A stretch of DNA of 57,428 nt, filler included, from Platydemus manokwari (Eukaryota), in NCBI GenBank assembly GCA_037951405.1. It is 5 parts of 5 records of this genome, joined end to end, with 100 filler letters (N's around TTAATTAATTAA, not from the genome) between each part and the next. Parts side by side here need not be neighbours in the genome. Positions count along the whole stretch, not along the records: positions 12,920 to 22,573 come from JBBMOY011221876.1; 4 more parts are not named here. One strand, 5' to 3'. A program made the translations under genes and the position numbers. Each line of letters starts with the position of its first letter. Position 1 is the stretch's first letter. Of this stretch, positions 1 through 57,428 are shown piece after piece. The notes beneath the pieces were generated by a model. The model was not told where the DNA came from and ran no database searches. It saw only the letters and a list, made by a program, of their open reading frames with translations.

Positions 1-127
1 TGAAAGATGGACAAATGTTATAGCTTCTGATGGAGAATACTTTGATTAATGTTACTATGCAAAATGTACTTTAAATACATAAATATTTTTCAAAAAAAAC
101 CGAAATTTTAAGGTTATACACCTAATA
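1..127 (+). mobile_element. mariner (Mos1-like) transposon 3' end: transposase C-terminus, right TIR and TA
   Basis: 2-49 translates ERWTNVIASDGEYFD*, a typical mariner transposase C-terminus. Reverse complement of about 97-125 is TTAGGTGTATAACCTTAAAATTTCGGTTT, resembling Mos1-type TIRs, followed by TA at 126-127. Confidence 0.8.
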
Positions 128-3100
128 AATATTCACAAAATGTCAAGAACATTATTGATAATAGTTGTGAGGATTTATAATGAGTTGAAAATGTGTAAAA
201 ATTTAAAATCAAATTTTTTTGAAATATTAACTTGTTTAAATAATAATATTTAAATACATGATTTGATGTCGTGACTTTTCAGTTCGTTTTCAATGAGTGC
301 TTTATAAAATAGTAGACTCTTACAATAGTGTTGAATTGTAAAATAAACAATAAGATTTAATGATAAAATTAACAAACGAACAAACAATTGTAGGATCTAT
401 TTTCAAAGTAATGACAAACATCCTATGTAGATTATTTCATGATGATGGATAATCTTTCTATAATTTTATTCAAGTAATTTCTATATAACTAGATAACTGG
501 ATAAAAAAATTAACGTTCAAAATGGTAAATACAAATAATAAAATAAATATGCGTTAATTATTCGTATTATTATTATCATTTATTGAACATTACTTCTTAC
601 AAGACATGCAAAACGACCGTGAAATTACAATTTATATATACTAAGATAAAAAAAATTGTAAATCCAAAATACTCAGAAAAACAAAAATCAAACATCAAAT
701 CACAATGGAATCAATACCTAAGAGATTAAAACTACAGAAATTACTCATAAAAAATGGCAGTTCAGATTCAACTCTAGATTCAACTCATTTAATACATTCG
801 TTTTGTGTATTGAAGTGTTGTATTTCATTTACCAAAACCTTCTGAAGACTATCTTATTAACAGATTTTCTTCTATCTTCCATGTCATTCTTGTGCCTCGT
901 TGTTATTGAGCGCCAAATGACTATCGAATTCTATTTATGAATTGATATTTTAGAGTCATCTGATTGACTACTGCCATGTGGGAATATAACAACTGTGTGT
1001 ATCGACCATTTGAGTGATGGTCCCATCGTCTCTCTAGGTATTTCGATCATATTTTTCACATGCTTCACACATAGAGACGTATATATTACGTCTATGAATA
1101 TAAAGAAATGTTGATGTGATTTTATGGATGGGAAGAACATGTTTTCGCAAATTTACAATTGTGTGTTTAGTTTATTATAAATTACCTTACGAAAATGATC
1201 TAACAGCATTGATTGTGAAAATGTTTTAAAGATGAACACATTCAGCTGAAATTTTTTCTTTTGTTGATATATTTTACTTTTTAACAATTTGGATAGAATA
1301 ACAATTTTCTAATGGCTTTAATAGAAATTTTTTTAGTCTAATTGACTATAATGTGAACAGAGTCATGCACACTACTGGTGGTAACATCTGAATGTAGGAG
1401 AACTGTCCATCCATTTTAGAATTCTTATAATTCTGAGGAATCTATGTAACAAGGTCTTTCGATTTTCAATCGGCATCTACCAATAATAATAGTAAATATT
1501 TTCAATTGTCAATGAAAAATGCAATAACTTTTCTAATTGATGATAGTGGACTATTTTGTGAAATTTATTTGGCGACAAAATGCTCGTGAAGTTTTATTTA
1601 GATTATGGTTTATGAAATTGAAATAAAATAACCGAGCTATTGAAGATTAACTACTGAATAAATTGGAAGAAAAACTCTTGAATAATTTTTGATAAACATA
1701 AAGCAACTTCAACAATTTTGCGAATTATTGAAATATTGAAAGAGTAATCATTTGTGTTATGTTCAAAATTATTGGTTATAAATTGTGAAGCAGATATCGA
1801 TTTGCGGCATAAGTAAAAAATTTTATATTATTATAAAATTTATAATAATCAAACTGATATCTTTGGTGTTTTAATCGATTCTCCAATATGATTTTTGTTG
1901 CTTATTAATTGCGCACTAAAGACGATTATTGTAAGCGTCACTATTTGAATTGAAATATTACAATCGTTTGAGTGAGATTTTTGATCATTCTGTTAAGGTA
2001 AATTCAAAAAGGTAACATTAGAAACAAATTCATTATTTGGTTTTAAATTACCATGGTATGAGTATCTAATAACAGAAATCCGACAGCACTTGATTCGGCA
2101 TCAACATAATTCTTACCACTAAATTCAAGAAGGCTAATTTGATACGTTAATTTTTGGCTAATATTAATCTTTTGTGAAGAACTACATCAATTATAATCAC
2201 TTTTACTGGCAAATTTTCTTATTTTATCATTTGTAAGATTTTGATTAGGATGTAGGATTTCACTTAGGTGGCCTTTACAAGTTGTACTTTCCTACAATAT
2301 TGGACATATGGTTTTTTCTACTAAGAATTGCTAAACATTAAGACTATAGGTTTTTCTGTTAAGCACTTTTTTACAGTAATTAAATGATGTAACACTTGAT
2401 TTCAGAAGACAGTACATTAGTGTTTTAGATAATAAGATATAAAATAAATCAAATGAACAAATAACGCAATATAATACAATAAAATATATTCAAGCTAAAA
2501 TCTTCTATGCAATAAAATGATTAAAGTATGATAAAATATTTAATAACTAAAGATTCAATATAGTGTGACGCTTAGTAGGTGGTAAGACCTCTGGAAAAGA
2601 ACAATGGAACGGTAGGTAAGGTAATTAATGTTTCGTTTGTCCGTAAAATAATGAACAAATAATATTGTGTCAATTTTCTCATGAAATTCTCGCCCCTGAA
2701 TTTCGTCGAGCTCGAAATAACTTCGAAATAACCATGTACTTTACATAACCTCGTGACTAGTTTTTATTCATCAAATAATGTGATACTTTATGCGTTGTGA
2801 TAATGTGCGTTATTGTATTTTACCTTGCTACTTTTATGCTTATTTTTTATTAAACCAATCTATGTTCGCACTTTGTGTCGTGTGCTTCGAGTGGACCTAA
2901 GACTTTTTATTATGCTTATTATTCAGTCATTTTTTAAGTTTCTTTGATGACTACATTTAACAAGACTTGATGATTTCTTTGTTCATATTTTATTTCTTGA
3001 AATTGTTTGCTGGATCCCATTTCTTTAACATCATTTGTGTTTTCTTTGAATTCCTTTGATTGTTTGTAATTTTCTTCTATGTGCTTTGTTAAAAAACATT

Positions 3101-5192
3101 TCCAATTAATTTTAGATAATTAAACATTGTTTTATTTTGGTTATTAATATGTATTACTATTTTTTAACTGCACACATTTGATCCAAGGTCATTATGTCTA
3201 GAAGTCATATTTAATTAAATGACTTTTTTAAAAATTCTAATTCAGTTTGCTTGAAAGAGTAAGATTAATACTAAGAGAAATTCATCTATCTTGATTTCTA
3301 CACACTATTAACTTGTTTGAATTCAATTTTCATTCAATTACAATAAGCGTTTTAACGAACATCGTTGGCATTCTCATTTTGTTGTTATTTAGCACATAAT
3401 TACCAATCCTTGTTCACTGAATACCGAAATATTTAATATAACAGTTGATTATAAAAGTTATAATCATATTACAAATGTAATAGAATTATGGTTCAAGAAT
3501 AATGATAAGTTATTAAGACTTGTCAATTTTAATTGGGTTGAGCATACATACTAATCTCCAAGAAACCAAACACTATTAGTGGTCGATTCATTCTAAAATC
3601 AACTGTATTTAGTTATTTGAAATATCTTTATTTTAAATTCTGACAGCTAATTATAACAAACACACATTTATCGACCTGTGAACAAGCAATATGGTTTGGT
3701 GGTCATAATAAAAAGTAAAGAACTCAAATCAATAATAAGTTTTCTTCCATTTTTATTTTAATTTACTCTAAACATTTGAATATTCACACCAAATCATACT
3801 ACTTCTTCACAGCCTAACCTCGTAATTCATTTTTCATGAGAAAGTGACTGAACCAAAATCTACGTTGTACATGCAGTGAATATTCCTAACTGTAGAATCT
3901 ACACTACATCTTGATCGATGTTCGAAAATTGCTCTGGGTTTTATTTTGAAATGCTAATTGTTGCAACTAAAAATTCGAGTTCGTCATTATCGATGTTAAA
4001 TTTTGAAAATGCCAATAAAATATCCCAATAAAAAGACTTCTTATTTAAACCATCTACTAATCTTATTGATGCTAATTAAATATGATATCTTAAAAATATT
4101 AAAAATCAAAATTAACCCACCATTTTGTTTAGAGTTCTTTCTGCAACGTAATCAATGATCAATATTTTCCGGGAAAAAGCTTGAGAATTTTAATTCAATT
4201 CTAGAAAATACTTACAAACTTAGAATTCAGGTTTAAGTACTCTCTATGTTTGATATGATATAATTCGATTTATTGCTTTGAAATTATTTTTTCTTGTTCT
4301 TCAATTTTAAGCACGTTTTATTACTGAATTGGGAATGACCGGTCACAATTTTTTTTCGAAAGTACAAAACCATTAAGAGCCAGGCTTTAATTAATAATAT
4401 ACTGCATAATATTAACGATCTATCAGAGATCATGGGAGAAGACTTAACATAAAAATGTGTAAAATAAGCCATCAAGAAAATTGATAAATGAAAAAAAATT
4501 AATGATGGTTTAAAATCAAATGTTAATATGGATCAATTTATCAATTTCTGTCCGTTAGTTATTTTAAATTGATCCACTATTTATCACGTTTTTTTCGACA
4601 TGCAATTGCGTTTGTCAAATGGTGATTGAAACCATTCAATTTCCTTTCGGGGATATCTCATAGTTAAGGAAATCAAATTCAAAATTCAAATAAAATTATT
4701 AAGATTTATCCAATTCTTTTTCCGGTTATCGTATTTCATAAAATCCGCTTTTATTTTATTTCATCATATCAACGATTTTTCGTTTAATTTCAAAATTTTC
4801 TTTTTATTTGGTTTATGTTTTCACAAAATTTTAAGCAGTAAAAATATATTGTTTGAATCGACTTATTTCATGAAAATTCTTGAATTATTATTATTATTAT
4901 TATTATTATTTTTACTGGCATAATAATAAAAATTATAATAACCATAAAAATTCGATGGATAAATACAAGAAAAATATTTCTAACAAATAAATTTTATTGC
5001 ATAAAGATTATTAAGTTTGGATTAAATTATTAAAGTTCCATAAAAAATCTGAATTTAATTTTGTAAAATATTTTTGATAATGGTTATGTAGAAAAATTAA
5101 CGAATAGACAAAAATGGAATACAGACAAATAAAAGTGGTGAAAATCATTGGTTAAAATCAATGAAGTAGAGATATATTATCTAGTGCGATTG

Positions 5193-6710
5193 CTATACTC
5201 GATCATCATTGCAAGGAGGCACCTCCTGGGCATCCATTAGATCAATATGATCCCACCCATTATCTATTGATTGACCATCTTCAGTGACTGGTAATGGTTG
5301 GAATGAGCTTTTCTCTCGTTTCATCATAGATATTTGTTCGTTTTCACTAATCAAAAGAAATTCTCTATCATCTTGACTGTTCCTGCCGAATGATAAAATG
5401 GATTTCCACTGTGATAGAATGAAGCAGCTCATAATCAAGCAACCGCACTTCAAAAGCATTAAACAACCTTGAACTAAGAAAAACCATTTGTATTTAAATT
5501 TCTGTGCAATAATAGCACTCAGAATCGGTGATAAAAGCATTCCTACTCCCATTCCGGCAAGAGAAAATGGATAGGCTATATCTCCAGGTAATGTAGTCAG
5601 TTCTTCGCCAGCTGGAAATAAAAATGTAATGGACGGCCCTAAACAAAATCCTGAACAATAAGCCAGAAAACATCTCCAAGGTAGATTACTCGCTAAAGCC
5701 TCCCATAACAATAAACAAATAACCATAAAAAAGCTGCTGATTAACAAGAGATATTTGAGTTTCCCCGTAAACCATTTCTTCGTAATGGCACTTACAACAC
5801 CACCAATAACATAGGTCGTCGCTTCACCAGATGCAAATAAGATCGTTAATGACGTACTGCTTGTCAGACTTTTAGAATCACGCCGCAAATAATCGGCGAG
5901 ATTTAACAACATTCCATAAGTAACGATACTCGTCAGAATCCGATCCATTGACCACAAAAACAACAACACAACGGTTTCTTTGTTCAATAACTGTCTTAAT
6001 TTCGAGGGAAGATTCATTAATCGACTATTAGAAGCTTTTGATGTATGCTTCTTTTGAAAAAATACGACTCCAGTACAATTGATAATGAAATAAATGATAC
6101 CAAGCACGATAAATGCCTTTCTCCAACCGTACTCAACTATCAAATAAGCATAAAACTGAACAAAAACTATCGAAGCTACAGAACCACCGGACACCAGCGT
6201 TGTAGCCAAAATATGATATTTATGATTCATATCAAAGTGCTCACCAACAACGAGGCCAACCACGCTTAAAATCAAACTTGATCCCATTCCATGGAATACG
6301 GTGTGAGTTAAAAATAACCAATGAGCATTTGAAACGTAAGCGGATGATACACATGCCATTAAAATAAAACATGCGCCGATGAATTGAAACACTTTATACT
6401 TTCTTTGAAAATAAATAATCAACGCTGTCGATATTGTCGTTGTCAAATAACCGAGAGCAGCATAAGAGTCACCAATCCAATTCAATTCAGCGAGAGATGA
6501 CGTATTGAAAACATCATTATGTAGTTCGGCAATGAAAATTCCGAATGCTCGACGCTTACCACCAAGAAAAATGACATTTAATGCCGAAAAAATCAAAATT
6601 ATCCATGGCATGTACTTTGTGGACTGTGAATAATCATTAGATCCCCGTATTTCGATGTTTGATATATCATCTTTACCAGCCTCCGCTACTGATTCTTTCG
6701 ATTCTTTCAT
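5193..6710 (-). CDS. MFS transporter, monocarboxylate transporter (SLC16/MCT)-like, single-exon CDS, 505 aa
   Basis: About 12 hydrophobic segments in two 6-TM bundles. MCT-like elements: W..I..S..N...G....FGIF..EL, WIG, HG.GSSL, YGWR.AF. Confidence 0.85.
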   Translation of the reverse strand: MKESKESVAEAGKDDISNIEIRGSNDYSQSTKYMPWIILIFSALNVIFLGGKRRAFGIFIAELHNDVFNTSSLAELNWIGDSYAALGYLTTTISTALIIYFQRKYKVFQFIGACFILMACVSSAYVSNAHWLFLTHTVFHGMGSSLILSVVGLVVGEHFDMNHKYHILATTLVSGGSVASIVFVQFYAYLIVEYGWRKAFIVLGIIYFIINCTGVVFFQKKHTSKASNSRLMNLPSKLRQLLNKETVVLLFLWSMDRILTSIVTYGMLLNLADYLRRDSKSLTSSTSLTILFASGEATTYVIGGVVSAITKKWFTGKLKYLLLISSFFMVICLLLWEALASNLPWRCFLAYCSGFCLGPSITFLFPAGEELTTLPGDIAYPFSLAGMGVGMLLSPILSAIIAQKFKYKWFFLVQGCLMLLKCGCLIMSCFILSQWKSILSFGRNSQDDREFLLISENEQISMMKREKSSFQPLPVTEDGQSIDNGWDHIDLMDAQEVPPCNDDRV

Positions 6711-9013
6711 TATTAGAACATTTCCAAAAATTCAATTCAATCGATAAAAGCATTTGCTTCAATCAGTTTGAAAATTGTCTTCTCTCAAAAACACTTTGGA
6801 CTGCATTGTCAAGACAACAAAATTCAGAACAAGTCCACTACACATCTCCATGCCACTGATAGAGGACAGGAAAATCGAAATTTCTAGTGAATTTGTAGAG
6901 ATTAGAAATTAAAATGATTCCCATTGGTTAGTTCTTAATTAAATTTGTATTTGTGTGGTTGTATGAGTGTGACGTAGAGTGATCGATTACAATTTTTGCG
7001 GTGAGGCATTTGATCTTAAAACAAAGATAAATGGTTTAATTTTGAATGGAATTATAAATCATAAATTGTTTAATTTTTAATATGAATGGTCTTCATAAAA
7101 AATTTCAATTTTCTGATAGCATATTTAACCAACCAATATCCAGTAGACAATTAATTTGGGAATTTTAATTTTTGAATTTCTTTTTTCCTTGTTAAAGTTT
7201 TCAATGAACAATTCTTTCTCTGGTGTCATAGAGTTTTGTGTTTGTCTATAAAAATTTAATGCTTTAACAGTTGCTACGAAATGTTTGATTGGATAAATAT
7301 ATAACACATGATTAATTGGATTCTCCTATTTCTTCACTACACAGTCATTTATATTGCTAGACAACTGACTGAGAGTGTTTTATTTGATTTCCCATATGAA
7401 TCAGGTAAAATTGATTTTGATATTATGTAGATATTAATTATTTTCATATTTTTTTCTTGAATTTTTCAACTTTGATTAATTCCAAATTGTGATGATTCTA
7501 TTTATTTGATTTCAAGAATTTGAATTTATTAATTTCAATTTATCATTTTAGAGTTGTTTAAATTTATATTGTACTTAAGTTCAGGAACGAAATCAACACT
7601 TTCACAAATAAAATAATAACAAAGATAATTTCCAACGCGATGCTCTCAAATATTGTACAGAATAAGTTTCGATCTTAATCTCATCACAAGAAAATCAATA
7701 AAAAGTAGCCTGGAATTTCAAATAATTTAATTACGAAAAATTTTTGGATCCTAAACTATTTCTTTAGCTCGTGATTATCAAATATCAAACCAAAATCGAT
7801 AATTTGTATATAACAAGTATGTACACACATAATATAACACAAGTATAAACACACATAATCAGAGTAACGAATCAAAATTCATTTTACAAATTACTCACAT
7901 TTACTGGAAATTTTCATTGCTGAATTCTACTCTCTTGGCTACTATGGTCATCTCCTGTTTTTCATTACACTTTTTTACAAATTTTGTAACATTTTCTGGA
8001 ATAATTTCATTATTTATCTCCATTTAAATTTATTTGATTCCAAAGAATTAGTATTACTCGATAGCAATATTTCTAATAATAGATGACATAAAAGATGAAA
8101 TAAAATATAATTGACTTTTTTAAAATACAATTTAATATAATTTATTTAAAAACGAAAAAATGTATTACTAACTTCATTAGAAGTTCTTCGATATTATTTC
8201 GATATTGTTAATTATTCAATGCTAACAAAATTCGATTTGATTTCCAGTTCTAAGTATTTCACTAATCAAGTTATTCGCCTGCATTCCCAGAACAAATAAA
8301 ATGACTCTGAATTACAATTGTTTTAGGTTTGTTGATAAGTGGTAGCGTTACATAAACTGTGGATATAATGTGAACATAAATGATATGCGATAAATCCATT
8401 GTGTTAAAATTCATATTACGACCTATTCTTGCGGAATTCAAATTCTTAATCACGATTTAGCATAGAGTCACTGTAAAAATATGAATTTCAAGTTGTGAGC
8501 AGTTTCTTAAGACAAACTGTTTGTAAAAACATAGATTTTTACTCACTAAATATCTATAAATATAAATTTCAAATATGCGGTTTTATCCATAGATTTTAAT
8601 AAGTATTATTAAAACATAACATCAAACTTTTTAAAATTTATGTTTTGATATTTACAATTTGAAATATATAAATAAATTACTGTAATAATATTTGGAAATT
8701 AACTGTTTTAATTAAAAAAAACATTATATTTATTTGTTCTAATAAATTAAACAAATTATATTCTATTATATTATTTGTAAATATATTCGTTTCACTAGAA
8801 GAGGCCATAAGAATTATGAAAGTTATTCATCAGACTATGTACGATTCCAACAGAAAGTATATCGATAGATCTATTTAGTAGTTCTTTATACACTCAAATC
8901 AATAAAACCTGGAATGTACAATTTAATAATTTTCTAATTGGTAGATCAGATTCCATTTTATTCTCATTGAAATTGCATTTTGGTTCCAAATCATTAAGTC
9001 TATCACAGTTATT

Positions 9014-9778
9014 ATGAAAATCTACAGAGAAATCGCTCTAAATAAAGATGTATTTCTAGGTCTATAAAAATAAAAAATTGCACAAATGAATTAAAAATTT
9101 TAGATTAAAATCGAATTTGTTATTAATAAGATTTTGTAAAACAATTTTATTAAGACCACAAATATTTAAACCGATACTTTGCCTCATATATATTTATTTA
9201 TATGCGTTTGGAATTACTATTCTTGATTAAAATTGTATTAATTTTCTCTGTCTGATTTATAGAACTTTACAAGTCTTCGCTATCATCCTGAACCTTCAGC
9301 TCCACAATGTAACACGTCCTCGAACATTCCAGTTGTTCTAGAAATAGAGAGCAGAAACTCTACTAACCACGCAGAAGGAAAGCTGGCACATTCAAAATGG
9401 CATATACGATTTGGCGTTTGTGATATGATTTTAAGCACATGGATCATGGTTTTTGATCCTCTGATTCCCATCTATATGAGACTACCAGCTTCATCGTTCT
9501 TCGGAGGAGTATTTCTCTTAATTGCAGGTATAAGCTCAATTCACGGTGGATGGAATTATTCAAAATGTTGCATTAGATGTAGCATATTTTTTCATATCTT
9601 GGCGTGCTGTGGTTTCATTTGTGGAGTAGTTAGCTACATTTACATTCTTAAATCGTCTATCTATAATTTCAAGTATTCGGTAGAATACTGTGTATACAGT
9701 TGTTTAATTGCCACTGTCGGTTTGATGATGTCATTTATTAGCTCCATTGTTTTAAGTGTCAATACTTGTCAACATTGA
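9014..9778 (+). CDS. Small four-TM MS4A/CD20-like membrane protein (about 183 aa, 2 exons: 9014-9049, 9263-9778)
   Basis: The ORF frame extends upstream to the acceptor ...gatttatag|AAC at 9263. A phase-0 GTATTT donor at 9050 follows MKIYREIALNKD. Four hydrophobic helices; SSFFGGVFLLIAGISSI resembles the MS4A TM2 motif. First exon is tentative. Confidence 0.6.
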
Positions 9779-12700
9779 TAAGCTCGATTTTCATGAAGGA
9801 ATAATCAATAAAATCCTTAATTTATTCATCGATCAATATGTTATATTTTTGAGATTTACTTAAATATATTTCTATTCTTTAGTTCATTTACCAATAGCCA
9901 AAGTAATTTTCCAGTAATGTGTATTTAATAAAGACTTTTAGTATAATCTTTGGGCCTTAGCATTTTAACAAATGATTTTTCATCTAGGATTACCGTTGTC
10001 GTGATTAAAGCCTCAAGCACAATTTAACCTTATGATTATTAATGCTGTTTTACATCGCACTTTATATTGTATGAAGACGATAAAAGCGGTAACGATAATA
10101 AAAAATTAAAGCAAATATAATACCTATCATTGGTTTACAATATTAAACAATTACTAAATCATTATTGACTAATGGTCTGCGAATTCGTAATGCATGAACA
10201 AATAATCGTAGATGTTGCACAAATTGTGGTTTTTAAAATGATAGAGATCTTCACTAGTGATTTGGTGTATAAATGAGCATAGACCATTGATTCGCCCACT
10301 ATTATATGATTGCTCCTTGTGGGTGTTTTACCTCTCATTTTGAATGTAATCATTTTGTTTTAAATTTATTTAAATGTTCCCTGGAATGAAAAGTTACAAT
10401 TTTTATTCCCATGGTGAAGATATTTTTTTAATCTCATCGCAATCTTCTTAGAATATAATTTAAGTTTTACAACCTTCGGTTTATTTATCGAAAAATGTTT
10501 TATTATTATTAAAGTTCTTTTATTTTTAAATTATCAAAATTATTTTATTAAATTATTAAATTATTTGTTAAGTTCTCGTCATAATATATATATTTATCAA
10601 TAATTGATTACAAAAATTTCCACAAATATAAAATATATAGTGTATTTTTAAAATCATTGTTTGTAATCGATTGTAAAAATATAGTTAATAGTTTATGTGG
10701 GTTTAAATAATTTTGAGACTGATAATTAAGCTAATTAAAATATTTCGCTACTGCCACACCTATTGTCTTTACACAATAAGGCTGTGCGAGGTGAAGAAAC
10801 ATTATCATAAGGTAGATTACACCTGTGGCCTTAATCAAGAGCTCATAGAGACTGATTAAGACAGTATTGGTATCAAATAGGATTAAGCTTAGTAAAACAA
10901 TGAAATCAATAAGGCCCGAACGTACATTGCCTCAAATACTGTCTCAACTTTATCTAAAATAATTCTATCAGTCACTGTTACTAGCTTCATTATCCAATTA
11001 TTCCCAATAAGATTGTGAATGGTAATGAAATATTTAATGATGAAATTGGGATTTCCTCTGGCCAGTTGCCTGATTGGTAACAAACACGTTTTCGATAAAA
11101 AATGTTTATTACAATTAACAATTATATAAATTACTGCTTTAATACAACGATTATGTAATATGCAATTATATTGATTACTACTTTTATACAATGAGGATTT
11201 TAACCTATTTCTATACAATTAAACGTTGGAAATATCCATGTGCAATTTAAGGAAGAAGATCGCGGACCTACAAGATCCTTCGTGATGTCAGGTAAGTGTC
11301 CTTTCTTTAATATGGTTAGCGCAAGATAAATAGAGAGTGTATACTAATAGGGAGCAATGTATTTTACTCGAATTATCGTACTTTTGTTGTCTTCGGGACT
11401 TAGAATATTACTATTCGCTTCCTTCGTATATACATGGCATATAAAACGGCTAGGAAATCAAAGAATCTGTTCGGTTTGCAAAAACAAATGAATCCTCTAA
11501 GTTCGATAATCGGCACGTTGTACTAGTGGTTTCAATATATATAATTGCCGAGTCAAAGGAAATAATAGGGTTGAATAAAAACGAGGACTTCATTTCCGTT
11601 TTATTGTGTTGGATTTCTAAAACTGAATGAGATTTCTTTTCAAGGGACTGTTATCATATGAGTTTTATTGTTGTTTATTATATTCAAGATAATGGGTTGT
11701 TTTGAACTTAATTCATTTTATATTTTGGTTGTCAACAGAATCATAAGTTTAATTATTGTTTATTCAGATTGATTTTAATATTTATTTCAGAATTATCATG
11801 AAATAATAAAGAGATTCATCATTAAAATCAATACTATCAATGCTATATTATTATCGTCAACCAAAACAATGATTAATAAGTTAACTTTTTATTCTTTGAG
11901 GAATTTAATTTAGACTTTCACAAAACAATTGCACATAGAAAGGAAACGATAAAAAATTAATATTTGCATTATTATATCAATATTTTTACAGATATAAAAT
12001 TATTAACTACTTATATGCATCAATACCAATTTTTATATATCGGTAAAGATAAATGTTTGTGCAAACGTCTGGATAATAAAAATGTTAAGCAAGCATTCAA
12101 AAAACCCAACATATATTCATGCCAAACCTTTGTCAATTGACTATTAATTTGTTAATGTATTTACTTTAAATTTAATAATGGTGTTTTTTGTTTATCAAAC
12201 AAACGATAAATACAACTGTTTGTTATTTCCTATCATGAATATTTATCTATTATTATAAACACAGTATATCGTGATTCATTTGGACAATGCTATATGGAGA
12301 GATAACTCATTCATCTCGTATGCATTTAAAACGGCTTATAATATCCTAATCTGGTCCCCATTATGAGTCAGAACTCTCTGAAGAGATCGAATTAGTTGCA
12401 ATATAATTCATTATTGATGCCATAGCTCGAAACTTACCTTTAACATAAATATAATATACTACAAATTCTATATAACACCATACATCATATGACTTTCAAT
12501 TTAATAATAGGAACTCATACATAGATCTCTAACTTCAATATATTGCAGTTTGTTTGTTATTTCCTTGTCATTATTAACCTTTAAACATTTGCACATAATT
12601 GAACGCGCGTTGTTGGGTTGTTAGTAACATCACTTAAACACCTATCACAACTCAACAATTTCAAATGAATTTTCTCAATTATCCTAATCGATTTTGAGTA

Positions 12701-14008
12701 AAAAAGATTGCGAAATGGGTATACAGGTAGAGTCATGATACCTGTGAGGATTTATTAAAATAATTAAAAATATTTTTATAATGTTATTAAAAAAAAATGT
12801 TATAATTAAAATTTTAATANNNNNNNNNNNNNNNNNNNNNNNNNNNNNNNNNNNNNNNNNNNNTTAATTAATTAANNNNNNNNNNNNNNNNNNNNNNNNN
12901 NNNNNNNNNNNNNNNNNNNCAAAGAATAAATGTAAATATAACTATTGAAATTTTACAATGATTTTTGACATAATAAATCATTTCCAAAAATTATTCGTAA
13001 ACTATTTTTGAAAGGATTTACAATAATAGAATCCAATCAAGATGTAACAATGTTATTTATATTTAGCTATAAAATGTTTAAAAAAATTTAATAATGCTTT
13101 ACTGAAATTATTTTTATGTTATGTAAATAAAACGAAAAATGATAAATGAATCTTTATAAAAACCATACAAAATATTTGATTCTTTTTGATATTTAATAAT
13201 TAAAATTATATTCATTGAAAAATTATTCTATCAAACAAATTATAAATTTCATTGTTCTGAAGGAAACGAAGATAATTCATATTTAGGCAAAATTCCCACA
13301 AAGCAACAAAGAGATTGTAAAGGNNNNNNNNNNAAATTAAAAATCATTAAATAAACTATTTTATAATAAAACTACATTTTAAAATAAAATTAAATATGAT
13401 AATTATATGTAAATATATAATATGATATATATTTAAAAAGCATTTCCATTAATTATTCATTACGAAAATCAACAACTTGATGGTACCAAAAACCACTACT
13501 ACAACAACAACAATTGAAATCCAAAATTGAAAGATAATTAACAATAAATTAATTAAGATATTTCAACACTAAGCTCCTGATAATCCTATTCAAAATTATT
13601 TCCAGATATGTTTTATCTCGATAAAAAATTCTGCCAATAAAAAGACAAAATGAGTTGGATAGATTTACATAAATTTATAGCAAACTACTACACTGCATTA
13701 AAATTAGAAAATTATAAAACCACGTGATCGAATTCTCACTTTTAATTTTTTTTATTAATAGACAAACGGCGCAGTTAAAGCAAATCCATTTTGATATAGA
13801 TTGATATCAGACAGTTAATTTGAGTGGATTATAATTAAATAGTAGCTAGTGAGATTGGTAACTATTCTATAACCATTGCGTTATTGGTCAATGTAATTAT
13901 ATCGATGAAATATTATTATCATCGTTATGATTATCGAATTTTAATAGAATTAATTATTTTTAGATTTATATCAATTGGTATTTGATTTCTATTGAAATAG
14001 ATGTTTAC

Positions 14009-15588
14009 TTTTGGTGTATTTTTTGTTGTTTTTGAAGCAGATGAAGATCGAACATTGACTGATTTATTCGAATTGCTTCCGGCACTGGAAGTATCCTGGT
14101 TGACACTGGTAGAAGTGTTGATTTCGTCTGGATGATGATAATTGTTACAATGGCAATTAGATCAATGTGATTTACCTTTACGATCTGATAATTCTTTGGA
14201 ACTATTCTGATGTGGAGGAATAGAGCCATTCATATAAATGTCGGAATTGTTTCCGGAATATGGAGATTGTGAACCTCTCGACACAAATGGGCTATGAACA
14301 TTATATGGACGATTTTGATGCATAACACCACTGGGAGGAGGATAACCGTAACCGGGACCTGGGCTAGATGTTTGAATATAATTTGGATAATTAATTGTTG
14401 GCGGACGAGCCATTGAACTTGACATCATTGCATTATTATTAGGATTAATATAATTGTGAGTATTATTTGATTGTTGGGGATTTGTGTAACGAAATTGCGA
14501 ATAATATGCCGAATTTGGATGCATCATCATATGGCTATAAATCGAGTTGTCATATCCCACAGACGACGGCTGTACTTTCATTTGAGCTGAATTGAAATAC
14601 AACATTTTAATTTTCAACTCCGTTTATTTCAAAATATATTTATTTTACATTGGTTGACTTTATTTTCATAAGCATAATTAGGTCCATTATGCATATCACT
14701 TTTATCTGATGTTGAAGAATCTGTACAAGACGTATTTAAATGGAAACCAATATTAACATTTGAATCTGATTTTGACGTATTACAATCAGACGATTCGATG
14801 GAATTTTGTTTATCAGATTTATTCTAAAAATTGAATAAAAAACTAAATTAAAATTTGAATTAAAATATAGCAATAAAACAGATTTTATTTTAAAGTAAAC
14901 AATTTTAAATAAGAATATAATTTAAACAAATAATTTAAAAAGCCATGAAATTTACCTCGACATCGATTTTGTTCATATTATCCTTGTTATTGGAATCCAA
15001 TGGACTAATGGGTTCATTTTTTAGTTTCCAATCTGAAATATTTGACTTTGACTTATCTAAGTCATTATTTTGATAGCTTCTATTTTCTGATTTATAGTTA
15101 CTATTCCCTTGTATATCACTTGCCATCATATTATATTCAACATGCTTAATTTTATCAACTTTGGAATAGGTAACATCATTCGTATTTTGGGGATATGAAT
15201 CTTGATATTGTGAATAATACATACGCTAAATCAATTAAACATAACGTTTCGATATCAATGAACCATCACTTACAGCTGATTCTGCTTGAGATCTTGATAA
15301 ATTCCAATTATTTTCATAATTTCTATAATTTGCATGATAATTAGTTGAAATAGGTGGACGTAAAGGCAAATTGGAATAAGGCCCATACTGATTATTTTGC
15401 AAAAGTTGGTTAAGAGATGAAGGTTGATTTTGATATTGATAAGCTTGTTTATCTTCATAATGACTATATATAGCAGGTGATAAGACTCCAGCTTCATTTG
15501 AATTTTCACCAAAGTTATGGACACCTTCTGTTGACATGTGATTTGGCGATTGTAAATTTGCTGTTGATCCTGAGTTTGAATATTCCAT
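14009..15588 (-). CDS. N/Q/S/Y/P-rich low-complexity protein, 3'-incomplete (exons 15588-15274, 15225-14956, 14823-14649, 14586-14176, 14127-14009)
   Basis: Five exons join in frame through GT-AG introns of 48, 132, 62 and 48 nt. No folded domain recognised. Downstream exons were not found, and gaps lie at about 12.8 and 13.3 kb. Confidence 0.7.
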
Positions 15589-16911
15589 TTAAATAAAAAT
15601 TCCAATTGATATCGATTGTTGAGTGCTAGAGTAAATGGAGAAGAAATTTGAAATTGAGTTTTATAAATTTACAATAAGAGCTCCTAAATAAAAAATATAC
15701 AAGAATTCAGAAGCTCATAGTAAAACTCAATTTTGCACACATTGAATTAAATAGCATACCACAAAGTTAGACTGAACGTAATTTCTAAAGTAGGAACACA
15801 AAGCGATTTTGAAAAATCCACTAGACGATTATAAACCTTGAAATAACGATGTCATAAGTGATTTTGCTTAATATATATCGTTATTAAATAAATCCAAAAA
15901 GTTAATTGAGATGAATATATTTAAGTGAATATTTTTAAAACCTGTATTTAAATGACTTAAAAAATAATTTTTCCATAGATATGAATATATGGAAAATTAT
16001 AATAATATTATTTTTAAATCTATATAGTGCAACTTAGAAATTCAAGAGAAGCATGCAAAATATTAAGTGAAATGCCGCATCAATAATGATTTATTGACTG
16101 TTAGTGTGTGGTAATTACTCTAAGAAATTCATAAATTGAAATGTTAATACCTTTAAAAAAAGGCAATTGTTTAAAGGTTTTACAAAAGAAAATTGTTAAA
16201 TATGTCATATTATTAAATATTTTTTAAATAAATCACTCAATACTTAGTTCCCCATTTAAAAATAGTGATTTTATTTTAATTAAAAATTAATAAAATTAAG
16301 CTACTTAACATTGTAGTTGTTCGTGCGACAACACACTGAATCAACTGTCGCCTGCTAAATTCTTCATAAAGTAAGCGCATGATATCTTGTCCGTTCTCTC
16401 ATTACCATTCCGGCCTGCAGTTTTTGCAAAACCTATTTACGAGCCTAGCTAGCTCTTTTTATGTTTTATGCACGGGTTGAAGCTTAGCTTATTTGCGCGC
16501 ACTACTGCCTTACATGGTAAAAATTTTCAGTAGATTCTGTTCAACATAAAACTGTTTTCAGATGCTAAAATAAGTAGTATTGCTTTATTAGTAGCTAGTT
16601 AAAAGAAAAATTATTTTTATTCTAAAGCTATATTTAAATTTTAACATTAAACACTAAAGGGGAAATCTGAAGTTGAATTTGCAGTGGTGAGTTGTTGCTT
16701 AAAATAATATCGTCGAGGAGCCAATAAAATTAGAGATTTTAATTTCGTTTATAATCAATTAATTAATTTCAAATGATAATTTTTTCACTAGAAAATCTTT
16801 TGTCCAAATATCGACGTAAAAATTGACTTTTTCCAGAATTTTATAAAATAAACACGATGACAAAAAAAAATCAATCAAAAGCCAGATAAATATTTATTAA
16901 ACTCATAACAC

Positions 16912-18085
16912 CTATGACAAACAATCAGTTGAGCCTATGTTGTTATTATCACTATTTGAACTATCTCTATACATGTACGAATGCATTGAAAGCGTTTTCA
17001 ACCAGGTGAGCATCGATTTTTCTTCGGTTTCGATTTTGAAAATGTGAGAATAGACGAATTTCTCGCGGAATTCTTCGATTTGCGTTTTGTATAAATTCCA
17101 ATCGATTGGTTTTCTTTCACCTTCGACAGCATATTTCTCATTATATGAATCATAATTCACTCTATCGAGCACTAAACCCAGTCCCGGAGCTTTCGGTATG
17201 TCAACCTGTTAATATTTATCGTATTATAATGATCGCGACAGAAAAATAATTTACCTTCATCAACTGAAAAACTCGATCAAACACAGTTTCATCACAGAAT
17301 CCACGGACAACTGCCATCGTTAAACCAATCATTTTCCTGATTTGATGGAGCATAAATGATTGACCATTGATGACAATTGAAACATATTCACAATCACCAT
17401 ACATGAAAGGCTGTTCACATTCAAGACTCATTAAATATCGCCTACAACTAGAATCGGTTGGTGCTCTTCCAGATGTGAAATTATGGAAGTTATGGGTACC
17501 TTTAAAGAAAGACAGGACTTTATTTACTTTATCTAAAGAATCATTATTCAGGCGAAATGAATATAGATTTTCATCATCAATTTCTTTTGGGGAGAAAGCA
17601 TAACTCGGGGTTATATAGCGATAGGTTCGATATTTGCATAAACCTTTGGCATGGAAACTTTTTGTGGTTCGAAAAACATCCAAAATACGAATTTGTGGCG
17701 GTAATTTTTCATTTATCATTTCAGCAGCATTTTCGGATTCAGATAACTTCACTGAACAAACTTGTCCAATAGCAGATACGCTCTTGTCAGTTTTCGACGC
17801 TCTCTGAAAACGCATTTTAACTGGTTGTTTGAAATTCTCTTCATCAATTAATTGTGCATCAAACATAGCCTGCAAAATATCACCTTCTATTGTTTTAAAA
17901 CCTTCGTTACGCTGCATTCCAAAATAACCCACACCAGAATACATCATCATCATTGCACACATTTTCTTACGCTGAGCACAGTTAATTTTAGATTTTTTCG
18001 AATCAATCAATGTTTCATTGTTATCTTCAACTTTTCTCTTCAACATATGGGATTGATCTATTATATCGTTAATCATTTCTGGCAT
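16912..18085 (-). CDS. PUS1: tRNA pseudouridine synthase 1 (TruA family); exons 18085-17255 and 17205-16912
   Basis: YSGVGYFGMQRN, catalytic RASKTDKSVSA, GTHNFHNFT, GQSFMLHQIRKMIG. A 49-nt intron restores VDIPKAPGLGLVLDRV. First ATG is 18085; the track start at 18109 is TTG. Confidence 0.95.
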
Positions 18086-18086
18086 T

Positions 18087-18320
18087 TTATTGATCAGATT
18101 TATCTTCAATAGTTTTTTTTAAATTTACAGCTTCAGAATATAATTTTCCTTCAAGTTTCTTTTGTGGTAGCAATGTGTTGTAATAATTGTAACTATTGTA
18201 AACTACTTTAGCGAGAAATCCTGTAGTTCCTAAGATTATAATTAAAACTGATAATTGATGTGCTTTATCTAAAATTCTATTTTTAAGAGATCTTTTAAAT
18301 TGCTGTTTGAAATTTTCCAT
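18087..18320 (-). CDS. COX14: Small single-TM protein resembling cytochrome c oxidase assembly factor COX14 (77 aa)
   Basis: RILDKAHQLSVLIIILGTT...YNSYNYY matches the Cox14 pattern R..D..HR..VL.L.GGT...Y (as in yeast Cox14), followed by a charged tail. Size and single TM fit. Confidence 0.65.
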   Translation of the reverse strand: MENFKQQFKRSLKNRILDKAHQLSVLIIILGTTGFLAKVVYNSYNYYNTLLPQKKLEGKLYSEAVNLKKTIEDKSDQ

Positions 18321-20722
18321 ATAACAAAAGGCGATTTTTGAGCAATATGTTCAATTTTTTAATTAAAAACAATAAGTTTACCTATTTTTAAATTAATTAG
18401 ATTTCTAATGGATATTTAAACAACAATGTGTGGTTTTCGAAATTTAATTTTATCTGAAGATTGCTTTTATCAATTGTCATGCAAAAATTTTACTAAAATT
18501 AAAAAAATAATAAATTCTATATCACGGATATTGAGTAATATTATTAACTTAACTACCGAGTAAATATAGAACGTATAAAAATCCAATCAGCTTTTTCCTA
18601 GTTATCATTGTTATATTCGATTTTATTTTATTATCATTAAAATAAATGAAAGATTGGAAAGGAAAGATAATAATAAACATCACGTGTTCAAGTAAACAGA
18701 TAAATAAGATGTCTGATTTGTGAAAAATTAATTTTATTTCGTTGAATGAATTCTATTAAGGTTGTCACTATGGAGCTAAACATAATCTAACATCCTCCTA
18801 ATATAAAGAAAACTGGTTTGAAGAAAAATTAGATTATAATTACCTTCTCATAGTTTAATTTAATGATATTCTAAAATAATTGCTTTGAATCACTTGTCTC
18901 ACATACTGATATTTTTCGAAGTTAAATCTGATAAAAATATTTAATAAAAATATGGAGTGGTTGTTGTTATTTTATATGGTTATTTTATGAGTTAATGAAT
19001 TTCTGATTATTTGAGGAAAACCATCGCTTATATGTAGATATGATTAAACAAAAAAATTCAAATAAAGTGAAATACAATTACCTACCTGCTAAAAAGCGAA
19101 GGCTTCTGATTATCCATACTTTTAGAAGCAATGTCTAAATTATAGAATAATTAATATAATTATTGCAAGGTTGTAATATGTTAATTACAGGTACTATTCG
19201 TTATTCAGATTTTGACATTCAGTAGTAATTTTATTGTAATACGTAAAAATGTAAATTTCAGAAATTTCTATTAGAATAGCTAGCATACTAGTGCTACATG
19301 GTAAACCACCTCACATCGTGAACAAACAAGAAGAATTACAGATAAAATTTGAAAACATATATATTCAATAATAAAAAATAACTTCACCAAGTTGTGTCGT
19401 CAGACTGCTCGAATAAATATGGCTGAAATATTGTAATAGTAAGTAGAGGTTTTCGGAAAAATATGAGTTGTAGAAAAGAATAAGTGGGATCTGGTAGTTG
19501 TATCTTGTATAATTTTGTCATCGAATTATATCTAGATACTATATATGAGTAGTGTTGATCCAAACGAACTTTCTAAGAACCTGCTCCCGATGTTTGGAAA
19601 ATGGTGGTTCAGTATATTTTATGATGGTTTATATACAAGATATTTCATTTCTTGGCTTACTTTTATTGTATTTGATTTTGTATTCATTATGATTATTTTT
19701 TTATAAAAACCATGTTTTATAGAGGCTTATTTGTATTTGTATTTTCAGAATTCAATGTGGTAATTTTGATTTCTTTTATTTAGTTTGCTCTGTGGTATGC
19801 CATAGTTTTAAGTAATAATTTTTGTTACTTTTTCACGACATTTTTGAATAGCCTTAATATTTGGTACAATGTTTTTTCTTCATTATAAACTTCATAATTT
19901 AGCCTTAATAACTTCCCTTTTTTATTTCATTTCCTCACCTTTTCTTTTTTTATTATTTTTTATGATTAATTTTTCATTATTGTCTTATTAAATCATTTGT
20001 TATTTTCTTTTTGTTATTTTTTCATAGTACTTTAACTAAAAATGAAAATACACTTGAAACTTCAAATTAATAATGCAAAAAGAAAATATTAAATCACATG
20101 ATAAAAGGAATACACAAATGAATATTATTAGGATATTTGTTAAGCAATTAAACGCTGTTAATTGTTAAAAAACTGTCATATAAAGTTAGAAGTTTTTTAT
20201 TATGGCTTTGAGCTACTGGTTTGTATCAATGATGTGTTAAGATGTTTTCGGAGATTATATCGATTTTATTTAAAGTGGGTATTTTGAATTACTCGTAAAT
20301 TATTTAGATCTGCACGTAAATTTGGAATTTAATCGAGATTGACTTAATAAAGCAGATGAGTTAAAATAGATATTTGATAGGAATAAAATCGGTATTCTGA
20401 TTTTGATAGAATAATTTAATTTTGATTTCCTGTTAATCATTGGGTTTTGATTATCATTTATAACTATGAGGACCGCTGTAGAAAAATAATTGCTACTGGT
20501 TATCCATAGATACTTTTGTATATTTATAAAAAGAGCATAAGCTATTTTTATACACCAATGTTTATGACTACTTATATTTTGGCTCATTATTGCCGCCAGT
20601 GCTTTAAAATCCCGCTTTGTGTACGTTTAGCCACAATATAGTAATCTTGGTTTTTGGATTATTTGATGAAATGGTCTCCAAATTGGTATATAAAAGAGAT
20701 AGCCATTTCCTACATTTATTTT

Positions 20723-20785
20723 AGTCCTATCTGTCTCTGAACTGCGGCACTGATGAGGAGCATGGAAGGCCGAAATAGCACACTA
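20723..20785 (+). ncRNA. Type III hammerhead ribozyme motif, copy 1 (intact core)
   Basis: AGTCCTA-TC (predicted cleavage after C20731) - TGTCTC tgaact GCGGCA (stem I) - CTGATGA (20750-20756) - GG..CC (stem II, only 2 bp left) - GAAA (20772-20775) - TAG pairing with CTA. Confidence 0.7.
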
Positions 20786-20852
20786 TTCGCATCGTATAAA
20801 CACCATCATCATCATTGCAGCTATCGTTCTTGAAGGCTCCTAGAAATCAACA

Positions 20853-20912
20853 AGTTCTATATATCTATGAACTGAGATTCTGAGGCGGCCCACAGAAGGC
20901 CACAATAGGACT
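20853..20912 (+). ncRNA. Type III hammerhead motif, copy 2 (core mutated, stems II/III intact)
   Basis: Repeat of copy 1 at exactly +130 nt: AGTTCTA-TA-TATCTA tgaact GAGATT-CTGAGGC-GGCC cacagaa GGCC-ACAA-TAGGACT. Confidence 0.6.
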
Positions 20913-21319
20913 AATTTTCAGCAAAAGGTAGTTTATTTATTTTTTGTTTTTAATATTTTGACCACTTAACAATACCAAAGTATACTAAGAAAATAATAAA
21001 AATTACTTCTTTTAAGGATATTCAAGCCGAAAGCCTATTAAATAATTGGAAATTTCTAGATCTACTGCTTTGAAGCAAACAGAAATTTGATGTTTTTGTG
21101 TACCCATTTCTTAATGATGTCAATCTTTTAAGTGATATTTCAATTTGTCTCACAAATGTTTCGTAATAGATGATAACCGATAAAATATCAATGGAAGAAT
21201 TATATAATAAAGTTATTGCAAGAGACGAAAAAATTAAAATGGTATGATTCAATTTGGGAATTTGATTTCAATGGATTATTTTCTAATGTTTAAACAAGAT
21301 TTTATACTTTGTGGGTTCC

Positions 21320-22240
21320 TTAAGAAAATGAAACCAAGATATGAATTCTAGACCAATGAAATCATATAAAAATGTTAGAAACAAAAGTTTTGAAATAAGA
21401 TATGTAGACGAAGTAACTCTATATCCTACAGTTCAATTTGCTTGTGAATACCAAATTGGACATCCTACTAAAATTATATATTCAGAAGACTTTTACAAAA
21501 GTGGCTTAGTTTCATAAAATGTAGAATGTTATCATCGGGAAGACTATTTCAATTTTTAATTTTATTAAAGTCTAAACAAAAGTAGTTGTTTAATTCTTGA
21601 AGAACTTATTTGAGCGAAATAGGTGATATCATAATTTGAATGTTTTAAAAAAGTTTCAACAACAGAAGCAAAACAAAACGGTAAAAAGCATTACTTGAAA
21701 TGTGAAGAATATAGAAATGCAAAATGTGAACACGTGGAACAGCAAATATTTGTTGCTGGAGAGCGGACAATGGCAAGAATTACTGTTCTTTTATGTTTAC
21801 ATCATCAAATAAAAGAAGTTTTTGAAGTAAATCATCTTGAAGAAAAACCAAAAGATTTATTCAAGGAATACATTAAAAATGCTATAAAATAAAATATGAA
21901 ACTTTCTGTTGTCCATACTAAATGAAAGTAAAATGAGTGTAACGACTTGAATTGCAGAATTAAGCTCAAACATATTGAAAATACAAAAAAAAACATTTGG
22001 AATAGATTTAGATGTTAATAAAATAGTTAAGACTAAAGATCTGATATATATCGGAATATGTACAGATATATTTCTGAATAATTGATTGGAACATTTTGGT
22101 GTGAGAAAAAATTTGAAAAAATCTACATATTTCTATGACACAAGAACACATAAAATTATTTTTAATGGTAAATATAAAGATGTATTCCAATTTGTTTTTA
22201 AATGAAGAATTTATATTACAAGGGTATAAAAAGCCACATA
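21320..22240 (+). mobile_element. Maverick/Polinton protein-primed DNA polymerase B relic (pseudogenised)
   Basis: Collinear motifs: EIRYVDEVTLYPTVQFACEYQIGHPTKI (motif A DxxSLYP...YPxGHP, from 21392), FIKCRML, KCEH...EVFEVNHLEEKPKDLFKEYIK, GIDLDVNKI...FLNN*LEHFGVRKN (degenerate motif B). Contains stops and frameshifts. Confidence 0.8.
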
Positions 22241-22673
22241 AAAATACAAGTATTTATGTAGCTATATTTAAAACAACTTATGTTAGAAGAATATAAATTC
22301 TTGATAAGAGTATATGTATATATTTCTAAAGCATATCGTTATTGTATCTGTTACTGTGATTATAACTTATGCATGCTATATCTGTAACTATTGTCTTATA
22401 TAGGCATCGGTGAGTTACTCGTAAATATTATCTACGATTATTATTCAGTGCTTTATTAGGCTGAGTCAAAAGTTATTCATGTTTTTTAGTTCTTTTAAGT
22501 TTTTGTTTTACCAAATCATTTAAACATAACATAGCTACGCAACATTTGGTACCATTTAAAAGCTCTTGAAAAGNNNNNNNNNNNNNNNNNNNNNNNNNNN
22601 NNNNNNNNNNNNNNNNNTTAATTAATTAANNNNNNNNNNNNNNNNNNNNNNNNNNNNNNNNNNNNNNNNNNNN

Positions 22674-25600
22674 CATAATACCGCTAGGGATGCTTTCCCA
22701 CGGTCCTTGATAAATGATATCATAATTATGGAGAATGAGAATATTATCTATGATACTATGCAGTTCATTTATTTCTGTAGACGTTATGATTATTGTACTA
22801 TTGTGAGACTTGGCTTTTTTCAAAAGAGTGACAACATTTTGTTGAGATTGTGTATCCAGATTGGCTAGAGGATCATCAACAATTATCAAACTAGGATATC
22901 CTATCACAGATAATCCCAAACAAACAAGTTTTGTGGTTAAAAGAGATAATTTTCCAATTAATATATGGGAATCTTTTATCAAATTTAATTCTTTCATCAC
23001 GGAATTTGTGATTGATTTTATTTTCTTTGAACTGAGACAGCGAATATTTGCCAACAATGCAAATAATTCTTCAACAGTTAATTCATCAAATAAAGTCGGA
23101 TATTGGGAGCAATAAGAAATAAATGTATTTTGTTTTCTCTCAAGACAATTGAATAATGCGGTTTCATTGTAATTAATACTTCCCAACTTTGGTTTCCTAT
23201 AACCGAGAATCAGCTCTACTAATGCCGTTTTACCGGAACTGTTAGATCCTAGTATCAAAGACACTGAAGTTTCAGCAATATTCCAATTAAATTTCTCGAA
23301 GCCTTTTGAAAAATTAGTGTTGGAATAGCAGAGATTTTGAATTGATATTAAATTCTGTTTAGCGACAAACTCCACATTACTCATTGTGAAGTTTGATTTT
23401 ATCGCGACTTTCCGTGATTGGAAAAGTTTAAAATAAATTGGTGATCTGATATGATTACTAATTAACAAAATAGCCAAACAAAAAACCCACTGAATAAATA
23501 AAATAAGAATTATAAATCCAACTGAATATCCAAGTTTTGATTCCGACATCACTTTATATAAAAATCTATTTCCACACTGTTCATTAGTTAGACCAAATGA
23601 AGGATCATGCAAGTACGATGTTAGACCATTACTAAATGTTGAAGTTGGTATTAAAACAATCAAAAAAATAATCCATAAAATATTATTCATTTTACACTTG
23701 ATTTCAAACGTATAACCGTATTTCTTCAGATATTGTTTGTAGTATTTGATTGAGACAATGAATGAAAGAAAAACCACAGTTAAATCCGAAACGAGAAACC
23801 ACAAAATGATTGATGGACTAAAATTAAAAAGTTCGCCAATCAATGTTTTATAAACCAAATCGCAAAGTCCATACATGACCAGCAAAACGACAAAATAAAT
23901 AACGTTTTCATCTTGTGAAACTAATCCAAAATCGCTTAATAAATAAATAACTAAAATGATAAAACAGTTGAATATGATCAGAAGGAGAATATCTATCAAA
24001 TATTTTGGAAGAAAACAAAGAGTGTAATGATATGTTGCCAATTTAATAACTCTTTTACGATCTTTAAAACTGAACCTATGTCTTTGATTGAAAAGATTAT
24101 TCATAAACACTATAATAGCAAGATACATCAAATGTAGCACGATGTTCTTTTCAATCAAATATTCTGGTTTTTCATTTTCTGTCAGAACACCAATTGACAT
24201 GAAATAAATATTTACTGATTGAATAAAATAGTTCTGTATTTTTTCGAAAACCCCAGCTAAAATGTTTTCATAATTTGATAATAGAATCACTTTCAATGTT
24301 CTCGAATCCATCGATGAGAAATAAATGGCAACTTTTGTTGAATTCTTATATTCAATGGAATTATTACTTGCTAACATAAATAAATGATCGGTAAAATCTT
24401 GAAAACCGACATTATTAAGAATATTCATTGAATAATTGGAACCTAAAATATTGATGATATTTTTTACATCGACGGACGATTCAACAGTTTTTGAAATACC
24501 AAAAGAAACATCATAGATGGCATCCGGGTAGTCATGGAAATGTGTGGAATGCCTATAGTCTACCAATTCCAATGCAGTGAATAACAAAACGGTTAATATC
24601 GGTGCTACAATGGATAATGTTGTCTGGTTTTTAAATCGATATAAACCAGCTAATTGGGCCATGACGAGTATAATAAGCTGGTTAACATATATTCTGCTAA
24701 ATGTTTTCTTCTTCAGATGAATTTGGCTTAACAGTACTAACGATCTTGTTCTAACTTTGTTTTGCTTAACATCAGTTTCTTTGATTATGGATTTTCTATA
24801 TTTATTATAAATTTGATGAAAATAGAAATTAAAATCCATCCGAGTAATTTTTACCGCGACGATTCCACATCTCACAGAATTATGATTTATATCGTTCAAA
24901 ATATTTTCTAATTTGTCTGTTAAACTCTTCGGAATTTGAAATTGAATTTTGAGATTTATTGTTCCTTGATAAATGATTTCTGGATAGAATGATTTTATGA
25001 ACATGATAATACTGTAGTTTCCAGCATTTTCTTCTGTATAGATAGTTAGCCTGTAACCCATCCGATTCTCTTTTCGTAGACATAATAACCTTGATTGGAA
25101 TATGAGTCTTCCATCAATCATTAATATTATTTTGTCAGCACAAGTTTCTACGTTGCAAGCCATACTTGTTGTAACAATTATCGATTGATCTTTTTTCCGT
25201 TCTTTTAGCAGGAAATTGACATTAGTTTGAGCTTTATAATCAAGCCCTAAATAAGGTTCATCAAGAAGAACTATTGGGGAATCAAGTAAGAAAACACCTA
25301 ATATTTGAGTAAGTCGAACAACAACCGGTGGTGACCTGGATAGTTTAATATTAAGAAAATCGTGTATATCCAAAATTTTGGTTAATTTCTCGATGGTAAA
25401 ATAACTGTTTTGATTGTTTTTCTTTTTGCCTTCAATGGACACAACAAGATTGAAATATTCCGCCATGGTCAAAAAATCAAATCTTAATTTATTATCATAA
25501 AGAACAGCGATTTTGGAAAATAATTTATGAAATTTTACATCGATTTTTTCGTTGTCAATAAAAAAGTAACCATTTGTCGGTTGAATGAGACCATTGAGAA

Positions 25601-27257
25601 TTTTAATCAGTGTCGTTTTTCCTGAACCACTCGGTCCGACAACGGCTGTGATGGATTTTTTCTGTGCTGTTATATTGATATTTTTCAATGCATATATTTC
25701 ATTAATTTCATTTTTATAATATTTTGTCAACTTTTTCGTTATAATGCAGCATTCATTAGATTTGGACAAATCTCTACCATATTTGGATACCTGTTCAACC
25801 GACATTATAGATTTCATCGAATAGCTATCAATAAAAGTTAAACTTAGTCTCAGTGTTGAAGTTTTTTTCAATTTATTATTGGTATTTAGTTGTTTTTCAC
25901 TATCTTTCCATTGGTAACTAAAATTAGGAGAAATTACATAATTATCTTGAGAAAATTTCTGATAATTATCGTAATAACTGTCCTGTGATCTTGGTGATTT
26001 CGTCGAGTCTTCAATTTTTGATGAACGGATTTTAAATAATTTATTACTGAAAATAAGACAATCGATTTGATTGGTGATAAAAATAATGATGCAAGATAAA
26101 ATCCAGAACCAAATATTTCCTAAGATAAAAATGATAATAAATTCATTGATAAATGAGCTCTGTTCATCATATTGAGTAGCAAATGTTTCATGTTCTTCAA
26201 TCAATAATAATAGCCAACCCATAGAAAATATTGGAGATATTGTACTCATAAAGTAGAACAAATTTGGTATGTTCAGAGTTGCACCATGACAAAACATTAA
26301 CAGAATTTGTGGACCGATGAACGACAGAGTTCCGCATAATATAGTATAAATATCTAAGTTAATAAGACATATTAAAGAAGCTGTAAACAAACCAGTGTTG
26401 TAAACAATTGTATAAATATAGATCAAAATCTTTGGATCCGATTTAGTTATTATATTCTGATCGTTTAATGCGATCATCATTGGAATAAAAGAAACATGAC
26501 CGACAATACCGATGATATTATAAATAAAAAACAATGATAGAAATTTCATGAAAACATCGTTCTTGTTGTTGATGCTGCATCTATAGGAGCGATTTAATTC
26601 ATAATAATTAATAATAAAACACCCAATCAAAGCAAAAAATAAAACCATATACATCGTTGACCATTCCAATGGACGATCAAAGTTATTGGGCAATCCACCA
26701 ATATAAATTTCATTGGAAATGCTGCTATTTGAAATCGATCGATTTGAGAAAGCAGTACCAATTAAATAAATGGCATTGAGAAAGTTCGACCGAAAAGATT
26801 CAACCTCAATTTTATCATTGAAATCAATTAAAATGGAAATATTAACGTGTTTAATTTCATTCAATTTCATTTCGAAATTAGTCAAATTCGTTACATTGTT
26901 GATAGAATTGAAACAGTAAATAAATATTCTTGATGACATATAATAGGAAAGTATCAAAACAGAACTCACAGCTGAACTTTGAATTCCATTAGTGATTTTA
27001 TCGGCATCAATTAAATGAATTATTTTACCAACGAATGTTGAATTTGGAGTATAGTAAATGTAAATTTGATTTCTAGTTAATAGCTTTTTCGCATTGATGA
27101 TATTCCAATGTGTCAATCGGGGTACATTGAGAAGTATGTGATAAAAATACAATATTACCAGATATCCAATAATCCAGCACAAAGGGAAAATGCAATTCTT
27201 CTTTAAAAACAAAATATTAAAATAGCTGTATGTTTTGAATCTGTACCATTGATACAT
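22674..27257 (-). CDS. ABCA-subfamily-like full transporter, paralog 1; intronless, 3' end lost in gap, degenerate NBD motifs
   Basis: TMD1-NBD1-R1-TMD2-NBD2 layout. Walker A GPSGSGKT and GSNSSGKT; Walker B IVLLDEP and IIVDDP; ABCA-like YCSQYPTLFDELTVEE and GYRL. ATG 27257 aligns with the paralog start; the track start is TTG. Confidence 0.9.
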
Positions 27258-27759
27258 TGAATGGAAAAAAGAAGTCAATGGTTTATTGATAATTTATTAA
27301 TTATTTAAATTAATTTAGAAACCATTTTATAGATCATTAATCGAATTGAATATTTTTTTTAATTTAAATTGTTATTAACAAAATAAGTCGACTAATTAAG
27401 GATGACTATGAGTTACTGTAGATGTTTACGAAAAACTAGGCTACTCATCTATGATAAAAGCTAGTTCATTCATTTTGATTTAGCTTTTTGAGTTGGAATG
27501 TTTTTAATTTCCTGTTTGTTATTTTTAAGTATGCCTAACTTTGTAGCTTGTGTGACTCCAAATAAAAAATAAGATTTAATAACTATAATAATACTTACCT
27601 ATAATTAAATTAATGAAAAAAATTTCAATTAATATAATTTTACTCAATTATTATTTGAGTAAAAACATAAGTCGTTTCCATCAATATTTTTATTCTCTTT
27701 TCAAAATCACACCGTTTGTATTTTAATATTAAAACAAATCTCATTTCTTTATCTAACTT

Positions 27760-29345
27760 CCTTCTTTTTGAGATCCTTTTTAGCCACCCAATTGTTCGAG
27801 GTTTTGGGTGTCCCTGGAAATCAAGAAGAACTTGATATGGACTTTAAAATTTCAAAATCCTGTGAGGACATCCATAACGATCTCCTTTCTTCTTTATCCT
27901 CTGTGGTTCTTTCTTCACTAAAAGTTCTTCTCCAACTGTGAAAATTCTACAACCTCTTTTTTTAGGATCGAATTTCTTTAAGTTTGTGGCTACTGATCTT
28001 AACTGGTTTTCCGTTTCTTTCATGATCTTGTCGTGATGGCTTGGTTCATTTAGTCGTAATCCATGTATATTAATTATTCGTCCAAACAATATTTCAAAAG
28101 GAGAATGTTGAATTGAACTTTGATATGTTGCATTGATGATGAATTCTATTCGCGGTATTAATTTATCCCACACCTTGTTCTTCTGATGCAATCGTTGTTA
28201 CAACCATGTCTCGCACCGTCCTAATCATCCTTTCGGCTAAGCTATTTGCCGGATTCTGGCGTGGGGAGGTAAATTCTTGTTTTATTCCAAAACGTATTGC
28301 TAATTCTTTCATTTCCCTTCCTGCGATTTTGGGGCACCATACCTATAGATCCATTTATCGATGATGGCCTTCAAAATACTTGATTCATCTTGTCAAATAA
28401 GTGGCACTAAGCTTACTAACTTACTGAATCTATCGACAATAACCAACAAATATCTGATTTTAGTCATAAATTCCGCAAAATGCGCAACATCACAACGATC
28501 TGCTTCAGAGGCCCAAACTCTTCTATGGGAATCATAATCTCTTTGGTAAGTCCAGTGTATACCTTCCGTTTAGCACAAATATCACAATTCCGTACTTCAT
28601 GTTCAAAGCTTCGTGACATATTTGGCCAGAAGTGAATTTTTTGAATGTAATCGACCAATTTCTTATTACCAAATATGGCACAACTCCTCATGAAGGTATC
28701 TCGTAAGTTTAACGGAGATATAACGGAGCCGTAATTAATGCATAGTCCTTGATAAATCTTCTGTAATAATTGCATAATCCTAGGAACGATCACAACTGAG
28801 TGATGCAACCAGGATTAATTACTTCCTAAATCTTCTTTACTTTATCGTCATTAGTTTCTATACCTTCTGCAATGACCGTATGACCCAGGAAATTCAATTT
28901 TCTGGTAACAAAAGTGCATTTCTCGGGATTGATTTTCAAACCTGATGATTTAATCAACCTGAATACCTTTTCAAGTATCTCATTGTGTTTCTCTACCGTT
29001 CTTCCATACACTAAAATATCATCCAGATAAAAAAGAACGCCTTTGTAAATCAAGTCCTTGAATATAGTATTCATTAGACTCTGAAAAGTTGCTGGCGCGG
29101 TACATAATCCAAAAGGTAATCTGTTAAAACAAAACTGCTCAGTTCTAGTGCTGAACGCCGTTTTCATTTTAGAATCTTCCTCAAGTTTGACCTGATAATA
29201 TGCTTAGTCTAAATCTATCGAGGAGAAAACTGTCGCTCCAAACACTGAGTCCAATAACGTTTGGATATCAGGTACCGGAAAAGAAAACTTTTAAGTCTGT
29301 TCGTTTAATTTTCTGAAGTCTAAACACATCCTGATCGACCCATCT
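27760..29345 (-). mobile_element. Ty3/Gypsy LTR-retrotransposon pol relic (RT and integrase; RNase H deleted)
   Basis: GSIRMCLDFRKLN, KTAFST...RLPFGLCTAPATFQ, YLDD. Integrase FWPNM...CDIC, IEFIINATYQSSIQHSPFEILFGR. RT lies upstream of IN; stops and frameshifts present. Confidence 0.92.
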
Positions 29346-30778
29346 TGATCATAAAGAGGTCTAATTGTAGCTGTTGTGATTAAGATTGTAATGTTTTGGA
29401 CAATACAATTTTCAGGTCTATTTGTTGATTAATACTCAACAGGGGCATAAATGATCAGTCTTATGTACCTTCAAAGTATGAATGATCTTTTGTACAAAAT
29501 ATTGTTTAGTTGTTCAAAACATCGGTCACTAAGCCTTTAATTGCCAAATACTTTGATAATTTATCAATAGTTATTTTAAATTCGAATTAATTTAAGTTCC
29601 AAATTAGAAGTTCTAGGTGTTTGATAACTTATATACATTTTTTGGCTACTCCGCTGGACATTGGCTATTTATATCTTCATTTTCATTGCTAGTCTGCAAT
29701 TACTATTGAACTTGTCTAGTTTATTTTGGTGATTTAAAACTCATGTTATTTATTTAAGCTGTCTGATTTATTTAAAGCATGATATTTATTTATGTTTTTG
29801 GTTATCTGTTTTGGTTGTTTAATTTTTGTTTTGCTAATATGATTATTTAGAATTTATTTTCAATTTCACTAATTATTTTTATTATTTGATCAGGATTTCT
29901 GGTCCATTTGGTCTCATATTCCATATTTGCTCTATTAGAACATCAATCCCTTTCGGATAACTTATGTTATAAAATCAATGAATTAATATGAAAATATAAA
30001 TCATAATGCTTATTTTGTTCATCATCCAATTTATATCGAGCAAACTGATGTTAACCATTTGGAGTGGTTGGGTTTGCATTCACCCTTTTTGGTATAATCA
30101 CCCAATTTTATATTATTTTTATTGAAGTAGAAAGATTATATATTAACTATCACTTTGTGCATTTGAATTCATTTTTGATTATAGGCATATAAAATTGTGA
30201 TTTATTTGAAATTATGTTGATTGGTCAATGATTTTCCGATATTAAAATACAACCTGTCTGGTAGGTTATGCACCTGTTTTTCTTCTTTTATCTTTTATTT
30301 CTATTTCTGACTTTTAATATTTCTTTATTCAGTAGATTTGTTTAAATAATGTTTTGGTTTAATGTTAAGGTCAGAGTTGTTGATTGATGGTAAAATAAAT
30401 TCACGACTATATTTTAAGATTACTTAAACATTTCACCGCTAAAGATTAAAGTTCACCTCGCTGTTGATGTGATTTAAAAGACATTTATCTCAGATTCTTT
30501 GTTAAATTATCCCTATGGAAAACGAGTTGTATCTTTCTAGCAATAGATAAATGAACATAGTGATGTAATCAATGATTGCAAGAATTATTGAAAATATAAA
30601 TAACTAATATTCTAAACTACTAACTACTTATCGGCTTCAAAGACTCATTCAATGAATAATATTAATATGACATGTACAATCAGAATAAAAATAAATTAAA
30701 TCAGAGTGAATTAATTTTCAAATCATTTTTAATATTGATTCTATTAAACAAATAACATGTCGATATTATTATTAAAGA

Positions 30779-33700
30779 ATGAAAAATATTACGAAATTGA
30801 AAACCTACGGTCGTTTTAATATTTTATTCCTATGTAGAAATTGGATATTTCCCATTGTATTTATGGTTGGTAATGTCATTGTGATTTTTAAAAATCATGA
30901 TTTGGTCAATGTACCACAAATGATCGAATGGCGTAAGTTCAAAATCAAAGATATCATCGATATGACTAATTTATATATTTATTACTATCCTGACACGAAA
31001 ATTACCTCAGACATCATTGATTCCATTCAAGTCAAACATATCAAAAGACCGTTGAGAAATTTTTCTCGAACTAAGGAATTGTTTTTTTTCGTTGAAGGAC
31101 AAAAATCGATATTCGTTTACAATTTCCATTCCATTAACAATTTAACGAATTTCAAAAAATCTAATATTAACATCTCATCAATTTTTGAAGTCAATGTTTC
31201 GGTTATTATTAATTTTAAATTTAAAAGGATTTTGGAAACATATCAATCGAATTATATCAATGGAATCTATTTGTTAGGCACAGCATTTAATAAGGGAATA
31301 TTCCCAGCTGATATTCTTGTCAGTGGATTGCCAGATATTTTCGATAGACCATTATTGTGGCCAATCCTTTACATAATGTTTTTATTTGGAATGATGGGTT
31401 GCTTCGTAATAAACTATCACGGTCTCAACAATGCCTATCAATGCCCAGTGACCCGTAACACAGGCTGTGTCACGAAATTGATTTCTCTGTTATTGATATA
31501 TAATATTATTGGATTATTTACCCATATTTCAATGGTACTTGTTCTGATAAATTTAAAAGAGAAAAATCTTTTACCAAAATGGTCTCATGAAATTATTTTT
31601 TTAATCTTCACAATTACATACAACACGGGCTTATTCACAGCTGCTCTGATATGTCAATTCAATTTCGATATTTATACTGTTTTATGTGGATCTACATTGT
31701 TTATTGCACCACAAATCTTTTACATACTCTGTTATGGAACTAATTTACAATCGACACTTGTGTTTCGATATTTGAGCTTAATTTCACCGATATTTGCAAT
31801 GGGCTGGTTGTTGGCAGTATTAGAAGAATATGAACAATTTGGAATATCCAGATTTTATTTCAGTTCTTTTGGTAATAATGATGTGATAAATATTTCAATT
31901 ATTCCTTTAATTTCAACGAATCTCGCGTTCTGGATAGTTGCTTGTCTAATTATTTTTATCAATAATAAAGTAGGAATGTATTTAGAAAATTATCGATCCG
32001 CTAAAGTTTCCGCTCGTAAAATGAAAAAGAAAAAACCTAAAACAATAAAAATCAAATCGCAGAGTCTGGAATCCCATAAAAATCTTGATTTAACGGCCTA
32101 TAGTGACATAACGATCATTAGTAGCAGTAACCAATCAAATATCAATGTTCAAAGCGGTCAATCAAAAGAGCTTAAAGCATTAGTGAATAATCCTAACATA
32201 AATTATGGAAGCCAAGAATCAAGTGATAAAGATTATAATGATTGTGTTATTACAAAAAAATTAACGAAATTTTACGATAGTTCTATAAAGAAAGGTAATG
32301 GTTTAAAAGGTTTCAACATGAATGCTCCGAAATATTCAGTAACGGCAATTGTTGGACCGAACGGTTCAGGAAAATCGACATTGATAAAGATTCTTAGTGG
32401 TCTCATTCAACCTACAAATGGTTATTTTATAATTAATAATAACAAAATAAAAAATATCAAATTTAGTAACGTATTTTCAGAAATATCTGTTTTCTATAAT
32501 AATAAATTACATCTACCTTTTCTTACAGTGGTTGAATATTTCAATTTTATCATTGCCTTGGACAACAATTCCAAATATAAACCTCATGATATAGTGAGCA
32601 TCATCAAATTAGTGATTATTCTAGAAATAAAAGAATTCCTTTATATGAAACTTAATGCTTGTCCTCCAGCTGTCATTAGATTGGTCCAAATATTGAGTAC
32701 TTTTATTTTCAATACGCCTGTAGTTCTCCTCGATGAGCCTTATTTAGGTCTCGATTACAGAATGCAATGTTCCATCAATCGTCTTCTAAAAGATCGAAAA
32801 TCCCAGCAATCAATAATTGTTACCACGAGTAATGCCAGCAATATCGAAACGTGTGCGGATAAAGTTATTTTAATAGCCGATGGAAAGGTCATATTACAAT
32901 CGAATACCGGTGATTTGATAATGGAAAATAAGATGGGCTTCAAACTCATTTGTTTCATGGAACCGAATGCTGGTGATTATAGTATCATAAGGTTTATCAA
33001 ATCTGCTTATCCTGATATTACTTATGAAGCATCATTTGATCAAACAATTCAATTCCATGTGCCACAAAAATTGATTTATCAAATCGATAAGATCTCTGAA
33101 CAATTGATATTGGATTCGAATCATTTTGGAGTGGAGAAAGTTCAATTCAATCGAAACGATTTCAAACTTTATTTCCATCAGTTAGTCTACATGCATTTCA
33201 AAACCTCCTTCGAACATGATCATCATCAAGGCAATTTAAGAAGGCTAACTCTCAATTACGAAAACTTGTGGAAACAGAAATCCAAAACGATGATTTATAT
33301 CCGACAATTTCACCAAATATTTATGTATCAATTAACGACACTGTATCGATTTCCAAATCAAGTGACATTATCAGTATTTATGCCAATATTATCAGTGGTG
33401 ATAATGGCTACCGTAGCTATGGTATTCCATCAACATTCCATTCATTATTTATATCCCAAAATTGTTCACGATATCGTTTATGGAATTTCTAAAAATTCCT
33501 CAAACAATGCAAATATAAGCAACATTATTGAAAAACTAAGCGTCGACATCACGACAATTAATACCATGGGAAATACTACGTTTCAAGAATTTACCAATCA
33601 TCTATATTCAGAAGCGAAAAACAATTCCATTAAATATAAAAATTCGACCAAAATTGCGGTTTATTTTTCCAATACCAATTCTGGCTCAATGGAAATCATT

Positions 33701-35320
33701 GTTCTATCAAACAATGACAATCTTTTATCGAAAGTATTCGAAAGATTGCAAAATTATTTTATCAAATCCGTCAATATTATTTTCTACGATATTGAAATCA
33801 TTAAAGCCCGACCACGATCGAATTATTTATTGGATAAATTATTTTTACTTCGATTAATGTATGTATCAATTGTTGTTTTCGTCAGTAATTTATTCAATCA
33901 AAAACATCGAATGCAATTCCAAGAACGAGTTCGAATTTTACGATTGCTTACAATTCATTATACGCTCTGTTTCTTACCGAAATATTTATTGGATTTTTTA
34001 CAATTTGTGTTATTCCATTGTTTTCTGGTTTTGATAATTTATTTACTTAGTGATTTGGGATTCACACAAGAGGATCAAAATACTCAATATTTGATAATGA
34101 TTCTGGTGATATATGGTCTTACTGATATTTCCTGCAAAACTATGGTTGGTTCGAGGTTGAATTTTAGTCCATCATTGTTATTAGTTTTTATATATTTTGA
34201 TTTGTTGGTAGCAATTATTTCGCTAGCATTGTCGTTAAAATTTTATTTGATTGCTCTCAAAAAATTCAGCAACATGTATATTTCATTGTGTGGAACAAAT
34301 GTGGAAATGATTTCATTTCTTTTGACTTTATTAATTCCGGCCAAAAGTCTCAGTGATGGTCTATTATCATATTTGGTGAATCCCAAATATACAGTGTACA
34401 ATGAAAAATGCAGTTCCGATGCATCTTTAGCGATTTTGACCGGTCCAGATAGTGTTCCAACTGTTGGGTTTTTTCTTTTAGTCTTTTCGTGTCAGTTTGC
34501 TGTGTCTTTTATTTTAATATTTATTTTGAATCATTCATCTTATCATTGGTTTCGGTTTGTCTTGTTGATTGTCCAATTGAAAAAGTGTTTGTCTTCTTTA
34601 AAATTGCAAAAATCTTCTCAAACGAAAACCAATGATAAAACGTTGATGCATTTTAATGACGTTTCTTATTCCACTTGTAGTGGACTAAAGGAATTCAAGA
34701 ATATCAATTGGAACATAACCAAAGGTTCAACTTCATTAATTTTAGGTTCAAATGGTTCAGGAAAAACGTTATTAATCGAACTTATTGTTGGGTTAAAGAA
34801 GCCTACTTCGGGAAAAATAACTTGCAATAAGTGTGAATATGAAAAATTTGAAATGAGAAGTAAGGTATCAAAGATTTCATATTGTTGTCAAAACCCAGTT
34901 CTATTCGATGGATTAACAGTTGCTGAATTGTTTGTACTATGGGCAAATATTCGTTGTTTACCTTCTAAAAAAGTCTATCATATCATAAAATCAATTATGA
35001 GAGACTTAGATTTGACGAAATATTCCAATATATTAATTGGAAAATTATCTCTTTTAACCACGAAACTTGTTTGTTTGGGATTATCTGTTGTAGGATATCC
35101 TAATTTGATTATTGTTGATGATCCTCTAGCCAATCTAGATACACAATCTCAACAAAATGTCGTCGCTCTTTTGAAAAAAGCTAAGTCTTACAAGAGTACA
35201 ATAATCATAACGTCTACAGAAATAAATGAACTGTATAGTATCATAGATAATATTCTCATTCTCCATAATTATGGCATTATTTATCAAGGACCGTGGGAAA
35301 GCATTCCTGGTAGTATTACA
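30779..35320 (+). CDS. ABCA-subfamily-like full transporter, paralog 2; intronless, 3' end lost in gap, degenerate NBD motifs
   Basis: Colinear with paralog 1 throughout. Walker A GPNGSGKS and GSNGSGKT; Walker B VVLLDEP and IIVDDP. Confidence 0.9.
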
Positions 35321-35420
35321 NNNNNNNNNNNNNNNNNNNNNNNNNNNNNNNNNNNNNNNNNNNNTTAATTAATTAANNNNNNNNNNNNNNNNNNNNNNNN
35401 NNNNNNNNNNNNNNNNNNNN

Positions 35421-35448
35421 TATTATTATTATTATTATTATTATTATG

Positions 35449-35497
<49 letters not shown>
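35421..35497. repeat. (ATT)n microsatellite
   Basis: Near-perfect ATT array next to an assembly gap. Confidence 0.95.
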
Positions 35498-35522
35498 GAC
35501 CAATAATACATTTGATCATAAA

Positions 35523-38500
35523 ATGTCTTCATTTCAGCATAAAATGGATTTGCTTATTGAGGCTTTCTTTGCCATTGATATCGATGCATCAGGTAAAATG
35601 TTATTTTTGTTATTTTTTGCCTTTTTTTAAAAAAAATTTCTTATTTTTTGTTTTGGTTTCGCTGATAGAAGAGATTTCGATTAATGAATTGCAAAGTTAT
35701 ATGAACAAGAACAATTACCGACCGGAATTTGTTGAAGTAATTCTGATAATATTTTATTATTGTTTAATTCATTAAAACAAATAAATCATAGAATGATTTT
35801 AATGATAGGATTTGGAAAGAATGGATTTTTAAAATTATAATTCCAACAGAAATTCAGTGACTGTTCAAATGGTATAAATATAATCATATTAAGATTATAA
35901 ATAAAATAATAAATGTATAAATATAATGTATGAGCCTTTATTAGATAAATAAAATCATTCCCCTGTGGTGTAATGAAAATACTGCAAATTCTATTATTAT
36001 GACATGATGTGTATTGCTCTATCTTATAGATGATTGTGATATGAATCAACTGAAACAGTCATCCCATATTAATCCATTCAAAAACCATTGGTTCCTTAAG
36101 CCTGTAGATGTAATGGTATTATATACGAGGGAAAATGTTAGTCGATATAGCTTAGCAAACATTATCTGTACCATGACAATCATAATTTGACAGAAATCAC
36201 TTAAAGCCATTAATAAAAATTAAATTAAACCACTATTTGTATAAAATCCCGAAAGCTTATTTAATAATTTTGTCGTCTATTAAAAGAATTGAAACTATTA
36301 CTACATAAGCCGTATCAAATAATTATCGGATTTACTGGAATAAAAATAAATTATAATTTGTATCTTGCTTTTGATAAAAATTTATTCATCATCAGGAACA
36401 ATTGATGGAGTGATTCGAAAAAGTTATTTTACAACACAAAATACAATAATCAATTATATTTATCCAAACACCTATCGATTAATAATTCCTTCATCATAGA
36501 ATATTTTTGGAAAATTAACGCGATTTTTTATGAATTACAATTTATAGAATTTTTCGCGTTTTGTTTTCCACAAACCAGCTGCATCTATGAGTCACGGGAA
36601 ACAATTTAAATATTAATTGATAAACCAGCTAGTAATAAAAACATCATAAATTTGTTTATCGATCTCGCATATTTGGATAATGTGTTAACAAATAGCAAAA
36701 TAGATTGAACATAATTTTGTTCGAAAACGGCATTGAATGAGATCAGGAAAATCATTTTGAAAATGTTGACATAATTGGCACAAAATCTTTGAAATAAAAC
36801 TCTATGATTTTAATCAATTTTTTTGTGTGGGATTGCAATAGTTGGGTTTTGTTTGAAATTATTAGCAAACTTTACAATTGCTTTTATTAGACTGTATCGG
36901 TCATTGGTTCTGTTTTATCGACTATAGTAGGAATTATATTGGGATTGTCAGTCCTGGACAATCACCTGTTTTCTTTAAAATTTCAAAAATCCTCTCAAAA
37001 TCACAGATCCCTAACAATTATATTTTCTCCACCAAATATGAGCCTTAAAATTTCTTAAATAATTCTGGTTACCAGATGGCATGGATAAACGGTTCCCAAA
37101 TTCGTTGTGTCATAAAATTTATTAAAATACTAGTTTGTTACATTTTCCTAGGATAAATTTTGACCTGGTTGGGTCTAGAAGCTTTTGATTCGTGACGTCA
37201 TCGGCTTAGTAAAGGCACGGCCTGTTACGATGTTGCTTTTTACTTGCACTCATCTCCGCACTGTTGGGGTTGGAACAGTTTGAATGTTTTGTAGATGAGA
37301 TGAAATCTCTGAGAACACCAGTTTGGTGGAAATGCCAAATTTTCGCTGAGTGTTCAATGTCTCCCATTGCGCATTCTTTGACCAGGTTTCGGATTTTTGT
37401 CTTTGGCACTCCAAATTTTGATGAAATTGCTTCAGTTGGGGCCGGAATATTTTTCAACCATTTCAATAAATTGCAAAACATTTATAAATATTTGATCACT
37501 AAAATCTACACGATTTAACCAGGAAAATATCACGCAATTCCTTTTACTCATTCATCATGGAATAATATTGTTAATCGATAATTATTATAGTGTAAAATAA
37601 TTATGAATGATCTTATTAATTTATAGATTTTAATATCTTTTTTTTCAATAAATTAATTCGAACACATTATCAAACGTTACAAGTCAATAAGAATGATAAT
37701 TGTTTTAACCATTAGGAAAAATCCAAAACCCTTTTTATAGATCATCAATAATTAAATAACATAAACCATTTTGTTGTTTTAAAATGAGTCACAAAAATCA
37801 CCTCGAATTGTATTTTTCAAAAAATAAGAATCTTAAACACGATATTATTCGATAAAAATCAATTGTATCTGTTCATGAATATTCATACCTAATATTTCCC
37901 AGCTCATTTGTTTTGATTGTGATATGAGTCGCCAATTTATTTATTTCATATTGATAATAGTCTGAGAATAAATTGTAAAACATTACAATCCATTTCTCAA
38001 ACAAGGTATCAAACTGGAATAATCTGAAAACCCGGTCAACTTCATCATTGAATTATGAAAGCCATTACTAGTAGTTGTCAACTCATAAACTTACTGTTGA
38101 TCGTTTGGGTGATTGATGATCGTTTTGAATAATTGATCGACACAATAATGAATTCATTTGTCAAATTAACAGATCAAATAAAATGTGAATTGACTTGTTA
38201 CACTGGTGATCGATTCGATATTGTTTAATAAGGTCAAATTCGATAAAATCAAGTAGATAATGAAGCAAATGTGAAAGAATCACTCTTAAATAGTCGAACA
38301 AATATTTATTTACAATCTTAAAACGAAATACATTTCACATTAAATGAAGATATAAATATATTATAATTAATTACATTCTATTTATATATTATTTATATAT
38401 TAATTTTAGAAATGGTTGAAAATATTCGATACAGATCATAATGGAAATATTTCTTTGGAAGAATACTGCAAAGTACTGGGAATAGAATATAATAGGGCGT

Positions 38501-40732
38501 GAGTATCAAATAATTTATTGTGTATATTTATTTCTGTTACAAATATACTACTTACATTTTGAAGTAGTATATTATTTTTATTTATTTCTAAGATTGATTT
38601 TAAGAATGCTTGGTCGTTTTTAAGAAAATAACGAAAACGGTTACTGGTTTATGAGAACAATGTTAAGTTGATAAACAACTTTATTCTGTCGAGAGATATC
38701 GATAAATTTAGATTTCTAGATAATTTATTCAACAATTCACAAAAAATTTTAATTAAAGATGGAGCCATCTGAAAATAATCTTAATTATTTATTTAGCAGA
38801 CATAATAATTAAACCCACTAGTATATTTTCTATATATTATATAAACTGCCGTTATATCGATTTTCCATTAAAATATTATTATCATTTTTGGAAGTATTAT
38901 GAACTTGTGTCTACTTGTCGTTAGTGATTAGAATTTGGAAGCCACTGTTTAATTAATTGATCACCAGAGGATTTGATCTCAAGATCCTGTTAAGCAGACT
39001 GAGTCAGATAATGCAATGATTTCATTTCGCCTGTCTAAGAGTTATGTGAGTTGCTGATAAATCTTCTAAACTTTTCCACTCAGTCGATAGAGAAGATCAA
39101 GAGTAGTGGAATAATCTGCTTTTCTCCGGATTTGGCGAGTATAATGATCATGCGTTGACATCCCAGAAAACGTTATGGCTTACTGAAAGCCGGTCATAGA
39201 AGGTGGTAATCAGGAGGCTTCAGTGGAATAATAAAAGCTAAAACTCTGGGACGTAATTATTGGCTGCATAATCCATGAGATTTATCTACTTAATTTTGGC
39301 CTACCGCAATAAAACATTTTGTCCTATCAAAAATTTATGAGTAATACAGTGATAGGCCGATTTTGAACTATTTACTCATCATTAATGAATTGGATTTGGA
39401 ATCTAACATTTCATTATTTATTCACTAACTGGTTTGAGCCCATGGCCGGAATAACCCTATTATGTAAAAGTTTTGGTAAAAGCTATGGGTGCGTCAGAAT
39501 GAAATTTTCAAACCAATTCCAACAATCTATTTATAAACCAGTTTTGCAATCATCTCTACTTATTATTATCTAACTGAACCTCAAACTTATCATTTTATTA
39601 TTTGCTCATTGGTGAATTCGAATCCAAGGCTATTTCGATCACATTCACTTTCACATATGACTTAATCCCGAACACCAATTGCAATTGAACTTCATCTCAT
39701 TATCAGGACACATTTGTGTATATTGTGTTATTTTCTGGTAAAACTTTACCAGTTCATCATGTTATTGGTTGTGTATTTTGGTTATCTAATTAGGAATTCG
39801 ATAATGTAATTTGTTTTCGTCTTTTAATTCAGAACCCGACTACGACGAATGTCAATGTTTCCCATTCCAGAAAATGTTAAAATCCTCCAATCCAATATGG
39901 AGCCCGATCAAATGAATAAGTGTATCAAGATTTGTTGTATTGCACAATCTGATAGTAGTTCATCCAAGGTTTAGTTTTGATAACAAAATTGATAATCATA
40001 ATTAATAATAATTATTATTATTATCGTTAATATATATCAATTAATTCAAAGCATTATAACTATTATAATTGTCATGATTACTTTATTATTATTATTATTA
40101 TTATTATTTTTTTTTTTATTTTTAGTATTATAAATTTATTAGTGCTATTATCGGTTACATAAGACATTGAATAGATATCACATCAAGCGTAGTAGTAGTG
40201 ATGACATAAACGTGGCGACATAATAGCCGCTACCAGAACGTAGCTGATACGCATTAGAACAGCAACATGTTTAACAAGAAATCCGATAATGTTATCATTT
40301 CAAACAATCACCTCCATTTATTGATACTGATTATTTACACATGAAATGTACTTTTGTGAAATCAAATGTATTATCGGTAATTAACGATGAATTACATTTC
40401 ATTTCTGATGAGCTTCCACATGAATATCATGGAAATGATTTTGTATCCAAATAGACAACATTTATTTAAAAGTGCATCGATAATTGGTGACAATCAAAAA
40501 TAAATAGAAAAATATTTGTGATATTTTTAAATTATCGATTTTTAATCGATTAATATTTTTCCAGAAAATAATACAAAATATTCAAGAAAATCTGACAGTA
40601 TGTTTTGGTACGACTTGGCAATGTTTTTTAATCAAAGGACAACACTGGGCATATTTCACTCATATGGAAGGCTGCTCCCTCATTATTCAAATCGATGGAT
40701 TTACTTTTATTCTTTTTCGCACTTTGATGTAA
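35523..40732 (+). CDS. Tegument-allergen-like (TAL) protein: 2 EF-hands plus dynein-light-chain-like domain, about 176 aa; exons 35523-35592, 35669-35736, 38410-38498, 39833-39968, 40565-40732
   Basis: Spliced product MSSFQHKMDLLIEAFFAIDIDASEEISINELQSYMNKNNYRPEFVE-KWLKIFDTDHNGNISLEEYCKVLGI...VKILQSNMEPDQ...FGTTWQCFLIKGQHWAYFTHMEGCSLIIQIDGFTFILFRTLM*. All junctions are GT-AG and phase-consistent. Start may instead be ATG 35544. Confidence 0.9.
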
Positions 40733-40768
40733 TGTGTTTGGTTTATGTGGTGTTATTTGATATTTATC

Positions 40769-40770
<2 letters not shown>

Positions 40771-40832
<62 letters not shown>
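40771..40832. repeat. (ATT)n microsatellite in the TAL 3' region
   Basis: Perfect TAT array; it produces the spurious poly-Y ORF. Confidence 0.95.
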
Positions 40833-40833
<1 letters not shown>

Positions 40834-42544
40834 AGGTCTGTGCAATTTTATAATGAATTTGTGTTTCGATTTATTGTTGCTATATTTATAGCAAAACCTA
40901 GTAGGAAATAAATTTAATATTATGATATTATTGTTATATTATCATTATTATTATTGATGATATATTATTTAAATATAATATTTATATCTCGTTTGTTAAT
41001 TATTTTCTTTATGGAGAGATTTAACTATAAATCTAAAGACGTGTTGGATGAGAAGAAAATATGATCGGAATTTTAAAGATTCAATATAAAATTGCTTTCA
41101 TTATGCAGGTAAGAGTCAAATCAAACCAAACTATAACACATGTCGCATGCAATAGCTAGAAGATATGCAAAGTGTCAGACAATAAAGGCTATTTTTAATT
41201 ATCTATAAATGGAAGCGAGACCGATAGAAATTTAAAGTTGTGAATTAATTTGATTTAAATCAATAAGCTACAGCCAATGATTTAAATCTACTCTCTATTT
41301 AAGTCCGTTTAAAGTAGATAATCGGTATTCCCGACAAAATTCTAAAATTGAAAATTAAATAAACTATATAGATTTTTGTGATACACTTAACCAATTTAAA
41401 ATTTTATTTTAGGACCCGTTTTTAATTTTTTAATTTTTATTCTTTTATTGTTTTTTATTTAATTATATTCTTTAAAAGCATTTTGAATTTTTTTTAAGTA
41501 CTTAAGTAGAATTTTAGTTGTTTTAAATCAAATATTAAATACACTGGAGCTTCAAAATCTCTTAAAATTTGATTTTTTGACAAACGGATCAAAGTATATT
41601 TTGTTAAAATTCTAAAATAGAAAAATAGTAATAACGGAAAAAATCAAAGGAAATCAAAAGAATATAAATAGATTCTCAAAACAGTTTCACACTTCCTAAA
41701 AATTTAAAGATAAATACTTGAGATTTGACAATCGGAACAAGCTAACGTTTTAATTTCATTATAATCAGTTTATTAACCCCCTCCCAACACATAATTTTAA
41801 TTGCTCAAATTTTTCGCAAAATAAATTTATTTCTTCACTTTAAGATATCAATTTTAATGAACTTAATTTCATCACTATCACCATATTTAATGATTTTACA
41901 ATGTTTAATAATTTATTTGGCTTGGATTTAGTTCAAGTAAATCTTTAAAATATCTATGTAAAATAATGTAAAAAGAATATATTACTGACACCAATACCCC
42001 CAACCATAAATAAAATTTTAAAAAGCGATCAAGACTTTTACGATGAAATCATAGGAGACATTCTTAACCATCTCTAGAAAACCAATAACATTTACTTATT
42101 ATATTTTATTGTCAAATTTTTTTTACTTATTTTCTGATTTTATTTATATTTAAAAATGAAAAATTGACTAAATGGTTGCTCTGCCTACTGGAGTCAGTTA
42201 TTTATAATGATTCCTAATCGTATTTTATCAACGAATTTCAAAATATGCGCCTCTTAAGATTCACAAATCTAGCATAAAATCATAATCCATCGAAAACATA
42301 ATATATTGAATTGACAGGATAAAAGCACTCGGGATGAAGCTGATAAGTGTACGGTATCGACTTATTGATATCATTAAAATAATACACGAACGATGACCTA
42401 ATAATGTGCGTAAATCAATTAATTAACTCACCTACAGTAAACTGAATAAAATGCTCAGAAAATGTAGTTGAAACTTAAAAATTTGATCCAATCAGAATAA
42501 CTTTGATATATCATGATATTATAACAAGATGGAATATAATTTCT

Positions 42545-43140
42545 CAGAATTCAAGACGAGAACCTGTGCATGTGGAAGGATAAATTGAAGATTTCCTTAC
42601 TAATCTATTGAAATCAAAAATTATAACATACTTATAAAAATCCATGGAGCATCCCTTTATTTATTGTTTAGAAGGAGTTCATTTTTCCTATTGTATTGTC
42701 AATTTCAAATAATTTCTCGCTAATAAATCTTGGACAAACATATCGCAAGGTCGGGCTTACGCGGCGTGCATAGGACATTACGTCATTTAGTGCATTCTTA
42801 GGACTGATTAATTACTATCAGAATTTTTGTGAAAGACTTCATCAAAACAGCAACACATTTATGCTCCCGAGTGTCAAGACAAAAAAACCACTAACAATTG
42901 ACTGCATTGTGTCAGGAGATTTTATCATTCTGGATTATCTGTGTGAAAGTCGAAAATTTGTGAGTGATTCAGATGCTGGATGTGGTGCAATCAGTCAAGT
43001 GAAATGAAATTATTAGAAGACAGTACATTCTAACAGGTCTCAAGTTGTGATTTTTCACGAATTTCTTTTTCATGTAAAACAACGCCTTTATTTAAAGAGT
43101 TTCATTTCAAGAACGTTTATCACAAACTATTGTTTAAAAA
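42545..43140 (+). mobile_element. Highly decayed Ty3/Gypsy RT/RNase H relic
   Basis: SRREPVHVEG*IEDFLTNLLKSKII, NPWSIPLFIV, AFLGLINYYQNF, VKDF, ILDY...FVSDSDAGCGAISQ (RNase H TDAS...GAVLSQ-like). Confidence 0.75.
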
Positions 43141-43567
43141 CTCAAACTCTTTTTACCGGTCTTGGATGATTAACGTAGTTGTTCATGGTTTTGGAAAATA
43201 GTGGATGTATATTGAAAGAGATGAATCCAACAAAACAAATGATATGTCCTGGGTAGGTAAAATATTATATGCCCAGTGCGAAGCTAGGGACAAAGAAATC
43301 TAAGCAGATAAACCGAATACGAGTTCTAAGAATCGTGGTCGAACAACAGAATTACAATGGGATAAAATCAGTAATAAACGCGTTAATGACAATTGTCATA
43401 TAGTACGGGATTTTGGAAAATATAATCACTGATAAAAAGTAAAATATTAAGTGAACGCTGATGATGTCATGATCGTATTAGATCGAAACATTATTAATGT
43501 TATTGTCTTTGGAAGAATGCAACAGTAATTGTTTTCTCTCTCACACACACACGTACACACACATATA

Positions 43568-43999
43568 TGTATATATTCTTGGATCCTCCTTCACAATGAT
43601 CTAATCTCTGACTGCAAAAATAGAAGGCTAAACTAGTATTTCAATCGCGTACCGCTCAGTACGACTTACAAGCTATTACAAAATATTAACAAATATCGAT
43701 ATTTATATCCGAAATCTGTGAGTAATTTTTCTTGTCATGTTTGTATTACATTTTGATTATATCTTTGCTTTTCCATGTTCCTATTGTATTTTTGTGTGTT
43801 TGTATGCTTAGGATTTGTCAATCCCTATGTGTGTTTTTGTTGTGTGACTATGTCCCTCTTGCCTACTCTCGTTTGCCGTCTGATTGGTTGGTTGCTGTGC
43901 CTGTTTTGTTATGCAGGCATGTAAATGTTTAAAGTTCTTAGACCAGGGTCCAAGGTGCAAATCTGTTTTTCTTTTTTCAGAATTTCATCTCACTCAACA
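43568..43999 (-). mobile_element. Putative solo LTR (432 bp)
   Basis: TG...CA ends flanked by ATATA on both sides (possible TSD, but AT-rich context). CCAAT and TATAAA motifs on the minus strand. Confidence 0.45.
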
Positions 44000-44039
44000 A
44001 TATATATGTATATATAATCTAATGAAAATTGGTTATCAT

Positions 44040-44620
44040 TGACAGAAAAATTGGATAGCTTCGTTCACTTTTTAAACAAGACAAAAAGGCAATTTTCAAT
44101 AACATTCTCAACTCTTCGAGTCAATTTTTAAAGGGTTCTCAAAGTTTCCAATAGAACATAAATTTAGTTCTCCTTATCAATATCATCCAAATGAATTAGT
44201 CGACCATGTAATTCGAACGGTGAACATAACTTCTCTAAGAGAAGGATATCGGGAAAAACTGGAATAACTTTTTAATGAAGCTCGAATTAGATATAACTGT
44301 TACTGTAAAGAACAACACCAAATTTTCCTCACTTTAAATGATCTTGTGAATGAGAATAAATTGACACTATAAAGTAAAGACATAAAGGAATTCGCAAGTG
44401 AATAATACTCGAACATGAGATTTGGCGAGATGACGGTGATGGACAGAGTTAGCAGGAGAAAAATATTAAAGGTTGGTAAAATTATCGTTACGAAAGGATC
44501 GTCACTGAAGACCGATGAATGATTTTCAATGGGAAATACTTTTCGCAATCCAGAGATTCGAGTGGTTGTAAATTTCACACATTCAATAAAATCAAGACTG
44601 ACTGGATGGTTGAAGAGATA
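44040..44620 (+). mobile_element. Decayed Gypsy integrase relic
   Basis: KFPIEHKFSSPYQYHPNELVDHVIRTV resembles the integrase SSPYxxxxNGxxER segment. Confidence 0.65.
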
Positions 44621-45399
44621 AAAGAGCAGAACGAATGATGAGTTTATTTAAATAAACAGATATTATGACTGACGATTTTGACTAGAAACCATATACACCT
44701 GGGAGATAAGAAATAAAGATTTTTGATTGAATCCATTCATATATGTCGACAATTTATGGATAAAATCCAAAATGGTCTCATCAATTATAATGGAATTTAA
44801 GTGGCACTTTAAACTATAATTTACCTGAAATTAATTATTGAATTAATTTACTAAAACATTTCTCATTGCGATTCCACTTGTTATTGATTTTTTTTTATTG
44901 TTTTTAATTGATTTTCTCAGTCCTCAAAATATTGATTACTAGTAATGCTATGTCTCATATCAAATTGGTTATATTTTATAATGAATTTTTATAAAAACTT
45001 GATTGTGATTTAATTCTAAAAATAAATGTGCAATTTGTAAAAATATTTCATTAAAGGATATTGGAAACACTATTTATCTAATAATACTCTGTAAATACAG
45101 ACAAGTCAGACACGTTTCAGTACCTCTTCAAGGGGTGGGGTTTAATTTATCACAGATTCGATTTACTTATGCTTCCCCTTTCTTCACTTTTCCCAAGGTT
45201 GAAATCTTTCCTGTGCTTCTTCGAAGATCTCTTCTTCCTCTTCTGGGTGTGTATCTTCGCCTTGGATATCCGTCACGGGGCTTCCTTTTCTGTTCAGCCC
45301 TTGTAACTTATCTTTCCTTGGTGAAAGTCCTATTGTAGATATGAAGACTCTATGCTCGCTCTAATGCACTTATAAGTCAACTAGTTAATTTACTTCTTT

Positions 45400-46720
45400 T
45401 AAAAGCCCGTATTTTTGAGAATAAAGTCATTCTCAGATACACATATCGCAAAAGTTCTAACTATGGAGATATACAACTTCTCAGTCTATTCTGGACGTGC
45501 CTTTCAGATCTCAATTCTAAGTTGATTCCTTATTTGTCTATTGGGCACTTAACATCGACCAGCAAGATTGCCTCTCATTCTAGGCCTGGGGGTTAACATG
45601 CAGTTTTGATCTTATGCATTCACATTCCCTTTCTACATGAACGACACAATTGGTGTGTTGGTATATGTAGTCATTTATTATGAGATTACCCTTAAAACCA
45701 TCTTTCACACATAGGACTTATTGCCCGGATGTAAGATGTGAAATGACCACCAATTCGGTTGGTAGTTCTTATTGTCTTAGAAGCTTTTGGATATATTGGA
45801 TATTTTTACCGACATAGTAGTCAATAATTAGGAATTGCACAGTTGTGTCAAGTTTCTTGGAAACCTTCTTGATGACTTCTTTGATTTTAAAACACTAGGC
45901 AAGGCTTCTGTATGCTTCCCTTATATTGAACTTGAGCCATTGAAGGGAGTATTTGAAAGTCGAGTTCTTACCCACTGATATCATCAGAGATTCTCCAGCA
46001 ATTATCCGAATCAACTCTTGGTTGTTAGTAAGAATACTTAGCTCGTGCACAATGAATTGGATAGTGTAACACTATTTGTTCTAGTAAAGTAATTTTTGGA
46101 GCCGAACATTCAATTAAACATGAAAAATACGACTTTACTGTGCTCAACGATATCATATGCGTTTGTCTTTTGCCAAGGGAGAATGCACTCGATCAGTTTC
46201 TCAAGATGATTTCGCAGATTGATTGAACAGACCTCAACTGAGTTAAGAACTTTACCGAGAAATTCACCCCTAGGTACCTTTAATCATATCCTATGCCTAT
46301 ATGTGTAACAACTGTTTTATAAATTGTGATTTCATGTTTCCTATTTCCTGATAATTTGTTGACTATATTTTGTTGGTTTGAACTTGAATCCTAACTGCGT
46401 AGCCAACATGCATGCTATTATTGCTATGTCGTCTGTATATGCAAGCGTTGTGATCTTATGTCCGGCCAGCATGACTCTACAATTGATTTCTTTGTTAATT
46501 TGTACAAGTATGAGATTTATGGCTATGTTGACAAGTAGTGTAGAAATAGGGCATTTCTACCTTACTCTTCGTGTTCTGGGAATTTCCTTTGTGATGTATT
46601 TGCTACAAGTGAATATGATTAGTTTGATTGCACATGCATCTCACTCCGGTTTTAAACAGATAGTCATGAAATTCTGTATTTTCAGGCCTGACAATAAAGA
46701 TTTTACCGAACAACTTATTT
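45400..46720 (-). mobile_element. RLE-type non-LTR retrotransposon relic (R2/R4/NeSL-like group): RT plus endonuclease fragment
   Basis: Minus strand reads RVR*KCPISTLLVNIAI (GVRQGCP-like), LAYTDDIAIIA, LGFKFKP, YLGV, and downstream ILLVDVKCPID (RLE D-x-K motif). Confidence 0.8.
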
Positions 46721-48029
46721 CTTAACTAACTCACCATCATTATCATTGAGAAATTTATTTTTCTTTCAACAATTTTGGTAAACATGTTGGCTACCTTTTC
46801 ATTAGCGAATTTGCTTTAATGAGTTTTAATTAACAAATATAACAGGAAATATTATTTATTTTTCTGATTATTGAGATGTTTGGGCCTGAAAAATTTGGAA
46901 CAAATCTATTTTACTGCATCCATTTTTCAGGAATTGAAAAATCTTTTAAAATCCGATGTTTTTATAAATTGTCATTTCTTTTGAATGAAAATGAGAGCCT
47001 TTTCAAATTCTTATTCAAATCATTTATGTAAACATAATAAGCTTCATTTCGATTTCTCATAACATTCTAATGAATTGAATTGAGGCAGCAATATTATTAT
47101 TAAGATTGAATACGGGGTGAAAATAGTAGAATTTATTATTTGTTTTAATCAAATAGCCAACCATAAATCCAAATTTGTGAATTTACCATTTGTTAAAACC
47201 AATCTGACAAATACATACCGATTTACCTGCCTTCATTAATTTTCTTACCTACAGCTCACAGTTAAATTTTAATCGAACGCTTATCTAAGTGGATATGTGA
47301 TGACGAATTTTATCTAAATACCTTATTGCATTGATTTCATTTAATCGTTATACTACTCATAAATTCTTCAATTGTCAATAGTATATACTTATTTATATAA
47401 ATGATAATATTAGAATTTATTATTTATCTAATTCACCACATGAATTTTTAAGGCAAATAAAAGATGAATGACATAATGTGTTGCTCATATATAAACAATC
47501 GACACAAATAATCCTCTGATTAATAAACATTCCAGACATCACGTACAAATGTCAATCCAAAACATTCTATTTGCCTTAATTAGATAAAAGTCGGATTAAA
47601 CAAAGGATGAATGAATTTAATCGTAGATATCATGTAGTAAATTAATGAAAAAAACTCATCACAATCATCCGTCACGTACGCACTGTATTGAATATCATAA
47701 TACGTGTCGTGAAAAATTACAATTCTGCCAGTAATGTGATCAGTAATTTTTCGAGACGATGGTTTTGTTTATGGCATTCTTGAAGATGAAATCTGATCAA
47801 CTTAATCGTTCGAAACGAATCGAACAATAATTCGTTGGTATCATAACAGTCAATAAATCATATGAATATTCAATACGATCGACCTGACTTACTCAATACA
47901 AGCTGATAATTGAACGAGCTGTGAGACAGTCTGCGAAGCTGGACACGTAAATACACGAAAAAGCATCAACATCATTAACATAATTTCATAATCATGGAAG
48001 TAATAATTGTTTGCAAAAGGATTGAATTA

Positions 48030-48401
48030 CGAAAATAATAATAATAATAATTATTATTATTAAAATAATTATAATAGCAACAATTAATAATAATGTATTT
48101 ATAATAATTAATAAAAATAGTATCGATAATTAAGATAATAATAATAATAAAGTATTAATAATTATTATTATATAAAATAACATTAATAATACTACTAGTA
48201 ATAATATTATTAATGAAAGTAGAAATAATACGAAAATACTAAGCTCAGAATAATAATCGTAGTTTTAATAACAATACTGATGATATTAATAATAATTTTA
48301 ATAATAAAAATGATAATAATATTAATAATTATAATAATATTGATGATAATAGTATAAAAATTATTATTAGTAATAATAATATTAATAATATTACCGATAA
48401 T
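48030..48401. repeat. Degenerate (AAT)n low-complexity tract
   Basis: Long imperfect AAT/ATT array ending at a gap. Confidence 0.85.
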
Positions 48402-48759
48402 NNNNNNNNNNNNNNNNNNNNNNNNNNNNNNNNNNNNNNNNNNNNTTAATTAATTAANNNNNNNNNNNNNNNNNNNNNNNNNNNNNNNNNNNNNNNNNNN
48501 NATGTATATGTTTACAATAGTTATAATTGTGATTGAGATGAGTTTTACAAGCAATAAAGATAACTACAAATACATGAGATTCACCAGAAATTTGCTGAAC
48601 CCCTTTGGAAGCCTATGTAGATATGAAAACAATGATAATATTGAACTGGAGGTTGTTCTCGCTCAATGACAAAATATTGATGTGTACATATGATATCAAC
48701 ATATCCAAAATCACTTTTCCAATTTGCCAACAACTGCACTGGGAGGTATCGAATTGCAT

Positions 48760-49268
48760 ATTCAAAGAAATTTTATAAGAAAAGATGTTATTAGTAAATG
48801 TGAGGTGTGATATAAATCGAAAGTGCTAATTAGCCCAACGAAAGAGAAACCAAAATTGTTATTAGCAGGCGAACCATTTGAGAAAATATATATTGATATT
48901 TGTGGACCATGGAAAGAATCGATTAGAGGAGAAAAATATATACTAGGCATTATAGATATATATCACTTACAACAATAAGTAAACAGAATGAAGAAACAAT
49001 AGGGAAAGTGATTCGAGATCATTGGGATTTGAAGTACGGTGTACCAAAATAAATACATGCAGATTGTAGTAAATGTTTTGAATCACAGAGAATCAAAGAG
49101 ATGGCTTTTAGAATGGGAACAGATATAATATTTTCCAGTCCACATTACCATAATACAAATGGATTGATTGAGCGACAATTTAGAACGATAAGAGACTATA
49201 TAAATGCGACGGTGAAGTATACTCAACGCACAAAATGTGGAGAAAATTAAAAAAAATTAAAAAGGGAA
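48760..49268 (+). mobile_element. Ty3/Gypsy integrase relic with polypurine tract
   Basis: KCEV*, EPFEKIYIDICGP, KYILGIID, YGVPK*IHAD, FSSPHYHNTNGLIERQFRTIRD. Purine run AAAAAGGGAA lies immediately before TG at 49269. Confidence 0.9.
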
Positions 49269-50366
49269 TGTGAGGTTTAATATAAATTAAAATAATTTCA
49301 AGTAAAAATTTCAATAACATTTTTCTAATTACAATTTAAAATAATTTAAGAAATTATAAAATTTAATATTTTGAAATTAAATATTTATATTTATACCTGA
49401 TTAAGATTGAAAAAGAAAAAGCTGTCTAGAAATTTGTTTGAAAAATGTTTGATTTGTTATTAAATAAATATTAAGAAAATCGTAATGACTTCTTTTGTTG
49501 AAACATCGATTGGAAGTGAAGTAGCCGGTGCTAACAAGGTAAATAACAATTAGTCATTATAATGAAAGAGTCCAATAATTAGTTAAAATTTAAAAGGCTA
49601 AAGTTTAACTTTTAAAATGAATTAAAATAGCTAATTTAAAGAGCGAGATAAATGATAAAATGATAAATGCTAAAAATAAATTGTAATATTCAAAAAAAGA
49701 AATTAAAAATAGGATAATAATTTTTAAATAAAATTATTATTTATAAAAATAAATATTAAGTATAAATAATAAATAAATAAATAATATAAAACAATTATTT
49801 AATAAGTATGGGTTGTTTTAATAATTCAAAAAATAAAAATAAGAATAACTTCCTAACGTAGGAGGTTATCGATCAAAGTTAGTAGTTAGCAGTGCATGGT
49901 AACTAGGGAAAGAGAATTTTGCTGTGATCAAATTTCTATATAAAGGCAATCTATAGTTAAGTGAGAAAACAGAAAAGAATTCAAGAAGATTATCGATCGC
50001 AATTTTATCTAGAAGAATATTTCAATTAGAAAACTTTACAAAGGAAGATTTTATCAGGAAAATATCAGTATAACGGTAGAGCTAGATTAGTGTGTCCATA
50101 ACTGTTTGTTAATCACGCTTGCATTGTAGTATAGGCCAAGAGCTGCTCCTCGGCCGGTAGATTAACTTTGTGAGCGGACTGGTTCCGTGATTTATTGTGA
50201 ACTTGAATATAATGGAAGGATCCTTGATTACGATTTTATTTGCGATTGTTATAACGGTTGTAAAGTTGTTTTAAAATACATCTTAGTGGTCAACTACTAT
50301 CTTTTTTGCGTCAGATATATAGGATCTAGTGAGTATTTGTTGTGCTTTACAACAGGTAGACCCACA
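49269..50366 (+). mobile_element. 3' LTR of the Gypsy element (about 1.1 kb)
   Basis: Begins TGTGAG directly after the PPT and ends CCCACA (imperfect terminal inverted repeat). TATATAAA at about 49937. Right boundary is tentative. Confidence 0.6.
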
Positions 50367-50637
50367 ATAATAAAATATAGAAACCATGCAAACCGATATA
50401 TTGTTGAATAATATTATTAAAAACATGATTATCAATTATTATTAACTGCTGAAATAGATTAAAATCGTAAATTAAATAAAATGATTACCGTGTAGTATAA
50501 AGTAAAGAGAATAATTGTTCTAATACCTCTATTATTTACCAATTGATAACCCTACTGTTTATCAATTATTTGTTTATCAATAGTTGTATTGATGAAATTT
50601 GAAAATTTATATACAAATAACCATTATTATAACAAAC

Positions 50638-53600
50638 CTTGACCATAATGTTTATCTCTGTCATAATTCCAGCAGCGAAATTTATATTTTTCTAAAACAT
50701 CAACAATTGCTAATGCTACTTGAGCACTAATATTATCCTCGTCATCGTACAGAACAGATACATCGAAATCTTTGTATTCATCTACTGCACGAAATCTCGT
50801 AATTATACGATAACACGTTATTAGATGTTACTTACAATTTGTAAAAACATCGAAATATGTTTTATAAATGACCATAATATTAAAACGCAAATACCAAAGT
50901 AAAGTGAAAACAACAATTACAAATAGGCTTGCAACTATTATCGATGACAGGAGAGCAATATTGAGCTTATCTAAATCATAAAACAGCTAAATAACAGAAA
51001 AATCACATCTTGATTACTATCATATATCATCAATGTAAATTGTAGGTCTGCTGTAAAATTTGCTTGCTGTAAAATGCATTTGTAATTTCCTTGATCTTCT
51101 TTCTTTACATTAGTGATACGAAAACTGGAGGTAACATTAATTAAATCGGGATTGGTTTCTTGAGATCTATAGAAATATATTTATTTATAATATATTTATA
51201 ATATATTTATATACTTATTTATAAATACCTGTTAAAAGCTGTGTAAATGATGGTTTTAATTTCATGTTGTCTACTAATTGGCCAGAATGAGGTCCCATTC
51301 CCAAATAACCAAACAACTGATATCGTTTCACTTGGTATATAACTGTAGCCTTTACAAAACAGATTAACTTCTGAACCGACTTGAAATTCGGTCTTGGGAT
51401 CAGATCGATTGATATCAATTCTAATACCTTTGCTCTCTCCTGATCTCACTAATATATAATTATCACAACCATTCTTATAGCTTTAGAATTTTAAGAAATA
51501 AAGCTACTAAAAACAATAATTATCATTATAATTATATTATCTTTTAATATAATTTATTTTGTTATGAAAAATGCTGAGGAAGATGGTATAAAGATCAAAT
51601 AATCTGAATAATATTGCAAAGCACAGAATCATTGGAAGTACAAATGGTAATAAATGTTGAGTAGATCACAAAATCAACCAAAAGGTTTACTGGAACCTAG
51701 GAAATAACTCTAAAATAGATCGACATACACACAGAGATACGATAATCACATGTGCCGTCAGCCAATCAGATTCGTTCTAATATTCATCCATATTTAGAAA
51801 TTAAAAATCGGCAGGCACATAATTACAAATGGCAGTAAACTCAAATATCCACCAATGACATAAGATATATAAGGAAAATTTCAAGCAGACGCACTCAATA
51901 TATCTATAATAGGTTGAGCTCCATGAGTAACTGCCAGTCTTGTTTGCTCGGTAACTTATGTACTATTCTTAATTTTGCGTGATTTTGAGCAACCAGTTTT
52001 TTTGGTTGTTTTCTATTCTGTCTTTGACTTTTGGGTGCTGATCCCATCTTGTGTGATAGACTATCGTTGATTGGAAAAGAGGTTTAACCGTAGTTATTGT
52101 GATTGTGCTTGTAACATTTTAGTTAATATAATTTTCAGATTTAATTATTGATTATAACACCCAACATACAGAACAAATTTTATTCAATGAACAATCAATT
52201 TTCAAAGACGTAACGAATTAAGTATATAAATGTAATAAATATAAATATAAAGTAAATGTCGCTGTTCATACCATCACATGAAATTAGCTTATCACGATGT
52301 TAAATAAAAGACTTCGATTAGAACTGTCGATAAATATATAATTATCAAGTCATATCATGTACGAATACAGGTATGTCTAATGTAGATTTTAAATTTATTT
52401 ATTTATCGATCAAAATGAATTTAAATCGAAATTAATTTTCATCATCAAAGCGAAAATAAGCGAAATTGTCGGAAAATATTATCTCAAATCTATTAATTAT
52501 TTAAAGATGTCTGAAAATGCAACTCTTAATTAAAAAAGCAAAGTCTGAAATTAATGTGAAAGAAGTAATAAAACTGTTTTTGTGACCATGTAATAATCGA
52601 GCATTTTCGTTAAAATTAAATTTAAATTAAATTTTATTAAAGTTAATAATAAATTTTTATAAATACATTGAGTAAAATATGTAAATCTGACAAATATTGA
52701 CGTAAAATGAATTTGTTGTCAATGTTAAATTAGCTTTTTGTGAACAAAATATTTTGTATACATTAATATAGTAATTCCCAAATTTTTCGGGCGCCCCCAA
52801 ACTAACCCACACCAAATTTTCTTAGCTTTTAGTAGCAATTTATAAAAAGTCTTATTGTTACTATCTTTTTCATTAAATATATTAAAAAGATATATAAATT
52901 AGGTAGAAACAATGCATTTTGAAAGTAAGAACATATTTATTGCACTTAGAATAGATTTTAATATAAAAACTCGAAATTATGTTAATGAGAAGGATGAACC
53001 TGGTGTTCTGCTACCAATTTCTCTATTTTCGTCAGAAGTAACCTTAAATTACGCCTATTGACTGCAAGCAGTTTCTGTTTTTGGTTAACAAATTGGCTAC
53101 AGCACTGAAACCATGGTCTACCAAATATGATAAAGAAAATGCACTGAAGAACTTTTGAACTACAGCCCATACTTCAGGATAAGCTGTAGAGATTTCCTTT
53201 TCTAACCAGAATTTTTGGTAACTGCTTTTGAATTTAAATTTCAACTCATCATTGGTACTTGGTTTCATCAATTTTTCTTGCAATTGTGGAGATTCTGCTG
53301 TATTTAAAGACAAATTAAGCGTTTTGAGCAAACGAGATGTATCAAAATTTTAAATAATCATTTTCTTGCATTCTTATAGTATTATCGCCCCCCTCCCAAA
53401 TGAGCTTGTATTCACCAGCTTGACAAAAGTATTCATACATTTTCAATAAAAGCACATTTTTAATGAAAATCCTTTTCACTTCATTTTAAATAAAAATATA
53501 TGTGATAAACTTACGAAAATATATAAACGTTTGATGATCTTTATAACGACCTTGGTCATCAGTAGCCAAACATCGATAATAACCTTCATCAAGGAATGCT

Positions 53601-54182
53601 ACTGGCTAAATAAAACGAGATTATGATGTAATTGCTTTGATTATAAATGAATTATTCTTTCATAATTAAAAATTATATTGTATTTACTATTCATTTCATT
53701 TCAATATTAAATAATTGAAAATATTTTTTAATTAATTAATTTATTTATTAAAAAAATTAATTAATTAAAAAAATTAATAATAATAATAATAAATATTATT
53801 ATTAGTATAATTATAATTATAATTAAATTAATTGAATACATACATATATCAAACACATCTGACGATCTTCATCACGCATGTCATAATGTCCAGCAGATAT
53901 GTTTTCCCAATGGTGATAATTTAAAATCCTAAACTCCCAGTTAATTTTCGTAAATCCATTAAAACAGCAAGTGGCACATGTTAAAACAAATTCAACATTT
54001 GATATTGTAGAATTGGGAATGAAGAAGAAATAAGGTGAATCTAAGGAACATTGTCAAATATAAATATGGGATTTGATTTTGAACTAACCATTTCTAGTCT
54101 TTGGAGGACAGGAATCGTTTGGATGACATCTGTGTAGAGCTAATAAGAACAAAGAAACTACTAAAATATATCGATAAATCAT
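50638..54182 (-). CDS. IL-1-receptor-like protein: signal peptide, 2 Ig domains, TM, TIR (3'-incomplete); exons 54182-54089, 54040-53844, 53605-53515, 51448-51229, 51166-51018, 50970-50836, 50784-50638
   Basis: Seven phase-consistent GT-AG exons. Signal MIYRYILVVSLFLLAL; Ig1 LTC...INW...DEGYYRC; Ig2 VNLFCKG...VVW...EDQGNYKC; TM IALLSSIIVASLFVIVVFTLLWY; TIR box1 FDVSVLY and box2 LEKYKFRCWNYDRDKHYG. Confidence 0.88.
51560..52159 (+). mobile_element. Putative solo LTR in an intron of the Ig-TIR gene
   Basis: TGTTAT...ATAACA inverted termini; internal CCAAT boxes and TATATAA. No clear TSD. Confidence 0.4.
52769..53340 (-). mobile_element. hAT (Buster/Charlie-like) transposase 3' relic with terminal inverted repeat, in an intron
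   Basis: LQEKL...NDELKFKF...FWL...AYPEVW...SYLVDHGFSAV...LRLLLTKIEKLVAEHQVHPSH* (hAT dimerisation region). TAGTAATTCCCAAATT at 52769 resembles CAGTGGTTCCCAAACT-type TIRs. Confidence 0.85.
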
Positions 54183-54719
54183 AATATTTCAAATTGTAAT
54201 GGCATGCTGGCATCCAAAGTTCACGATAAACACAGTTGCTATTGAGATGTTTCATCAATGATAAACAATTATAAATTTAATACTAACATATTACTAACTG
54301 AGAAATGATTTTCATTATTAAAATTTTTCGTTGAAATAATTCAATTTTGAAAATTCCACAACATTAAAGATGGCATAAAGAATTTATAATAGGTCAGCAT
54401 GGAAACTCATTAGTAGATCAGTTACGAGAACATATCGCTGAAAAATAATTTCTATTATCTGAATCATCATTCGAACCCAATCGTTATTTTGAAGATTATG
54501 ATAATGTTAATTCAGATGCTCACTAAGATAAAAATGATTGCTACACTGAACAAAAATTGGAAAATAAATCACCAATTAGTTTGTTGGGTACAATGAATTA
54601 ATTTTTTTCTAAAAGCATCTTGAATCACCCAACATTGAAAATATTATTTTACTCAAAAACAAAATCGTAATAATTAAAATCTAAAAAGGAAATAAAAGGT
54701 TATCTGTAGGGATTCACAA

Positions 54720-55450
54720 TATATGATAGGTAACGAAGAGAAGGATAAATTGTGTTCTATTCTTCATGATGGGTTTGGTTTCTTCAGTTTTATCTCTTGG
54801 ACTGAGAAAAAGTGCCAGTGTATGTTAGTTAAGACTGTTGCGCTATCTAAGGTTTCAACGGGAGTCTTGGACTCAATTGTGTTATCACCACAGGTTTGGC
54901 ACTTCCTGGTCTTTGGCAGAAATAACCTTTTACTGCTGAATTTGCAGCCTTTCTGTGTAATCCAGGTTAAAGATTTAAATTGCCGCCGATGGGGTACTGC
55001 AGTGGAATAGATGGCCCACGTACTCAACCATTGTATTGGTAACCGTCATGGGGTGATCTCTAAGCATAATGTAGTACTTGAAATTGTGGCTAAAAGGATT
55101 ATTGCTTTAGGATATAATGTAGACTTCGACTACTCGCCAACTGGGATGACTTCTTTGCGTCCTGACTTGATAATCCGAACTTCGAGTAGTAAAAACATAA
55201 AAATACATACCTTCCTCGTAGATCTTAAAGTTTCACTTGATAAGGAAGAAAACTTTAAGAAAAACTTGGAGAGAAACTACTGAAAATATGAAGACCTGGC
55301 AGTTCAAATAGCTAGGCTAGGGATCCACAGAATGATGGAGTCCTGAGACGAATAGACTTAGATAATAAGAGTTCAAATGAGTTGGCTTCACTCCTTGTGT
55401 CTACTTCTATCATAGAATCATATCGGTTATTTAGATTTCACAAAGCGAAG
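54720..55450 (+). mobile_element. RLE-type non-LTR retrotransposon 3' relic (CCHC knuckle plus restriction-like endonuclease)
   Basis: WHFLVFGRNNLL, CRRW...E*MAHVLNHC (decayed CCHC), KHN, LRPDL...LVDLK (PD..D-x-K), *KYEDL; in-frame stops. Confidence 0.85.
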
Positions 55451-55835
55451 GAGGCTAGGCCTCCAATAAACAGCCCCGCCAATATGTCTAACATACAGTA
55501 ACAGAAAAAATGATGGCTTGTACATACATAAAAGAGATACCAGTAAAGGTATTTCTATTATTATTGATATTGTCTGTTGTTTATAAAGTGTATGTGAGAG
55601 ACAATATGGTCTTCTTCGCTTTTCTATTCATTTTTATGCTGTGGTAGAGCGCATTTATCTTGATTGCTGAGATCATCTCGTCAAGGAGAAAAACATCTAT
55701 AAATCGATTATAGGATATAGAATAAATATCACCTTGTATTTTTATTTTAGATTAGTAAGAAAATATCGCCACGGAGATGAGTTTTAGTATTGTTACATAA
55801 CTATATTATGTTTTTAGATTTTAGCCTGATAATTG

Positions 55836-55928
55836 ATGAAAAACGAGGTGATCGCGGAACTAGAAGATTGGATAAAAGAAAAGCGCACAGTGAACATTTT
55901 CATGCCTGTGAAAACCGACTGCAATTAA
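55836..55928 (+). mobile_element. Possible pogo/Tigger CENP-B-type HTH fragment
   Basis: MKNEVIAELEDWIKEKRTVNIFMPV loosely fits L..WI...R....PV; short and weak. Confidence 0.3.
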
Positions 55929-57428
55929 TAAAAATTGGACTACAAAAGACCTGAATTTCGGACTTTGATTTTCAAATGAGAAATTTTTATGTTTTGAAAT
56001 AAATCTTTACATCTTCAAAATAAATTAGTTACTAAAAATAGCAAACGTGAAAATAGCATTAATGGAATAAAAAATTGAACAAAGAAAATTAAATTAAAAA
56101 CACCCTTTAAAAAACTTATTGCAATTAAATCTTGTTACGTTTATCTCATTAATTCATGACACGTCTAGTGCAAATTAACACTTTCTTGGAATTTATATGA
56201 AGTATTCAGTAAACTAATCGAAATCTATTTTAAGAACTCGATAATGATAATGTTGTGAAATAACTAATTAGAAATTTTCTTATTGTAACAAGTTATCTCC
56301 ATATAACAAATCGAACAAGAAGAAAGAAATTAAAATTCGATATTTTGCTCAATTACAAAGATTATAAGAAAGTATTGTATATATGTGACTCAAAATGACT
56401 CACAATTTTTCAATTAAACAACAAAGAAGGTCTTCCTTATTGATATCGAATGTTTATTCGATATTAAGAAAAAGATGAGGTTTACTAGCACAATTAACAA
56501 AATTAATTAATCAAGCCTCAAGAAAGAAATAGTGTGCAAACTCCCACAGCGGTCAATATTTCGTAGATCTATTGTGATATGATTTCTTGGAAGATGAGTA
56601 GGGAACAATGATATCATGTTTTAAAAATGAGAACTGAATTATAATCAAGTCAGAAAAATTGCGAAGAATTTCCAACTTCATTCATTAAATGAAGTTACTA
56701 GCAAACGCAGTTCCATGAATAAAACTGTAAGCCGCTACTAATTTTAAAAAGCACGCATTGAAAACGAACTGAAAACTTACGACAACAAATTATATTTTAA
56801 TCACAATAATTCTAACAAATAAATATTTTGTAAAAATCTGATATACAATTTTTTCCAAATTGCAATTCCTTATAAATCCTCACAAAAGAAAAGACAATGC
56901 TTGAGGAATCCCTGGATTAAATCAAGGATCAATACTAACAGAATTTGAAGAAAATGAAGCAAAGAGATTTCAAGAACTAGAAGTGGCAAAATTAAAACAC
57001 AGGATTGAATAAATCTCATGACAAGTTTAAAGTATTATTGTCGAAAGTAGTAAATTTCTAAATAGAAAAGCGTGGAAAACGAATTTCGTGCATTGGTATC
57101 ATCTCAGATTTGGTGAAATAATGCTACCAGTTTAGGATTTAGACGAGTTGTGACGAGTATTTTGGATGCGATTAAAGAAAAAGTAATGGAAATTTTTTTG
57201 ATATTCTTGTTACAGATTTTCGAGGAAAATCAGTAAATGTGAAACTGTAAGTATTTTTGAAATTAGTGATATTAGTTGTCAAATACAAATTTAAATATGT
57301 TTAAAAATTGGGGTTTGTTTATTGTGTTGGTCTCGTTTATTGAAAAATGTATATCGATCCCAATTAATCCGTTTGAAGCGAGTTCTGAAAGAGAAAAGGT
57401 CAGAATGGGCTGACAGACATGATAAAGT

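Follow-up and report, generated by a model that had tools for sequence, protein, structure and literature searches.

Drosophila sloth1 and sloth2 (orthologues of human SMIM4 and C12orf73) are encoded by ORFs that lie 5 nt apart on one transcript, and reporter assays back leaky scanning, past a first AUG that is suboptimal, as the way in which the second ORF is reached (PMC9681215). Human mitochondrial microproteins encoded by upstream ORFs or bicistrons offer another case in which a conserved small mitochondrial protein lies in the apparent 5' leader of the mRNA for a larger protein (PMC13303939). A further arrangement is found in S. mansoni and in cestodes, which have operons resolved by spliced-leader (SL) addition; these consist of same-strand gene pairs less than 300 bp apart, some of them common to cestodes and trematodes (PMC12582326).

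Here we consider a locus in a 57,428-nt stretch of DNA from Platydemus manokwari (the whole of the stretch analysed, hereafter the window), where a COX14-family gene and the gene for PUS1 lie in tandem. On balance we lean towards the view that the flatworm COX14-PUS1 pair is a conserved bicistronic gene in which PUS1 is reached by leaky scanning. In P. manokwari, a single mature mRNA would carry both ORFs, both would be translated, and scanning would be the route to PUS1. Conserved bicistronic genes in which the ORF for a small mitochondrial protein precedes that for a larger one are known as a kind, and the pairing of COX14 with PUS1 appears to be unreported: searches of the literature with COX14, PUS1 and 'bicistronic' found no published report of it.

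The resemblance to sloth1-sloth2 lies in a small single-pass mitochondrial respiratory-chain assembly protein, predicted here, upstream of a second mitochondria-related ORF, and in a gap of a few nucleotides, differing frames and ancient linkage (PMC9681215). However, the sloth ORFs are small paralogues in one complex, whereas the downstream ORF in P. manokwari encodes a 374-aa enzyme of an unrelated family. The gap also differs (5 nt against 1 nt), and translation of the flatworm pair is a prediction. The human polycistronic transcripts differ in gene pair and in phylum (PMC13303939). What defines an SL-resolved operon is that its downstream gene receives an SL, whereas COX14-PUS1 leaves no room for 3'-end formation, shows no SL on its contigs, and has a desert of AUG codons that points to coupling at the level of translation.

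Layout and products of the locus

The features of the locus are as follows, in the direction of transcription.

18087..18320, minus strand: COX14-family ORF of 77 aa, with ATG at 18320, last codon CAA at 18092-18090 and stop TAA at 18089-18087 (ORF listing)
18086..18317, minus strand: span of 232 nt free of ATG in any frame, from the COX14 start to the PUS1 start (ATG counts and shuffles)
18113..18120, minus strand: A8 run within the COX14 coding sequence, in the codons Leu-Lys-Lys-Thr (direct reading)
18086..18091, minus strand: AATAAA hexamer overlapping the COX14 stop (direct reading)
18086, minus strand: intercistronic spacer, a single A (direct reading), with a 1-nt spacer also in the relative L001
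17255..18085, minus strand: PUS1 exon 1, 277 codons, with ATG at 18085-18083 and A at -3 (Pfam and homologues)
17206..17254, minus strand: PUS1 intron, 49 nt, GT..AG (direct reading and comparison with relatives)
16912..17205, minus strand: PUS1 exon 2, with 97 codons before the stop TAG (16914-16912); it aligns collinearly with L001, L002 and L003 over their C-terminal parts
16893..16898, minus strand: AATAAA hexamer 14 nt past the PUS1 stop (direct reading), a putative poly(A) signal

The junction was described in the sequence-only reading as a stop codon at 18089-18087, then one A, then the PUS1 ATG at 18085, and re-reading confirmed this 1-nt gap. We consider the gap to be beyond chance, given that TAG-A-ATG stands at the same place in the genomic contig L001, which belongs to a related species and was assembled independently. 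The PUS1 intron lies at the same site in L001 and is missing in the spliced relatives L002 and L003, two transcripts of the P. manokwari clade that are truncated at the 5' end inside PUS1 and thus uninformative on the junction. The hexamer at 16893-16898 is likely the poly(A) signal of the whole COX14-PUS1 unit; the motif AATAAATAAATA occurs in L002 and L003 at the equivalent position, shortly before the transcripts end. An Rfam scan of the stretch around the locus gave no match, neighbouring ORFs had no match in Pfam, and the pair is flanked by about 1 kb without further ORFs in both directions.

The small ORF had been called COX14-like, and a search with the Pfam profile COX14 (PF14880) now gives it 31 bits (E 2.2e-7), which exceeds the curated gathering score of 25. 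Its orthologues P0137 (34.5 bits) and P0139 (35.5 bits) likewise exceed this cutoff. COX14 is the only Pfam family to recur among the small ORFs: of 23 members, 10 match it (best 8.7e-9), and three of these matches pass the threshold. One transmembrane segment is predicted in the ORF, at residues 23-41 (the best 19-residue stretch, with a mean Kyte-Doolittle value of 1.98), which is also the sole strongly hydrophobic stretch of the protein. This and its size of 77 aa fit the COX14 family, for which about 60-80 aa and one helix are expected. The likeness to yeast Cox14 and human C12orf62 therefore consists of size, a single transmembrane segment and the above-threshold match to PF14880. Going by its family, the small ORF would encode a cytochrome oxidase assembly factor that spans the mitochondrial inner membrane once; the known role of COX14 is to link the synthesis of COX1 with its assembly. 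To our knowledge, human COX14 is a separate gene that stands alone and does not adjoin PUS1, whereas the flatworm gene sits directly upstream of PUS1.

The small ORFs of P. manokwari and Neodermata align collinearly with no internal gaps, and hhalign gives this comparison a probability of 84.6% (E 6.9e-6). A profile of the small ORFs retrieved 21 proteins of 77-98 aa, of which those with names are all from cestodes, trematodes or a monogenean. Other searches were negative or uninformative: an exact look-up of the 77 aa returned no record in the databases, a word search of protein databases with the small ORF had no match, and a search of solved structures found none at E 0.1 or better. With a two-sequence profile, HMMER found among 1.8 billion representatives only a repetitive protein of 343 aa, which is uninformative. 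UniProt has automatically named several of the flatworm orthologues 'COX16', a name that we reject, as COX16 is absent from the Pfam scans even at E values up to 10.

That the downstream gene is PUS1 is borne out by Pfam and by its flatworm homologues, the two exons having been searched separately. Exon 1 matches PseudoU_synth_1 (PF01416) at 42.5 bits (cutoff 23.3). The gene is intact, with two exons encoding 374 aa, and keeps the catalytic Asp: it contains the motif KTDKSVSA, and an alignment of four clade members shows no variation at D100. We take the Asp of the (R/K)TDKxVSA motif to be the catalytic residue, as in TruA and Pus1. Among 1925 PUS1 homologues, four sequences are 70-81% identical to that of P. 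manokwari (P0001 at 81%), and the best named matches, at about 50% identity, are tapeworm and fluke proteins called 'Pseudouridylate synthase 1 homolog'. In a FastTree phylogeny, P. manokwari PUS1 and the four relatives at 70-81% are sister to cestodes and trematodes (support 99), so that the source most likely lies outside the parasitic Neodermata. An exact look-up of the 289-aa exon-1 ORF returned no database record, and a metagenome scan with an alignment of the PUS1 N-terminus found no match.

The gene pair across flatworms

The same tandem was found on six further sequences.

L001: genomic contig of a relative with 81% identical PUS1, much GC-richer; partial small ORF of 59 aa ending in TAG; gap of 1 nt (A)
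L004: Hymenolepis weldensis genome; small ORF of 79 aa; gap of 7 nt
L005: hymenolepidid contig without the intron of L004; small ORF of 79 aa; gap of 8 nt
L006: Opisthorchis felineus genome; small ORF of 77 aa, unannotated; gap of 40 nt
L007: opisthorchiid contig with a continuous PUS1 CDS of 413 aa; small ORF of 77 aa; gap of 52 nt
L008: further neodermatan contig; small ORF of 77 aa; gap of 7 nt

The COX14-PUS1 tandem is thus not a local accident but is kept across flatworm lineages, as the synteny comparison found the pair in cestodes, in opisthorchiids, in another neodermatan and in the close relative L001. In addition, the small protein and PUS1 of Mesocestoides corti and of Rodentolepis nana are reported on contigs of identical size. 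In three neodermatan lineages, the two ORFs stand together on intron-free contigs of RNA type (L005, L007 and L008), although such contigs were built from short reads and could bridge a pair of ORFs by joining overlapping transcripts. The PUS1 gene spans 29 kb in the genome L006, and the PUS1 CDS is uninterrupted in contig L007.

The idea of a dicistronic locus, put forward for P. manokwari before any of these comparisons, is hence backed by the phylum-wide tandem, by the intron-free contigs with both ORFs, and by the ATG-free span described below. L009, a non-flatworm PUS1 transcript, has no COX14-like ORF, but its leader is only 117 nt. A scan of metagenomes with a 24-nt pattern of the junction gave no match, and the contigs of the sole sequencing run that was found had merely spurious matches of 20-35 nt to the P. 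manokwari locus.

The route to the PUS1 start codon

Three mechanisms had been proposed for the translation of PUS1: leaky scanning, termination-reinitiation and SL addition. We favour the first over the other two, on account of the ATG desert and of a gap that varies from 1 to 52 nt. In this mechanism, the 77-aa COX14-family ORF and the PUS1 ORF, which starts one nucleotide past the COX14 stop, would form one transcription unit. Some 40S subunits would bypass the sole AUG of the COX14 ORF, where U occupies -3 and G occupies +4, and would scan 232 nt without meeting an AUG in any of the three frames. They may then initiate at the AUG of PUS1, where -3 is A. These start contexts fit leaky scanning in P. 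manokwari, but they are reversed at -3 in the hymenolepidids and L008, where the AUG of ORF1 has A and that of PUS1 has U; a simple weak-then-strong pattern does not hold everywhere.

The span between the two starts contains no ATG in P. manokwari, L001 (partial), L004, L005 and L008, and one each in L006 and L007, where it opens an out-of-frame ORF of 5 codons. The span is hence free of ATG in four of five lineages. Stretches of the same length in PUS1 exon 1 of P. manokwari hold 6-11 ATGs (median 9), and across loci such stretches of the PUS1 CDS hold 1-11, none having as few as the matching span between the two starts. Under mononucleotide shuffling, 3.7 ATGs are expected in P. manokwari, with P(0)=0.014, and 3.7-4.7 across loci, with P(0) about 0.01 per locus. 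Under dinucleotide shuffling, the absence has a P of 0.05 in P. manokwari and of about 0.05 per locus. When the span is resampled synonymously, the result is significant in L008 only, and most of the depletion lies in the amino-acid sequence itself. Internal Met accounts for 2 of 1544 residues (0.13%) in 20 neodermatan orthologues of the small ORF, against 2.7% in flatworm PUS1, although the orthologues are related, so that ATG and Met counts across them are not independent and the figures overstate their independence. With only about 25% identity between the P. manokwari clade and Neodermata, the DNA of the two may count as independent.

Where scanning ribosomes reach a downstream cistron, an AUG desert is the classical mark, and neither stop-start reinitiation nor an SL-resolved operon needs one. 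The desert would be equally expected, however, if ORF1 merely overlapped a long 5' UTR of PUS1. The small ORF also has a far lower third-position GC content than PUS1 (0.13 against 0.29 in P. manokwari, and 0.32 against 0.66 in L001), which would fit a leader that is kept easy to scan.

The narrow gap brings termination-reinitiation to mind: ribosomes would translate the COX14 ORF and terminate at its TAA, and the 40S subunit would re-initiate at the AUG one nucleotide downstream. Only 1 nt separates stop from start in P. manokwari and L001; for cestodes and L008 the figure is 7-8 nt. The 1-nt spacing is exactly kept between P. manokwari and L001 though more than half of the synonymous sites have changed. 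Yet reinitiation after an ORF of some 77 codons is generally inefficient in eukaryotes unless special tethering elements are present, and it neither needs nor predicts the removal of AUG codons from a translated upstream ORF. An overlap or a distance of a few nucleotides, as expected of stop-start coupling in all members, is not what the opisthorchiids have, and their gaps of 40 and 52 nt argue against an obligatory link between termination and initiation. The nucleotides of the junction are no more conserved than the local background, with 6 codons kept and 5 synonymously changed, and on this comparison we reject a conserved junction element. We therefore regard reinitiation as improbable.

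The main rival to leaky scanning is resolution at the RNA level, from a polycistronic pre-mRNA or from overlapping units, with PUS1 gaining a 5' end of its own by SL trans-splicing or from an internal start site. An SL acceptor AG could lie inside or just after the COX14 ORF, for example at CCAG|AA before the second Met. The COX14 mRNA would then be polyadenylated inside the PUS1 coding region, and a given precursor could mature into one mRNA or the other but not into both. Flatworms do have SL trans-splicing and many candidate two-gene operons (PMC12582326), and overlapping transcripts are compatible with the short-read contigs. The junction itself offers possible signals, but none of them is conserved. 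AATAAA overlaps the COX14 stop in P. manokwari, and another lies in the gap of L005, but it is missing in L001 (AATAGA), L004 and L008. Similarly, the stop TAG places AG directly before the PUS1 ATG in L001 and L004, but P. manokwari and L005 have a TAA stop.

A gap of 1-8 nt is also too small to hold a 3' UTR and a cleavage site before any acceptor. Among S. mansoni operons, the 45 pairs with UTR data and evidence of an SL acceptor all have cistrons at least 5 bp apart, with a median of 99 bp (PMC12582326). The pair was not found in the available portions of the text and supplements of that flatworm operon survey (PMC12582326). Contigs L005 and L007 follow the genomes L004 and L006, respectively, up to their 5' ends, so that no SL is visible on either contig. 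At the junctions examined, we did not find upstream 3'-end formation followed by an SL acceptor before the downstream start, the pattern that identifies an SL operon, although an acceptor could lie within one of the two coding regions. Nor does resolution at the RNA level require an ATG desert over the whole of the upstream ORF. We consider it rather unlikely overall, and continue to favour leaky scanning.

PUS1 targeting, the A8 run and implications

PUS1 pseudouridylates both cytosolic and mitochondrial tRNAs. The first 25 residues of neodermatan PUS1 are basic, with zero acidic residues, and resemble a presequence; they are followed by a second in-frame Met. This suggests that neodermatan PUS1 may be made as a long (mitochondrial) and a short isoform by continued leaky scanning. 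In the P. manokwari clade, the first 25 residues include 6 acidic and 3 basic ones. The description of PUS1 as mitochondria-related is consequently uncertain for P. manokwari, whose acidic N-terminus is unlike the presequence-like N-termini of parasitic flatworms.

The sequence-only reading had also pointed to an A8 run at 18113-18120, at which the PUS1 frame was said to be open already. The run is where it was placed, but its first two As belong to a stop codon of the PUS1 frame (TAA at 18121-18119), and that frame is open only from 18118, 11 codons ahead of its ATG. It does hold true that removing one A from the run joins the COX14 and PUS1 frames with no intervening stop. A single fused ORF could thus be imagined, either because A7 was misassembled as A8 or because a +1 shift or transcriptional slippage gives a membrane-anchored COX14-PUS1 protein. 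The lack of a presequence-like N-terminus in PUS1 of the P. manokwari clade makes another targeting route attractive.

Fusion or a homopolymer error is nevertheless disfavoured, since the COX14 frame and its stop are conserved past the run and L001 has A6G in place of A8, which is not a long homopolymer. Past the run, TIEDKSDQ-stop in P. manokwari aligns with SIEIKADQ-stop in L001, with a synonymous change at Ile and the stops in register. At least 20 orthologues each end at a conserved stop of their own, and the offset between ORF1 and PUS1 differs between close tapeworms (+1 in L004, +2 in L005). Runs of A8 are not enriched in the window, where 6 A8/T8 matches stand against 12 expected, and we reject the idea that the run is a signal of its own. 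A frameshift fusion that has been conserved is unlikely, and a single fused ORF in P. manokwari seems to us extremely improbable.

A more speculative version supposes that the clade has lost the presequence-like N-terminus of PUS1, and that a low-frequency +1 shift or slippage at A8 yields a COX14-PUS1 fusion that carries some PUS1 to the mitochondria by way of the membrane anchor of COX14; we would give this very little credence. A tamer version is that a leaky-scanning cascade on one mRNA could give three products, namely COX14, long PUS1 and short PUS1.

The small ORF is missing from the annotation of O. felineus. In H. weldensis, the first ATG in the PUS1 frame is at 7926, and the NCBI model begins at the second Met, at 8001. 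Given these cases and the 'COX16' name in UniProt, flatworm gene models and operon surveys miss or mislabel the unit. Searching for an AUG desert is a simple way to look, from sequence, for further pairs coupled at translation among the many flatworm 'operon candidates'.

If leaky scanning from one mRNA is confirmed, COX14-PUS1 would be a bicistronic animal mRNA kept phylum-wide, in lineages of free-living type, in tapeworms, in flukes and probably in monogeneans. One transcript would then set the ratio of two steps in COX1 biogenesis, supplying an oxidase assembly factor along with an enzyme that modifies tRNAs for mitochondrial translation.

Naming and annotation of the small protein

Four small-protein orthologues of the window's COX14 ORF (18090-18320), P0122, P0124, P0125 and P0136, carry the UniProt/UniRef name 'Cytochrome c oxidase assembly protein COX16'. 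In Pfam scans of the small proteins the sole family matched was COX14 (PF14880), and COX16 was never matched.

Portions of the COX14-PUS1 unit are absent from public annotations of Opisthorchis felineus and Hymenolepis weldensis. The 77-aa ORF 5' of PUS1 in the O. felineus genome (L006:7727-7960) has no gene in the public record. The H. weldensis PUS1 model (L004) begins at the second Met, at 8001; upstream of this modelled start, an in-frame ATG at 7926 adds 25 N-terminal residues (7926-8000), which are presequence-like and are kept in the hymenolepidid contig L005.

Composition, junction and flanking ORFs

Third-codon-position GC of the COX14 ORF is well below that of PUS1 both in the window species (0.13 at 18087-18266 vs 0.29 at 17255-18085) and in L001, a contig from a relative with an 81% identical PUS1 (0.32 at 1-180 vs 0.66 at 182-1009).

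An AATAAA at window 18086-18091 overlaps the COX14 stop codon, and another lies within the COX14-PUS1 gap of L005; the junctions of L001, L004 and L008, a further neodermatan contig, have none. The hexamer may serve as an alternative poly(A) signal, yielding a short COX14-only mRNA, or may simply reflect chance in AT-rich DNA.

Leader uORFs 5' of COX14 could help ribosomes to bypass the COX14 start in three of these sequences:

L005:6-17 and L004:7665-7676, 3-codon uORF stopping 2 nt short of the COX14 ATG in both hymenolepidids
L008:22-66, 14-codon out-of-frame uORF overlapping the COX14 ATG

Outside flatworms, the PUS1 transcript L009 (ERR7672947) has a 35-codon uORF at 6-113 that ends 4 nt 5' of the PUS1 ATG, is unlike COX14 and contains internal ATGs.

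About 1.3 kb downstream of PUS1 lies the following group:

Minus-strand interval 14162-15588, containing three ORFs rich in Q/N/S/P, 95-151 aa long

From their sequence these look like exons of one low-complexity protein; none of the three matched Pfam.

The PUS1 N-terminus

PUS1 residues 1-25 were compared at four loci:

Window 18011-18085, minus strand
L005:268-342, hymenolepidid contig
L007:331-405, opisthorchiid contig
L008:288-362, further neodermatan contig

In the window and L001 these first 25 residues are acidic (6 D+E vs 3 K+R). Neodermatan PUS1 instead opens with a basic stretch that holds 0-1 acidic residues and has a second Met behind it. The contrast suggests a mitochondrial presequence in neodermatan PUS1 that the window's clade lacks or has lost.

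Follow-up and report, generated by a model that had tools for sequence, protein, structure and literature searches.

The closest known relatives of the genes analysed here are human ABCA3 (PDB 7w01/7w02) and the other solved ABCA exporters, ABCA1, ABCA4 and ABCA7, in which the domains follow the order TMD-NBD-TMD-NBD, the NBD being followed by a regulatory domain, and extracellular domains lie between TM1 and TM2 and between TM7 and TM8. Alignments show that both of their NBDs carry a canonical LSGG or YSGG signature, a Walker B DEP, a Q-loop Gln and an H-loop His. The signature Ser/Gly, H-loop His, Walker B Glu and Q-loop Gln form the catalytic and gamma-phosphate contacts; some ABC proteins sustain slow hydrolysis with an Asp in the catalytic position. 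CFTR/ABCC7, SUR, MRP1, TAP1/2, BSEP, ABCG5/G8, Pdr5/Cdr1, TM287/288 and TmrAB each have one degenerate site, with a Walker B Glu to Asp exchange, a missing H-loop His and a non-consensus partner signature, and keep one fully canonical, hydrolysing site. Known degenerate sites bind ATP tightly, hydrolyse it poorly and have a hinge or regulatory role; among the full-length ABC proteins of humans, NBS1 alone is degenerate and NBS2 is canonical (PMC7756269). The ABCA genes of Trichomonas vaginalis include linked inverted repeats in an AT-rich genome, pairing a canonical half transporter (TMD-NBD, 478-919 aa) with one whose signature is degenerate (PMC3378599).

The window, a stretch of 57,428 nucleotides from Platydemus manokwari, contains two ABCA-like genes, A and B, placed head to head with 3.5 kb between them in the piece from 22,674 to 35,320. 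The main features of this piece are:

22674..27257, minus strand: gene A, ABCA-like full transporter (TMD1-NBD1-R1-TMD2-NBD2), 1528 codons from the first ATG (27257), two ABC_tran domains
30779..35320, plus strand: gene B, ABCA-like full transporter, 1514 codons, two ABC_tran domains
27768..29441, minus strand: decayed Ty3/gypsy-like retrotransposon pol remnant between the genes (ORFs; Pfam RVT_1, Integrase_H2C2, rve_3)
34874..35318 (right arm) and 22676-23120 (left arm): terminal inverted repeat, 445 nt, 85% complementary

The reading frame of gene A opens at 27278 and continues to the piece edge at 22674, beyond which lie its R2 domain and stop codon. The 3' end of gene B, with R2 and the stop codon, is likewise missing at the edge at 35320, which falls on the same homologous column as in gene A. 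Both frames run uninterrupted for more than 1500 codons, as a first, sequence-only reading had stated; the DNA has 29% GC. The two proteins are 45% identical over their full length, and the N-terminus of A can be aligned with those of B and of the distant relative P0008. Hydropathy analysis showed 6+6 TM segments with loops between TM1 and TM2 and between TM7 and TM8, the extracellular domains measuring ~155 aa (ECD1) and ~130 aa (ECD2). They are shorter than those of ABCA3/1/4/7, in line with the earlier remark that they are short for ABCA. The layout recalls the T. vaginalis pairs; however, each gene here encodes a full transporter in which both NBDs are degenerate.

The assignment to the ABCA lineage, initially made from the sequence alone, is borne out by structure matches, a family profile and the alignment of the N-terminal half. 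The best solved relatives are ABCA3, ABCA4, ABCA7 and ABCA1, with a match that takes in the R1 domain; B matched ABCA3 (7w01) best, and human ABCA3 is closest to both proteins. The family profile aligned with ABCA3 in one colinear stretch (residues 705-1700, E 1e-72), and the N-terminal half aligned in hhalign with ABCA N-terminal halves (probability 100, E 3.6e-49), covering TM4-6 and the extracellular-helix region. An AF2 model of B residues 1-800 (pLDDT 78.6) also matched ABCA3, ABCA4, ABCA1 and ABCA7 best. The family TMDs are too divergent to match Pfam ABC2_membrane_3. A and B are two real, long-maintained genes in a small, very divergent ABCA branch, which differs in subfamily and TMD fold class from the ABC proteins with one degenerate site.

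The motifs of the two NBDs are given below, with gene B on the plus strand and the corresponding positions of gene A in brackets:

32354..32377 (A 25614-25637): NBD1 Walker A, GPNGSGKS in B and GPSGSGKT in A, Lys kept
32489..32509 (A 25485-25505): NBD1 Q-loop, VFYNNKL in B, Gln replaced by Asn in B and Asp in A
32651..32683 (A 25311-25343): NBD1 signature region, LNACPPAVIRL in B and LSRSPPVVVRL in A; LSGG equivalents CPPA (B) and SPPV (A)
32720..32755 (A 25239-25274): NBD1 Walker B and D-loop, VVLLDEPYLGLD, catalytic Glu (LLDEP) and D-loop Asp kept
32810..32839 (A 25155-25184): NBD1 H-loop region, SIIVTTSNAS, His replaced by Ser (TTS in A and B)
34745..34768 (A 23226-23249): NBD2 Walker A, GSNGSGKT in B and GSNSSGKT in A
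34874..34897 (A 23097-23120): NBD2 Q-loop, ISYCCQNP, Gln kept
35042..35080 (A 22914-22952, identical peptide): NBD2 signature region, KLSLLTTKLVCLG (LSLLT), Leu-Ser kept and Gly-Gly replaced by Leu-Leu, within a gene-conversion tract
35105..35140 (A 22854-22889): NBD2 Walker B and D-loop, LIIVDDPLANLD (VDDP), catalytic Glu replaced by Asp
35195..35230 (A 22764-22799): NBD2 H-loop region, STIIITSTEINE (ITSTE), His replaced by Thr

These motifs agree with the sequence-only reading in the retained Walker A lysines, the absent NBD1 Q-loop Gln, the LSLLT signature and VDDP Walker B of NBD2, and the loss of the switch His from both NBDs. The NBD1 equivalent of LSGG was placed by its ungapped distance back from Walker B, and MAFFT alignment against 131 ABCA-like NBD1s gave the same position. 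In either register no SGG is present, as had been claimed, but the residues then named (LSRSP/LNACP) lie three upstream of SPPV/CPPA.

Of 131 ordinary ABCA-like proteins, 94 have the canonical residue at every one of 14 key positions. In the A/B family, 4-6 of 7 key positions deviate in each composite site, and this degeneracy is more than chance. Residues across the family are D/N/E/D/D/E at the NBD1 Q-loop (Q in 124/131 ABCA-like proteins), S/S/S/S/C/S at the NBD1 H-loop (H in 114/131), D/D/D/D/D/N at the NBD2 catalytic Glu (E in 129/131) and T/T/T/S/S/L at the NBD2 H-loop (H in 123/131). The NBD2 Q-loop Gln is kept in four of six members (His in P0008, Glu in P0010). All members keep the Leu-Ser of the NBD2 signature. 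The substitutions are of the same kinds as in ABC proteins with one degenerate site; however, both sites are affected here.

Searches that included 1.84 billion representative proteins gave five distant relatives with the same losses, P0008-P0012 (UniParc accessions), 28-50% identical to B, and no named family member, from T. vaginalis or elsewhere, was among the matches. The degeneracy, shared with these five other members, is by this comparison ancestral and stable in the family. The Mg-ATP binding elements are the best-conserved stretches of the family proteins, with mean pairwise identities (NBD1/NBD2) of 0.85/0.68 for Walker A (GK[ST]) and 0.73/0.70 for Walker B and D-loop, against a mean of 0.40 for the NBDs and 0.32 for the whole protein. 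The corresponding value is 0.19 at the NBD1 Q-loop and, for the signature or its equivalent, 0.36 in NBD1 and 0.43 in NBD2; the NBD1 H-loop position likewise does not exceed the NBD mean. Good conservation (0.61) persists in the NBD2 H-loop stretch despite the missing His, which could point to a substitute chemistry instead of a loss.

Eight arthropod ABCA-like proteins among the top matches deviate in both sites (at least two key positions), so that deviation of both sites is not unique to the A/B family. They include Drosophila grimshawi GH11878, 'ABCA17'-named Drosophila proteins, and Musca, Trichogramma, mite and tick proteins, and are full-length like A and B. The GH11878 cluster was the top language-model feature match for B. 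Identity to the A/B family is ~25-28% and confined to the NBDs; in the Drosophila proteins the second signature Gly is mostly retained, as is the NBD2 Glu in two of the three. The retrieved literature holds no characterisation of these proteins. In an NBD tree, the Drosophila and Musca proteins fall with the A/B family; this grouping is probably long-branch attraction, since it collapses on their removal, the family then moving to the next long branch.

The core of the terminal repeat (~22686-22978 and ~35016-35308) covers the last ~300 nt of both genes, is ~93% identical and has a pS of 0.15 compared with ~0.65 elsewhere. By this drop in divergence, the core is a gene-conversion tract across the 3' parts of A and B. 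Identity of the two genes at the NBD2 signature, Walker B and H-loop stems from this conversion and therefore counts as one observation. The losses are present in both paralogs, as had been reported, but those of NBD2 are not independent. A tree built outside the tract places B with P0008 and rejects an A+B clade (AU p 0.004). A and B are, on this tree, not each other's closest relatives, and thus several old lineages each kept the degeneracy pattern.

The inverted pair might be the product of a chimeric or palindromic contig, the second paralog then being non-independent, and the contig does end in both genes inside the 93% identical repeat. However, assemblers are expected to break contigs at repeats, ~4.2 kb per gene is only ~60% identical in nucleotides, and an independent contig set from a public run, possibly the source sample, shows no differences across gene B and contains the two 3' variants at similar depths (~13 each), making such an artefact extremely improbable. 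That A and B are decaying or functionless copies, as young pseudogenes or as a relaxed, fast-evolving family whose motif loss reflects lost constraint, is also very unlikely. A sequencing-run search yielded one DNA run and no RNA run holding the sequence, relatives are very few in all protein searches, a transposon remnant adjoins the genes, and B residues 51-150 (part of ECD1) are almost neutral (pS 0.50, pN 0.46). Decay is, however, at odds with two long stop-free frames at this GC content despite saturated synonymous divergence, with pN well below pS over the NBDs and transmembrane cores, with an architecture, Walker A, Walker B and D-loop common to five further members, and with conservation that tracks function (NBDs > TMDs > linkers). 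Whole-gene comparison gave a pN of 0.35 and a pS of 0.65, corresponding to an omega of ~0.3 or less that is an upper bound only because dS is saturated. Judged by these substitution patterns, both genes are under purifying selection, as the earlier description of them as selected proteins supposed. A generally fast-evolving proteome may contribute to the divergence.

The explanation that we favour, with moderate confidence, is a divergent ABCA branch in which ATP is bound, hydrolysis is very slow or absent, and the protein is not a primary active pump. Both NBDs of A and B keep the Walker A Lys, Walker B Asp, D-loop Asp and A-loop aromatic residue, and each composite site has lost several catalytic elements, which upholds the earlier description of both sites as degenerate. 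The five relatives with the same losses, in which the binding motifs are conserved and the catalytic positions drift, support its proposal of proteins that bind but may not hydrolyse ATP. Members of the A/B family are probably ATP-binding proteins with poor or absent hydrolysis. With both sites lacking the residues needed to place the gamma-phosphate and attack it, each NBD would still bind ATP, and the clamp of signature on ATP that normally closes the NBD dimer would be weakened. ATP would act as a ligand or structural cofactor, and the protein would be nucleotide-dependent rather than ATP-driven, perhaps as an equilibrative lipid facilitator, a lipid-binding receptor or scaffold, or a regulator. 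What we infer from sequence includes both the lost hydrolysis and any role as sensor, scaffold or channel. Alternatively, A and B may still be ATP-driven ABCA lipid transporters that work with non-canonical residues (Asp/Glu as base, Ser/Thr for His), probably at site 1 (NBD1 Walker A/B and the NBD2 Leu-Ser remnant), the motif changes being lineage-specific drift in a working engine. Site 1 keeps its Walker B Glu (LLDEP) in A, B, P0009 and P0011 and the partner signature its Leu-Ser, so that weak ATPase activity there is possible. The NBDs are the most conserved domains, the whole ABCA architecture is retained with R1 (and R2 in the relatives), and the transmembrane cores are 36-48% identical among members (23-26% for P0010). 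However, site 1 has no Q-loop Gln, no H-loop His and neither of the signature glycines, and P0008 and P0010, with DDP at NBD1 Walker B, have lost the Glu as well. Conservation at the catalytic positions does not exceed that of the NBD background and is lower at some of them, which is unexpected if the residues now there had taken over catalysis. To our knowledge, no characterised ABC transporter works with so many losses in both sites, and NBS2 of the human full-length proteins is canonical. An ATP-driven transporter is thus rather unlikely.

The retrotransposon remnant is separate from the ABC genes. It comprises the C-terminal part of the reverse transcriptase, an integrase zinc finger and a fragment of the integrase core spread over several frames; RNase H was not found in its ORFs or by Pfam. 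In the public-run contig set, its edge at 29400-29597 has ~8x the depth of the genes, with loose ends at 29402-29442.

The piece at 22674-35320 (JBBMOY010033347.1) has a GC content of ~29% and carries two ABCA-like genes, A and B, whose ORFs face away from each other and each contain two Pfam ABC_tran domains. The two proteins share 45% identity over their full length. The piece edges cut both ORFs at the same homologous column, and the relatives of A and B extend ~85-105 residues (the R2 domain) past this point; thus, the stop codons of A and B lie beyond the piece. No tRNA or Rfam features were found in the piece. Its features are as follows.

27257 (ATG) to the piece edge at 22674, minus strand: gene A, ORF of 1528 uninterrupted codons (the mechanical ORF start is a TTG at 27278)
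30779 to the piece edge at 35320, plus strand: gene B, ORF of 1514 uninterrupted codons
about 27768-29441, minus strand: decayed Ty3/gypsy-like pol remnant between A and B, whose segments (C-terminal part of the RT, integrase H2C2 zinc finger, fragment of the integrase core) lie in different frames
22676-23120 and 34874-35318: arms of a terminal inverted repeat (repeat finder), core 93% identical

Word-index protein searches with B and P0008 (one of the relatives) as queries returned only ordinary ABCA proteins matching in the NBDs, with no family member and no closer named kin. An exhaustive search with B residues 315-1514 against 1.84 billion representatives yielded exactly five family members, all of them singletons with UniParc accessions only. 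Below these five there is a gap, followed by ordinary ABCA proteins that match in the NBDs only. A scan of a metagenome collection with NBD2 patterns gave generic ABC NBDs of at most 31% identity and no family member, NCBIfam gave nothing beyond sub-threshold bacterial NBD families, and no RNA sequencing run holding A or B sequence was found. Neither P0008 nor a partial B product had a match in exact look-ups.

Distant relatives of A and B from the exhaustive search (extent; identity)
P0008: 1601 aa; 42%
P0009: 1585 aa; 39%
P0010: 1532 aa; 28%
P0011: NBD1+R1 fragment; 49%
P0012: NBD2+R2 fragment; 50%

Hydropathy analysis placed 6+6 helices in a TMD-NBD-TMD-NBD order, with TM1 and TM2-6 ahead of NBD1 and TM7 and TM8-12 ahead of NBD2, in agreement with the helices of the AF2 model. 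By hydropathy, the extracytosolic loop after TM1 comprises ~155 aa (B residues 40-192), and the one after TM7 ~130 aa (B residues 885-1015). Both contain N-glycosylation sequons, and the first is modelled by AF2 as a mixed alpha/beta domain. The sequence-only reading had called these extracellular domains (ECDs) short for ABCA, and both are indeed below those of ABCA1/4. Among solved structures, ABCA3, ABCA4, ABCA7 and ABCA1 match best, and the match continues past NBD1 into R1. The family profile aligns with ABCA3 in one colinear stretch, residues 705-1700 (the end of NBD1, R1, TMD2, NBD2 and R2), with a whole-sequence E of 1e-72. Alignment of the N-terminal half with 30 ABCA N-halves by hhalign gave a probability of 100 and an E of 3.6e-49 over TM4-6, the extracellular-helix region, NBD1 and R1. 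Pfam ABC2_membrane_3 has no match in A, B or P0008-P0010, yet the profile-level alignment still reaches ABCA TMD2 and the second half of TMD1. R2 is visible only in P0008-P0010 and P0012, as the piece ends ahead of it in A and B. AlphaFold prediction from the six-sequence family alignment was too poor for use (mean pLDDT 44), and an alignment of 89 sequences including ABCA homologues gave a pLDDT of 78.6 and a pTM of 0.72. The top fold matches of the latter model are ABCA3, ABCA4, ABCA1 and ABCA7 over 750-890 columns, a result that is partly circular with ABCA proteins in the alignment.

Phylogenetic analysis showed that the A/B family is monophyletic (support 100) and joins degenerate ABCAs of Drosophila and Musca in the NBD tree (SH-aLRT 99). 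This placement was dropped as unreliable: without the dipteran proteins the family attaches to another long branch, the next one, and such a jump is the signature of long-branch attraction. The attachment point of the family within ABCA thus varies with taxon sampling.

By a rough estimate, random DNA at 29% GC would have a stop at ~8% of its codons, so that two chance ORFs of 1500 codons are excluded. The view that A and B are selected proteins agrees with a whole-gene pN of 0.35 against a pS of 0.65 between them, although omega is a bound only, since dS is saturated. The NBDs and the transmembrane cores have a pN well below pS; part of ECD1 (30929-31228, B residues 51-150, and its equivalent in A) is almost neutral (pS 0.50, pN 0.46), which could reflect relaxed constraint or diversifying selection on an exposed domain. 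Comparison of B with its relatives, without P0010, which is the most divergent member, and without the 3' half of NBD2, in which the conversion tract lies, gave identities of 47-55% in the NBDs, 36-48% in the transmembrane cores and 11-35% in the linkers; judged from these alignments, domain-wise identity follows function. A and B are real, selected genes of the ABCA lineage, and that they are decaying is very improbable. In the contig set of run X1, a public sequencing run that may be the source sample itself, gene B is covered without differences and both variants of the 3' ends are present at equal depth (~13 each); an assembly artefact is hardly credible.

Both composite ATP sites lack several catalytic elements, and the binding elements are conserved. 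Site 1 combines the Walker A and B motifs of NBD1 with the signature of NBD2.

Nucleotide-site motifs of A and B, with mean pairwise identities within the family (A left out; baseline 0.40 for the NBD and 0.32 for the whole protein)
A-loop: aromatic residue kept in NBD1 and NBD2
Walker A: NBD1 GPSGSGKT (A), GPNGSGKS (B), Lys kept; NBD2 GSNSSGKT (A), GSNGSGKT (B), Lys kept; identity 0.85 (NBD1), 0.68 (NBD2)
Q-loop: NBD1 Gln replaced by D (A) or N (B); NBD2 Gln kept; identity 0.19 (NBD1), 0.46 (NBD2)
Signature equivalent: NBD1 without SGG, SPPV (A), CPPA (B); NBD2 LSLLT; identity 0.36 (NBD1), 0.43 (NBD2)
Walker B: NBD1 LLDEP, Glu kept; NBD2 VDDP, Glu replaced by Asp
D-loop: Asp kept in NBD1 and NBD2; identity of Walker B plus D-loop 0.73 (NBD1), 0.70 (NBD2)
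H-loop: NBD1 TTS, without His; NBD2 ITSTE, His replaced by Thr; identity 0.44 (NBD1), 0.61 (NBD2)

The residue-level motif assignments of the sequence-only reading all hold for A and B, apart from the register of the NBD1 signature. The NBD1s of A and B were aligned with 131 ABCA-like NBD1s, and the spacing between the signature and Walker B is gap-free in this alignment, so that LSGG corresponds to SPPV in A and to CPPA in B. The segments originally proposed, LSRSP and LNACP, lie three residues upstream of the true position; the absence of Ser-Gly-Gly stands in either register.

The five relatives share the losses of A and B, namely the signature Gly, the H-loop His, the NBD1 Q-loop Gln and the NBD2 Walker B Glu (DDP; DNP in P0012), which provides an independent replication that the comparison between A and B cannot supply. 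Neither signature Gly is present in NBD1 or NBD2 of any family member (NBD2 reads LSLL), and the NBD1 Q-loop Gln is missing from all of them; NBD2 keeps its Gln in four of six. The H-loop His is replaced across the family by Ser or Cys in NBD1 and by Thr, Ser or Leu in NBD2. In NBD1, the catalytic Glu persists in A, B, P0009 and P0011, whereas P0008 and P0010 carry Asp at that position, so that their NBD1 Walker B likewise reads DDP; in NBD2, the position holds Asp in all members except P0012 (Asn). The Walker A Lys, Walker B Asp and D-loop Asp occur in both NBDs of all members. The degenerate pattern is old and common to the whole family, and its distribution marks the degeneracy as ancestral to a family that has since diverged to 28-50% identity. 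The best-conserved short stretches in the family are the nucleotide-binding ones. Judged by the motif identities, nucleotide binding is therefore still under selection, the former catalytic positions much less so.

The 3' ends of A and B have undergone gene conversion. Nei-Gojobori estimates in sliding windows showed a saturated pS of about 0.5-0.87 between A and B along the genes, except in the last ~100 codons, where pS falls to 0.15 and the nucleotide identity is 93%. Divergence changes abruptly some 300 nt short of the piece ends. Once the conversion tract is left out, the tree places B beside P0008 (support 85/90), and an A+B clade is rejected (AU p 0.004), whereas the NBD-only tree that includes the tract makes A and B sisters. 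Since pS drops sharply at the 3' ends while the tree without the tract rejects the A+B clade, the identical NBD2 motifs of A and B are the product of gene conversion between paralogs that are neighbours but not sisters. The tract holds the NBD2 signature, Walker B and H-loop. The earlier observation that the motifs are seen in both paralogs is therefore correct as to their presence, but the two genes are not independent witnesses at these three motifs. Both piece ends lie inside the inverted repeat, which, and hence the tract, probably continues past the piece into the R2-coding parts; this continuation is probably why the contig stops at either end. A 489-nt contig of run X1 continues past 35318.

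The rarity of two deviant sites was assessed in 131 other two-NBD proteins, drawn mostly from the top 150 of the exhaustive search (those most similar to B), with some word-search matches added. The scoring covered seven positions in each composite site: Walker A Lys, Q-loop Gln, Walker B Glu and H-loop His, together with Ser, Gly and Gly of the partner signature. Canonical residues occupy all 14 positions in 94 of the 131 proteins; at least two deviant positions were found in one site only in six and in both sites in eight. A and B deviate at 4/7 positions of site 1 and 5/7 of site 2. Every full-length family member deviates at 4-5/7 positions of site 1 and 4-6/7 of site 2, and none has a fully canonical site, unlike asymmetric ABC transporters, which pair one degenerate with one consensus site. 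The eight both-site deviants (P0016, P0053, P0063, P0031, P0153, P0064, P0132 and P0087) comprise a Logan protein (P0087) and seven arthropod proteins, of which three are from Drosophila (D. grimshawi GH11878 and a protein named 'ABCA17' among them) and four from Musca, Trichogramma, a mite and a tick, one in each case; from their residues they look like an unstudied set of ABCAs with both sites degenerate. With 8/131 ABCA-like proteins deviating in both sites, such deviation is rare in ABCA yet not unique to the A/B family. A vertebrate ABCA6-like group deviates mildly and at site 1 only, in agreement with the statement that the degenerate site of human full-length ABC proteins is always NBS1 (PMC7756269). 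In the literature searched, no full-length ABC transporter degenerate at both sites is described, which is weak evidence of absence. To our knowledge, current ABC exporter models presuppose one or more hydrolytic sites, and every known degenerate site has a canonical partner.

Established ABC enzymology suggests that hydrolysis at both sites would be very slow or absent, because the signature Gly, the switch His and the NBD1 Q-loop Gln are missing and the NBD2 Glu is Asp. The ATP-mediated clamp of the NBDs would be weakened, the nucleotide may be used as a ligand or structural cofactor, and the protein may act as a facilitator, as a receptor or scaffold, or as a regulator. The earlier proposal of pseudo-transporters is partly supported: the degeneracy is confirmed, and its family-wide conservation strengthens the proposal, in which the loss of hydrolysis is a prediction from sequence. 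We lean towards A and B being ATP-binding, hydrolysis-poor ABCA derivatives with the nucleotide as ligand or structural cofactor. The main alternative, genuine though slow ATP hydrolysis at site 1, where A and B keep the Glu facing a Leu-Ser remnant, is rather unlikely. Beyond the hydrolysis-poor derivative that we favour, it is possible, although less likely than not, that the family is a full-length ABC lineage turned pseudo-ATPase at both sites, binding ATP unhydrolysed and working as a nucleotide-gated lipid facilitator, a channel-like protein or a receptor. If so, together with the arthropod both-site deviants, complete loss of the ABC power stroke would have evolved repeatedly within ABCA.

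The family has kept ATP binding under selection and given up catalytic residues of both sites over long evolutionary time. As a natural experiment, it can reveal what an ABCA scaffold does with ATP binding alone, and it could serve structural work as a naturally trapped state. Automated annotation as 'ABCA transporter' can hide proteins that, from their motifs, probably do not pump.

The Ty3/gypsy-like remnant at 27768-29441 has no detectable RNase H segment, and its RT fragment matches two ENA fragments. Its edge (29400-29597) has a depth of ~121 in the run X1 contig set, compared with ~14 for the A and B genes, meaning that the element is present there in roughly 8-fold repetition. A weak 57-nt inverted match (70%) between 27184-27240 and 30796-30852 covers the first ~20 codons of A and B; it stems from a conserved N-terminal peptide (..FNILFL..N.IFP..) and is not a regulatory palindrome. 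One run X1 contig (depth 10) joins position 31158 back to 29864 through 38 unrelated letters, and this join in the promoter or 5' region of B could stem from a structural variant, from local duplication or from a graph artefact.
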